From a bacterium (GTDB lineage Bacteria > Patescibacteriota > Minisyncoccia > Phycocordibacterales > UBA918), in NCBI GenBank assembly GCA_043728975.1, contig JAYTMA010000027.1, positions 1-38,465 of the forward strand: a DNA stretch of 38,465 bases, written 5' to 3'. Below are positions 1 to 38,465 of the stretch, in pieces (positions within the stretch are counted from its first letter, which is position 1; each line of letters begins with the position of its first letter). The notes under the pieces are model-generated. The model was not told where the DNA came from and searched no databases. It saw nothing but the letters and a program-made list of their open reading frames with translations. The translations under genes were made by a program, and so were the position numbers.

Positions 1-1049
1 TCTTTTTCTTTTTCGTCAGAAATCCGACTGATAAAAAATTCATGTTTAAATTTATCCGCCACAGAAAATAAAAGGACACAGCGGGCCGGGAGTCCGTCGC
101 GCCCGGCTCGGCCAGTTTCTTGATAGTATCCCTCAACAGATTTGGGGAGACTATGATGAATTACCAGACGGACATCTGGTTTATCAATACCCATCCCAAA
201 AGCAATAGTAGCAACCATTATATGTATTTCGTCGCGAATAAAACGGTCTTGGTTTTCGCTTCGTTTTTGCGTTGTTAGTCCGGCGTGGTAGGCGGCGGCG
301 TTAAGTCCGTGTTGCTGTAGTTTCTCCACTAATTGTTCTGTGTCCTTGCGCGAAAAGCAGTAAATGATAGCGCTTTGATTTGGTATGGTACTAAGGAGAG
401 TCAGGATAGTTGTGAGGGAGTCTTTTTTTGGTAAGACTTCGTAACTCAAATTGGACCGATTAAAACTAGAGATAAAAATGCGTGGCGTGAGCAAGTTTAA
501 TTGTTTGATAATATCAGCGCGGACCTTTTCGGTAGCGGTGGCCGTGAGAGCAATAATGGGAATAGTAGGAAATTTTATACGCAGGTACTTCAGGTTACGA
601 TATTCCGGTCTAAAATCATGACCCCATTCCGAAATACAATGTGCCTCATCAATGGCAAATAGTTGCACTGGAAGGGTATGGAGAAGGGCTTCAAAATCTG
701 CCAAGGCAAGTCGTTCGGGGGCAATATACAGAATTTTAATTTCACCGTTTTTTGCCCGAGTGATGACGTTACTTATTTCGCTCTGCAGGAGACTGCTATT
801 TATCAAGGCCGCACTTACTCCACTGGCCACAAGCTCATCGACCTGATCTTTCATCAAAGAAATGAGCGGGGAAATAACAATAGTTATGCCTGGCAAAATT
901 AGAGCAGGGAGCTGGAAACAGAGAGATTTGCCGCCGCCAGTTGGCATCAGGACGACACAATCGTCTTTGTCTAAGACGCGCTCAATAATTTCTTTTTGGA
1001 GTGGGCGAAACTCATCGTAGCCAAAGTATTGTTTTAAGGTCGTATACAT
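1..1049 (-). CDS. recQ: ATP-dependent DNA helicase RecQ, N-terminal ~349 aa (3' end runs off the window)
   Basis: Not in the ORF track because it is open at the window edge. Reverse-strand translation from the ATG at 1047-1049 gives MYTTLKQYFGYDEFRPLQKEIIERVL..VLMPTGGGKSLCFQLPAL (Walker A), FAIDEAHCISEWGHDFRPEY (DEAH box) and IAFGMGIDKPDVRLVIHHSLPKSVEGYYQETGRAGRDG. The frame stays open to position 1. Confidence 0.85.
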   Translation of the reverse strand, partial: MYTTLKQYFGYDEFRPLQKEIIERVLDKDDCVVLMPTGGGKSLCFQLPALILPGITIVISPLISLMKDQVDELVASGVSAALINSSLLQSEISNVITRAKNGEIKILYIAPERLALADFEALLHTLPVQLFAIDEAHCISEWGHDFRPEYRNLKYLRIKFPTIPIIALTATATEKVRADIIKQLNLLTPRIFISSFNRSNLSYEVLPKKDSLTTILTLLSTIPNQSAIIYCFSRKDTEQLVEKLQQHGLNAAAYHAGLTTQKRSENQDRFIRDEIHIMVATIAFGMGIDKPDVRLVIHHSLPKSVEGYYQETGRAGRDGLPARCVLLFSVADKFKHEFFISRISDEKEK

Positions 1050-1229
1050 ATTAGTTCTAAGGCTGGTGCGTATTATGTCACTGTAGGGAGGAATTTGGAA
1101 TTAAGTGCCGGTGTGACCAGAGTACCACTATTTCAAGCCAAAAGATTAAGCGAGTCTTGCGACCCGCTACCCTACAAAAATAGACGCTCATTTCGAACGT
1201 CTATTTTTTGTCTCTGCTATCTCAGAAAT

Positions 1230-1685
1230 TTACACTCCCCGTTGGCGTAAAAGGGCAACCAACTGATTAAGAAGATTTATGAGCGTCTGCATATTTCTAA
1301 TCTTTTCCACTTCTTCGTCTTCCTCAGTATCGTTTATGTCGTCGTCCACTGCTTCGTCTTTGTCGCTTTCTATCAGCACAACTTTACCTGTCTTTGCATC
1401 AACTTTGATATCAACTTCGTTACCATCTTTTTCTGTGTATTCAATTGCAAAAACGAGTACTCCGTCTTCCATCTCGAGTTCAATATCAGAAAAGGTGCCC
1501 GCGCCGGTATATGCTTCATTGGCAATTCCTAATGCTGTAGATTCCGTGATTTTCGGAGTGCCAATAGTCGGTTCGTCGTCGATATCTGTCGCTGCAAATG
1601 TAGTAGTGAACGATGCCGCAAACATCAAAAGCGACGCAATTACAATCGTGCTCAATGCTACGGTATAGGTTTGTATGGTTTTCAT
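1230..1685 (-). CDS. PepSY domain-containing exported/membrane-anchored protein
   Basis: Track ORF 1230..1712. The internal start MKTIQTYTVALSTIVIASLLMFAA (signal/anchor) at 1685 is preferred. The PepSY-like core is YTEKDGNEVDIKVDAKTGKVVLIE. It lies directly downstream of the HK/RR pair. Confidence 0.6.
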   Translation of the reverse strand: MKTIQTYTVALSTIVIASLLMFAASFTTTFAATDIDDEPTIGTPKITESTALGIANEAYTGAGTFSDIELEMEDGVLVFAIEYTEKDGNEVDIKVDAKTGKVVLIESDKDEAVDDDINDTEEDEEVEKIRNMQTLINLLNQLVALLRQRGV

Positions 1686-1793
1686 AAAGTTATTTTTATA
1701 ATTAATAATCATGTAGAATAAGGTGCTAGCTATTCACCTTATAGTCATAATTATAAAGAATTAACCTGAATAGAGCCTGAAGCATTTTGGGTC

Positions 1794-2894
1794 TTATTTA
1801 AACGCAATGGAAAAAGTTGAACCTTTTCCTACCGCACTTTTGACATCCATTGTGGCTCCATAAACATCTGCAATTTCTTTTATGAGTGCCAGTCCCAAAC
1901 CGCTTCCGCCGCCTCCACGCGCAGTGTCTACTTTGTAGAACCGGTCGAAGATATTCGAGATATGCTCCACGGAGATACCAATGCCAGTATCGGACACTGA
2001 AAGTTTTTTGTTTGTCCACGACACGGTAATTGCGCTGCCGGTATTACTGAACTTAATCGCGTTGTGGAGTAAGTTATATAGAATGGTTTCTAAGTCGTAG
2101 ATATCAATATGTAATACTTCTCTCTCTATTTCCGTTGCTACGCTAATGTTTTTTTCTTTCAGAAGCGGTTGAAGACGCTCAATAGTTCGCATAAGGACAG
2201 AGTGAACTGACTGAATTTCTACTCGTTTCTTTTTTTGTTCTCCACGTTCAAGTGCCAGCAACGCTTCGCTCACAGAAATAAGACGCTTAGTTTCACCGAG
2301 CAGATCATCGAGCACTTCTTTTTTTGATTCGCGGCCGCCAACCAGGAGTGCGGATTCGATTCGGGCATGAAGCGCAGCAAGTGGATTTCGTAATTCGTGT
2401 GCAGCGTCAGAGATAAATTGTTTTTGTTTCTTCATATTACGAGCAATCGGTGCAAGAGTTTTGTTTGCAACATATATAGAGGCGAGCGCGGCCAGAAGAA
2501 AGACCACCAGCGCAATCCAGCCGACTATTTCTTCAAAATCATCCGTGAGTGTTTCGACAAACCCGCTCTCATCTTCGGGAACATGCGCTTCCCCGTTCAT
2601 TAAATTAACCTTAACTTCGCTGTCATCTGCAAAAGAAACCGTAAAATACAATTCATTACGTTCAATTTCGTATTCTGATTCTTCAAATACAGCACCTGGT
2701 CGTATTGTTTCTGCGATGAAACGCGCTTCGTGCGCGCCGATTACAATTTCCGCATCGGTTTTTACAACCGGGTCCGAAAAAGAATCGTGTGTTTGGTACA
2801 CGACGAGGGAAGAAAAAAGTACAATGACACTGCCTACGATGAGAAGGTAGGTAGTAATTAATGAGCGGCGGGCTGTAGTAAAGTCGTTATTCAT
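1794..2894 (-). CDS. Sensor histidine kinase (HisKA + HATPase_c)
   Basis: H-box AAHELRNPLAAL, N-box LLHNAIKF, G-boxes VSDTGIGI and GGSGLGLAL, and two TM segments. The start MNNDF at 2892-2894 overlaps the regulator stop by 8 nt, so the track start at 2942 is probably too long. Confidence 0.85.
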   Translation of the reverse strand: MNNDFTTARRSLITTYLLIVGSVIVLFSSLVVYQTHDSFSDPVVKTDAEIVIGAHEARFIAETIRPGAVFEESEYEIERNELYFTVSFADDSEVKVNLMNGEAHVPEDESGFVETLTDDFEEIVGWIALVVFLLAALASIYVANKTLAPIARNMKKQKQFISDAAHELRNPLAALHARIESALLVGGRESKKEVLDDLLGETKRLISVSEALLALERGEQKKKRVEIQSVHSVLMRTIERLQPLLKEKNISVATEIEREVLHIDIYDLETILYNLLHNAIKFSNTGSAITVSWTNKKLSVSDTGIGISVEHISNIFDRFYKVDTARGGGGSGLGLALIKEIADVYGATMDVKSAVGKGSTFSIAFK

Positions 2895-3564
2895 AGTCAA
2901 AGCGATAGCCAGAATTGCGCAGTGTCGTGAGCGGCAGTTCAAACTCTGTTCGTAATTTTTTTCGTAAATTTTTTATGTGAACCTCAATCGTGTTGCTCAA
3001 TTGGACTTCTGCAAAATCAAACACGTGATCGTAAAGCTGTTGCTGAGTGAGAAGAGTATTCGGATGATGTACAAAATATTCGAGAAGCGCAAACTCTTTT
3101 GCCGTGAGATGCACCTCAATACCTTTTTTAAATACCCTATGTGCGTGGGCGTCAAGTGTTATGTCAGGTGTGATATGCATCTCGAACGCAACAATTTCGG
3201 GCTGGCGCCGAAGCAGTGAACGGAGGCGAGCAAGGAGTTCGTCAAACAAGAAAGGTTTCTTAAGGTAGTCGTCAGCGCCGCAGTCGAGACCTTCCACGGT
3301 GTCTTCGGGGGCAGTTTTTGAGGTTAGGATAAGTATCGGTACTTTGATGTTTTTGTCTCGTAGTTCTCGGCAGATTTCAAATCCGTTCATCTCCGGCAGC
3401 AGCACGTCGAGAATTACGAGGTCATACGAAAGCTGATTGTTCAAAAGCCAGGCATGAGCAGTGCCACCATTATCAAAAAACGTCGTAGTGTACCCTTCAC
3501 GGAGCAGTACAACATTAATCGATTTTGCCAATACGGTATTGTCCTCAACTAGTACAATATGCAT
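2887..3564 (-). CDS. OmpR/PhoB-family response regulator (REC + winged-helix)
   Basis: MHIVLVEDN..DLVILDVLLPEMNG..LILTSK receiver motifs. The C-terminal end (LTAKEFALLEYF...TLRNSGYRF) is a Trans_reg_C-type domain. Confidence 0.9.
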   Translation of the reverse strand: MHIVLVEDNTVLAKSINVVLLREGYTTTFFDNGGTAHAWLLNNQLSYDLVILDVLLPEMNGFEICRELRDKNIKVPILILTSKTAPEDTVEGLDCGADDYLKKPFLFDELLARLRSLLRRQPEIVAFEMHITPDITLDAHAHRVFKKGIEVHLTAKEFALLEYFVHHPNTLLTQQQLYDHVFDFAEVQLSNTIEVHIKNLRKKLRTEFELPLTTLRNSGYRFDYE

Positions 3565-3715
3565 GCGTGTAGTATAGCTCTTCCTATGCTGAAGATCAGC
3601 TGAAGTTAAAATTTAAATCGAGAAAGCTGGTGGCGATATAAAGTTGCGGACATTGTTTTTCATACCATAATGGCCGAAGGTGACATCTAAGCATCGGCCA
3701 TAGCACAAGAGATAC

Positions 3716-3747
3716 AAAAAGTGGACACTTTTTGGTGTCCACTTTTT
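3716..3747. terminator. Bidirectional intrinsic terminator
   Basis: AAAAAGTGGACAC-TTTTTG-GTGTCCACTTTTT is a perfect stem flanked by A- and T-runs, just downstream of the minus-strand ORF ending at 3793. Confidence 0.6.
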
Positions 3748-3792
3748 GTGAGATTGGTTTACGTCGGGCGGGTTTTGTTTTAGATCAAACGT

Positions 3793-3945
3793 TTACGCCT
3801 CCTCACCATCTTCATCATCCTCATTCTCTTTTTTATCATCTTCAGTTTCTTCAGGGAGATGTACCTGGGTCACTTCATTTTCGTGAGTAGTCTCGGTCTG
3901 TGTAGCAGCCGGCGTGGTTGGTTCGACTTTTTCGTCTTCAGCCAT
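3793..3945 (-). CDS. Small hyper-acidic hypothetical protein (~50 aa)
   Basis: Track ORF 3793..4005. The internal start MAEDEKVEPTT... at 3945 is preferred. The C-terminus is PEETEDDKKENEDDEDGEEA, followed by a strong terminator. No recognisable family. Confidence 0.35.
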   Translation of the reverse strand: MAEDEKVEPTTPAATQTETTHENEVTQVHLPEETEDDKKENEDDEDGEEA

Positions 3946-4046
3946 ATATTTATTTTTGTTTATGCTACTAAACCGCAGCCTAGTCAGTATACTCCTGTAT
4001 TCCAAAACCAGCTACCACGACGTAACGCCCTTACCCAGTCTCACGA

Positions 4047-4484
4047 TTATTCCGTACCCGTGCAATTAATCACCCACTGAATGCCAAACTGATCGGTGAG
4101 TGAACCATAGTAGTCACCCCAAAACATTTCTTGCATCGGCATCTCAGCCTTTCCACCTTCAGTCAAAACCGCGAAGAGACGATCGGCCTCCCCTCGGGTG
4201 TCGGGATGGAGTGAAATATAAATATTGTTACCCGGCTCTACTTTGAAACCCATGGACTCAGAGGCGTCAGTTCCCATGAGTAACACTCCACCGAGAATTG
4301 GTAATGCCACATGCATAACCAGGTTTTTATCCGCCTCGACTATCTCTGGCATGTCGTCTGTAACAAGCATATCTCCCATTCGAGAAATTCCGCCTTCGAA
4401 CTCACCCCCAAACACCGATTGATAAAACAAGAATGCGTCTTGGGTAGTGCGTGCAAAATTAAGATAGATACCAGTGGTTGCCAT
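4047..4484 (-). CDS. VOC/glyoxalase-fold family protein (PhnB/YjdN-like)
   Basis: The pattern MATTGIYLNFARTTQDAFLFYQSVFGGEF...MFWGDYYGSLTDQFGIQWVIN is typical of the PhnB-like VOC family. Confidence 0.7.
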   Translation of the reverse strand: MATTGIYLNFARTTQDAFLFYQSVFGGEFEGGISRMGDMLVTDDMPEIVEADKNLVMHVALPILGGVLLMGTDASESMGFKVEPGNNIYISLHPDTRGEADRLFAVLTEGGKAEMPMQEMFWGDYYGSLTDQFGIQWVINCTGTE

Positions 4485-4550
4485 ATAAAAATAATTACCT
4501 AATTAATGTTCTTCCGCTATGATAATCCTCTCACCAGTCCCGTCAAGAAC

Positions 4551-4584
4551 AAAAAAGCCCCGAACGGAGTTCGGGGCTTTTTTT
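4551..4584 (-). terminator. Intrinsic terminator downstream of rpsT
   Basis: AAAAAAGCCCCGAAC-GGA-GTTCGGGGCTTTTTTT lies immediately after the rpsT stop at 4592. Confidence 0.7.
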
Positions 4585-4591
4585 GGGGTAG

Positions 4592-4855
4592 TTACTTGAC
4601 CGCTTTAACCTTGGCCGTGAGGCGAGACTTCTTGCGCGCGGCGGTGTTATCCTTGATAACTCCACGCTTAGCAGCCTTATCGATAGCCTGGTAGGCCTTC
4701 GGCAAAAGCTCCTTGGCTTTGGCAGCATCACCGGCGGTGATGGCTTTGTTTACACTCTTTACGACATCACTCATCACGTTCTTACGACGAATATTAAAAA
4801 TACGTTTTTTTTCTGATTGACGGTTTGCTTTTTCAGCTCCTTTTGTTATCGGCAT
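4592..4855 (-). CDS. rpsT: 30S ribosomal protein S20
   Basis: An 87-aa basic protein with KKRIFNIRRKN...AYQAIDKAAKRGVIKDNTAARKKSRL, the S20 signature architecture. Confidence 0.9.
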   Translation of the reverse strand: MPITKGAEKANRQSEKKRIFNIRRKNVMSDVVKSVNKAITAGDAAKAKELLPKAYQAIDKAAKRGVIKDNTAARKKSRLTAKVKAVK

Positions 4856-4953
4856 ATGATTTATTTAGTGGCAATACTATATGTCATAGTGGTTGAAAAA
4901 GCAAGGCCAGTTTTTTCTTTCCCTTGACTGTTGTACAATGAGCTAACTTAAAT

Positions 4954-5541
4954 ATGATTAGATTTATAGAAGGCACGCTGCAAAAGCAACGAGATTTAGA
5001 CTTAGTGGTCTTGGTCTATGGTATTGGTTACCTAGTGAGAAGTAATACTAATCGACATAGTTATGTGGTCGGTGAAACTATTAAACTCCATACGCATTTA
5101 GCGGTACGCGAGAATGCCCTTGATTTATATGGTTTCTCTGAGGAAAATGAACTAACCTACTTTGAACTTCTTTTAACCATTCCTAAAATCGGACCAAAGT
5201 CTGCTCTCCAGATACTTTGTCAGGCCGATCCAGACCTTTTAGCCACCGCTATCCTGCTCCAGGATGCTGACCACCTCCATAAAGTTGCCGGTATTGGTAA
5301 AAAGACCGCCAGTAACATAGTGACTCATTTAGCCGGAAAAATCGACCCGCTAACCACTCCAAATATAAACAGTATCACCCCGATAGATAATCTCTCTAGC
5401 GCGCAGATCGATGCTATCGACGCCCTCACTACCCTTGGTTACGAACAAAAAGAAGCCCGGGTTTACGTAACAAACATGGACCCCGGCCTAGACGCCAAAA
5501 CCTTGATTCAGTCGGTCCTCAAGCAAGGACCTAAATTCTAA
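4954..5541 (+). CDS. ruvA: Holliday junction branch migration complex subunit RuvA
   Basis: MIRFIEGTL...YGF..E...F..L..I.GIGPK.AL (HhH motifs IPKIGPKSALQIL and VAGIGKKTASNIV) plus a C-terminal domain III (ALTTLGYEQKEA). Confidence 0.85.
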   Translation: MIRFIEGTLQKQRDLDLVVLVYGIGYLVRSNTNRHSYVVGETIKLHTHLAVRENALDLYGFSEENELTYFELLLTIPKIGPKSALQILCQADPDLLATAILLQDADHLHKVAGIGKKTASNIVTHLAGKIDPLTTPNINSITPIDNLSSAQIDAIDALTTLGYEQKEARVYVTNMDPGLDAKTLIQSVLKQGPKF

Positions 5542-5597
5542 CCGGAGCACTCTTATTGTATTTTGGCAAAAACGGATAATGTCCGTATACTTAGCTT

Positions 5598-6881
5598 ATG
5601 TTTGCAAAGCTTTTTATAGGTTTAAAGAATCTTTTTCCGCGCTCTGTTTTGGAACTAATCCGACCGCCCTACCACCTAGCTTTGGCTTATGCTGCCAGTA
5701 TTTTATACAAACATCCATCGCGCGAAATTATGGTGATTGCGGTCACTGGTACCAAAGGAAAATCGACAGTGACTGAACTAATCGCCCGCATTCTAGAAAC
5801 CAACGGACACAAAGTAGCTTCTCTTTCTACTATCCAATTTAAGATTGGGGAAGATAAAAAAAGAAACCTGTACAAGATGACAATGCCCGGACGCTTTTTT
5901 GTGCAGAAATTTTTGCGTGACGCAGTCTCAGCTTCCTGCACCCACGCTGTATTAGAGATGACTTCTGAGGGAGCTAAACAATTCCGCCACCGCTTTATAG
6001 AAATCGATGCTTTAGTTTTCACCAACCTTACCCCCGAACACATTGAATCACACGGCTCCTTTGCTAAGTACAAAGCGGCTAAACTTTCTTTAGCGGCCAA
6101 AGTAGCTGACTCCGGTAAGCAGCCACGTTACTTGGTCTCTAACGTAGATGATGAGCACGGTAGTGATTTTCTAGCTTTTAAAGTCGAGCACAAACTTCCT
6201 TATTCACTCAATGACTTGTCTCTTTACTCCCTACACCGCGATAGCGTCAGTCTGGTTTTTGGCGATATCACAATTCGTGTCCCTTTGGTGGGTCTATTTA
6301 ATGTCTACAATATCCTAGCCGCTATTACTTTAACCCGGGCTCTAGGAGTTTCTTTCCTCACTATCGATAAAGCCCTGCGAAACATTCCCCCGATTGCTGG
6401 TCGCGTCGAAAGATTTTCTACCCCCAGAAACGCTACCAAACAGCTGACTGCCGTAGTTGACTACGCCCACACGCCGGACTCTTTAGAAAAACTGTATCAG
6501 GCTTTTCCTGGTGCTACCAAAATTTGCGTCTTAGGAAACACGGGCGGCGGTCGCGATACTTGGAAAAGACCAGAAATGGGAACTATCGCCAATACCTATT
6601 GTGAGCAAATAATTCTCACCAATGAAGACCCCTACGATGAAGACCCACGTAAAATTTTGGAGGATATGGCTAAGGGAATTGCCGACAAAACTAAACTAGA
6701 GATAATCATGGATCGTCGCCTAGCGATAAGGCGAGCGCTTGAAATTGCCCCGGAAGGAAGTTATGTTCTCATTTCTGGTAAGGGTACCGACCCATACATC
6801 ATGGGACCATTAGGTAGTAAGACTACCTGGAGCGATGCGGAGGTAGTTAAAGAAGAACTAGCTTTGTTTTCTACCAACTAA
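5598..6881 (+). CDS. murE: Mur ligase family protein, MurE-like (UDP-MurNAc-tripeptide synthetase type)
   Basis: P-loop IAVTGTKGKSTV, FTNLTPEHIESHGSF, VDYAHTPDSLEKL and LTNEDPYDEDP, which are MurE-type motifs. It is short (427 aa) and lacks the usual N-terminal domain. Confidence 0.7.
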   Translation: MFAKLFIGLKNLFPRSVLELIRPPYHLALAYAASILYKHPSREIMVIAVTGTKGKSTVTELIARILETNGHKVASLSTIQFKIGEDKKRNLYKMTMPGRFFVQKFLRDAVSASCTHAVLEMTSEGAKQFRHRFIEIDALVFTNLTPEHIESHGSFAKYKAAKLSLAAKVADSGKQPRYLVSNVDDEHGSDFLAFKVEHKLPYSLNDLSLYSLHRDSVSLVFGDITIRVPLVGLFNVYNILAAITLTRALGVSFLTIDKALRNIPPIAGRVERFSTPRNATKQLTAVVDYAHTPDSLEKLYQAFPGATKICVLGNTGGGRDTWKRPEMGTIANTYCEQIILTNEDPYDEDPRKILEDMAKGIADKTKLEIIMDRRLAIRRALEIAPEGSYVLISGKGTDPYIMGPLGSKTTWSDAEVVKEELALFSTN

Positions 6882-8400
6882 CTAGACTAACCGACCAACG
6901 CTCACCCTCGGCCACGGTTTCACTAACATTTTTTTCTCCAGCTACAGTAAATAGTGCCCCACCAACCATATTTCCCGCACTCACGATTGGCACCTGATTC
7001 CACAAGGCATGAATTTTTAGCATGGTATCAAACTGATGCCATAGACTAACCGGTTCATTAAACCAGGCGTGTGAAATCGGGTGAGCAATAAAAGGCAGTT
7101 CTCTCTCCTTCACTAATTTACGGACCCCATAGGGGTCGGCACTAGCAAAACAAAATAAGATACCTGGAATAATTTTAGGTAGTTCCGCTTGAGAACTATA
7201 TGGCCCAGGACGGTACTGTAACTTACTACTAATGTCTCTCACTGCCTTTTCATAACCTAATATATTTAGCGTTTTAATGTAAAAAATTGGCATGAATTCC
7301 CCCTGTGGTACCAAGTATTGTTTATCAGCTGCATACACTGCCTTATTCACCCCATCATAAATAGTAGCCCTTAAAGCTTGCCCACCCTCGATTAGACTAA
7401 ATGGACCGGCTTCCACGATTATGGCCGTAGGATCCGACTGTTGAAACCTAAACCGAGCATAAGCTCCGGAGGGAGAAAGCTCTGAACTAAGGTATCTAGA
7501 GTCCTCAGGCATTACGATATAGTCTGGATTTTGTTTTCTGGCAGCGGCTAGAGCCTTGATTAATTGATTGACTCTATATTCTTCTTTATTATCCAGACTG
7601 AAATACTCTGCTCCGCCAAATCTAGTATCAATTATTGCCACTTTTGTTTCATTTATCTTGACTACACTTTGGGCAGGTGGGTTAAAACTGAAATGGCCAG
7701 TTAGTACTATTACTAAAAGCAGTACCAATCCTCTTCTTTGCGTTCTTTTATCGTAATTATTAATATCAAACCAATACCATATAGCAATTCCAATCGTGAC
7801 AGTTACCATCGTCAGTAGATACACCCCGCCCAAACGAGCTATTTGCAATAACCATTCATGCTCAGCCAACAGATAGCCCAAATAGCCAAAACTAAAAACC
7901 GCGTTTGTCTCCATCCCTTCTCCTAAGGTAAAAAAAGAAAACGAAAAAGATCCCAAAATTTCTGACCCCAACCAGATTAGTGGGCCAGCTATCAGTAGCC
8001 AGACTGGCTTAAAATTTCTAACCATTAACCACATGCAAGCAGCACAAAATATTCCCGCCAACCCCAAGAAGATTGAAGTGGTAAGCCAATAAAAACCAAT
8101 TAATGTTGCCTGGGTTTTTAATTGACCAAGTTCAATCCAGATTATTGGATAAGTCGACCAAAACCAACCAATAGCGAACATCGACTTCCCTGTCCAAGCT
8201 ATAAAGCCACCCAGAGCTGCCTGCCAGATAGTGCTTGCCCGCTTCAATCCAATCAAGTAGAGAATCAGTCCTGGGAAAACTGTCACCCATAGTGGCGGAA
8301 TAATAAAACCGATTCCTAAACAAAAACCACTGCCGAGAAAATAAACGGTTGATGAAAATTGACGACTGAAGTAGTTGATGGTTGTATTTGACTTTGACAT
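6871..8400 (-). CDS. lnt: Apolipoprotein N-acyltransferase-like protein (polytopic N-terminus + CN-hydrolase domain)
   Basis: About 7-8 N-terminal TM helices precede a carbon-nitrogen hydrolase-like domain. Lnt-type triad contexts are IVMPEDSRY (Glu), YAADKQYLVPQGEFMP (Lys, compare DKxHLVPFGEY) and GILFCFASADP (Cys). It overlaps the murE 3' end by 11 nt in convergent orientation. Confidence 0.6.
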   Translation of the reverse strand: MSKSNTTINYFSRQFSSTVYFLGSGFCLGIGFIIPPLWVTVFPGLILYLIGLKRASTIWQAALGGFIAWTGKSMFAIGWFWSTYPIIWIELGQLKTQATLIGFYWLTTSIFLGLAGIFCAACMWLMVRNFKPVWLLIAGPLIWLGSEILGSFSFSFFTLGEGMETNAVFSFGYLGYLLAEHEWLLQIARLGGVYLLTMVTVTIGIAIWYWFDINNYDKRTQRRGLVLLLVIVLTGHFSFNPPAQSVVKINETKVAIIDTRFGGAEYFSLDNKEEYRVNQLIKALAAARKQNPDYIVMPEDSRYLSSELSPSGAYARFRFQQSDPTAIIVEAGPFSLIEGGQALRATIYDGVNKAVYAADKQYLVPQGEFMPIFYIKTLNILGYEKAVRDISSKLQYRPGPYSSQAELPKIIPGILFCFASADPYGVRKLVKERELPFIAHPISHAWFNEPVSLWHQFDTMLKIHALWNQVPIVSAGNMVGGALFTVAGEKNVSETVAEGERWSVSLVSW

Positions 8401-8403
8401 ATA

Positions 8404-8859
8404 TTAGTCATGATAAAGCACTATCCCGGCAGTCACAGAGACGTTGAGCGATTCTTTCTCTCCCAGCATTGGTAACTCTAAAATTTCATCAACCAAATCT
8501 AAAATATCCGCCGTAATCCCTTCTGTTTCACTACCAAAAATAAACGCCGTCTTGGTCTTGATTTGATAATCCGGTAACTTAATTGCTATGAGTGACTGCT
8601 CTACCGCCACCACTACGATTCCCTCTGCTTGTAACTTCAAAATCAAAGCCGGCAAATCATCACTCGCTTCCCAGGGAATTATTGTTTCTGCTCCCAGCGC
8701 TGTTTTGTGAATCTCTGGTACCGTTCGGCCAAAACGATCGGTTGGCGTCGGGGTAAAGCCAGAGAGGTAAACCTTCGCCACTCCCGCCCCATCACAGGTA
8801 CGAAAAATGGCACCAACGTTGTAATGGCTACGGATATTGTGGAGAATGACAATCTTCAT
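8404..8859 (-). CDS. TrmH/SpoU-family RNA 2'-O-methyltransferase
   Basis: 151 aa. The motifs NVGAIFRTCDGAG, FIFGSETEGI and LNVSVTAGIVLY are SPOUT-class. Confidence 0.8.
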   Translation of the reverse strand: MKIVILHNIRSHYNVGAIFRTCDGAGVAKVYLSGFTPTPTDRFGRTVPEIHKTALGAETIIPWEASDDLPALILKLQAEGIVVVAVEQSLIAIKLPDYQIKTKTAFIFGSETEGITADILDLVDEILELPMLGEKESLNVSVTAGIVLYHD

Positions 8860-9017
8860 ACCAAGGTAGACTACCAGAGATTGGGTTCTCCGCCAAAGTT
8901 AGGAACCTAAAAACGAAAGCAAAAAATCACTTTTGATTTGCCTATATAATGTGTTATAGTGCGACCACAAAAAACATGCGTTGCTGGAGTGAGGAATGAG
9001 TAACCATGTAAAAATAT

Positions 9018-9090
9018 GCGCCTATAGCTCAGCCGGTAGAGCAGCTCCCTTTTAAGGAGAAGGTCCCAGGTTCGATCCCTGGTGGGCGCA
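9018..9090 (+). tRNA. tRNA-Lys (anticodon TTT), no encoded CCA
   Basis: The cloverleaf folds by hand: acceptor GCGCCTA/TGGGCGC, D arm GCTC-AGCCGGTA-GAGC, anticodon arm GCTCC-CTTTTAA-GGAGA, variable AGGTC, T arm CCAGG-TTCGATC-CCTGG, discriminator A. Confidence 0.9.
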
Positions 9091-9096
9091 CAAATC

Positions 9097-9120
9097 AAAA
9101 TCAGCCTCAGGGCTGATTTT
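9097..9120 (+). terminator. Hairpin/terminator after tRNA-Lys
   Basis: AAAATCAGCC-TCAG-GGCTGATTTT is a perfect 10-bp stem ending in a T-run. Confidence 0.5.
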
Positions 9121-9121
9121 A

Positions 9122-9171
9122 ATTTGTGCGCCCAAGTAATGCGCCTGCGCGCATTACGTCCAGGGATCGAA
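9122..9171 (-). repeat. Inverted partial copy of the tRNA-Lys 3' half, interrupted by a 25-nt palindrome
   Basis: 9122-9134 ATTTGTGCGCCCA is the reverse complement of 9083-9095. 9160-9171 CCAGGGATCGAA is the reverse complement of 9071-9082. Between them, 9135-9159 AGTAATGCGC-CTGC-GCGCATTACGT forms a 9-bp hairpin. Confidence 0.7.
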
Positions 9172-9189
9172 GCCCGATTGAGTTAGATT

Positions 9190-11613
9190 ATGAGTTTACG
9201 AAATAATCTAACCAATTGGGATACTGGTCGTGTAACGACCGATACCCCTGGTGGCAATTATATAGCCCTTTATAAAAGCTTTTATTTGAGCTACAATTTT
9301 GATATGAGTGAAAGCTATCCCTTTAGACAAATAAAGGCGGAAATTGAACGAAAAAAAATGCCTGAAACCGTTGTTCCTTTGACAGCGGAAGAAACTGATG
9401 ATGTGGCCGAGAAACCAATGACCATAAAAGACCATTGGTTTACTCTGCGTCGCTCAATTCAAGAGAAAACGGAACCCATCGAAGAGTCCCCAGACGAGCA
9501 AGCAAGAACTAAGTACTTGAATGAAATTATTACGCCGGCACTCATGTTGGAGTATAAACAAATCGTAAAAGGCTTTAGCGAAAAAACCATTAAGTCAAAG
9601 GAGCATACCGAGCGCGAGCTCATAGATATCGAGGGCGAAGAAACCTCAGCTCAGATAGAAAGCTGGATAAGCAATCTTATAACGGAAATACAAGCAAAAA
9701 ACGAAGTCGGTTTTGACGAAAGCGACATTGAGGAACTTAGAGCCCAGTGCTGGATGTTTTTTGATTCGGTTGCTAGCGTGATGAATACTAAGACTTTTGA
9801 AAGGGACGTCGCCGAATTCTATAAAGATAAAAACATCACTGAATTAGACGAAAGCGAACAAACGGGACTAAAAGCCGAATTAGCAACAGAACTACAAACA
9901 CGCTATGGATTAGGGGATGCGGAAGCAAAAATCTTAATTGATTTAATAGCCTCGACCGAGGGTGGTGAAAATTATTCTCCCAAAGTATTGGCCGATATGA
10001 TTGCGCGTCTATGGGAGGAATATAAACTCGGAGAAAGAAAGGGTGATCTCACAAAAATTTCCCTCGGCTACTTAATGTCCCAAGGTGCACACAGCTTTGC
10101 TCCTTCATTGTTTGAGAATATGTTGGCGGATGGTGATTTTAATGCAACTGTAGCTTTGGAATTTTTTGGTCTAATAAAGGCCGGACAAGTTATTGACGCC
10201 AAAACAGATATTGAGCTGGCAAAAGTGATGCACGATGTTAATGAGCAAATTAACGAACGTATTTCTAATTCTCTTTTTTTCCAAGAATTTGAATTTATCC
10301 ATGAAAAATCCTTGGGTGAAGTATTTGCCACTTTGGAAAGAGGCAAAGCCTCAACTGAAAAACTTTTGTCCTTATGCATCTCACAGTTTGTACCAACCAT
10401 GTCTGGAATAGTTATGTCTTTGGCATTTCTAACTAAAATTAATCCGGCCCTCGGGGCGATCGGTTTAGCCAGTTTGCCAGCAATGTATGTAGTTGCCAAA
10501 AAACAAAATGAGAGGATTAGGCCCATGTATGAAAAAGAAAAGAGGGCGGAAGAGAAAATTACTACCCGGCTCGGATCGATAAAAAGCGGATTTGAAGAAA
10601 TTAAAACATCACCAGATACACCTGCTGTAGCAGGCCACGTCAAAGAACAAATGACTGTGACGGACTCATTATCTTTGAAAAGATTCGCTCAAGAAACGAA
10701 AGACAGAATCATTCGAATGATTCCGTTTGACATCTCCACGGTGGTTGCTGCTTCAGTTGGTGTTACGTTGCAAAATATGGGTATGATTTCTGGAGGTGCT
10801 GTACTGTCAAATATAATTTATTCCAATCAGCTAAACGGTCCAATGCAAACGTTGGTGGATATATACTTCAACCAGTTTTCCCGTTTCATTCAGGACATAG
10901 AACGCATGGACGAGATCCTAGGCGAATATGGAAAATTAGACTTACCTAAAGGTGAAAAAGAACAAGGCAGAAAGCCTGTCTCTGAATTAGATAACTTTGA
11001 CATTTCGATTCGTGGACTTAAATACAAAAAAATTCTAAATGGATTAGACCTCGATATTAAACAGGGTGAATTTGTCACCATTGCCGGCCCGTCGGGCGCG
11101 GGCAAATCTACCCTACTTAGAAACCTAGTTGGGCTATATAAACCTGATGGTGGAAGTATAGAAATTGGTGGTACCTCTAGCGCTGATATTAAGAAATATG
11201 GTCCTGAATCAATTTATTCAGCTATGTCCTACTGCAACCAAAACCCTCAAATTTTTTCTGGCATGACCCTACGCGAAAATTTACTACTATGGTCCAAAAA
11301 GGCTGTTGACGATGAACGTATCAAGGAAGTTCTTCGAGATTTACACCTAGATAAATTTGTTGGTAAACTTGATGTCGAAGTAGCCAATCTATCTGGTGGA
11401 GAAAAAGTTCGTCTAGGCGTTGCTCGTACTTTAATTAAGGGGGCAAAAATTATGTTACTGGATGAACCAACCGCCAGCCTAGATTCGGAATCTGCGAATG
11501 AAGTGAGAAAAGTTATTAGCGGATTAAGTACTAAATACCCTGATACAACTATCATTGCCGTAACTCATGACGAAAATTTAATTAGGGCTAGTAATCGTAC
11601 GATCACTTTGTAA
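9190..11613 (+). CDS. ABC transporter, fused permease/ATP-binding protein with a long charged N-terminal extension
   Basis: The C-terminal NBD has Walker A GPSGAGKSTLL, signature LSGGEKVRL, Walker B IMLLDEPTASLD and an H-loop VTHD. Hydrophobic segments occupy roughly aa 300-590. The first ~290 aa are hydrophilic and E/K-rich. The start is uncertain, with an alternative ATG at 9304 (MSESYPF). Confidence 0.8.
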   Translation: MSLRNNLTNWDTGRVTTDTPGGNYIALYKSFYLSYNFDMSESYPFRQIKAEIERKKMPETVVPLTAEETDDVAEKPMTIKDHWFTLRRSIQEKTEPIEESPDEQARTKYLNEIITPALMLEYKQIVKGFSEKTIKSKEHTERELIDIEGEETSAQIESWISNLITEIQAKNEVGFDESDIEELRAQCWMFFDSVASVMNTKTFERDVAEFYKDKNITELDESEQTGLKAELATELQTRYGLGDAEAKILIDLIASTEGGENYSPKVLADMIARLWEEYKLGERKGDLTKISLGYLMSQGAHSFAPSLFENMLADGDFNATVALEFFGLIKAGQVIDAKTDIELAKVMHDVNEQINERISNSLFFQEFEFIHEKSLGEVFATLERGKASTEKLLSLCISQFVPTMSGIVMSLAFLTKINPALGAIGLASLPAMYVVAKKQNERIRPMYEKEKRAEEKITTRLGSIKSGFEEIKTSPDTPAVAGHVKEQMTVTDSLSLKRFAQETKDRIIRMIPFDISTVVAASVGVTLQNMGMISGGAVLSNIIYSNQLNGPMQTLVDIYFNQFSRFIQDIERMDEILGEYGKLDLPKGEKEQGRKPVSELDNFDISIRGLKYKKILNGLDLDIKQGEFVTIAGPSGAGKSTLLRNLVGLYKPDGGSIEIGGTSSADIKKYGPESIYSAMSYCNQNPQIFSGMTLRENLLLWSKKAVDDERIKEVLRDLHLDKFVGKLDVEVANLSGGEKVRLGVARTLIKGAKIMLLDEPTASLDSESANEVRKVISGLSTKYPDTTIIAVTHDENLIRASNRTITL

Positions 11614-11650
11614 TTTTAGAAAATATTAATCTTTAACCTTTAAACTCCTA

Positions 11651-11881
11651 TCAGATAGTGTCCACTACTCTTTTCATTAACTCAGCTACGTATTCATCTT
11701 TATACTTGCGGTATGACTCATAATCTTGTGAATACTTTTCCGCTAAATTCACTTTTAGTTTCGAGTACGCCTTAACTTCACTTGGGTTAGAACGTAAGTA
11801 ATCACGCAAACTAAGAATCTCCTCCAAATGACTATGGCCATGTGGAAAAAAGTGAATGTTGGCAAGTAATACCATCTCCAA
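11651..11881 (-). pseudogene. GrpB-family protein, C-terminal fragment only (76 aa)
   Basis: HFFPHGHSHLEEILSLRDYLRSNPSEVKAYSKLKVNLAEKY..YRKYKDEYVAEL matches the C-terminal third of GrpB/UPF0157 proteins (usually ~170-190 aa). Only 62 nt separate it from the upstream gene, so the N-terminal part is absent. Confidence 0.5.
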
Positions 11882-11943
11882 CTAACCCCTTTCCTCAGAT
11901 AGTGGTATAATTAGGTAATGAAGAAAGATATACCTATGACTCA

Positions 11944-12588
11944 TTAACTAAAATCTTTACTATCACCTTCCTTCATTCTGACAAAATCTATACCCTTCTC
12001 CTTCAACTGACTTTCTATTATCGTATGAACAATTTCCTGGCCACTAGAATTTAATAGCCCATCATGAACTGGAAAAGTAGTTTGTGGATTAACTCGGATA
12101 GCATACGAAATGGCGTCGACTGTTTTACACCACGGCCCAGAAACCGGGAGAGCTAGAACCGGCACTGGTTTGCCGGGTTCTGTATAGGCGTCTCCGGGGT
12201 AAAAAAGTTTTTCTTCAATAAAATACCCGGTATTTTGAACCTGGCCATAATCTTCAAAAATCTCTTCGTGTTTTCCGTCATAGGCCTCAAGTAAAATTCC
12301 GGACTCTGATAATTTATCTTCCCCTTCCAAAACCTGATAAGCAATATATAAATTAGATAAAATAACCCCTACACTAGAGTTGGTTATTATTTTTACTTCT
12401 GGGTTATTTTTTATAATTTTCGCTAACGATTCACTATGTAAATGATCACTATGTTCGTGTGTGATTAAGATTAAATCAATACCACTAACAAGATTTTGCG
12501 CAACGCTAAATTTACCCGGGTCAGTCAAAATTCTTTTTCCGGCTATTTCAATTAGTAAACAACAATGTCCAAATTTTGTTACTTTCAT
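11944..12588 (-). CDS. MBL-fold metallo-hydrolase
   Basis: MKVTKFGHCCLLIE...ILTDPG...LILITHEHSDHL (HxHxDH motif). The start at 12588 is preferred over the track start at 12741, which overlaps the upstream gene. Confidence 0.8.
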   Translation of the reverse strand: MKVTKFGHCCLLIEIAGKRILTDPGKFSVAQNLVSGIDLILITHEHSDHLHSESLAKIIKNNPEVKIITNSSVGVILSNLYIAYQVLEGEDKLSESGILLEAYDGKHEEIFEDYGQVQNTGYFIEEKLFYPGDAYTEPGKPVPVLALPVSGPWCKTVDAISYAIRVNPQTTFPVHDGLLNSSGQEIVHTIIESQLKEKGIDFVRMKEGDSKDFS

Positions 12589-12595
12589 ATAAAAA

Positions 12596-12910
12596 CTAGG
12601 CCAAAGCAATGTGCCGTAAATAATCAGATACTGTGCCAAAGCCAGCCTTAGTCGCTCTTTCTTCAATTTTTGACTTATCTTCAGGGGACACCCTAAACCG
12701 CAAGACATCGCTCTGTCGATCTTTTTGCTCTTTTTCAGCAATAATCAAATTAGGCAAATCAATTAGTAAGTCCGCCAAGTCTTCCTTCAGGAAATCCTGA
12801 CTAATCCGGGCCGCCTCGCACTCGACACGAACTATTTCCTTTGTTTTTGGAACTATAGAATAGGTATATTTTCTGTTGTGAACCGTTAAAGTAGAGAGGA
12901 CTTTTGTCAT
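12596..12910 (-). CDS. Ribbon-helix-helix domain protein, putative antitoxin partner of the upstream HicA-like ORF
   Basis: The C-terminal VLRFRVSPEDKSKIEERATKAGFGTVSDYLRHIALA is a typical RHH (CopG/MobC-like) module. The gene starts 3 nt after the stop of the HicA-like frame. Confidence 0.55.
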   Translation of the reverse strand: MTKVLSTLTVHNRKYTYSIVPKTKEIVRVECEAARISQDFLKEDLADLLIDLPNLIIAEKEQKDRQSDVLRFRVSPEDKSKIEERATKAGFGTVSDYLRHIALA

Positions 12911-12913
12911 ATT

Positions 12914-13149
12914 TTATTTTATTTTTTGTATATATTCTTTTGCTAATTCTTTATAGAAATCCTTGCATTCGTTTTTATGAACCGGGATAATTAAATCTGT
13001 AGTAAGTTTATAGTGACAATACTTCACATGACTACCTTTGGCAGGGATTTGCACAAAACCAAAATACTCAAGTATCATAACTAGCTCACGATACTTAATT
13101 GTTTTTGGTCGGTCTAAAACTTCGCAATTAGTTTTTGTTTTTTTGACAT
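12914..13149 (-). pseudogene. hicA: HicA-like mRNA interferase toxin; intact only from an internal ATG (54 aa, 12914..13078) or via a frameshift in an A7 run
   Basis: The reverse-strand frame reads ..TIKYRELVMILEYFGFVQIPAKGSHVKYCHYKLTTDLIIPVHKNECKDFYKELAKEYIQKIK*, with the GSH and PxH hallmarks of HicA. This frame is open back to a TGA at ~13201 but has no ATG/GTG/TTG before MILE. The ATG at 13149 is in another frame and terminates after 11 codons. One extra A in the A7 run (13135-13141) would fuse it to the HicA frame. Not in the track because it is under 60 aa. Confidence 0.5.
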
Positions 13150-13170
13150 CTCCGACAACGTAACGAATAA

Positions 13171-13197
13171 TAGCTACATTATAATTAAATGTAGCTA
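13171..13197 (-). promoter_or_regulatory. Palindromic operator overlapping a TATAAT box upstream of the hicA-like/RHH pair
   Basis: TAGCTACATT-ATAATTA-AATGTAGCTA has perfect 10-bp inverted arms. The minus strand reads ...TTAATTATAATG..., which contains TATAAT ~25 nt upstream of the 13149 ATG. Confidence 0.4.
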
Positions 13198-13208
13198 CAT
13201 GTCAAACC

Positions 13209-13922
13209 CTAATCTTTCTTACCCAAAATCCATTGGTTAAATAATTTACCCACGACACCCACCAAGAGTCCAAAGAGGGCCATACCACAAAACTTAGTGA
13301 TGATAAAAAGCCAAAGTCCGGCCCCGCCAGGAGGAACCGGCGCTGGTAAACCGCCGAGAAAGACTGAGAACGCCCAGAACATGCCGGTAGGGATACTTGA
13401 ATAGACTGATATGTCTTCACTAATTATATGAAGAGCTACGCCAAGTACCAGCATCACAAACAATAGAGTTGTGGTATAGAGAGCAATATTAAAACCAAAT
13501 ATACCCATTGTCTCTTCGGCGTCTTTCAGATCGACCCGTGATAATTTTGATAAGCGAGCTAAGCGAAGGAAGCGAATAATTCGTACAATGCGAGCTGATT
13601 TGAGGAAACTCAAATTTCCCAAGCCGAGGAATGAAGGTAATATTGCCACTAAGTCAATGATACCGAAAAAACTAAAAGCGTAGCTGCCAGGTTTTTTGGC
13701 AGACCATAATCGCCCAATGTACTCCAGAGTGAATAGAGCCACCGCTACCCACTCAACCAAAATAAATAACGCGTGATACGGCGCTAGAGAAGGAACAGTT
13801 TCCAAAACAATTACTATAATCGAGACAATCGTTGCCAGCGAAAGGAAATCGTTTACCAATGAAAAATATTTGTCTTTCGGATCATCAAATATTTTTCGGA
13901 CTGCCGGTTTTGAAAAAATCAT
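13209..13922 (-). CDS. Ion transport protein (voltage-sensor-type cation channel family)
   Basis: Multi-TM protein with an S4-like arginine ladder LKSARIVRIIRFLRLARLSKLSR followed by a pore-like region and a final TM. There is no canonical TVGYG filter. Confidence 0.65.
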   Translation of the reverse strand: MIFSKPAVRKIFDDPKDKYFSLVNDFLSLATIVSIIVIVLETVPSLAPYHALFILVEWVAVALFTLEYIGRLWSAKKPGSYAFSFFGIIDLVAILPSFLGLGNLSFLKSARIVRIIRFLRLARLSKLSRVDLKDAEETMGIFGFNIALYTTTLLFVMLVLGVALHIISEDISVYSSIPTGMFWAFSVFLGGLPAPVPPGGAGLWLFIITKFCGMALFGLLVGVVGKLFNQWILGKKD

Positions 13923-13963
13923 ATGCGTTGATTATATCACCAGAGTCTCCCGCTGCTCACTTT

Positions 13964-14671
13964 TTATAACCGTAACATCCAACTCTCGAGCGCTAAATCA
14001 ATATCGCACTCCCCGGCGTGAGCGGCGTGATAAAGAGTTAAAAGGGACAAAGCCAAAGCTTCCACTTCACCTAGTTTAAAATTATTAATGGCCTTCTTGG
14101 CTTTGTTGTAGGGAAAGTCTTTTACACCAGCTTCTGTTGCTGTCTTAGTAATTATCGCTAAGCGCAACGTTTTTATCTGCCACCACAATACACCAATAAT
14201 TTCTTCCGCCGGTAAATCATTTTTCTTTGCCTCTTCTAGTAAAAGCCAGAGGGCTCGCTTGTCTTTATGTAAAAATGCATCGGCCAATTGAAAAGGGTTA
14301 AATGCCTCCCCGGCCTCACTCTTATACTCGGTAATTGAAGTAGCACTGCTAATCAATATTTTTTTCGGACTAGCCAAAAGACTTTTCTCCACTAAAATAA
14401 AAGTTTGCTTAGAACTGGCCAAATCAGAGGCTAGCGTTTCGACCTCAGCCCAAAAGTCTTCCGCTTGCGAGGGATTATCTAAAACATACACATACTTCTC
14501 ACCAAAGAGTGAAGTAGCGCCAACTAGGTTGGCGAGTTGCCCTTTTGAATAACTATCCGCCTCAACGCGGACCGTAACAATAGATGTATCAGCTTCTCTT
14601 AGAGAATCAAGCTCCGTAGCGAGTGCCTCTCTGACCTTAATCTCATTGGCTCCATAAAAAACAATCAGCAT
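13964..14671 (-). CDS. holA: DNA polymerase III subunit delta-like (short HolA)
   Basis: 235 aa, lying 2 nt downstream of polA. The N-terminal pattern (MLIVFYGANE...LFGEKYVYVL) and helical C-terminus resemble minimal HolA proteins. The call is weak and based on pattern only. Confidence 0.45.
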   Translation of the reverse strand: MLIVFYGANEIKVREALATELDSLREADTSIVTVRVEADSYSKGQLANLVGATSLFGEKYVYVLDNPSQAEDFWAEVETLASDLASSKQTFILVEKSLLASPKKILISSATSITEYKSEAGEAFNPFQLADAFLHKDKRALWLLLEEAKKNDLPAEEIIGVLWWQIKTLRLAIITKTATEAGVKDFPYNKAKKAINNFKLGEVEALALSLLTLYHAAHAGECDIDLALESWMLRL

Positions 14672-14673
14672 AC

Positions 14674-17073
14674 TTATGACTTGGGTCGATCAATTAAATC
14701 TGCCCAGTTTTTACCAATCGCCACATCAACTCGAATTGGCACGCCATGTGTTTCTTTGGCTCGCAAAACCCCCTCCATTAATTCTACTAATTTTGGTACC
14801 TCTTTCTCTACTAGTTCATCTTTTATTTCAAACACTAATTCATCATGCACCGGTAGCAGCATTCTGACCTCATCTAACTTATTTCCTTCACGCAAATACT
14901 CATAGACCTCATTCATGGCTACCCGCATGACGTCAGCCGCTGTACCCTGGATTGGCGCATTGATAGCCATTCGTTCGGCCTGGGCTTTTATAAACGGTGC
15001 TGAAGACTTAATGCCCGGAAAATGGCGGCGTCGCCCAAACAGCGTTTCGGTATAGCCGTACTTCCGAGCGAATTCTTTTGTCTCCTCTAAATAATCTGCC
15101 AGCCTGGTAAAGGTATGGAAATAAGCATTAAGAAATGACTGCGCCTCTTCTCGACTGGTCTCTGGCCCGAGGTTACTCCGCAAGGCATTAACCCCCATCC
15201 CATAGAGAATACCGAAGTTAATGACCTTGGCCTTCCGGCGCATCTCGCTCGTTACCTCCTCCGCCTTTACCCCAAAAACTCTTATCGCCACCCCTGTATG
15301 CACATCTTCTCCCCGTTTAAAAATGTCTAGCATTTTGGCATCATGGGATAAAATAGCCGCGATGCGAAGTTCAATTTGCGAATAATCTATCCCCACCATC
15401 GTATAAGAAGGGGTAGCTACAAAAGCTCGACGAATCGCTTTACTCTCATCAGTCCTAGTGGGGATATTTTGCAAATTAGGATCTTTTGAAGACAACCGTC
15501 CAGTCACGGTTCCAGTTTGTAAAAAAGTAGAGTGGACCCGGCCATCATCCCCCACCTCCGTCGGTAAGGTATCAACATAAGTCGAGACCAATTTTTGGAG
15601 TTCTCGGTAGCGCAAGAGCGAAACTATAATCGGATGAACGTCACGCAATTTTTCTAGCTCAGACTCTTTGGTTGATCTTTGGCCACCAGCGGTTTTCTTT
15701 TGGTTTTTTGGTTTAAGTCCCAAATTATCAAATAGTATTTCCCCTAACTGCTTGGGGGAATTTATATTAAATTCACTACCCGCCTCTTTATATATTTCTG
15801 CCTGGAGCAAGGTCAGTTCTTGATGCATCTTTGTCCCTAGTTCTTTGAGGTAAGGAATATCGAGCAGGACTCCATTTTGCTTTAATTCTTTGACTACTTT
15901 AATCAATGGTCGTTCAATCTTCTCATAAACCGCTTTAAGTTCACCGGTTTTATCTATCAACTCCTCCAGGCGATTTTTGGTAGCGGAAAAATCATTGGTC
16001 TGTAAATAGGCTCGACCAAAATCAACAACATCGGCCGCCGTGGCGTTGGTACGTTCACTCTCCAAGAGCCAAAGCATGATACTGGTTTCTATTAACTCAT
16101 CTTCTGGCACAGCCCGGGCCAGGGATCCTGCCTTCACATCACCCGTAGCTGGTAAATCTAAAGCGGTTTTAAGTCTGACACTTAAGGTTTTAAAGCCGAG
16201 CTCACTAAATAACGAAACTACCTTTTCTTTATCCACGGCATCTTTCCAATATTGCTCTGGTGGCAAAAAGTTAAGCGGAACGTCCAGGCGAATCGTCGCC
16301 AACATCTTGGAAAAACGCGCCTCTTCCTCTCCTTCTTTTAAGAGGTTTACAATTCGTGGTTTTATCCCAGCCGTCAAAAAAGCTCCTTCGTCTTTTTTTA
16401 GTTTTTTATAAATAGTATCTAAATCACCAAATTTTAAAATCAAATCAGTCGCCGTTTTTTCGCCAATACCAACTATCCCCGGAATATTATCTGAGGTATC
16501 ACCGCGCAAACCTTTGTAATCTGGCACCAGCTTAGGGAGGAAACCAAAACGCTCCAGGACTGCCGCCTCATCGTATAGAATAGTTTCATTAATTCCTTTC
16601 TTCAAAGTATAGACCTGGACTCTTTTACCATCCACACACTGCATAGTGTCCATATCACCAGAAGCTATCACCACTTCAAGATCAGGAATGGTTTTTGTCT
16701 CATGAGCAATCGTACCCAAAACATCATCCGCTTCAAAACCAGCATTTTCATAAATTGGAATGCCAAAAGCCACAAAAATATCGCGCGAGCGAATAATTTG
16801 TGCCACCAAGGCTTCGTCGGTTTTTTCTCGTTTCGCTTTGTAACCAGCAAAAGCGGTGTGGCGATAAGTTGGCTCCGGCAAATCATAACAAGCCACGACA
16901 TAATCGGGTTTTAAATCTTCAATAATTTTAAGCAACATAGCGACCACTCCATAGAGGGCCCCAGTCGGCTCGCCGCCCGGTGAGGTGAAATCAGGCAAGG
17001 CATGATAGGCCCGGTGCAAAATCGCGTGAGTATCAAGTAAAATTAATCTTTTATTGTGTTTCTTAGTAGACAT
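14674..17073 (-). CDS. polA: DNA polymerase I
   Basis: 5'-nuclease N-terminus (LLDTHAILHRAYHA, GDTSDNIPGIVGIGEKTA). Pol motifs A (DYSQIELRIAA), B (RRKAKVINFGILYGM) and C (LPVHDELVFE). Confidence 0.95.
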   Translation of the reverse strand: MSTKKHNKRLILLDTHAILHRAYHALPDFTSPGGEPTGALYGVVAMLLKIIEDLKPDYVVACYDLPEPTYRHTAFAGYKAKREKTDEALVAQIIRSRDIFVAFGIPIYENAGFEADDVLGTIAHETKTIPDLEVVIASGDMDTMQCVDGKRVQVYTLKKGINETILYDEAAVLERFGFLPKLVPDYKGLRGDTSDNIPGIVGIGEKTATDLILKFGDLDTIYKKLKKDEGAFLTAGIKPRIVNLLKEGEEEARFSKMLATIRLDVPLNFLPPEQYWKDAVDKEKVVSLFSELGFKTLSVRLKTALDLPATGDVKAGSLARAVPEDELIETSIMLWLLESERTNATAADVVDFGRAYLQTNDFSATKNRLEELIDKTGELKAVYEKIERPLIKVVKELKQNGVLLDIPYLKELGTKMHQELTLLQAEIYKEAGSEFNINSPKQLGEILFDNLGLKPKNQKKTAGGQRSTKESELEKLRDVHPIIVSLLRYRELQKLVSTYVDTLPTEVGDDGRVHSTFLQTGTVTGRLSSKDPNLQNIPTRTDESKAIRRAFVATPSYTMVGIDYSQIELRIAAILSHDAKMLDIFKRGEDVHTGVAIRVFGVKAEEVTSEMRRKAKVINFGILYGMGVNALRSNLGPETSREEAQSFLNAYFHTFTRLADYLEETKEFARKYGYTETLFGRRRHFPGIKSSAPFIKAQAERMAINAPIQGTAADVMRVAMNEVYEYLREGNKLDEVRMLLPVHDELVFEIKDELVEKEVPKLVELMEGVLRAKETHGVPIRVDVAIGKNWADLIDRPKS

Positions 17074-17142
17074 TTGCTTACAGTATACTGATTTTTTCCA
17101 CTAACTGCATTAGGCTTAGTTTTTATCTACTAGTTCGTCCAG

Positions 17143-17168
17143 AATACCCGTCCCGTTAGGGCGAGGAT
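17143..17168 (+). repeat. GC-rich hairpin module, copy A1 (CCC-GTTA-GGG type)
   Basis: AATACCCGTCCCGTTAGGGCGAGGAT. It is related to 17239-17264, 27610-27637 and 27713-27740. Confidence 0.6.
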
Positions 17169-17238
17169 GAATGGACAAATGTATAGCTCGGCGGAGCCGA
17201 AACTTCTGCTAGAAAAAACACCCCGATTCCGCTAGCGT

Positions 17239-17264
17239 AATGCCCCGTGCGTTAGCCCGGGGAT
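17239..17264 (+). repeat. GC-rich hairpin module, copy A2 (GC-GTTA-GCC type)
   Basis: AATGCCCCGTGCGTTAGCCCGGGGAT. It ends 2 nt before the tsaE stop codon (17267-17269). Confidence 0.6.
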
Positions 17265-17266
17265 TG

Positions 17267-17728
17267 CTAGGCGGATGTTTTTACTTTAGTGATTAGAACC
17301 TCTCTTCCACCCTCGGAGATAGTTTTAAATTTTAGTAAGATATGACCAGGTAAGGCCGCCGCAATTTTTTCCGGCCATTCAATAGCAAAAAGTGTCTCCG
17401 GTGTATCGAGTAACTCCCCTAAACGCAGTGGCCCCAATTCAGTTAATGATTCAATCCGGTAAGCATCCATGTGAATGAGTTGTTTAAACTGAGGGTGATT
17501 AGTCTGATACAACTTAAGTATTGTAAAAGTTGGACTTTGCACTACTTCTTTTACTCCAAGCTCCGCCGCAAGTGCTTGTACAAAAGTAGTCTTCCCCGCC
17601 CCCAAATCACCGGAGAGACCAAGTACAGTAGCGGTACTCGAATTCCGCAATAAAGCCAGCTCGTCTAAAAAAACAGAAACGAGCTCTGGTAAGGTTGCTA
17701 AATTTTTAATGACTAACTTTTCTGGCAT
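17267..17728 (-). CDS. tsaE: tRNA t6A37 biosynthesis ATPase TsaE
   Basis: P-loop GDLGAGKTTFVQ, SPTFTI and HMDAYR motifs. The start MPEKLV at 17728 is preferred over the track start at 17752. Confidence 0.8.
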   Translation of the reverse strand: MPEKLVIKNLATLPELVSVFLDELALLRNSSTATVLGLSGDLGAGKTTFVQALAAELGVKEVVQSPTFTILKLYQTNHPQFKQLIHMDAYRIESLTELGPLRLGELLDTPETLFAIEWPEKIAAALPGHILLKFKTISEGGREVLITKVKTSA

Positions 17729-17788
17729 ACAATACAAAATAACATACCGCAATTTTTATCATTCGTACATGTTACAATATTATTTAGT

Positions 17789-19567
17789 ATGATGAATTTT
17801 AATGACAGTGTAACCAATGCCAGACTAGCTGAACTACGTAGCGAAGAAGAAGAAAAACTAGTTCAAGCCATGGCCCCCCAATATGGACTCGAGTATGTAA
17901 ATCTGCACGGGTACACCATGAATCCAGAAGCGATTGCTACCATTCCCGAAAAAAAAGCCCGTGAAGCTAGCATCGTCTCTTTTGACCACACCCATGAAAC
18001 CTTAAAGGTGGCGATGAAAAGTCCCAACAACGCGGTTACTTTGCAAATCCTAGACGAAATCCAAACCAGTAGTCGTCTCACGGTCATTCCCTTCCTTTGT
18101 TCCAGTGGTAGCCTAGAGCACGCTTGGAAACGTTACGCCGACATAGTTGCTTCTAAATCTGGCGAAAAAGGCGTGTTTGATATAAATCCAGAAGAGATAA
18201 CCAGGTTTATAAAAAACATCACCACCAAGGAAGATGCCGCGGCCATGATGGCTAAGGTCGGTGGAATCAATAATGCGCGCCGGGTTACAGAAACTCTCGA
18301 ATTAGTCTTTGCCGGTGCGATTGCTCTTCGCTCGTCTGATATCCACATCGAGCCAGAAGAGAAGGTCATCCGCTTGCGCTATCGTCTGGATGGTATTCTC
18401 TATGACATCTACGACATAGACCGTTATATCTATCAGCGAATGATGTCCCGTTTAAAGCTACTGGCAGGAATGACTCTCAATCAAAAGCAACAAGCTCAAG
18501 ATGGTCGCTTCACTTTTAACGCCGGCGACCGTGAAGTAGAAATTCGCGCCTCGGTTATTCCTGGTTCTTCCGGTGAATCTATCGTCATGCGTATCTTGGA
18601 CCCCTCAGTCGCCAGCTTTACATTAGACAAAATCGACCTCGGTCCAATCTTGCGCGAAGCGATGATGAAAGAATTAAAAAAGCCCAATGGCCTGATTGTC
18701 ACCACCGGTCCAACTGGTTCAGGTAAGACGACGGCTCTCTATGCTTTTTTGCGCGCCGCTCACACTGAGGGAGTAAAAATTATTACGATTGAAAATCCGG
18801 TCGAGTACAAGCTTGAAGGTATCGTCCAAACCCAAACCGGGGATGACTATACTTTCGAAGCCGGCTTACGAGCCGTCCTGCGTCAGGATCCCGACATCAT
18901 TATGGTGGGTGAAATCCGTGATCGTGAAGTGGCCGAAACCGCCATCCACGCCGCCCAGACTGGTCACTTAGTATTCTCTACTCTCCATACCAATAGTGCG
19001 GTCGGCGGCTTCCCGCGACTGATTGACCTCGGTATTGACGCTCGCACTCTCGGGAGCGCGGTTAGTGCTTTTTTAGGGCAAAGACTGGTCCGCCGACTTT
19101 GCCAGGAGTGTAAGCAACCGTACGAGGCTTCCGAGGCTGAATTTTCTGTCTTGGCCCAAATAATGGCCAACCATCCACAGCCGGTTGTGCTAGAAAAGCC
19201 CCTGACTCTACACAAGGCTGTTGGTTGTGCTGTTTGTGGTGGCCGCGGCTACAAGGGTCGAATGGGTATTTTTGAAGCGGTCTTGATGGATGAAGCCGTG
19301 GAAGAGGTGGTAATTAGAGACCCGCGCGAACATCTCATTTTGCAAGCAGCGAGACCCCAAGGTATCCCAACCCTAGTAGAAGACGGAGCCGAGAAAGTCA
19401 TCCGCGGCGATACCACTTTGGAAGAACTGGAGCGGGTAGTAGAATTGCCAAAAATTAATCCGCCCGCCCCTACCCCACCCCCTACCCCTACTATCACAAA
19501 CGCACCGGAAACCCTAGAGAAGCCAGCCGATAAACCTGATCCGTTCCTTTCCCACATCATCACTTAA
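17789..19567 (+). CDS. pilB: GspE/PilB-family secretion/type IV pilus assembly ATPase
   Basis: T2SSE N-terminal domain, Walker A GPTGSGKTT, Asp box, Walker B IMVGEIRD, His box STLHTN, and a tetracysteine cluster CQEC..CAVCGG. It carries an unusual Pro/Thr-rich ~45-aa C-terminal tail. Confidence 0.9.
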   Translation: MMNFNDSVTNARLAELRSEEEEKLVQAMAPQYGLEYVNLHGYTMNPEAIATIPEKKAREASIVSFDHTHETLKVAMKSPNNAVTLQILDEIQTSSRLTVIPFLCSSGSLEHAWKRYADIVASKSGEKGVFDINPEEITRFIKNITTKEDAAAMMAKVGGINNARRVTETLELVFAGAIALRSSDIHIEPEEKVIRLRYRLDGILYDIYDIDRYIYQRMMSRLKLLAGMTLNQKQQAQDGRFTFNAGDREVEIRASVIPGSSGESIVMRILDPSVASFTLDKIDLGPILREAMMKELKKPNGLIVTTGPTGSGKTTALYAFLRAAHTEGVKIITIENPVEYKLEGIVQTQTGDDYTFEAGLRAVLRQDPDIIMVGEIRDREVAETAIHAAQTGHLVFSTLHTNSAVGGFPRLIDLGIDARTLGSAVSAFLGQRLVRRLCQECKQPYEASEAEFSVLAQIMANHPQPVVLEKPLTLHKAVGCAVCGGRGYKGRMGIFEAVLMDEAVEEVVIRDPREHLILQAARPQGIPTLVEDGAEKVIRGDTTLEELERVVELPKINPPAPTPPPTPTITNAPETLEKPADKPDPFLSHIIT

Positions 19568-19590
19568 AATCGTTAATCCAGATGAAAGAT

Positions 19591-19619
19591 AAAAAACCGC
19601 TCTGGTCAAGCGGTTTTTT
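19591..19619 (+). terminator. Intrinsic terminator after pilB
   Basis: AAAAAACCGC-TCTGGTCAA-GCGGTTTTTT. Confidence 0.7.
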
Positions 19620-19670
19620 ATTACTGCTGTGCTATAGTCAAAAGTAGTTACCCGATCCTACTCATTAGTT

Positions 19671-19808
19671 CCAGAATATAACTCTCTAAGCAAGGCTTCC
19701 GCATTGAAAGTGAATACCGCGCTAAGAAAGCATGTAGCACCCTCACTCAAGGTGAGAGCCACAAACCCCTCGCAACGTATCCAAGTTGCTTAGAGAGTTA
19801 TCGTCTGG
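19671..19808 (+). ncRNA. Candidate structured RNA of unknown class (138 nt, closed by a 5+16 bp helix); strand not established
   Basis: CCAGA(19671-75)/TCTGG(19804-08) and ATAACTCTCTAAGCAA(19678-93)/TTGCTTAGAGAGTTAT(19786-801) pair perfectly around a 92-nt interior that includes the hairpin CTCAC-TCAAG-GTGAG. A possible extended -10 (TGcTATAGT, 19630-19638) lies upstream. No coding potential. Confidence 0.35.
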
Positions 19809-19901
19809 AATTTTAGAAACTAAAGAAAGAAAGGTTGGCAACAAACATCAATTTATTGCCGAGAACAACTTTACTCCTATATACTAGCACAGATAAATTA
19901 T

Positions 19902-19939
19902 TTGTCAATTATTGACAAGAGTTATGTGTGTGTTAGATT
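19902..19939 (+). promoter_or_regulatory. Sigma70-type promoter with a palindromic operator over the -35
   Basis: TTGACA (19912-17), a 16-nt spacer, then TAGATT (19934-39). The inverted repeat TTGTCAAT-T-ATTGACAA (19902-19918) covers the -35. An AAGGAG SD sits at 19977-82, 9 nt before the ATG at 19992. Confidence 0.5.
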
Positions 19940-19991
19940 ATTTGCGTTACCTGTTCCTCAACCGTCAGCAACTTAAAAGGAGTCTGACAAC

Positions 19992-20405
19992 ATGCCCACC
20001 AAAACCAACCAACTCGACCTCGCTCAGCGCATCGCCGAACACGTGGCCCGCACTTCCGAGCCACGCCCTTGCAGTTCCTCCCTCAGTGACGGTGATGATG
20101 ACCCGAAACAGGAACCCATCGGCAAGGTGCCCGTGCACTTGCGCCACCTGCACAACCTGCTCGAGGACCTCGCCAACGATGCCGACGCGGTGGAACGCGA
20201 GTACCACGAGCGCAAGGCGCTCATGAGTGCCGTGCGAGACCTGTTCTTCACCTCGCTGAAGACCCACGTCCCCGATCCCGAGGGTGCGAGCTGCATCATG
20301 ATCCGCAATGACTGGAGCGTCATCGCCAACATGGGCGATGGCAGCGACTCCGACTTGGCCAGCATGATCGCCGCCACGATCATCACCGGAGGCAGGCGTC
20401 GCTAA
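19992..20405 (+). CDS. Hypothetical protein (137 aa) with strongly G+C-rich, GC3-biased coding sequence, probably of foreign origin
   Basis: It has a canonical SD and ATG and is followed by a strong terminator. Codons end overwhelmingly in G/C (CTC, GAC, GCC, CGC, CTG, ATC). I recognise no family for MPTKTNQLDLAQRIAEHV...IITGGRRR. Confidence 0.6.
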   Translation: MPTKTNQLDLAQRIAEHVARTSEPRPCSSSLSDGDDDPKQEPIGKVPVHLRHLHNLLEDLANDADAVEREYHERKALMSAVRDLFFTSLKTHVPDPEGASCIMIRNDWSVIANMGDGSDSDLASMIAATIITGGRRR

Positions 20406-20461
20406 CGAGCCTCAGCCACCCTCGCGGAACCCCCGCATCAACCCGCCTTTGAGCGGCTACG

Positions 20462-20501
20462 GAAACCCTCCGTCAGCTGTATCAACGGCGGGTTTCTTTT
20501 T
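20462..20501 (+). terminator. Intrinsic terminator of the high-GC ORF
   Basis: GAAACCCTCCGT-CAGCTGTATCA-ACGGCGGGTTTC (11 bp, one mismatch) followed by TTTTT. Confidence 0.7.
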
Positions 20502-20524
20502 ATATACAAATGGTTCGTACCACC

Positions 20525-20556
20525 AGAGTGCTTCCTGCCCCGGGCACTCTTTTTTA
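20525..20556 (+). terminator. Second, tandem hairpin + T-run
   Basis: AGAGTGC-12 nt-GCACTCT followed by TTTTTT. Confidence 0.5.
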
Positions 20557-20629
20557 CTCCGGAATCCACGTTAATTATTTAATTTTCTAAAGACAAGAAA
20601 TAAAACCCTTAATTTGCTATCATATTGGC

Positions 20630-21637
20630 ATGGCAGAAAACACTACCCCAAAAACTATAAAGCGCGATACCGCTAGCAACCTTGATCAGTCCCTGCGCCC
20701 ACAAACCTGGGAGAATTACGTTGGTCAGGAAAAAATTAAAGAGAATTTACGGATTTTATTGACCGCCGCCAAGGAGCGCGGGCACGCGGCTGAGCATGTC
20801 TTACTTTATGGACCACCTGGACTAGGGAAGACAACCCTGGCCCACCTAATTGCCAAAACCCTCGGCACCAACATGCGCTCCACCTCGGGCCCAGCGATTG
20901 AGCGAGTCGGAGACCTGGCCGCTATTTTAACTAATCTCTCCCCGGGCGATGTGCTTTTTATTGATGAAATTCACCGCCTATCAAAAACTATTGAAGAGGT
21001 CCTCTACCCCGCTATGGAATCAGGGGTACTCGATATTATTATCGGCAAAGGCCCGTCGGCTAGAACCGTCCAGCTCGATTTACCACCCTTTACCATGGTC
21101 GCCGCTACCACCCGCATCTCCATGCTCTCAGCCCCATTACGGTCTCGTTTTTCCGGCGGTACTTTCCGCCTAGAGTTTTACTCAAGCGAAGAAATAGCGC
21201 AGATACTAAAGCACTCAACTGAGACTTTGAGTATCGTCGCTGATAAGGATACAATTATGACAATTGCAGAGCGGAGTAGAGCCACCCCTCGTACCGCCAA
21301 TTACCTGCTCAAGCGTTGTCGCGACATGGCTCAACTAGCCGCTTGCGATCTTACTTCCGACATTATCTCGCAAACCTTTACCCTCTTAGGGGTAGACAAT
21401 CTAGGACTAAACGCTCAAGACCGAGCGATACTAGAGGTCATAATTCAAAAATTTAATGGTGGTCCGGTTGGTCTTAACACCATCGCGGCCGCTACCGGTG
21501 AAGAACAAGCCACTATCGAGGACGTAATTGAACCCTATCTTATCCGACTTGGTCTACTGGAGCGGACTCCCCGCGGGCGAGTAGCCACGAGCGACGGTTA
21601 TAAACATTTACAAGCCCATACTATAAATTCAAAATAA
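20630..21637 (+). CDS. ruvB: Holliday junction branch migration DNA helicase RuvB
   Basis: LRPQTWENYVGQEK, Walker A GPPGLGKTTLA, Walker B LFIDEIHRL, and sensor/arginine finger motifs. Confidence 0.95.
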   Translation: MAENTTPKTIKRDTASNLDQSLRPQTWENYVGQEKIKENLRILLTAAKERGHAAEHVLLYGPPGLGKTTLAHLIAKTLGTNMRSTSGPAIERVGDLAAILTNLSPGDVLFIDEIHRLSKTIEEVLYPAMESGVLDIIIGKGPSARTVQLDLPPFTMVAATTRISMLSAPLRSRFSGGTFRLEFYSSEEIAQILKHSTETLSIVADKDTIMTIAERSRATPRTANYLLKRCRDMAQLAACDLTSDIISQTFTLLGVDNLGLNAQDRAILEVIIQKFNGGPVGLNTIAAATGEEQATIEDVIEPYLIRLGLLERTPRGRVATSDGYKHLQAHTINSK

Positions 21638-21639
21638 TT

Positions 21640-22179
21640 ATGTCCGGACATAATAAGTGGTCAAAAATTAAACACAAAAAAGCGGCGACCGATTCGCAAA
21701 AGAGTAAAGTCTTTTCTAAGCACTCCAGTTTAATTACCATGGAATCCAGGCTTTGTGGTGGAGACGTAAATTCACCTAGTCTTTACGCCGCCATTGAAAG
21801 AGCCAAGAAAGACTCTATGCCGAAAGAGAACATCGAACGAGCAGTAGCTAAAGGCAAGGGTAATGATGGCTCACAGTTACACGAGGTACTGTTTGAAACC
21901 TACGGCCCGGGTGGGGTAGCTATGCTCATCACCGCCGTCACTGATAACAACAACCGCACCAGTCAAGAAATAAAACACACCCTAACTCGTCTTGGCTACC
22001 AGCTTGGTGGTCCTGGTTCATCTTGCTGGGCTTTTACCAAGAAAGACCTTATCTATTCTCCCAACACATCGCTATCTCTATCAGAAGAAGATGGCGAGCA
22101 ATTATCTCACTTAATAGAAGCCTTGGAGGAACAGGCCGATGTTCATGATATCTTTACGACCGCCGATGAGCCAACTTAA
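21640..22179 (+). CDS. yebC: YebC/PmpR-family transcriptional regulator (short, 179 aa)
   Basis: MSGHNKWSKIKHKKAATDSQKSK.F.K, AIERAKKDSMPKENIERAV, YETYGPGGVAMLI..TDN.NRT. It is about 60 aa shorter than typical family members. Confidence 0.8.
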   Translation: MSGHNKWSKIKHKKAATDSQKSKVFSKHSSLITMESRLCGGDVNSPSLYAAIERAKKDSMPKENIERAVAKGKGNDGSQLHEVLFETYGPGGVAMLITAVTDNNNRTSQEIKHTLTRLGYQLGGPGSSCWAFTKKDLIYSPNTSLSLSEEDGEQLSHLIEALEEQADVHDIFTTADEPT

Positions 22180-22185
22180 AAAGAA

Positions 22186-22677
22186 ATGAAACCCCCCCTA
22201 CGAGTATTAGCGATTGATCCAGGTTACGATCGGGTCGGTTTGGCTGTGGTAGAAAAAGACGGGACTAAAGAAAAGGTAATTTACTCTACTTGTATCGAAA
22301 CCAAGCGTCAAGAAACCCTGGCCGAACGTTTACTCACCGTCGGCGAAGCCATTGAAAAGAACTTGCTCGAATTTTCACCCCAGGCTGTAGCGATTGAAAC
22401 TCTGTTCTTTAATAAAAATATCAAGACCGCCATCGGAGTAGCTCAAGCTAGAGGAGTTATTATGTATTTAGCTAAAAAGGCTGGTTGTGAGATTTACGAA
22501 TACGGTCCGCAAGAAATAAAGGTTGCTATTACTGGTTATGGTAAGAGTGACAAGACGGCGGTTTTGGCTATGGTTAAGCGTCTGGTTGGCAATGTCCCCG
22601 AATCGGCTTTGGATGATGAATACGATGCCATCGCTGTTGGGGTTACCTGCCTTGCACAATACGGCCAGTCTAGGTAA
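22186..22677 (+). CDS. ruvC: Crossover junction endodeoxyribonuclease RuvC
   Basis: VLAIDPGYDRVGLAV, AIETLFFNKN, GYGKSDK and DEYDAIAVG, the RuvC catalytic acidic residue contexts. Confidence 0.9.
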   Translation: MKPPLRVLAIDPGYDRVGLAVVEKDGTKEKVIYSTCIETKRQETLAERLLTVGEAIEKNLLEFSPQAVAIETLFFNKNIKTAIGVAQARGVIMYLAKKAGCEIYEYGPQEIKVAITGYGKSDKTAVLAMVKRLVGNVPESALDDEYDAIAVGVTCLAQYGQSR

Positions 22678-22748
22678 AATCGCAGACGGGTATAGCGTAG
22701 TTGATATTTTTTACTAACTCTGCTAAAACAATCCCTAATTAGTAATCA

Positions 22749-23021
22749 ATGAACGTTATGGTATTTTTACGACGCGATGATGATGAGGTAGAGACCCCCG
22801 AAGATGAAGAGGCTACTTTAGCCGACGATATTCTTGATGAAGTGGAAGAGGAGGTGGCTGATGTCGTTGAACCAGGCGATTTGGAAGGATTTGGTTTAAT
22901 TACAGAAACAGCAGATGTGGAAGAGGTAGCGGAAGACGAAAAAGAAGAAGGCGACGTGCCCTTGGAAGAAGATGCTGAGGATGTTGATTTTGACACCTTT
23001 GACGACGTGGATGAGATGTAA
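22749..23021 (+). CDS. Small hyper-acidic hypothetical protein (90 aa)
   Basis: The D/E-rich ORF (..DDDEVETPEDEEATLADDILDEVEEEVADVVEPGD..FDDVDEM) ends 18 nt before a strong bidirectional terminator. The Ser-rich ORF on the opposite strand is its mirror image. Confidence 0.35.
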   Translation: MNVMVFLRRDDDEVETPEDEEATLADDILDEVEEEVADVVEPGDLEGFGLITETADVEEVAEDEKEEGDVPLEEDAEDVDFDTFDDVDEM

Positions 23022-23038
23022 TTTCATCCTCCATAAAT

Positions 23039-23077
23039 AAAAGACTGCCGGTACTTACAAAGTACCGGCAGTCTTTT
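23039..23077. terminator. Bidirectional intrinsic terminator between convergent genes
   Basis: AAAAGACTGCCGGTACT-TACAA-AGTACCGGCAGTCTTTT is a perfect 15-bp stem with A/T runs on both sides. Confidence 0.75.
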
Positions 23078-23087
23078 ACTTATTTTT

Positions 23088-24329
23088 CTATTTTAAAGTT
23101 AGCAGGGACACATTTTTTTTACCCCGCTTCAGATGAACCAAATCTCCATTTTGATTTTTATCTAGAGCGTAAGACAAATCAATGACTTTTTCCCCGTTTA
23201 TTGCCACCGCTCCACTTTCAATAAAAGTCCTAGCTTCTCTTTTACTTGAAGCTAATTCACTTGCAACTAGAGCCTCTACTAATAACGTGCCATTATTAAG
23301 CGCAGTTGTCGGGGCGTTAGTGAGCAGGATAGTTTTCTCTTCCGTAGATAGCTCAGCCATGGAGACCTCACCAAAGAGACAGGAAGTGGCTTTTTCAACG
23401 TTATTGCCAAGCCCATCTCCATGCACCAACTTAGTTACTTCCTTAGCTAGTAACTTTTGTGCCTCTCTTAGTCCGGGACTAGCTAGCAACGTCGCTTCGA
23501 TTTCGGCTATTTGCTCAGGCTCTAAAAAAGTAAAGAGTTTCAAATAATCAATTACATCTGTATCGGGTACATTCAACCAAAATTGATAGAAGGCAAATGG
23601 TGACGTCTTCTCGGCATCGAGCCACACCGCGTTTCCTTCACTTTTACCAAACTTCTTACCGGTACTTTTATCGACAATTAGCGGCACAGTTAAAACGTGG
23701 ACCTCCGCTTTTTCCACTCGACGAATGAGATCTATTCCTGATACCATATTTCCCCACTGATCTCCGCCACCCACCTGGAGGGTACAACCATATTGTCGAT
23801 ATAAAGTAAGATAATCATAAGCCTGTAGCAGGGGGTAAGCAAACTCGGTATAAGAGAGACCAGTCTGACTTGCTAATCTTTTCGCAATAGCGTCTTTTTT
23901 AATTAATTCATTCACCGTGAAGTGTTTGCCTATATCTCGCAAGAATTCGAGCAGACTTAATGAGGATAACCAGTCGTAATTATCTATAAAAGTAATTGAC
24001 CCAGCCCCTAGGATAGTTTCAGCCTGCCTTTTAATTTTTTCCACCCGCATTGCCACTTCTACTTGGCTAGATAGAGTTCTTTCTTTGTCTGGTTTTGGGT
24101 CACCAATCAACCCCGTTCCACCGCCAACCAAAAACATCACCTTGTGTCCATCATTTACCAAATGTTTCAACAGCAGCCAAATAATAAAATTACCCACATG
24201 AGCTGAATCGGCCGTCGGATCAATCCCATGGTAAACCATCCTCTTTTCATTATTAATAATAACCGCTAAAGAGTCAGCTGAAAACTGACCAACAAAACCC
24301 CGCCACTCTAGTTCTTCCGCTAAATTCAT
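23088..24329 (-). CDS. tyrS: Tyrosine--tRNA ligase
   Basis: HIGH-type motif DSAHVGN, KMSKS-type motif KFGKS, and a C-terminal S4-like domain (SKREARTFIESGAVAINGEKV). Confidence 0.95.
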   Translation of the reverse strand: MNLAEELEWRGFVGQFSADSLAVIINNEKRMVYHGIDPTADSAHVGNFIIWLLLKHLVNDGHKVMFLVGGGTGLIGDPKPDKERTLSSQVEVAMRVEKIKRQAETILGAGSITFIDNYDWLSSLSLLEFLRDIGKHFTVNELIKKDAIAKRLASQTGLSYTEFAYPLLQAYDYLTLYRQYGCTLQVGGGDQWGNMVSGIDLIRRVEKAEVHVLTVPLIVDKSTGKKFGKSEGNAVWLDAEKTSPFAFYQFWLNVPDTDVIDYLKLFTFLEPEQIAEIEATLLASPGLREAQKLLAKEVTKLVHGDGLGNNVEKATSCLFGEVSMAELSTEEKTILLTNAPTTALNNGTLLVEALVASELASSKREARTFIESGAVAINGEKVIDLSYALDKNQNGDLVHLKRGKKNVSLLTLK

Positions 24330-24406
24330 AAAAATACTCTAGCACAGAATCACCCTAATTTGTCTAGACAAGTTGTGCTACTATTGGCCATATAAGCATC
24401 TTGGCT

Positions 24407-26590
24407 ATGATAAAAAAATGGTGGAAGCGCGTCAGTGTTAAAGAGATAATCAAGGACTTTTTGGCTACAGTTTTTGCCCTATCTATCATTACTTTAGCCG
24501 TTTTTTTGATCTGGGTTTCTACTCTTGAAATTCCCGATCTTTCTTCATTTGAAGAAAGACGAGTCTTACAATCAACTAAAATTTACGACCGTACTGGTGA
24601 AATACTGTTGTATGACCTGTTTCAAGACGTCAGGCGTACCGTAGTACCATTTGAAGAAATTTCCCGACACATTAAAAACGCCACCATCGCCATCGAAGAT
24701 GATCAATTCTATAATCACCACGGGGTTGAACCCAAAGCGATTGTGAGAGCGGCTTTAACTAACCTCGGTCAAGGAAACTTGCTCGGTGGACAAGGTGGCT
24801 CAACCTTAACCCAACAAGTAATCAAGAACTCAGTTTTACAAAGAGAAAAGACCTTAACCCGTAAAGTCAAGGAATGGATTTTAGCAGTTAAACTCGAACG
24901 AGTTTTGGGCAAGGATGAGATTCTGGGTATTTACCTAAACGAGTCACCTTACGGCGGAACCATTTATGGCGTCGAGGAAGCCTCGCAAGCTTTCTTTGGC
25001 AAAAAAGCGGCTGATGTTTCTTTAGGTGAAGGAGCCTACCTAGCAGCCCTTCCCCAAGCTCCTACTTATCTATCTCCCTATGGAAATAATAAGGAAGATT
25101 TGGATAGTCGGCAAAAACTAGTCCTCAAACGAATGCTTGCGCAAGGTCTGATTTCAGAAGAGGAATATAAAAACGCTGAAGCCGAAGGCGTTCAATTTCA
25201 ACCCCAAGCCGTCACCGGCATCAGAGCACCACACTTTGTGATGTTTGTACGTGATCAAATAGTTCGTAAATACGGAGAAGAAGCTCTCTCCCAGCGTGGT
25301 CTACGCATTATCACCACTTTAGACTGGGACCTGCAAAAAGAAGCCGAAAAAATTGTCACGAAGCACGGAGCTACCAACGTTGAAAAGTTTAAAGCCACCA
25401 ATGCTGGCCTAGTAGCTACTGACCCAAAAACTGGAGACCTCTTGGTTATGGTTGGTTCAAGAGACTACTTCAGTGAAGAGATTGATGGTAACTTCAACAT
25501 CGCGCTGGCTTCTCGACAACCAGGCTCCGTCATTAAACCTTTTATTTACGCCAAGGCTTTTAGTAAGGGTTACTTGCCTGACACGATAGTGTTTGATGTT
25601 CGCACCCAATTTTCACCCCTTTGTCCACCCGATAGCTTTAGCTCAGAATCACCTTGTTACTCCCCCAACAACTACAACAACAAATTTAAGGGGCCGATTA
25701 ATTTAAGGAATTCCCTCGCCCAATCACTCAACATCCCGGCGGTAAAAGTACTTTACTTAGCTGGAGTAAGAGACTCATTAAAGTTAGCGGCTGACATGGG
25801 CATCACCACTCTTAATGATCCAGATCGCTACGGCCTCACCCTAGTCCTTGGTGGTGGTGAAGTTCGACTATTAGACATAACCTATGCTTATGGTGTGTTT
25901 GCTAACGAAGGAGTGGTGGCCGAACCACGTAGTATTATTCGGGTCGAAGATAATCGAGGCAACATCATTGACGAAACGCCAATTGCCACAAAAAGAGTGA
26001 TCGAAAAAAACGCCGCCCTTATGATCAGCGATGTACTTTCTGACAACGTGGCTCGTACTCCGCTTTGGGGTGCCAATTCTTTAGTTAACTTCCCCAACCG
26101 CTCAGTGGCTTCCAAAACCGGTAGCACCAACACCCTACGCGACGCTTGGCTCATGGGCTATGCCCCAAATATTGCGGTTGGTACCTGGGTTGGCAACAAC
26201 GACAACAGCCCGATGGGAGGAGGACTTTCTGGTTTTATTGTTACTCCGATGTGGCGTGAGTTTATGGATTATGCGCTAGCCAAATTACCAGAAGAAAGTT
26301 TTACCGAACCAACCATCAACCGAGTGGGGGTTAAGCCTATCCTGCGCGGAGAGTTTATCGACGCTACGGAGCTATTGCAAACCATTGCCGATGGTGGTGA
26401 AGTTGATATTTCACAAATATATAACAACATCCACAACATTCTTTACTTTGTGGATAAAAAAAATCCTACCGGACCGGACCCAATAGACCCTAGGAACGAC
26501 CCCCAGTACGATAATTGGGAATATGCCGTCCAGGCCTGGAAAAAAGAAACCTACGGCCTTCCCTTCGCTTCTAGCACCACCCCAGAATAG
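24407..26590 (+). CDS. PBP1A-family bifunctional penicillin-binding protein (glycosyltransferase + transpeptidase)
   Basis: GT51 motifs IAIEDDQFYNHHGV, GGSTLTQQ and RKVKEW. Transpeptidase motifs SVIKP (SxxK), SLN (SxN) and KTGST (KTG). An N-terminal TM anchor is present. The ATG at 24407 is preferred to the track's TTG at 24401. Confidence 0.9.
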   Translation: MIKKWWKRVSVKEIIKDFLATVFALSIITLAVFLIWVSTLEIPDLSSFEERRVLQSTKIYDRTGEILLYDLFQDVRRTVVPFEEISRHIKNATIAIEDDQFYNHHGVEPKAIVRAALTNLGQGNLLGGQGGSTLTQQVIKNSVLQREKTLTRKVKEWILAVKLERVLGKDEILGIYLNESPYGGTIYGVEEASQAFFGKKAADVSLGEGAYLAALPQAPTYLSPYGNNKEDLDSRQKLVLKRMLAQGLISEEEYKNAEAEGVQFQPQAVTGIRAPHFVMFVRDQIVRKYGEEALSQRGLRIITTLDWDLQKEAEKIVTKHGATNVEKFKATNAGLVATDPKTGDLLVMVGSRDYFSEEIDGNFNIALASRQPGSVIKPFIYAKAFSKGYLPDTIVFDVRTQFSPLCPPDSFSSESPCYSPNNYNNKFKGPINLRNSLAQSLNIPAVKVLYLAGVRDSLKLAADMGITTLNDPDRYGLTLVLGGGEVRLLDITYAYGVFANEGVVAEPRSIIRVEDNRGNIIDETPIATKRVIEKNAALMISDVLSDNVARTPLWGANSLVNFPNRSVASKTGSTNTLRDAWLMGYAPNIAVGTWVGNNDNSPMGGGLSGFIVTPMWREFMDYALAKLPEESFTEPTINRVGVKPILRGEFIDATELLQTIADGGEVDISQIYNNIHNILYFVDKKNPTGPDPIDPRNDPQYDNWEYAVQAWKKETYGLPFASSTTPE

Positions 26591-26592
26591 AG

Positions 26593-26724
26593 ATGCTCAA
26601 TATGTCTATAATCTCTGTACCACTTAATGAAGAAGCTATTAATGCTGTCTTACGGGCTGAGCACGAAGTATCTGAGGGTAAATTGCTGCGCACCGCTTCC
26701 CCCCGAGATCTTTTGCATAAATAA
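26593..26724 (+). CDS. Small ORF (43 aa), possible antitoxin of the downstream RelE/ParE-type toxin
   Basis: MLNMSIISVPLNEEAINAVLRAEHEVSEGKLLRTASPRDLLHK*. Its stop lies 6 nt before the toxin ATG. The call rests on position only and no family is recognised. Confidence 0.3.
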   Translation: MLNMSIISVPLNEEAINAVLRAEHEVSEGKLLRTASPRDLLHK

Positions 26725-26730
26725 TTGTCT

Positions 26731-26988
26731 ATGAACATTGCGTATACACCTCAATTTCTGCGCATGTTGAGAAAACTTGAACGCTCTCTCCAGGAAGAAG
26801 CGGTTGAGAAAATTGAATTGTTTGAAAATGATCCAACCCATTCACAACTTAAAACACACAAGCTCAAGGGAAAGTTAAAGAACCGGTATAGTTTCTCAGT
26901 GAATTACCAGACTCGTATCATCTATATGCATCTCTCTAAAAGTGACGTAGCCTTCCTTGCTATCGGAGATAATGATGTGTACAAATAG
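26731..26988 (+). CDS. RelE/ParE-superfamily toxin
   Basis: MNIAYTPQFLRMLRKLERSLQEEAVEKIELFENDP...LKGKLKNRYSFSVNYQTRIIYMHLSKSDVAFLAIGDNDVYK. The length and pattern are typical, and it is a paralogue of the split gene at 27407. Confidence 0.7.
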   Translation: MNIAYTPQFLRMLRKLERSLQEEAVEKIELFENDPTHSQLKTHKLKGKLKNRYSFSVNYQTRIIYMHLSKSDVAFLAIGDNDVYK

Positions 26989-27099
26989 TAAATTAACGAG
27001 TGAGATAAAATGTCCAAATATAAATACTCGTATCATCCAACCGCCCAAACACAGCTCCAAACCTCCTAAGCGACGTCGCCCCAAGATATAGACAACATA

Positions 27100-27123
27100 A
27101 TACCAAAGTATATACTTTGGTAT
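27100..27123. promoter_or_regulatory. Perfect 24-bp palindrome abutting the antitoxin start codon (candidate TA operator)
   Basis: ATACCAAAGTAT|ATACTTTGGTAT is exactly self-complementary and ends one base before the ATG at 27124. Its centre contains a TATATA -10-like element. Confidence 0.55.
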
Positions 27124-27405
27124 ATGAATACACATACTATTTTAAACATAAAAACCGATAAGAAACTTAAGGCAGATGCCCAGAAAGTTGCTGCTGAACT
27201 TGGTGTTCCACTCAGTACAGTCATGAATGCCTTTCTCAAACAATTTGTCCGCGATAAAGAAATCACACTTTCAGCCAATCAATATCTCCCCACTCCCTAC
27301 CTAGAAAGTATCCTCGAGCAGGCGCAGAAAGAATACGAAGCTGGTGATTATGTCGGACCCTTTAAAACCGGTGAAGATTTTATCGCTCACCTAAAGTCTC
27401 TTTAG
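27124..27405 (+). CDS. RelB/DinJ-family (RHH) antitoxin
   Basis: ILNIKTDKKLKADAQKVAAELGVPLSTVMNAFLKQFV is a DinJ-type ribbon-helix-helix. The toxin gene starts 1 nt after its stop. Confidence 0.75.
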   Translation: MNTHTILNIKTDKKLKADAQKVAAELGVPLSTVMNAFLKQFVRDKEITLSANQYLPTPYLESILEQAQKEYEAGDYVGPFKTGEDFIAHLKSL

Positions 27406-27406
27406 T

Positions 27407-27812
27407 ATGCGCTTCATTCTTTCGAAAAGATTTGCGAAAGACTTTACAAAACTGCCTACCCCAATCAAGAAGAAGGCAATTGCCACTTTTGAAAAATTTG
27501 TCGAAAACCCCCAAAATCCTACCCTGCGGAACCACGGTCTATCCGGAAAATGGAAAGGTCACTGCAGTATCAATATCACTGGTGACATTAGAGCAATTTA
27601 TTCCACGTAAATACCGACGTGGCGTAAGCCCGGGGATGTAGTGAGTTGCTCTATCGCAAAGCGATAGAGATTAAGCAACGAAGTTGCTTAACTAAAAGGC
27701 CATAGGCCGAATAGATACCCCGTCCCGTAAGGGCGGGGAGATTCATTTCGTTACTGAAGACAAAATGGTGCGATTTGTTGCAATTGGATCACACCGCGAA
27801 TTATATGGATAG
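27407..27812 (+). pseudogene. RelE/ParE-superfamily toxin gene split by a 145-nt insertion
   Basis: The 5' part (27407-27601) encodes MRFILSKRFAKDFTKLP...GHCSINITGDIRAIY and then hits TAA at 27608. The 3' part (27747-27812, frame +1) encodes FVTEDKMVRFVAIGSHRELYG*. The joined product aligns without gaps to the paralogue at 26731-26988. Confidence 0.65.
27602..27746 (+). mobile_element. 145-nt hairpin-dense insertion (candidate non-autonomous element with same-orientation subterminal hairpins)
   Basis: It contains the module copies 27610-27637 (AATACCGACGTGGCGTAAGCCCGGGGAT) and 27713-27740 (AGATACCCCGTCCCGTAAGGGCGGGGAG). It also contains perfect hairpins CTCTATCGC-AAA-GCGATAGAG (27649-69), TTAAGCAAC-GAA-GTTGCTTAA (27671-91) and GGCC-ATA-GGCC. 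The boundaries are ambiguous by 2 nt (AT). No transposase gene is present in the window. Confidence 0.45.
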
Positions 27813-27963
27813 AGACTAAGTTTCCTCATCAAAACAAATCCTCGCTTCACTTAACCACTCCATACACAAATCTTCAAACTGTTTCCACCGCACGGGTATT
27901 GGATTTTTACCTTCGTAAACTCATTAAAAATCTGGCCTGCCCCCAGGAACAGAACGTACCTTT

Positions 27964-28254
27964 TTAAAATATCTGGAGGGGGGAGTTTTTTGCTCCTAAC
28001 CTTTTATTGAGCTCCTTAAGGATTTCCCTACTCCTAATTTTTATCTCCTGTTTTAGCATCCCGGACACCTGTAAATTAACGGTTCTAGTGCTAACCGTGT
28101 AGGTGATTTGATTTTCTTTAATAGAGAGACCAGTGCATTCGCCAATTACTCTAATAGTTTCCATCTCCACGGTTTTTTGGGGTGGAACTAGAGTATTTTT
28201 GTACTTACTAAATAGATCTCTTATAGCCGTAACCTCCCCTCTTCGTTTGAACAT
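27964..28254 (-). CDS. DUF721/DciA-like small protein downstream of dnaN
   Basis: 96 aa, starting 1 nt after the dnaN stop. The position and C-terminal pattern (TRTVNLQVSGMLKQEIKIRSREILKELNKRLG) fit DUF721. This is a pattern-level call. Confidence 0.45.
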   Translation of the reverse strand: MFKRRGEVTAIRDLFSKYKNTLVPPQKTVEMETIRVIGECTGLSIKENQITYTVSTRTVNLQVSGMLKQEIKIRSREILKELNKRLGAKNSPLQIF

Positions 28255-28255
28255 A

Positions 28256-29353
28256 TTAACGATTCATCGGCATTACCAAATAACGTAAGGTTTTATCTGA
28301 CACTCCGGTAATTACTAACGGTCGACCAATTCCAGCAAAATGCAAAACCACACTCTCATCAGTAATATGGGATAAAGGATCACTAATATACTGTTGGTTA
28401 AAATTTAAGGTTAATTCATCACCTTCAAATACCGCCGGGACCAAGTCGGTCACATGCCCCACTTCATTATTTTGGGAAGATAGAGAAATATTACCTTCAA
28501 GTACTGACAAAGTAACTTGCTGGTACTTATTTAAGAAGACGGAGGTTTTCTTAAGGGCTTTTAGAAGGTCATTTTTGAGCACAGTGGCGTGCGAACTGTA
28601 TTCTTTAGGAATTATCTGTTCGTAGTCAGGAAAAGAGCCTGAGACGAGCCTAGAGGTAATGTAGACCCCTTCCTCCTTAAACCATAGAGCGCATTGATTT
28701 TCAGTTACTAATAAATCAGGGTCGTTTTTGAGTAAATCACACAGTCTTGATAATTCAACGGCATTTTTTTGTGGGACCAAAAAACCTTGTTCTAAAATAA
28801 CTCCCTTTTGCGGCACGGTCTTTTCCATCAAACGAAAAGAGTCCGTGGAAACAAAGGTGAGGGAATGTTCTTTTTTTTGTTGAATATAAACACTACCTAA
28901 CTCTGGCTTAATGGAAGAGAGTGAAGCAGCAAAGGAAGAGGTTTTTATCCCCAACGAGAACAAGGCTCGATTAATTTTAATCACGTCACCTTTTAGGCGA
29001 TTAATTACTGGGAACTCATCATGAGGAATAGACTTAATCGAGGTGTTGGTTTTTTTTGACTCAATTAGCAACACCCCTTCTTCAGAACGTAGTGATATCT
29101 CTCCTTCGGTGTTGTATTGAATACTTTGCAGTAAAGTATTGGCTGGGACAGCAATTATTCCCGACTCGGTAACAGAACAAGGTAGCTCTATCTCAATACT
29201 TAATTCTAAATTAGTGGCTTTGAGAATTAGCTTTTCTTCTTTCGCTTCTAGTAAGACGCACTGTAAAACCGGTAGGGTTACATGCTTGGTGCTAATTCTT
29301 GTTAACAACTCAAGTGTTTCTGATAACTGTGGACGAGAAATGTTTATTTCCAT
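28256..29353 (-). CDS. dnaN: DNA polymerase III subunit beta (sliding clamp)
   Basis: 365 aa with three-domain clamp length and pattern (LPVLQCVLLEA, STDSFRL, YLVMPMN), located next to dnaA. Confidence 0.9.
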   Translation of the reverse strand: MEINISRPQLSETLELLTRISTKHVTLPVLQCVLLEAKEEKLILKATNLELSIEIELPCSVTESGIIAVPANTLLQSIQYNTEGEISLRSEEGVLLIESKKTNTSIKSIPHDEFPVINRLKGDVIKINRALFSLGIKTSSFAASLSSIKPELGSVYIQQKKEHSLTFVSTDSFRLMEKTVPQKGVILEQGFLVPQKNAVELSRLCDLLKNDPDLLVTENQCALWFKEEGVYITSRLVSGSFPDYEQIIPKEYSSHATVLKNDLLKALKKTSVFLNKYQQVTLSVLEGNISLSSQNNEVGHVTDLVPAVFEGDELTLNFNQQYISDPLSHITDESVVLHFAGIGRPLVITGVSDKTLRYLVMPMNR

Positions 29354-29617
29354 ATTAAATGTATTTTACTATCTACTATTAGGGCTGTGGAAGTGTGCAT
29401 ATCTAAAATATATGTTCTAGTAATTGGTTATCTTATGCACAGCTAAGTATTGGTAAGTCTAAGATAAGGTAAATTGCCCTGGGTATAAAAGTAGGTTTAA
29501 AATAAATTAAGTACTAGTCTGGGGATAATGTATTTTATACTACCTGGTTATCCATGGCTATACGGTAGTTTATTAAGTCCTCTTTCCTTGGTTTATAAAC
29601 ACTGTTTTCCCAGATTT
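29354..29617. other. Candidate oriC (dnaA-dnaN intergenic region with DnaA boxes and an AT-rich stretch)
   Basis: TTATGCACA at 29433-41 is perfect to TTATNCACA. TGTGCATAT (29394-402) and TGGGGATAA (29520-28) have one mismatch each, and TTATCCATG (29548-56) has two. The AT-rich segment AAAAGTAGGTTTAAAATAAATTAAGTA lies at ~29486-29512. Confidence 0.5.
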
Positions 29618-29645
29618 AAAAAACAGGACCATGGTCCTGTTTTTT
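29618..29645. terminator. Intrinsic terminator downstream of dnaA
   Basis: AAAAAACAGGACCATGGTCCTGTTTTTT is a palindrome with A/T runs, 5 nt after the dnaA stop. Confidence 0.7.
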
Positions 29646-29650
29646 AAAGT

Positions 29651-31036
29651 CTACTTTAGTAGGATACGAATCTGGGAGATTTCTTCTTCTAATTCAGTGT
29701 TCAGTTTTAATTCGGCCTTAATTTTTTCACATGAGTGAATGACTGTGGTATGGTCTCTTCCGCCCAACTTCTTTCCAATGGAAGGATAAGAAACTTGGAA
29801 ATCTTCACGCAGTAAATACATGATAATTTGTCTAGGTCTAACAATCTCTTTACGGCGGGTTTTCTCATAAATACTCGATTGATCGATATCAAAGTAGCGA
29901 GCGACTTTATCTACAACATCAGAAACAGCTAGTGTTTTACGTGGTCTAGAGCTGTTTTTTATAATCACTTTTACTTCCTCTAGGGTCAAGGTGCGCCCTA
30001 AGAGTTGGGATTGACACATGATGGTATTTAAGGCCCCTTCTAGTTCTCGAATATTTCCTTCGATGGTGTAGGCTAGATGGTTTACCACCTCGTCAGCTAA
30101 AGTAATGCTGTTTTGAGCTGCTTTGGCCCGTAAAATAGCGGCGCGGGATTCTATATCTGGAGCCGGAATATCTACTATCATCCCCTGAGCAAAGCGTGAA
30201 CGTAGTCTATCCTCAAGTCCGGCCAATAAAGCGGGATGCATATCGCTAGAGAAAACAATTTGTTTATTAGTATCATGCAGGGCATTAAAGAGATGAAATA
30301 GTTCCTCCTGGGTTTTCTCTTTGGTGGCCAAAAATTGTACGTCATCCATAATCAAGACATCATATTGGCGATATTTATCTTTGAAAGTATTGGCGGAACC
30401 ACTCTGGAGGGAATTGAAATAATCAACCGCGAAGCGCTCGCTCGTGACATAGAATACTTTCTTGCCAGTCTTTTTTATTTGGTTACCGACCGCTTGAATA
30501 AGGTGTGTCTTACCATGACCGGTCTTGCCATAAATAAAGAGTGGGTTGTAGGCAATACCTGGTTTTTCACTAACAGTCTTAGCAGCGGCGTGAGCTAAGG
30601 CGTTATAAGGACCAATAACAAAGGTTTCAAAGGAGTATTTTGGATTTAGGTTGTCACTTTTATTGATGTAGTATTCCTCCAGTGGCAGGGCGGCGTTGAC
30701 GGTTTGGGTCTTACTCCCTTCCCCACGACGATCGCTTCTTTGGACTACATCATATTCAATGCTTCGTACATAAGGAGTTAGTTCGCGTAAGGTTTTAAGA
30801 ATCATTGACTGGAATTTATCTTGTAGCCAGTCTTTTACAAACACACTAGGCACGGCCAAGGTGGCGGTGCCATCTTCTAGAGTGAGAATATAAGTGTCTC
30901 TAAACCAAGTCTTGAAGTTCGCTGGAGTAATTGCTAGCTCGATTTTTACCAAAGCATCATCCCAGAGTTTTTTAATATCAATATGTTCGGTTCTAACGAT
31001 ACTTGAGACTGATGAAGGATGTGAGATAGGGTTCAT
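29651..31036 (-). CDS. dnaA: Chromosomal replication initiator protein DnaA
   Basis: Walker A GKTGHGKTHL, Walker B VLIMDDVQF, sensor and box VII motifs, and a C-terminal DNA-binding helix (GGRDHTTVIHSCEKI). Confidence 0.95.
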   Translation of the reverse strand: MNPISHPSSVSSIVRTEHIDIKKLWDDALVKIELAITPANFKTWFRDTYILTLEDGTATLAVPSVFVKDWLQDKFQSMILKTLRELTPYVRSIEYDVVQRSDRRGEGSKTQTVNAALPLEEYYINKSDNLNPKYSFETFVIGPYNALAHAAAKTVSEKPGIAYNPLFIYGKTGHGKTHLIQAVGNQIKKTGKKVFYVTSERFAVDYFNSLQSGSANTFKDKYRQYDVLIMDDVQFLATKEKTQEELFHLFNALHDTNKQIVFSSDMHPALLAGLEDRLRSRFAQGMIVDIPAPDIESRAAILRAKAAQNSITLADEVVNHLAYTIEGNIRELEGALNTIMCQSQLLGRTLTLEEVKVIIKNSSRPRKTLAVSDVVDKVARYFDIDQSSIYEKTRRKEIVRPRQIIMYLLREDFQVSYPSIGKKLGGRDHTTVIHSCEKIKAELKLNTELEEEISQIRILLK

Positions 31037-31150
31037 AGCAAGGTAAATAATCTAAACTTAATTAGCATTATACCTGCATTACGACGCCTGTAAAATATTT
31101 CGATTTTATTTAGGACAGGACAGTTCATTTCTTTAGTTTAAAAGTGCAAC

Positions 31151-31170
31151 TGTGTATAAACTGTGTATAA
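31151..31170. promoter_or_regulatory. Two tandem perfect DnaA boxes upstream of dnaA
   Basis: TGTGTATAA at 31151-59 and 31162-70 (= TTATACACA on the dnaA strand), within an 11-bp direct repeat CTGTGTATAAA. Confidence 0.6.
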
Positions 31171-31262
31171 ATTGAGACCCTATCCCTGACCCTTTTCTGG
31201 CTATTGAATTATTCCCCTGTTCATGTATAGTGGGTCGGTATTTCAAATACTAAAATATTTCT

Positions 31263-31409
31263 ATGAAAAGAACCTACCAACCAAGTAAGAAAAAAAGAGC
31301 CACTACCCATGGTTTCTTGGTCCGAAGTGAAACTACTTCGGGAGCCAAGGTGCTTCGGGAGAGACGCCGCAAGGGCCGAGCCCAACTAACCGTAAAAAAA
31401 GCTCGCTAA
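31263..31409 (+). CDS. rpmH: 50S ribosomal protein L34
   Basis: Not in the track (48 aa): [49 protein letters not shown] hairpin plus T-run (31394-31420) overlaps the stop. Confidence 0.9.
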
Positions 31410-31439
31410 GAGCTTTTTTTATACGTTATAATACCCAAT

Positions 31440-31772
31440 ATGCTAGCCAAATCACAGCGCATTCCCAGACTTCTTTTCAGTGCGGTCTTTGCTAAAGGTA
31501 AGCGAGTTCATGGTACAAATACTACGCTAATTATCGCCCCCTCCCCTGCGTTCGTTTGTAGTGTGGTGGTGAGCAAAAAAGTGGCCAAAAAGGCCCATGA
31601 CCGAAACCGGATTAAACGCCGACTTTATGCTTTGGTAAAGGAGTTGACCAAGGACAATCCGCCTGCTCTGGCATTAATCATAATGACCAAACCCCCTATT
31701 GCCAGCCTGACTAGGGTTCAGTTTAAAGCAGTCCTCCAAGTTGAGATTGGACGGGCTCAAAATAACAGGTAG
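31440..31772 (+). CDS. rnpA: Ribonuclease P protein component
   Basis: 110 aa and basic, with the RNR motif context KKAHDRNRIKRRLY. It sits in the canonical rpmH-rnpA-yidC order. Confidence 0.85.
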   Translation: MLAKSQRIPRLLFSAVFAKGKRVHGTNTTLIIAPSPAFVCSVVVSKKVAKKAHDRNRIKRRLYALVKELTKDNPPALALIIMTKPPIASLTRVQFKAVLQVEIGRAQNNR

Positions 31773-31782
31773 AATAGCACTT

Positions 31783-32511
31783 ATGTTTAGTTATATTTGG
31801 CACACATTTTTTTTCGACCCGATTTATAACGGGTTAATCTTTTTTATTGATGTAATTCCTGGTGGTGATATTGGGTTAGCTATAATTGCGATTGTGATTG
31901 TAGTGAAGACCATTCTCCTTCCCCTTTCTATCAAGGCGGTCAAAACGCAAAAGATAATGCGGGAGATTGAACCAAAGTTAAAAGAGTTAAAAGAAAAATA
32001 TAAAGATAACCGCGAAGAACAGGCCAAAGCGATGATGGCTATTTATAAAGAAGCGGGGATGAATCCGTTTGTTAGTATTGTCCTCATGTTCTTACAGATT
32101 CCAATTCTCATTGCCCTTTATTTTTCAGTCTATACTGGCGGAGGGATTGCTTTGCCGGAGATTAACACGGAGTTACTCTACTCCTTTGTGGCTAGTCCGG
32201 TTAACGTCAGTATGAATTTCCTTGGTCAAATTGATATTGCAGCTAAAAGTATTTGGTTGGCACTGTTGGCAGCTGGTACTCAGTACTTCCAGATTAAACT
32301 ATCGATGCCCGAACTACCACCTAAAGACCCCAATGCTCCAGAAAGCATGAAAGAAGACTTTATGCGCAACCTCCAACTGCAGATGCGCTACGGTATGCCG
32401 GTCTTAATCTTCTTCGCGGCTTACTTTATCTCCGCTGCCATCGCCCTTTACTTCTTTGTTAGTAACGTGGTCGCAATCCTCCAAGAGTTATACGTTAGAC
32501 GACACCGTTAA
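31783..32511 (+). CDS. yidC: YidC/Oxa1-family membrane protein insertase (short form)
   Basis: The pattern is ILLPLSIKAVKTQKIMREIEPKLKELKEKYKDNREE...AMMAIYKEAGMNPF..FLQIPILIALY. The ATG at 31783 is preferred to the track's TTG at 31741, which overlaps rnpA. Confidence 0.85.
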   Translation: MFSYIWHTFFFDPIYNGLIFFIDVIPGGDIGLAIIAIVIVVKTILLPLSIKAVKTQKIMREIEPKLKELKEKYKDNREEQAKAMMAIYKEAGMNPFVSIVLMFLQIPILIALYFSVYTGGGIALPEINTELLYSFVASPVNVSMNFLGQIDIAAKSIWLALLAAGTQYFQIKLSMPELPPKDPNAPESMKEDFMRNLQLQMRYGMPVLIFFAAYFISAAIALYFFVSNVVAILQELYVRRHR

Positions 32512-32517
32512 TTCAGC

Positions 32518-33459
32518 TTAGGGCATTCGAACACAAGCCAAGTAGCCTTTAGCTAAACTGCCGACAGACTGAATTTTTACCGGAATGGTACTAATAGAGA
32601 AAGCTTGTTGAAATTTTAAACAGGTATCATTGATTGAAGCTTTGTTAGCTGCATCAATCCAGTCCATGTAAACTGGAGGATTTTCCGAGCTCCCATCCTT
32701 AAATTCCACCGCCAATACGACGTCAGAGCTAACTCTACCCTTGGAGTTTTCGGCGTTGGCGATGTTGGTTAGTCTGCCGAGGTCTGTAATCATGCGTGGT
32801 CGATGGGCGGTCATGTAACGTTCGGTTATGACCGACATGTTAAAAGCGGTAGAAGTAAATATATTGAATAGATCAGACTCAACACTGGTCGGTAAATTTT
32901 CGTAGCACACTTCGTTCCGGCCAGCACTCGCTACTGTGTAAATTTGTCCCGGGGTGGCTTCGCAGGTTTGTTGAAAGCCTGGATCGGGGTGCGTCTCTCG
33001 GTAGTAATAACCACCAAATCGCCCAGGTGTATTTATAGGGATGATACTTGCGGTGGAGGTAGGGACATTTGATTGGGGATTATAGTTTGGATCAATAAAA
33101 ATTTCCGTTTTGGTCAGTTGCGGATTGATAATAGTCAGTACCAAAACAGCCGAGATAACCACCCCCAAACCAAGTAAAGAGCCTTTAATGTCACCAATGG
33201 CTTCCTGCTTACTCGTGACCACATCCGAAAGCATGTACTTAACACCGGCAATGATGATCTTGATGACGGCCATCAAAGCGGCCACAGCAATTGATAGCCC
33301 ATAAAGAGCATTAATATAGTCACCAAAATTGGTGGAACCATTAAGACCGGGAACACCAACCAATGGTTTGTACACTAAAGGTGCAGCTTGGGCCAAGGCC
33401 AGAATTGGCAGTAAACCAAAGACAAAAACGACGGCTAGAAGAAAAGTTTTAGAGTTCAT
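32518..33459 (-). CDS. VirB2/TrbC-like pilin module fused to a ~190-aa Cys-containing C-terminal domain
   Basis: Signal peptide MNSKTFLLAVVFVFGLLPILALAQA, then two hydrophobic helices (LYGLSIAVAALMAVIKIIIAGVKYM; LLGLGVVISAVLVLTIINP) joined by a charged loop, which is the T4SS pilin architecture. A hydrophilic domain with five Cys follows. The start at 33459 overlaps the upstream gene by 11 nt. Confidence 0.45.
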   Translation of the reverse strand: MNSKTFLLAVVFVFGLLPILALAQAAPLVYKPLVGVPGLNGSTNFGDYINALYGLSIAVAALMAVIKIIIAGVKYMLSDVVTSKQEAIGDIKGSLLGLGVVISAVLVLTIINPQLTKTEIFIDPNYNPQSNVPTSTASIIPINTPGRFGGYYYRETHPDPGFQQTCEATPGQIYTVASAGRNEVCYENLPTSVESDLFNIFTSTAFNMSVITERYMTAHRPRMITDLGRLTNIANAENSKGRVSSDVVLAVEFKDGSSENPPVYMDWIDAANKASINDTCLKFQQAFSISTIPVKIQSVGSLAKGYLACVRMP

Positions 33460-34630
33460 ACATCCAAAGCGTGTTATCGTTTTTGTTAATGAAGTAAAGA
33501 GCCCGTTCACTTTCACCGACTGCCATATTTATAATATCAAGCTCCCGTCCCCCGCTCTCTTCTAGGGTGTCAACCACCGGACTAGCTTGTCCAGTCAGTA
33601 AATCAACCTTCCAAATGGTATCTTTAAAGGAAATTAAACCGCGATACCAGTTGTCGGGAAATTCAGCCGGCATAGTGTTACCTTCTACCGCACACCAAAT
33701 AGTATTTGTATCTTTCTGGCTGGCGGTACACTTATCAGGCACAATTATAATCGGACTTTCGATGTGACTGTCACTTAATTTATTATAAAGTGAACTACGG
33801 GCCATGAGATTCTCAATTTTGGTGTAGGCAATATGAGTGGGGCTATTGAAGGCAATTAGACCAAAGCCAGAAACTGGGACGCGAGACATGACACTCTTAG
33901 TAAATTTATAGGCATAACCTTCAAAGAGATAGGTTGGTTTAGTAAAGACATAGTGGCTATCACTACTACTAGTCCCCCACTCCATCCTCGCTTCAAAGAA
34001 TGGTACGGTGAAGAGGGGCTTTTCTTGTTTGGTGATTAGATTATAGACGGTATTAAGCAGACCAGTTGAGGTAGCGGTAACAAAAACTAATTCATTTGCA
34101 TTAAGCACTTTAAAATCACTGACGGGTTTTTCTAGGGAAGAAAATTCATAGCCAATTTCCTCATTTAGGGTGCCGATAGACAGTTCGCCAACCCGGCGAT
34201 CATTCTCTAGTCTAACCGCCACCGTTTTTCCGTTAGTCGAGAAAGAAGCCGCGCTAGCTTCTTTCAGGGTAGTATTAGATAGGCGCCTTTCTTCCTCGGT
34301 AGTGAAGGGGTTTAGGGTGTAGATGTTACCGTTACCGGCTTCAGCATAATAAACTAAAAGGGGTGAAGTCGTATCGGCCGGGGTTTCCGTAAAACCAATT
34401 ACTGGTTTGGTGGTTAGTTGACGCAATCGTGGCCTTTCAATGTTTACTACCGGGGGCACTACTGGTTCGGGTGGAATTATTCCACTATTATCCACCTTGC
34501 CAGCGGGTCCAAACGGATTCCAAATCTCACTAGGGTTTTTGGGGGTACCAAAGAAAATTAGGTAAAGCCAAACTGCCAAGAGTAGGATAATGATGAGAGT
34601 AGCAATTATAATGTAGGTTCTTTGTGACAT
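33449..34630 (-). CDS. Membrane-anchored hypothetical protein (N-terminal TM, beta-rich ectodomain)
   Basis: TM anchor YIIIATLIIILLLAVWLYLIFF, a Pro-rich linker, then a ~330-aa beta-strand-rich region (NGNIYTLNP...TLWMYEL, reminiscent of propeller blades). Only the coding call is supported, not a function. Confidence 0.5.
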   Translation of the reverse strand: MSQRTYIIIATLIIILLLAVWLYLIFFGTPKNPSEIWNPFGPAGKVDNSGIIPPEPVVPPVVNIERPRLRQLTTKPVIGFTETPADTTSPLLVYYAEAGNGNIYTLNPFTTEEERRLSNTTLKEASAASFSTNGKTVAVRLENDRRVGELSIGTLNEEIGYEFSSLEKPVSDFKVLNANELVFVTATSTGLLNTVYNLITKQEKPLFTVPFFEARMEWGTSSSDSHYVFTKPTYLFEGYAYKFTKSVMSRVPVSGFGLIAFNSPTHIAYTKIENLMARSSLYNKLSDSHIESPIIIVPDKCTASQKDTNTIWCAVEGNTMPAEFPDNWYRGLISFKDTIWKVDLLTGQASPVVDTLEESGGRELDIINMAVGESERALYFINKNDNTLWMYEL

Positions 34631-34634
34631 AAAA

Positions 34635-35603
34635 TTAATAGCTTACTCTAAAACCCCCTTGTGCTCCTTGTAATAGTTGGACAGTATTGCGAACATGAAA
34701 ATCAACGCTGGTTTTGCCACTAAGGCCTCCCTCGGTGGCTAGAGTTACTTCGTAGGGATTACTAGCGCTATTGGGGTTAGTTACGCCATTGATAGACCAT
34801 TCCAAGAAGTCTGGGTTATTGTATGTTTTTACATCTAAGTTATATGGTTCTGCTCGCATGGTAATACTATTTCCAATGAGGGACACTTCAGCCCTCGCTG
34901 CTTTTTGTTTTAAGCCATAAAAGCCACTAGATTCGTAAAATAATAAATCAGGATTAACTTTAAATAAATCAAAAATGCGGCGTGCGATTGGTTCCCCGGT
35001 AGCGTTTCTGACGTCTAGATTGATGGTAGCATACTGCCCTTGAGGCATAGAAAAAGTAACGACGTTACGCCCTCGGATGGAACCACCCTCCAAAACTTTT
35101 CCATTTAATCTCCAAGTGTAAAGGAGACTAGCCGGGGGAATGGCGTTGCCGTTTACTAGCGCGGTCAGGTTAACCGCGCTATCAATTGAAGGCAAAGGGC
35201 GACCTTTATAGAAAGCCGGTACTCTGGTTTGGGGTTCAATAATTACATCCAAGAAAAGTGGGGCGACGACTTTTTCCTTAGTTAAATTCCCGCCACCAGG
35301 ATAGTCAATTACTAGTTTTATTTTAGTAGTCTGACCGACCTTACCGGCTGTTAACTTTATTGAGCGTTGATTGACGGCCGTACTTAAGAGTTCGCCATCA
35401 ATAAACCAGCGCATACCAGACCCTTGGATTGGTAAGCCATAATCGTTGGCGGTAGCGGTAAATTCTGTCAGAGGCTCGGGGAAAGCCGGTTCTAAATCAA
35501 TGGCTAGTTGAGTTTCTCCGTAGTCTAAAGTAACTGGAGACTGTGCGTGTAAACTTAGAAAAGGAATTAGAACTAGAACTAGTAGTAGAGACTTGTATTT
35601 CAT
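34635..35603 (-). CDS. Secreted hypothetical protein with three internal beta-sandwich-like repeats
   Basis: Signal peptide MKYKSLLLVLVLIPFLSLHAQ. The threefold motif W-x-(I/L)-(D/N)-G appears as MRWFIDGELL, YTWRLNGKVL and LEWSINGVTN, spaced ~95-100 aa apart. Confidence 0.5.
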   Translation of the reverse strand: MKYKSLLLVLVLIPFLSLHAQSPVTLDYGETQLAIDLEPAFPEPLTEFTATANDYGLPIQGSGMRWFIDGELLSTAVNQRSIKLTAGKVGQTTKIKLVIDYPGGGNLTKEKVVAPLFLDVIIEPQTRVPAFYKGRPLPSIDSAVNLTALVNGNAIPPASLLYTWRLNGKVLEGGSIRGRNVVTFSMPQGQYATINLDVRNATGEPIARRIFDLFKVNPDLLFYESSGFYGLKQKAARAEVSLIGNSITMRAEPYNLDVKTYNNPDFLEWSINGVTNPNSASNPYEVTLATEGGLSGKTSVDFHVRNTVQLLQGAQGGFRVSY

Positions 35604-35661
35604 ATAGACTATGTAATACATTGTACCAAAAATTTTCCCCAGATATGCGACTATTCACCGC

Positions 35662-36564
35662 TTATTTTGGATGATACCAAACGGCCGCCATCCACAAAAA
35701 TATAAAAGGAAAGATATTTAACATGGGTGTGCAGTAGCCAATAATAGTGAGCAGTAAGGCGCCGGTCTTTAGTCCACTGCCCCGACCAGTCGTAGGTCTA
35801 AGACCAGAAGCCATGTACTGAAAATAAACCGCTAAGATTGAGATAAGTCCCAGAGCCATAACCACCATATACAAACCAGCCCCGATGGAAAAGGCAATCT
35901 CAGCAAAGTCTAGACCAATAAATTTTGCGATGGAATCAATGGCTGTAGCGACAATACCAGCGGCTTTAGCGGCCATCCAACCAAGGACGCTAGAGTACTC
36001 ACTCATTTTATCAGTATTTAACAAAGAATCTAAGCCAGATACAATACCAAAACTTAAAATTGATAAAACGGCCAATGGTAGTTGTACAAAAGCCCAAGTG
36101 TAGCCAATCCAGGTAGCGTTACTGACCGTGATTCGAGTAGCGGTGGCCTTGGCTTTGATATCACCACCAAGTAAGTTGATTTTAGGTAATTGCTTTCTTG
36201 GCCTATTATTCGGGCCAACCTGTCTTCTGGCGCTAGTTTGAGCGTTTCTGATCGCTTGATTGGCTTCTGCTTGGGCCTCCGCTTGTGCTTCCTCTGCGTA
36301 ATTAGCCTCAGCTTTAGCTTTGTCGGTTTTGGCTGAATTGTCACCTAACCCCAGTGGGCCAAGCAGGTTTTCGCGAAAGGCTTGGTAGGCGTAGTCTTGA
36401 TCAATCGTTGGTCTAGAAAACCGACCAGTGCTAGTGTCTTGTCTATTAACCGGTCCCCTTTCCTGTCCTCCCCTCCAGTCGGGATTATCTGGTCGATTAA
36501 GACTTCTCTCTTGGCCGGGCCTGGGCTTAGTCTCCACTTTACGGTTGTCATCAAGTAGCGCCAT
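35662..36564 (-). CDS. Polytopic membrane protein, possible VirB6/TrbL-like T4SS component
   Basis: A ~140-aa disordered, basic/Q-rich N-terminus is followed by 4-5 TM helices. It lies immediately downstream of the VirB4-like ATPase. The assignment is by context and topology only. Confidence 0.35.
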   Translation of the reverse strand: MALLDDNRKVETKPRPGQERSLNRPDNPDWRGGQERGPVNRQDTSTGRFSRPTIDQDYAYQAFRENLLGPLGLGDNSAKTDKAKAEANYAEEAQAEAQAEANQAIRNAQTSARRQVGPNNRPRKQLPKINLLGGDIKAKATATRITVSNATWIGYTWAFVQLPLAVLSILSFGIVSGLDSLLNTDKMSEYSSVLGWMAAKAAGIVATAIDSIAKFIGLDFAEIAFSIGAGLYMVVMALGLISILAVYFQYMASGLRPTTGRGSGLKTGALLLTIIGYCTPMLNIFPFIFLWMAAVWYHPK

Positions 36565-36579
36565 AATAGTATCAGTATA

Positions 36580-38376
36580 CTACGCGCGTGAGGCTTTTAG
36601 TTCATCGCGCGAGCGTTGGATCTGAAGAAGTTGCGAGGGATCGGAGGTAATTATCTGGTCTTCGGTATAAGAAGCGATGACTTTAATGGCTACGTGTTTT
36701 AGACCGACGAAGAAGATACCCTCCCCTACCCCAGATTCTAGTAAAAGGAATTTCTCTTGATCGGTTAGGTTGAAAGTCTTTTGAATATTATCAATGGCGG
36801 TTGGCGACTGCTTCATCAAAAATTGAATGGAAGAGTTGGTAATCATCGGGACGCCATAGGGTGAGCGCAAGAAATCATCCACGTCCTGAGTAATAGTGGC
36901 AATCCCGAGGTAATATTTACGACCACGCTTAGCCAAACTAAACAAAAATGAAGCCGTGTCTTCTGATTTCATCATCCACCAAGCCTCATCTATCACCAAA
37001 AGTCGCTTGGCCAAACGACGGCGCACTGAACCCCAAATAAAGTTGGTGATAATGTACATCGCTATCGTTTTGAGCTCATCTTCCATATCACGCAAGGAGA
37101 ACACAACGAACTTTTGGTTGATATCGACGTTAGTCGGCTTGTTCATAAACCCAGACCAGGTCCCGGAGGTGTATTTTTGGAGTCGGGTCAAGAGTGAGTT
37201 ACTGCCATCCATACCGGCTAAGACCATTTCAAAGTCAGTCAGTAGTGGCGGTTCTTGCTCGGAAAAGTCAGCATCCCCTGTAATATCTTTAAGGGCGTAG
37301 GTTTCTTGAATGGCAAGATCTAGCACCGTCTCTTCTTCGGGGGTCAAACCACCCATCATGAGACGGAAAAGACCAATGAGCTCAATAATATGGGTGCGTA
37401 AAATATCCCGCGGGCTTTCGTCTGCTCCCGGGGGCGGTAAATCGAAAGGGTTGATATGGTGATCTGATGATAAGGAGATATTGAAGAAGCGTCCGCCCGT
37501 AGCTTCGGCCAAGTACTCGTATTCTTTTTCCGGGTCGAGCACAATCACTTCCGAACCAAACATTAAGGAACGAAGGATCTCTAGCTTTAAGCCATAAGAC
37601 TTACCGGCCCCAGAGGTGGCAAAAGTCACTGAGTTGTAGTTGGTTAAAGAGAAACGATCAAAGAGTATCAGGGAAGAGTTATGACGGTTAACGCCGTAGA
37701 GAATACCAGTATCGGAAGTGAGGTCAAAAGAAGTGAACGGAAAAAAGCTCGATAAAGGAGCAGAATTAAACTTACTATGAACAAGTAGCTCATCGGTAGC
37801 GGTGGGGAGGACACTTTTAATCCCCTGCTCTTGTTGGAAGAGGGCTGGCTTGATATAGACGAGCTTTGAATCAAGCATGCCTTTTAGATCACTCTCGGCT
37901 TTATTTAAAGCGGCCTCGTCTTGGCCGTAGATAGTAATGTAGAGCCCAACATTATAAAGTTTTTCTTCGGCTTGCATTAGCTTATCGCGGAGCTCCTCGA
38001 GGTTGCGGAAGGCTGCCTCTAGTTGAGGGTCGCGTACTTCACCGCGTTCGGCTTTGATATTGATTTGACTCTGCACCTCGGCCACTTTCTTTTGAAACTT
38101 TTTTAGGGTATCGGCAGTGTCTATGGGGTGCACATAGATAGCTACGTCAAGTTCTTTTTCAATACTCAAAATTGGTTCAAGCCAGCCCTCGCTCAGGTAG
38201 CGCGGATAAGCAACGGCATAAAGCACCCGGGCCTGCATACCACTGAGGTTTAGACTACGGGGAGTAAATTGAATCGCTGCGGGAGCGATGACATCAATTA
38301 GAGTCATTAACTCATCACTGATTTTATCACTGTTCCCGGCTCCGGCCTGTGGTTTTAAGAAGTCAAAAAGTCCCAT
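36580..38376 (-). CDS. virB4: VirB4/TrbE/TraC-family type IV secretion ATPase
   Basis: Walker A FATSGAGKSYGLK, Walker B LLVIDEAWWMM, and RGRKYYLGIATITQDVDDF (the RKxxxxxxxxTQ motif typical of VirB4-like ATPases). At 598 aa it is the short Gram-positive/CPR-type form. Confidence 0.85.
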   Translation of the reverse strand: MGLFDFLKPQAGAGNSDKISDELMTLIDVIAPAAIQFTPRSLNLSGMQARVLYAVAYPRYLSEGWLEPILSIEKELDVAIYVHPIDTADTLKKFQKKVAEVQSQINIKAERGEVRDPQLEAAFRNLEELRDKLMQAEEKLYNVGLYITIYGQDEAALNKAESDLKGMLDSKLVYIKPALFQQEQGIKSVLPTATDELLVHSKFNSAPLSSFFPFTSFDLTSDTGILYGVNRHNSSLILFDRFSLTNYNSVTFATSGAGKSYGLKLEILRSLMFGSEVIVLDPEKEYEYLAEATGGRFFNISLSSDHHINPFDLPPPGADESPRDILRTHIIELIGLFRLMMGGLTPEEETVLDLAIQETYALKDITGDADFSEQEPPLLTDFEMVLAGMDGSNSLLTRLQKYTSGTWSGFMNKPTNVDINQKFVVFSLRDMEDELKTIAMYIITNFIWGSVRRRLAKRLLVIDEAWWMMKSEDTASFLFSLAKRGRKYYLGIATITQDVDDFLRSPYGVPMITNSSIQFLMKQSPTAIDNIQKTFNLTDQEKFLLLESGVGEGIFFVGLKHVAIKVIASYTEDQIITSDPSQLLQIQRSRDELKASRA

Positions 38377-38379
38377 AGA

Positions 38380-38465
38380 TTATGTATTTTTAGACGGTGC
38401 AGAACCGGTTCTGTCGGTCGGATTATAAATATGATAAAAAAGTTCTACCAGGTCATCGCTTTTTA
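38380..38465 (-). CDS. 3' end of an upstream ORF running off the window
   Basis: The reverse-strand frame ..KSDDLVELFYHIYNPTDRTGSAPSKNT* is open from the window edge and stops 3 nt before the virB4-like ATG. Too short to identify. Confidence 0.3.
   Translation of the reverse strand, partial: KSDDLVELFYHIYNPTDRTGSAPSKNT

What the first reader, a model, noticed from the sequence alone, without database searches (positions are those of the whole stretch)
19992..20501. Self-contained, strongly G+C-rich gene cassette embedded between pilB and ruvB
Seen in sequence: two 60-nt lines I counted inside the ORF (20041-20100 and 20161-20220) are 63% and 68% G+C. The line just upstream (19801-19860) is 33%, and four coding lines counted elsewhere are 37-53%. 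Nearly all codons end in G/C, and all six frames are open across the region, which is why the track shows three extra overlapping ORFs.

The ORF has its own TTGACA-16 nt-TAGATT promoter with a palindrome (TTGTCAAT-T-ATTGACAA) over the -35, and a canonical AAGGAG SD 9 nt from the ATG. Start regions I inspected for seven neighbours (ruvB, yebC, ruvC, pilB, tyrS, dnaN, PBP1A) show no SD. A strong terminator follows, then a second tandem hairpin with a T-run. I recognise no family for the 137-aa product, which has an acidic, Ser/Asp-rich N-terminal part and ends in GGRRR.

Inference: this is a recent horizontal acquisition from a high-GC donor, placed under a repressible native-looking promoter. 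If the organism is an epibiont of high-GC hosts, a host-derived gene is one possibility. The function is unknown.
Basis: partly seen in the sequence, partly recalled or inferred. Interest (0 to 1): 0.7.

Follow-up and report, generated by a model that had tools for sequence, protein, structure and literature searches.

The report
GC-rich orphan gene cassette, Patescibacteria-wide
A small gene with its own promoter, ribosome-binding site and terminator was inserted between pilB and ruvB; it belongs to an undescribed protein family of ultra-small (Patescibacteria) bacteria whose members are G+C-rich islands in nearly every genome that carries them, so the composition is a family trait and not the mark of a high-GC donor.

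Summary
ORF 19992-20405 has 62.8% GC and GC3 0.82, against 43% for the window and GC3 0.32-0.50 for the other real ORFs. It is the only one of 31 ORFs with a Shine-Dalgarno site, and it has a near-consensus promoter and two terminators.

It is a real gene. Twelve close homologues and 125 clusters at 50% identity exist, and no Pfam, NCBIfam, PHROG, PADLOC, PDB or fold match was found. The two nearest relatives found keep pilB-ruvB synteny but lack about 680 nt (about 19913-20591), so it is an insertion or a twice-lost segment.

The high-GC-donor reading is not supported. Every homologue examined sits in a 35-56% GC contig of Patescibacteria type, usually at a different locus, and most are 8-25 points richer in GC than their flanks. 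Synonymous sites between these genes are saturated.

The promoter, a roughly 45-60-nt unstructured leader (about 46 nt in the window) and the SD travel with the gene.

The "operator" palindrome is the cassette's -35 box abutting the -35 box of a resident, conserved, unclassified structured RNA gene on the minus strand (about 19589-19875).

The protein's function is unknown. It is probably a dimeric helix plus beta-hairpin protein made at high level.

The parts
19913..20591 (+). Segment present in the window but absent from the same pilB-ruvB spacer in the two closest relatives found. The borders are approximate, to within a few nt.
   Evidence: Alignment with L039 and L041. Homology stops just after ...ATTTGTCAA(T/C)TA(T/C)T and resumes at ...ACAAGAAAT(A/T)AA upstream of ruvB.
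19912..19939 (+). Cassette promoter: -35 TTGACA, a 16-nt spacer, and an extended -10 (TG)TTAGATT.
   Evidence: Consensus scan gives 10 of 12 matches. A TTGAC(A) box lies 63-104 nt upstream of the ATG in 16 of 16 family loci.
19902..19918 (.). Palindrome TTGTCAAT-T-ATTGACAA, formed by two back-to-back -35 boxes of divergent promoters.
   Evidence: The left half is conserved in the empty-site relatives L039 and L041. The right half is the start of the cassette.
19946..19991 (+). Predicted 5' leader. The transcription start is inferred, not mapped. It carries the family motif GTTCC..AACCGTCAGC (19953-19971) and the SD AAGGAG (19977-19982).
   Evidence: The motif is conserved in 10 distinct loci whose proteins are 40-50% identical. 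No consensus structure was predicted. In 356 kb of held DNA the motif occurs only upstream of family genes. The SD duplex is -8.2 kcal/mol.
19992..20405 (+). Protein-coding gene of 137 aa, GC 0.628, GC3 0.82. It belongs to an undescribed Patescibacteria family with motifs LD(I/L)AQRIA, G.VP.HLRHLHNLL, FF..L and W.V.
   Evidence: Only the sense frame is open in all 17 homologues. dN/dS is 0.25 in one orthologue pair.
20406..20500 (+). GC-rich 3' UTR (20406-20439, 73.5% GC) and the first intrinsic terminator (stem 20440-20494 followed by a T-run).
   Evidence: It is conserved in L017 and L018, and homology with those loci ends at the T-run.
20525..20556 (+). Second terminator-like hairpin with a T-run. 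It lies in an extra stretch of about 85 nt that is absent from L017 and from the empty sites.
19589..19875 (-). Resident candidate structured RNA gene next to the cassette. It has a 25-bp closing stem (19669-19693 with 19786-19810), a core of about 143 nt, and an intrinsic terminator at 19621-19589.
   Evidence: Minus-strand fold is -106 kcal/mol with z -6.8; the plus-strand fold is -81. It is conserved in L039 and L041 with many G-U pairs on the minus strand. No Rfam family matches.
19881..19908 (-). Promoter of the resident RNA gene: -35 TTGACA (19908-19903) and an extended -10 TGCTAGTAT ending at 19881.
   Evidence: It is conserved in L039 and L041.

Best explanation
Shown.
- The ORF is a real gene of an undescribed small-protein family that was found only in Patescibacteria (CPR) contigs.
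- It is carried as an autonomous one-gene expression unit: a near-consensus sigma-70 promoter with an extended -10, a G-poor unstructured leader with a family-specific motif, a strong Shine-Dalgarno site, the ORF, and an intrinsic terminator.
- In this lineage the unit lies in the pilB-ruvB spacer, directly against the -35 box of a resident structured-RNA gene. That junction creates the palindrome.
- The two nearest relatives found lack the unit.

Inferred.
- The G+C richness is a property the family keeps in nearly every genome that carries it. It is an equilibrium held by selection on the transcript or by another GC-biased process acting on the ORF and 3' UTR. It is not the fingerprint of a high-GC donor.
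- The design should give strong and possibly conditional expression in genomes whose own genes are nearly leaderless and lack SD sites. The elements are an open leader with an SD for ribosome loading, followed by a GC-rich, strongly folded message body that should resist decay.
- The product is probably a homodimer built from one long helix and a beta-hairpin. It carries a conserved N-terminal helix on a flexible acidic linker and a short hydrophobic C-terminal helix ending in GGRR. This suggests a small abundant adaptor that binds partners through its end peptides. Its cellular role is unknown.
For: Real gene and family.
- 12 homologues were found, with invariant motifs.
- 125 clusters at 50% identity were found with a profile search.
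- The sense frame is the only frame open in all 17 homologues.
- dN/dS is 0.25 for L021 against L012.

Taxon. Named records are Patescibacteria group, Adlerbacteria, Kaiserbacteria and Paceibacterota. The closest named RuvB hits are Candidatus Paceibacterota.

Insertion. The empty sites in L039 and L041 show it.

GC-rich islands elsewhere (gene GC / flank GC).
- L008 .57/.44, L009 .60/.44, L016 .61/.46, L022 .62/.47, L014 .64/.56, L021 .64/.47, L025 .65/.45.
- L026 .575/.38, L027 .55/.43, L034 .68/.50, L037 .67/.50.

Saturation. The same-codon fraction at conserved residues between the window gene and every member except L017 equals the random expectation.

Syntenic pair. L021 and L012 share the X..GlmS-ABC neighbourhood. 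GlmS has pS 0.83 and ABC 0.84, both saturated, yet X keeps GC3 0.85 and 0.81.

Not ordinary codon selection. Ribosomal-protein genes in related contigs have GC3 0.32-0.42.

Extent of the GC rise. The 3' UTR is GC-rich and the 5' UTR is not.

SD. It is unique among 31 starts in the window, and the X gene has one of the strongest SD matches in each of five related contigs, clearly the strongest in three.

Promoter, leader and SD travel with the gene. The leader has no consensus structure.

Message body. It folds at -0.38 to -0.45 kcal/mol per nt and tends to fold more strongly than codon-shuffled controls.

Fold and dimer hint. The AlphaFold2 model has pLDDT 77-93 for residues 41-110. Natural tandem-duplicate proteins exist in the family.
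Against: - No expression data exist. The promoter, transcription start, SD use and terminators are sequence-level matches only.
- The force that keeps GC high was not identified. Repeated import from an unsampled GC-rich pool cannot be excluded.
- The syntenic X pair has lower synonymous divergence (pS 0.445) than its neighbour genes. Either synonymous constraint or a later exchange would explain that.
- Three or four members are not GC-rich: L032 .33/.35, L007 .46/.41, and L015 (with the same gene in L029 and L030) .50/.47. The trait is therefore not universal.
- dN/dS is 0.84 between the window gene and its nearest homologue. This could mean relaxed constraint.
- The structure model has only moderate confidence (mean pLDDT 72, pTM 0.45) and matches nothing known. 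The dimer and adaptor ideas are inference.
- Only about 20 distinct loci of the 125 clusters were inspected.
Confidence: 0.6

Rival explanations
1. One reading: a recent horizontal acquisition from a high-GC organism, possibly the high-GC host of an epibiont, whose composition has not yet decayed.
For: - The GC jump is sharp, at z 5.2.
- The gene is absent from the same spacer in two relatives.
- Its codon usage looks like that of a high-GC genome, with GCC, CGC, CTC/CTG, ACC and ATC preferred.
Against: - No homologue in a high-GC context was found among 5.8 billion and 1.84 billion protein sets, 185,579 species genomes, metagenome contigs, phages or plasmids.
- Even the family members rich in Gly, Ala, Arg and Pro lie in about 50% GC contigs.
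- The promoter and leader are AT-rich and follow a consensus shared with a resident RNA gene.
- GC3 stays high across synonymous saturation.
- The nearest genome lacking the gene is already at dS above 1, so recency is not shown.
Confidence: 0.07
2. Repeated import from an unsampled GC-rich mobile pool within Patescibacteria, such as a plasmid, phage or GC-rich lineage. Each chromosomal copy would be young, so none has had time to decay.
For: - The gene lies at a different locus in almost every genome.
- Even the 67%-identical homologue has a different right flank.
- One carrier, an Adlerbacteria contig, has 56% GC.
- Upstream of 19886 the window and L017/L018 are identical, while the cassette differs by 16-18%. 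This points to exchange by recombination.
- The syntenic X pair has lower synonymous divergence than its neighbours.
Against: - No viral or plasmid copy of the protein or of the leader motif was found.
- No two copies in different contexts are close to each other. The best pair is 80% identical in protein and most pairs are saturated.
- The L021, L012 and L009 loci share the GlmS-ABC neighbourhood, which fits vertical descent.
- There are no recombinase genes, target-site duplications or terminal repeats.
Confidence: 0.2
3. GC-biased gene conversion at a recombination hot spot. Frequent allele replacement by homologous recombination would drive up GC across the exchanged segment.
For: - The GC rise covers the ORF and the 3' UTR, with GC3 > GC1 > GC2.
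- A sharp change in divergence at about 19886 between the window and L017/L018 suggests a recombination breakpoint.
- The spacer is a site of gene gain and loss.
Against: - From general knowledge, reported conversion bias in bacteria shifts GC3 by a few points, not by about 40.
- The promoter and leader, which lie inside the same exchanged unit, are not GC-rich.
- Copies sit at non-homologous loci, which limits homologous exchange.
Confidence: 0.08
4. Artefact: a chimeric assembly, a non-coding GC-rich segment, or a real gene that is actually the 120-aa antisense ORF.
For: Long antisense ORFs overlap the gene. Many contigs end in the upstream RNA gene.
Against: - The gene-ruvB junction recurs on contigs from several independent samples (14 contigs read), and the longest contigs shown also carry pilB upstream.
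- Family conservation is at the protein level in the sense frame, with in-frame indels.
- The antisense frame is interrupted by stops in 8 of 17 homologues. It stays open only where GC3 is high, because antisense stops correspond to the sense codons TTA, CTA and TCA.
Confidence: 0.02

Closest known systems
Phage 'morons': autonomous promoter-ORF-terminator units with atypical composition inserted between phage genes. This comparison rests on general knowledge of lambdoid phage genomics.
   Same: It is a single ORF with its own promoter and terminator. It is inserted between two unrelated genes, its composition differs sharply from its flanks, it is present or absent among relatives, and it has no mobility genes of its own.
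   Different: It lies in chromosomal housekeeping contexts and not in a prophage. No viral copy was found. The same promoter, leader and SD are inherited with the gene across a whole protein family, and the composition is kept over long times instead of decaying.
Ordinary horizontally acquired genomic islet with donor composition
   Same: The base composition is atypical and the segment is absent from the same site in related genomes.
   Different: No donor lineage with matching composition exists in the data. Every carrier is a 35-56% GC Patescibacteria-type contig. GC3 persists through synonymous saturation.
SD-bearing exception genes in genomes that otherwise avoid SD sites, for example rpsU (bS21) in Flavobacteriia.
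   Same: It is a lone strong SD in a genome whose other genes lack one. That would allow translation control through the availability of the anti-SD.
   Different: There is no evidence here for such a mechanism. The product is acidic and unrelated to ribosomal proteins. The 16S rRNA of this organism was not available.
Integron gene cassettes
   Same: It is a small single-gene unit found in many genomic contexts.
   Different: It has its own promoter. Its 3' hairpin is an ordinary terminator with a T-run and differs between members. No integrase is among the called genes within 6 kb.

Membership tests
Phage moron | Own promoter and own terminator flanking a single ORF | tested here: met
   The promoter matches 10 of 12 consensus positions and has an extended -10. 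There are two terminator-like hairpins. This is sequence-level evidence only.
Phage moron | Composition differs from the neighbouring genes | tested here: met
   GC is 0.628 against 0.43, and GC3 is 0.82 against 0.32-0.50.
Phage moron | Located in a phage or prophage genome | tested here: not met
   The neighbours are TsaE, PolA, PilB, RuvB, YebC, RuvC and TyrS. There is no hit in IMG/VR contigs, GenBank phages or BFVD.
Recent transfer from a high-GC donor | Homologues native to high-GC genomes | tested here: not met
   All loci examined have flanks of 35-56% GC. No other kind of carrier was found.
Recent transfer from a high-GC donor | Absent from the same site in close relatives | tested here: met
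   L039 and L041 have a spacer of about 411 nt without the gene. These relatives are already at dS above 1.
Recent transfer from a high-GC donor | Composition decays toward the host's with residence time | tested here: not met
   GC3 is 0.81-0.85 in syntenic orthologues whose neighbour genes are saturated at synonymous sites. Synonymous sites are saturated across the GC-rich members.
Operator-controlled (for example Fur-family 7-1-7 box) promoter | The palindrome is conserved with the gene or elsewhere in the genome | tested here: not met
   The palindrome is present only in the window species and in L017/L018. Other family promoters lack it. There is no second copy in the window. Its left half belongs to a resident promoter that is present in the empty sites.
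Integron cassette | Promoterless ORF followed by an attC site, with an integrase nearby | tested here: not met
   The unit has its own promoter. The 3' element is a terminator with a T-run and differs between members. No integrase is among the called genes within 6 kb. The whole window was not scanned for recombinases.
Any curated protein family or defence system (Pfam, NCBIfam, PHROGs, PADLOC, PDB) | A significant profile or fold match | tested here: not met
   The best Pfam E-value is 0.1 and the best PHROG E-value is 0.14. Scans of 55 members gave only scattered single hits. The best PDB profile E-value is 0.022, to a coiled coil. Foldseek found nothing at E of 0.001 or better.
Rfam RNA family (for the neighbouring structured RNA) | A covariance-model match | tested here: not met
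   Nothing reaches a gathering score. Only inconsistent weak hits appear at E up to 10 in the window, L039 and L041.

The most novel reading that the evidence does not exclude
The family is a dedicated privileged-expression module. It would be a gene that carries its own promoter, leader, SD and base composition from genome to genome and actively keeps a GC-rich, decay-resistant message in AT-rich, near-leaderless, SD-less Patescibacteria. It would be translated by a route that resident genes do not use, for example only when the anti-SD is exposed during stress or attachment. A wilder variant is that the universal expression signals and the GC-rich codons fit the gene for expression in a different cell, the symbiont's host.
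Probability: 0.12. Interest if true: 0.8.

Novelty: new variant of a known kind. Interest (0 to 1): 0.55.

Why it matters
Atypical base composition is routinely read as a sign of recent foreign origin. Here one gene family keeps a composition 10-25 points above its host genomes across a phylum, even where synonymous sites are saturated. If selection on the message is the cause, this is a clean natural case of composition being selected at the level of a single transcript.

It is also a handle on how translation starts and how mRNA decays in Patescibacteria, which are mostly uncultured. The case gives a caution for island-finding methods.

The work also defines an undescribed and probably highly expressed protein family, and an unclassified conserved RNA gene next to it. 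Both are concrete targets for metatranscriptomics and proteomics.

Tried and rejected
- **Known families.** Pfam, PHROGs, NCBIfam, PADLOC, a PDB sequence profile, and Foldseek against PDB and BFVD gave no meaningful match.
- **Phage or plasmid origin.** tblastn against GenBank phages and PLSDB plasmids, a protein scan of IMG/VR and a leader-motif scan of IMG/VR found nothing.
- **High-GC reservoir.** I looked up the two members whose proteins look most like those of high-GC organisms (P0036 and P0093). Both lie in about 50% GC contigs.
- **Translational selection for GC3.** Rejected, because ribosomal-protein genes in related contigs have low GC3.
- **Selection for an unstructured message.** Rejected, because the ORF RNA folds strongly, as much as or more than codon-shuffled controls.
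- **Structured leader, riboswitch or thermometer.** RNAalifold predicts no consensus pairs.
- **Leader motif as a regulon operator.** It occurs only upstream of family genes in 356 kb of held DNA and nowhere else in the window.
- **Metal-binding role for the HLRHLH motif and a metal-gene neighbourhood.** Only the L009-type loci have Fur, Zip, VIT1 and MgtE neighbours. The histidines are not kept in distant members.
- **Transposon-like borders.** There are no target-site duplications and no terminal repeats.
- **An 18-nt leader/ORF direct repeat (19943 and 20233).** It is not conserved in other members, so it is chance.
- **Overlapping antisense gene.** Rejected.
- **Literature.** Searches on Patescibacteria codon usage, expression and SD use returned nothing relevant.
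Full report
**Observation**

GC is 63.3% for 20041-20100, 68.3% for 20161-20220 and 33.3% for 19801-19860. The ORF 19992-20405 has GC 0.628 and GC3 0.82. The window averages 0.434, and every other credible ORF has GC3 0.32-0.50. Compared with all other 414-nt windows, the ORF lies 5.2 standard deviations out.

The expression signals are as described:
- The promoter is TTGACA, 16 nt, then (TG)TTAGATT.
- The palindrome lies at 19902-19918.
- AAGGAG lies 9 nt before the ATG.
- Two terminator-like hairpins follow.

I extended the SD claim from 7 neighbours to 30. No other ORF start in the window pairs with the anti-SD better than -5.5 kcal/mol, against -8.2 for this gene. Many starts have a -10-like box only 7-17 nt upstream, so the genome looks nearly leaderless.

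Only "all six frames open" is overstated. Two frames are stop-free within the ORF and a third only in its interior; the other three have 4-7 stops. The gene-ruvB junction recurs on contigs from several independent samples (14 contigs were read), and the longest contigs shown also carry pilB upstream, so this is not a misassembly.

**What the ORF is**

It is a real protein-coding gene. A word-indexed search found 12 homologues at 37-67% identity. They share invariant blocks: LD(I/L)AQRIA, G.VP.HLRHLHNLL, FF..L.T and W.V. A profile search of 1.84 billion representatives found 125 clusters, including natural tandem duplicates.

Only the sense frame is open in all 17 homologous genes examined. The long antisense ORFs are a by-product of high GC3, because antisense stops correspond to the sense codons TTA, CTA and TCA. 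dN/dS is 0.25 in one orthologue pair and 0.84 against the nearest homologue. In the latter pair the changes are concentrated in the linker and the tail.

No curated family, defence model, solved structure or predicted viral structure matches.

The AlphaFold2 model has mean pLDDT 72, and 77-93 for residues 41-110. It shows:
- a short N-terminal helix (residues 10-20);
- a disordered acidic linker;
- one 43-residue helix;
- a beta-hairpin;
- a short C-terminal helix before the GGRRR end.

A single long helix plus a hairpin, together with the tandem-duplicate relatives, suggests a homodimer. That is inference.

**Where the family lives**

Named genome records that carry it are Patescibacteria group UBA3527, Adlerbacteria, Kaiserbacteria and Paceibacterota. 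The window's RuvB is closest to Candidatus Paceibacterota proteins.

The gene sits at a different locus in almost every genome:
- def/fmt and SIMPL;
- MgtE and Fur;
- SLT and RNase R;
- PIF1 and FAD-oxidase;
- an ECF sigma factor;
- patatin.

No partner gene recurs, so context gives no clue to function.

**The decisive comparison at this locus**

Two relatives keep the order PolA-TsaE-PilB-RuvB-YebC-RuvC. They are L039 (GCA_020720815.1, RuvB 93% identical) and L041 (RuvB 84%). Both have only about 411 nt between pilB and ruvB and no such gene.

The alignment shows that about 680 nt of the window, roughly 19913-20591, have no counterpart in them. So the gene was gained in the window's lineage or lost twice. 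The nearest relative is already at dS 1.2-3.4 in the flanking genes. "Recent" therefore cannot be claimed.

**The palindrome and a missed neighbour**

The shared part of the spacer (19589-19912) is a conserved element. It folds far better on the minus strand: -106 kcal/mol with z -6.8, against -81 on the plus strand. Its features are:
- its own minus-strand promoter, with -35 TTGACA at 19908-19903 and an extended -10 TGCTAGTAT;
- a 25-bp closing stem;
- a core of about 143 nt that is almost invariant in genomes whose proteins are at dS above 1;
- many G-U pairs on the minus strand;
- an intrinsic terminator at 19621-19589.

No Rfam family matches in any of the three genomes.

The right half is the first hexamer of the inserted cassette. 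The palindrome is therefore a junction of two back-to-back -35 boxes. More distant family promoters do not have it. A role as an operator is not excluded, but nothing requires one.

**The cassette travels as a unit**

A TTGAC(A) box lies 63-104 nt upstream of the ATG in 16 of 16 family loci, usually as TTGACAAATA followed by TGnTAnnnT. Ten distinct loci whose proteins are only 40-50% identical share the leader motif GTTC(A/C)C..GTTCC..(A/C)CCGTCA(A/G)..(A)GGAG.

There is no conservation upstream of the -35 box. The leader has no predicted consensus structure. Within 356 kb of held Patescibacteria DNA the motif occurs only in front of family genes.

In five related contigs the family gene has one of the strongest SD matches, clearly the strongest in three of them.

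No transposon-like ends or target duplications flank the unit. No recombinase is among the called genes within 6 kb.

**Composition is a family trait**

Gene GC against flank GC is as follows:

| Locus | Gene GC | Flank GC |
|---|---|---|
| Window | .63 | .43 |
| L017 | .66 | .44 |
| L021 | .64 | .47 |
| L025 | .65 | .45 |
| L009 | .60 | .44 |
| L008 | .57 | .44 |
| L016 | .61 | .46 |
| L022 | .62 | .47 |
| L014 | .64 | .56 |
| L026 | .575 | .38 |
| L027 | .55 | .43 |
| L028 | .54 | .46 |
| L034 | .68 | .50 |
| L037 | .67 | .50 |

The exceptions are L015 (with the same gene in L029 and L030) at .50/.47, L007 at .46/.41 and L032 at .33/.35.

C dominates third positions (0.36-0.57) and A is avoided (0.04-0.14) in the GC-rich members.

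Between the window gene and every member except L017, the fraction of identical codons at conserved residues equals the random expectation. Synonymous sites are therefore saturated, and the shared high GC3 is not inherited from a recent common source.

L021 and L012 share the X..GlmS-ABC neighbourhood. GlmS and ABC are saturated at synonymous sites (pS 0.83 and 0.84). X nevertheless keeps GC3 0.85 and 0.81.

Ribosomal-protein genes in related contigs have low GC3 (0.32-0.42). Ordinary selection for expression does not produce this pattern.

The GC rise covers the ORF and the 3' UTR (0.62, and 0.74 before the terminator). It does not cover the promoter and leader (0.405). The message body is strongly folded, at -0.38 to -0.45 kcal/mol per nt, with z of +0.4 to -3.5 against codon-shuffled controls.

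No copy was found in viral contigs, GenBank phages or plasmids.

**Interpretation**

The best reading has four parts:
- It is an autonomous, moron-like, one-gene unit of a family seen only in Patescibacteria.
- It was inserted beside a resident RNA gene.
- Its composition is maintained, not imported.
- Its open leader plus SD, followed by a GC-rich folded body, fits strong or conditional expression from a long-lived message in genomes that otherwise use neither leaders nor SD sites.

The last step and the protein's role are inference. The proposed role is a small dimeric adaptor that uses its conserved end peptides.

The main rival is repeated import from an unsampled GC-rich pool within the phylum. 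Three things keep it alive: the scattered loci, the lower synonymous divergence of the syntenic X pair, and the pattern against L017/L018. In that pattern there are no substitutions (one single-base indel) in 192 nt upstream of 19886, and then 16-18% divergence through the cassette to its terminator, where homology ends.

Biased gene conversion and artefact explanations are weaker.

**Limits**

- There are no expression data and no 16S rRNA for this organism.
- Only about 20 of the 125 clusters were seen in their genomic context.
- The structure model has moderate confidence.
- The mechanism of movement and the force that keeps GC high are not identified.

Noticed in passing
window 19589-19908, minus strand: A conserved, strongly folding candidate RNA gene of about 290 nt. 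It has its own consensus promoter and terminator, a 25-bp closing stem and a nearly invariant 143-nt core. It is present in the empty-site relatives L039 and L041 and matches no Rfam family. Many independent contigs end inside it.
   Followed up: partly
window 26591-27960: A second segment present in the window but absent from L039. The gap from the end of PBP1A to the start of the dnaN ORF, which also contains the conserved 96-aa gene, is 1666 nt here against 298 nt in L039. The segment holds two small ORF pairs that look like RelB/DinJ-type antitoxins with RelE/YafQ-type toxins (26593-26988 and 27124-27610). That identification is by eye and was not tested. Its GC is ordinary, so accessory insertions in this genome are not generally GC-rich.
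   Followed up: partly
L009, L010, L011, L012 and L013, about 30 nt either side of the stop of the 109-aa homologue P0008 (for example L009 8328-8420): An in-frame TAA follows ...VVAN. The same frame then continues to encode the family's usual tail (RSDNEDDEMGGGLGELLAMAAMGDHR) and remains GC-rich. It is present in several TARA Oceans samples and in the UBA3527 genome. It could be a young nonsense mutation, a dispensable tail, or read-through.
   Followed up: no
whole window (starts of 31 ORFs): The genome looks SD-less and nearly leaderless. TATAAT-like boxes lie 7-17 nt before many start codons. The 12 large ORFs checked end in TAA or TAG and none ends in TGA, but this is a small sample.
   Followed up: partly
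L017 and L018 compared with window 19694-20500: Divergence changes abruptly. There are no substitutions (one single-base indel) in the 192 nt upstream of 19886, then 16-18% divergence through the promoter, leader (with a 10-nt GTTCC-repeat indel), ORF (dN/dS 0.84) and 3' UTR. Homology ends at the terminator T-run, and patatin follows instead of ruvB.
   Followed up: partly
L005 1-48 compared with window 19621-19668: One contig with the identical gene and ruvB has a different left flank. The difference starts exactly at 19669, the first base of the RNA gene's closing stem. It is either a structural variant or an assembly artefact at the hairpin.
   Followed up: no
L026 compared with L034, L035 and L036: Two genomes share a PIF1-helicase / FAD-oxidase neighbourhood but carry the family gene at different positions within it: downstream of the oxidase in one, and between the two genes in the other. 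This suggests local relocation or independent insertion.
   Followed up: no
window 18800-19400 (3' half of pilB): This is the next-highest GC stretch of the window (0.54-0.56). It includes a Pro/Thr-rich C-terminal tail with a CCCCTACCCC direct repeat at 19467-19488.
   Followed up: no

Follow-up and report, generated by a model that had tools for sequence, protein, structure and literature searches.

Elements of the IS200/IS605 family, and the short repeats related to them, are the closest described counterparts of the insertion analysed here. IS608 of Helicobacter pylori and ISDra2 of Deinococcus radiodurans, which serve as the family's mechanistic models and for both of which a TnpA structure has been solved, have near each end an imperfect palindrome with an extrahelical T, and the two palindromes point the same way. 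These elements lack inverted repeats, duplicate no target bases and insert 3′ of a short sequence similar to the bases that close the right end. Directly 5′ of each hairpin foot is a 4-nt guide, which pairs with a cleavage site of the form T-N-A-N. In the scheme established for IS608, the first guide base pairs with the second base of the cleavage site, the second guide base with the first and the fourth with the fourth, while the third guide base, an A, is left unpaired (PMC3201880). [quoted passage not shown] The PATEs (palindrome-associated transposable elements) of Haloquadratum walsbyi are derived from IS605-type transposons by deletion of the core and include versions of about 50 bp that consist of the termini only (PMC3119063).

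The window examined, a stretch of 38,465 nt from contig JAYTMA010000027.1 of a patescibacterial genome assembly (GCA_043728975.1), contains an insert of 145 nt at positions 27602–27746, with its top strand on the plus strand. We conclude with high confidence that this insert arose by internal deletion from an IS200-group element of the IS200/IS605 family and is non-autonomous (a MITE, called a PATE in haloarchaea). The original prediction had suggested a non-autonomous element of this family, and the suggestion is borne out by ends held in common with tnpA-bearing elements, by the TTTAT target and by covariation of the guides. The insert splits a YafQ/ParE-type toxin gene on the plus strand. 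The 5′ part of this gene (27407–27601) comprises codons 1–65, ending in ...GDIRAIY, and then reads into the insert as TCC ACG TAA, with the stop codon at 27608–27610; the 3′ part (FVTEDKMVRFVAIGSHRELYG*, 27747–27812, stop TAG at 27810–27812) is out of frame with it. When the 145 nt are taken out, a single toxin ORF is restored, as had been predicted; its length is 86 aa and not 87 aa, the stop codon having been counted in the earlier figure. The restored toxin matches the Pfam families YafQ_toxin (38.2 bits) and ParE_toxin (37 bits), in each case above the cut-off. It also shows the expected gapless alignment, over the junction, with a neighbouring RelE/ParE-superfamily paralogue (26725–26988, plus strand; 28% identity, E 3e-12). 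This paralogue, the comparator used in the original prediction, lies outside the element and is of interest as context only; its own Pfam matches (HigB, YafQ and ParE-like toxins) are weak and all below cut-off. Directly upstream of the split gene is an intact RelB-type antitoxin gene (27124–27405, plus strand, 93 aa; Pfam RelB 26.4 bits, above cut-off), and to the right of the insert the minus strand carries dnaN and dnaA. By landing after codon 65, the element would have left a toxin product that stops at 67 aa, without the last 21 residues, beside an intact antitoxin gene, and toxin activity has probably been lost through the insert.

The insertion site is polymorphic in the population, with filled and empty alleles. 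Contig L004, from a related strain, is identical to the window in the flanks of the insert, lacks exactly these 145 nt, reads AATTTAT|TTCGTT at the empty site and carries an uninterrupted 86-aa toxin gene (L004:614–874), from which the 5′ part of the window gene differs by 4 SNPs; the split deduced from the reading frames, with the remainder of the gene resuming at 27747, is thereby confirmed, and the 3′ part was delimited by the same comparison. Because the insert is present in four assemblies that are independent of the window (L002, L003, L006 and L007), it is not an assembly artefact. Contigs L001 and L005 extend 25 nt into the insert and then end. Both of these Logan contigs stop at window position 27626, and their last 31-mer begins one base before TTTAT; such ends would result from a target and left end shared with other copies, but equally from a SNP at 27627, and the observation carries little weight. 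The BUSI22-1 project yielded the empty allele (L004), the filled allele (L007) and a full-length 562-bp tnpA element (L063), the last of which comes from another metagenome of the project, so that location in the same genome does not follow.

No target bases are duplicated, as removal of 145 nt from the filled site gives exactly the empty site of L004. The junctions had been placed at 27602 and 27746, and the length of 145 nt stands; since ATT occurs at both junctions (27600–27602 and again 27745–27747), the exact boundaries can be placed only to within 3 nt. The cleavage position is likewise uncertain by 1–3 nt, with a T starting every left end and every right flank. The two ATT triplets can also be read as a 3-bp target duplication made by a DDE transposase around a classical cut-and-paste MITE with terminal inverted repeats, a reading to which we give almost no credence. 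Comparison of the first 35 nt with the reverse complement of the last 35 nt revealed no terminal inverted repeats (best local score 5 against a shuffle mean of 5.3; 2 of 20 bases matching tip to tip), and the repeated ATT follows from the likeness of the target (TTAT+T) to the right end (TCAT+T), which is found family-wide in unrelated flanks. The full-length relatives, moreover, encode a Y1 transposase, not a DDE enzyme. The combination of ends without inverted termini, no duplication and insertion next to a short specific sequence, here TTTAT, is that of the IS200/IS605 family, as the original prediction had anticipated.

All features of the element lie on the plus strand. The target sequence TTTAT (27597–27601), of which TTAT (27598–27601) is the left cleavage sequence C_L, stays outside the element, as indicated by the flank counts given below and by the empty site of L004. 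Within the left end, the guide G_L (AATA, 27610–27613), the 4 nt 5′ of the left hairpin foot, is followed by the left subterminal imperfect palindrome IP_L (CCGACG-T-GGC-GTAA-GCC-CGGGG, 27614–27635; family alignments A2 and A4) and by the motif ATGnAGTGAGTT (27636–27647), which is conserved in all the MITEs and full-length elements. At the right end, the guide G_R (GATA, 27714–27717) precedes the right palindrome IP_R (CCCCG-T-CCC-GTAA-GGG-CGGGG, 27718–27738), which is canonical and stable and has a bulged T, and the final bases of the element form the right cleavage tetranucleotide C_R (TCAT, 27743–27746), its junction with the flank being set by the L004 empty site. The two end regions thus contain direct modules of about 26 nt (ATACCGACGTGGCGTAAGCCCGGGGA at 27611–27636 and ATACC-CCGTCCCGTAAGGGCGGGGA at 27713–27739), which had been recognised from the outset and are real; the window holds no second copy of the module at three or fewer mismatches. 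Between them, two perfect 9-bp triloop hairpins and a GGCC-ATA-GGCC hairpin were found as described in the original prediction. Hairpin 1 (CTCTATCGC-AAA-GCGATAGAG) occupies 27649–27669; hairpin 2 (TTAAGCAAC-GAA-GTTGCTTAA, 27671–27691) extends with an adjoining CTAA to 27695; and hairpin 3 (GGCC-ATA-GGCC) lies at 27698–27708, with comparable hairpins in L053, L032, L057, L014 and L064. The only ORFs inside the insert, of 26 and 31 aa and both on the minus strand, are too short for a transposase. A 13-nt repeat, GATAGAGATTAAG at 27663 and GATAGAGACTAAG at 27808, has a spacing of exactly 145 nt and raised the question of a tandem duplication; this was rejected because the insert and the next 145 nt are only 25% identical in register, and the repeat was treated as a coincidence.

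The folding of the insert is far beyond chance, both as RNA (−58.3 kcal/mol, z −6.0) and as single-stranded DNA (−33.5 kcal/mol, z −6.6), and the single-stranded DNA structure is equally strong for either strand. IP_R folds as single-stranded DNA with −9.1 kcal/mol (z −3.0), and its sequence is that of both palindromes of a multi-copy element in L064–L070. The left module does contain the hairpin originally described, although in an imperfect form whose damage had gone unseen: the 5′ arm of the lower stem reads CCGACG in place of the family's CCCCG, and IP_L reaches only −4.3 kcal/mol (z −0.6), compared with −9.1 in a canonical hairpin. In the whole-element fold a rival hairpin, CCACGT/ACGTGG (27603–27608 with 27617–27622), appears. 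The mutated left hairpin may have crippled further movement of this copy, which may be immobile. The GTG of ATGnAGTGAGTT can pair with the CAC of TCCAC (27604–27606) and so close the guide and IP_L; these pairs covary, being CCC/GGG in L013 and CGC/GCG in L064–L070.

The relation between guide and cleavage site was followed across the family. Among elements with guide AATA, TTTAT ends 21 of 25 distinct left flanks, and 8 further full-length copies are likewise preceded by TTTAT; elements with guide AATT are preceded by TTTAA in 12 of 12 cases. The left-end guide thus covaries with the left cleavage sequence (AATA with TTAT, AATT with TTAA), and the right-end guide does so with the right cleavage site (GATA/TCAT, AATA/TTAT, CATA/TGAT and AATG/TTAC), with exceptions in L021 and L026, where AATA occurs with TCAT. 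At both ends the covariation fits the IS608 scheme (PMC3201880), whose pairing of guide and cleavage site can be tested on the natural variation within this family. The subterminal hairpins covary as well: over 15 distinct left-end and right-end sequences in alignment A2, 97.5% of cells are paired, and none of 500 shuffles reached as high a value. In alignment A4, hairpin 2 has 3 pairs that are changed on both sides relative to the family consensus, with pairing kept.

Pattern scans recovered about a dozen related elements of 41–145 nt and many autonomous relatives of 562–585 bp. Copies with the same ends in other flanks, the further copies sought since the original prediction, occur in MAGs, those of Saccharibacteria among them, as well as in metagenomes and a single viral contig. 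Two identical 129-nt copies (L012 and L022) occupy different loci of one Saccharibacteria MAG, and the shortest related element, in L017, has 41 nt. The left-end pattern gave no matches in viral contigs, and a looser module pattern yielded the one real viral-contig copy (L008). Six of 18 genome-scan matches (L009, L010, L015, L018, L019 and L023) were set aside as chance because their contexts lack the family ends (TCCAC... tip, ...TT(T/C)AT end). No second copy bearing the internal hairpin sequences of this particular element was found in these scans. With the left-end pattern, 35 metagenome loci were obtained; in most of them a tnpA frame or its start follows the left end wherever the contig is long enough, and 7 of the 35 contain complete tnpA genes of 146–147 aa. 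The insert shares its right end, and its left end as far as AGTGAGTT, with the 562–585-bp TnpA-encoding elements. The window itself, as predicted, has neither tnpA nor tnpB among its listed ORFs, and a regular expression for the Y1 transposase motif also found no match in it; the Y1 (HUH) transposase is encoded by the full-length elements of the relatives, in which the same ends bracket tnpA.

The transposases of these autonomous relatives, Y1 HUH proteins of 146–148 aa, score 120–124 bits with NCBIfam transpos_IS200 (cut-off 55) and are above the cut-off for Pfam Y1_Tnp as well; their nearest solved structures are 2EC2, ISDra2 TnpA and IS608 TnpA. They have a bearing on the possibility that the insert is a REP/BIME-type repeat moved by a domesticated RAYT instead of an IS200-type transposase. 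RAYTs are Y1 HUH enzymes related to IS200 TnpA, and REPs resemble the subterminal hairpins of the IS200/IS605 family (PMC3333891); here, too, short hairpin repeats are recognised by an enzyme of this kind, and weak matches to NCBIfam REP_Tyr_transpos (21–32 bits) were obtained. These scores fall far below the cut-off of 80, whereas those for transpos_IS200 exceed theirs, so that the enzyme scores as IS200-type. REPs typically stand in inverted pairs flanking a single-copy RAYT gene. In the family studied here the transposase genes are not single-copy with inverted REP flanks; tnpA lies inside multi-copy 562–585-bp units with directly oriented MITE-type ends at many sites, and the hairpin modules are direct repeats that bound the mobile unit. 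A RAYT-driven origin is accordingly very improbable.

The full-length elements also show the source of the internal hairpins of the gene-less insert. They possess a covarying stem of 16–19 bp, in which the 5′ UTR of tnpA pairs with the 3′ end of its coding sequence, and the last tnpA codons and the stop codon form a hairpin, GGTCAAACAGC-nnn-GCTGTTTGAC-TGA. Hairpin 1 matches this stem in position and architecture (L051, L057, L033, L053, L062, L063 and L064), as well as hairpin 1 of other MITEs, and is the remnant of the parent's long-range stem around tnpA. Judged from alignment A4 and the 3′ ends of full-length elements, hairpin 2 is the counterpart of the parent's tnpA stop-codon hairpin, and hairpin 3 takes the position at which the parent has, between the stop codon of tnpA and the right end, a hairpin of variable sequence. 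The original prediction had offered a new class of small structured insertion as an alternative; as the internal hairpins derive from structures already present in the parent, no such class is needed.

The strong structure might instead act at the RNA level, the insert being a tiny self-splicing intron or ribozyme, or a segment passed over by programmed translational bypass, with the toxin still being made. The folding of the insert as RNA and the GNRA-type loops of its end hairpins (GTAA; GCAA in L003) agree with such a role, and two ATT codons 145 nt apart (27596–27598 and 27741–27743) could in principle serve as take-off and landing sites. We nevertheless consider it to have only a very slight probability. 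Scanning of the whole window against Rfam at gathering thresholds gave nothing except a tRNA at 9018–9090, and in the region 27400–27950, scanned at E values up to 10, the best sub-threshold match had an E value of 0.14, and the matches below threshold had the look of chance. The structure is as strong in single-stranded DNA of either strand, the majority of the other copies lie between genes or in unrelated settings, and homology to IS200-type ends, which elsewhere bracket a transposase gene, accounts for the ends, the hairpins and the ATT/TTAT repeats. With regard to bypassing, the gap in T4 gene 60 is 50 nt, about one third of the 145 nt found here, and the stop codon lies three codons past the putative take-off codon, not adjacent to it.

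Taken as an IS200-group derivative, the insert can be set against each of the known systems. All the features of IS608 and ISDra2 listed at the outset recur in this family, and the relatives encode a transposase homologous to the TnpA of IS608 as well as to that of ISDra2. The differences are that the parents here carry tnpA only, without tnpB, in 562–585 bp, and the window element has no gene at all; that the left cleavage site is 12 nt from the hairpin foot, not 19 nt; and that the target is TTTAT, as opposed to TTAC in IS608. The ISDra2 target, TTGAT, is also unlike it. IS200 of Salmonella and other enterobacteria resembles the relatives in its single tnpA for a Y1 transposase, its structured left end and 5′ UTR, and its very small size. 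The relatives are 120–145 bp shorter and carry the covarying 16–19-bp stem and the stop-codon hairpin, neither of which was found described in the IS200 literature examined. Like the PATEs, the insert is too short for a transposase, has neither inverted terminal repeats nor a target duplication and has near-terminal palindromes that are alike at both ends; the 41-nt element in L017 is comparable to the terminal-only PATEs of about 50 bp. Unlike them, the family is bacterial and not archaeal, its nearest MITE relatives being in Saccharibacteria MAGs, its parents belong to the IS200 group and have only tnpA (in Haloquadratum, an IS1341-type tnpB is present in most parents), and deletion of the core left three internal hairpins.

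From the parent, the derivative has kept at the left end the 12-nt tip including guide AATA, the subterminal hairpin and ATGnAGTGAGTT; in the interior the two arms of the tnpA-bracketing stem, the tnpA stop-codon hairpin and the spacer hairpin; and at the right end guide GATA, the subterminal hairpin and ...TCAT. A pathway can be proposed on this basis, with a single-strand peel-and-paste chemistry that we infer from the homology with IS608 and ISDra2. A Y1 HUH transposase from a full-length relative, putatively acting in trans, would excise the top strand as a single-stranded circle with the RE-LE junction ...GGGGAGATTCAT|TCCACGTAAATACC.... The circle would then be pasted 3′ of TTTAT in single-stranded target DNA without duplication of bases, the target being picked through pairing with the 4-nt guide beside the left hairpin, as in IS608. 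Regarding replication, the cumulative GC skew of the window has its minimum near 29 kb; if oriC lies beyond dnaA, as the skew suggests, the plus strand would be on the leading-strand template for this one copy. The IS200/IS605 family usually, though not strictly, has its top strand on the lagging-strand template (PMC5027513). The inferred placement of the element is opposite to this bias, an observation on a single copy that carries small weight.

The autonomous members appear to be smaller than IS200. Three structures, namely the 16–19-bp stem, the tnpA-stop hairpin and the 3-bp CAC/GTG helix that closes the guide and the left hairpin, covary in the autonomous elements and persist in the gene-less miniatures. 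A tentative idea, which we think less likely than not to be true, is that these additional structures act in cis as a single-strand scaffold and keep the left and right ends together for the transposase. If they are needed in cis, this would be a requirement undescribed for IS608, ISDra2 and IS200; it could help to explain how the elements function at 562–585 bp, below the 707 bp of IS200, and the window element would be close to a minimal substrate consisting of two ends and a scaffold. The conserved long-range stem may take part in bringing the ends into synapsis or in the expression of tnpA. Nothing in the element family overturns current understanding, and the knocking out of a toxin gene by an IS200-type insertion is an ordinary kind of event. 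For the organism, the insert accounts for a pseudogene: of the two neighbouring RelE/ParE-type toxin genes near dnaN and dnaA, one has been knocked out. For Saccharibacteria and other uncultured bacteria, the family provides a defined repeat with known ends, target and structure, which breaks short-read assemblies.

The toxin reading frame begins at 27407; its first 65 codons end in ...GDIRAIY at 27601 and lead into TCC ACG TAA, and its last 21 codons (FVTEDKMVRFVAIGSHRELYG, stop 27810-27812) pick up at 27747 in a different frame. Removal of 27602-27746 restores an 86-aa ORF, which scores above the Pfam cut-offs of both YafQ_toxin and ParE_toxin and aligns with the paralogue at 26725-26988 without gaps across the junction. 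The split ORF and the gapless alignment thus read as originally predicted, except that the predicted length of 87 aa had counted the stop codon. Upstream of the antitoxin gene (27124-27405), a perfect 24-nt palindrome (ATACCAAAGTATATACTTTGGTAT, 27100-27123) overlaps the best promoter-like site 5' of that gene (27089-27116) and is likely an operator of the toxin-antitoxin operon.

Contigs encoding the antitoxin and a truncated toxin were looked up for allele comparison. The insert is present in four independent assemblies (L002, L003, L006 and L007, the last of which stops 77 nt inside it), and contigs L001 and L005 stop 25 nt inside it. An empty-site allele, which the original prediction had proposed to look for, was found in L004 (project BUSI22-1); this contig is without exactly the 145 nt, has otherwise near-identical flanks and carries an intact 86-aa toxin gene that differs from the restored toxin only by I56V and I61T. 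The insert is therefore a DNA-level, polymorphic difference, and an assembly artefact is ruled out by the independent filled assemblies and the empty allele. The empty site reads AATTTAT directly followed by TTCGTT, so there is no target duplication; because ATT is found at both sides of the insert (27600-27602 and 27745-27747), its boundary is ambiguous by up to 3 nt. The filled alleles also vary inside the element: the right hairpin loop GTAA is GCAA in L003 (10257-10737), and L007 (1646-1944) has an A-to-G change at 27670, directly after the first internal hairpin. L001 and L005, which are Logan contigs from different runs, end at the identical base, 27626, and their final 31-mer begins one base 5' of the target TTTAT. 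Such a break is expected if those samples hold other copies with identical first 25 nt; a SNP at 27627 would be an alternative cause of the same break.

Comparison of both insert ends revealed no inverted termini, on which the reading as a classical inverted-repeat MITE fails. Each end instead carries a subterminal hairpin (27614-27635 and 27718-27738), whose form in the family is CCCCG-T-NNC-GTAA-GNN-CGGGG, with a bulged T like that of IS608. Over 15 distinct end-hairpin sequences, 97.5% of cells are paired, with compensatory changes at three pairs and a covariation score that no shuffle reaches. With AATA as the left guide, the 4 nt 5' of the hairpin foot, TTTAT closes the left flank in 21 of 25 distinct contexts; with AATT, TTTAA does so in all 12. 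The right guide covaries with the element's final 4 nt (GATA/TCAT, AATA/TTAT, CATA/TGAT and AATG/TTAC). Crystal structures of IS608 show guide bases 1, 2 and 4 paired with cleavage bases 2, 1 and 4, respectively, and the third guide base unpaired (PMC3201880); the covariation described here fits the same scheme, and the third guide base is an invariant A. All defining features of the IS200/IS605 family that were tested are present in the insert. T starts every right flank (23/23) and every listed left end: either TTAT plus a following T is the favoured target, or cleavage really takes place one base farther 3'. A 3-bp helix, CAC/GTG (27604-27606 with 27641-27643), encloses the left guide and left hairpin and covaries to CCC/GGG in L013 and to CGC/GCG in the L064-L070 element.

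The left hairpin of the window copy contains CCGACG in place of the CCCCG of all relatives, a change common to all filled alleles. Its ssDNA fold has an energy of -4.3 kcal/mol (z -0.6), versus -9.1 for the canonical form, and folding of the whole element puts a competing hairpin (CCACGT/ACGTGG) in its place. From these folding models, we infer that the window copy is probably impaired for excision, which fits its persistence across samples. The element is located 0.5 kb from dnaN (28256-29353, minus strand), near the likely origin; the GC skew is at its lowest near 29 kb. The active (top) strand of the element appears to lie on the leading-strand template, against the usual bias of the family. 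Within the toxin gene, the top strand also serves as the non-template strand, which transcription could expose.

Further copies, another expectation of the original prediction, were found with the same ends and different flanks. A pattern comprising what both end modules have in common gave one copy in viral contigs (L008) and 18 matches in the genome collection, about a dozen of them real; three Saccharibacteria MAGs contribute two of these each. Six were set aside as apparent chance matches, since their surroundings lack the end sequences of the family. The real copies are 41-145-nt elements with shared termini and differing flanks, and two loci of one MAG (L012 and L022) hold identical 129-nt copies. 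The 41-nt element at L017:1560-1600 (minus strand) follows GTTTAT and consists of the left tip, one hairpin and the right tip (TCCCCAACAATACCCCGTCTCGCAAGAGCGGGGAGCTTTAT). It looks as if the two end modules, being direct repeats, had recombined, and is likened to the 52-bp PATEs of Haloquadratum, which consist of termini only (PMC3119063). At L025:2537-3255, a full IS200-type element of the same architecture has another hairpin loop (TCT); TTAT and a 144-nt miniature come directly after it, so that one element inserted right beside the end of another.

A further pattern, built on the left end, identified 35 metagenome loci; in most of them, where the contig is long enough, a reading frame of the transposase gene tnpA or its start follows the left end, and complete 146-147-aa tnpA genes were read in seven. 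On NCBIfam transpos_IS200 (cut-off 55), the TnpA proteins reach about 120 bits; they also match Pfam Y1_Tnp, and a REP/RAYT origin of the insert fails on the profile scores. Among solved structures, the nearest are 2EC2, ISDra2 TnpA and IS608 TnpA, and a protein search returned 748 clusters of this transposase at E <= 1e-30, the majority from short contigs. Full-length relatives, encoding 146-148-aa TnpA, measure 562 bp from left to right end in L063 (2917-3478; project BUSI22-1, also the source of the empty allele and one filled allele), 566 bp in L062 (2918-3483) and 585 bp in L064-L070 (about 1416-2000 per locus; at least six different sites hold identical copies). They are shorter than IS200 (707 bp), described as the smallest fully autonomous IS known (PMC4513863). 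The right-end module of the tnpA-bearing elements is that of the miniatures. An RNA-level explanation of the insert (intron, ribozyme or translational bypass) is without support, because transposon homology fully accounts for its ends and repeats and an Rfam search found nothing for it.

Compared with shuffled sequences, the insert folds with z-scores of -6.0 (+ strand) and -4.6 (- strand) as RNA and of -6.6 and -6.75 as ssDNA, and the predicted direct end modules, two perfect 9-bp hairpins and GGCC-ATA-GGCC were all confirmed. In full-length elements, the tnpA 5' UTR, directly after the left-end motif AGTGAGTT, shows 16-19-bp complementarity with the tnpA 3' coding end; the arms are CCAGTATCTTCATCACC / GGTGATGAAGATACTGG in L051, CCCGTATCGGACTCGCC / GGCGAGTCCGATACGGG in L062 and CCGTATCTTCTCTGCC / GGCAGAGAAGATACGG in L064. 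Over four elements, 98.5% of cells pair versus about 37% in slid controls, with compensatory changes in 5 of 17 pairs; the arms were chosen by eye, which biases toward pairing, not toward covariation. A covarying stem bracketing the whole tnpA is seen in L051, L057, L033, L053, L032, L044, L062, L063 and L064, and a limited literature search found no description of one. Its G-T pairs occur on the top strand only, and the stem could work in ssDNA (end synapsis) or in mRNA. A 10-bp hairpin, built from the final codons of tnpA (GQTATLFD*), covers its stop codon. In the miniatures, the long-range stem persists as hairpin 1 (window 27649-27669), and hairpin 2 (27671-27691) is the retained stop-codon hairpin; in the window, three of its pairs depart from the family consensus, each with a compensating change. 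Hairpin 3 (27698-27708) takes the place of the sequence-variable hairpin before the right end in full elements. It follows that the hairpin-dense core was inherited as a scaffold and is not the new small structured insertion class that had been offered as an alternative. A 13-nt repeat (12/13 identical; 27663-27675 and 27808-27820) is spaced by exactly 145 nt, the length of the insert; compared in register, the two 145-nt blocks share only 25% identity, and the spacing was treated as coincidence.

The original call of a non-autonomous IS200-type element at 27602-27746 is correct, and the interruption of a toxin gene by such a gene-less element is an ordinary biological event. The small size (562-585 bp) and the covarying long-range stem of the autonomous relatives may interest transposon specialists.
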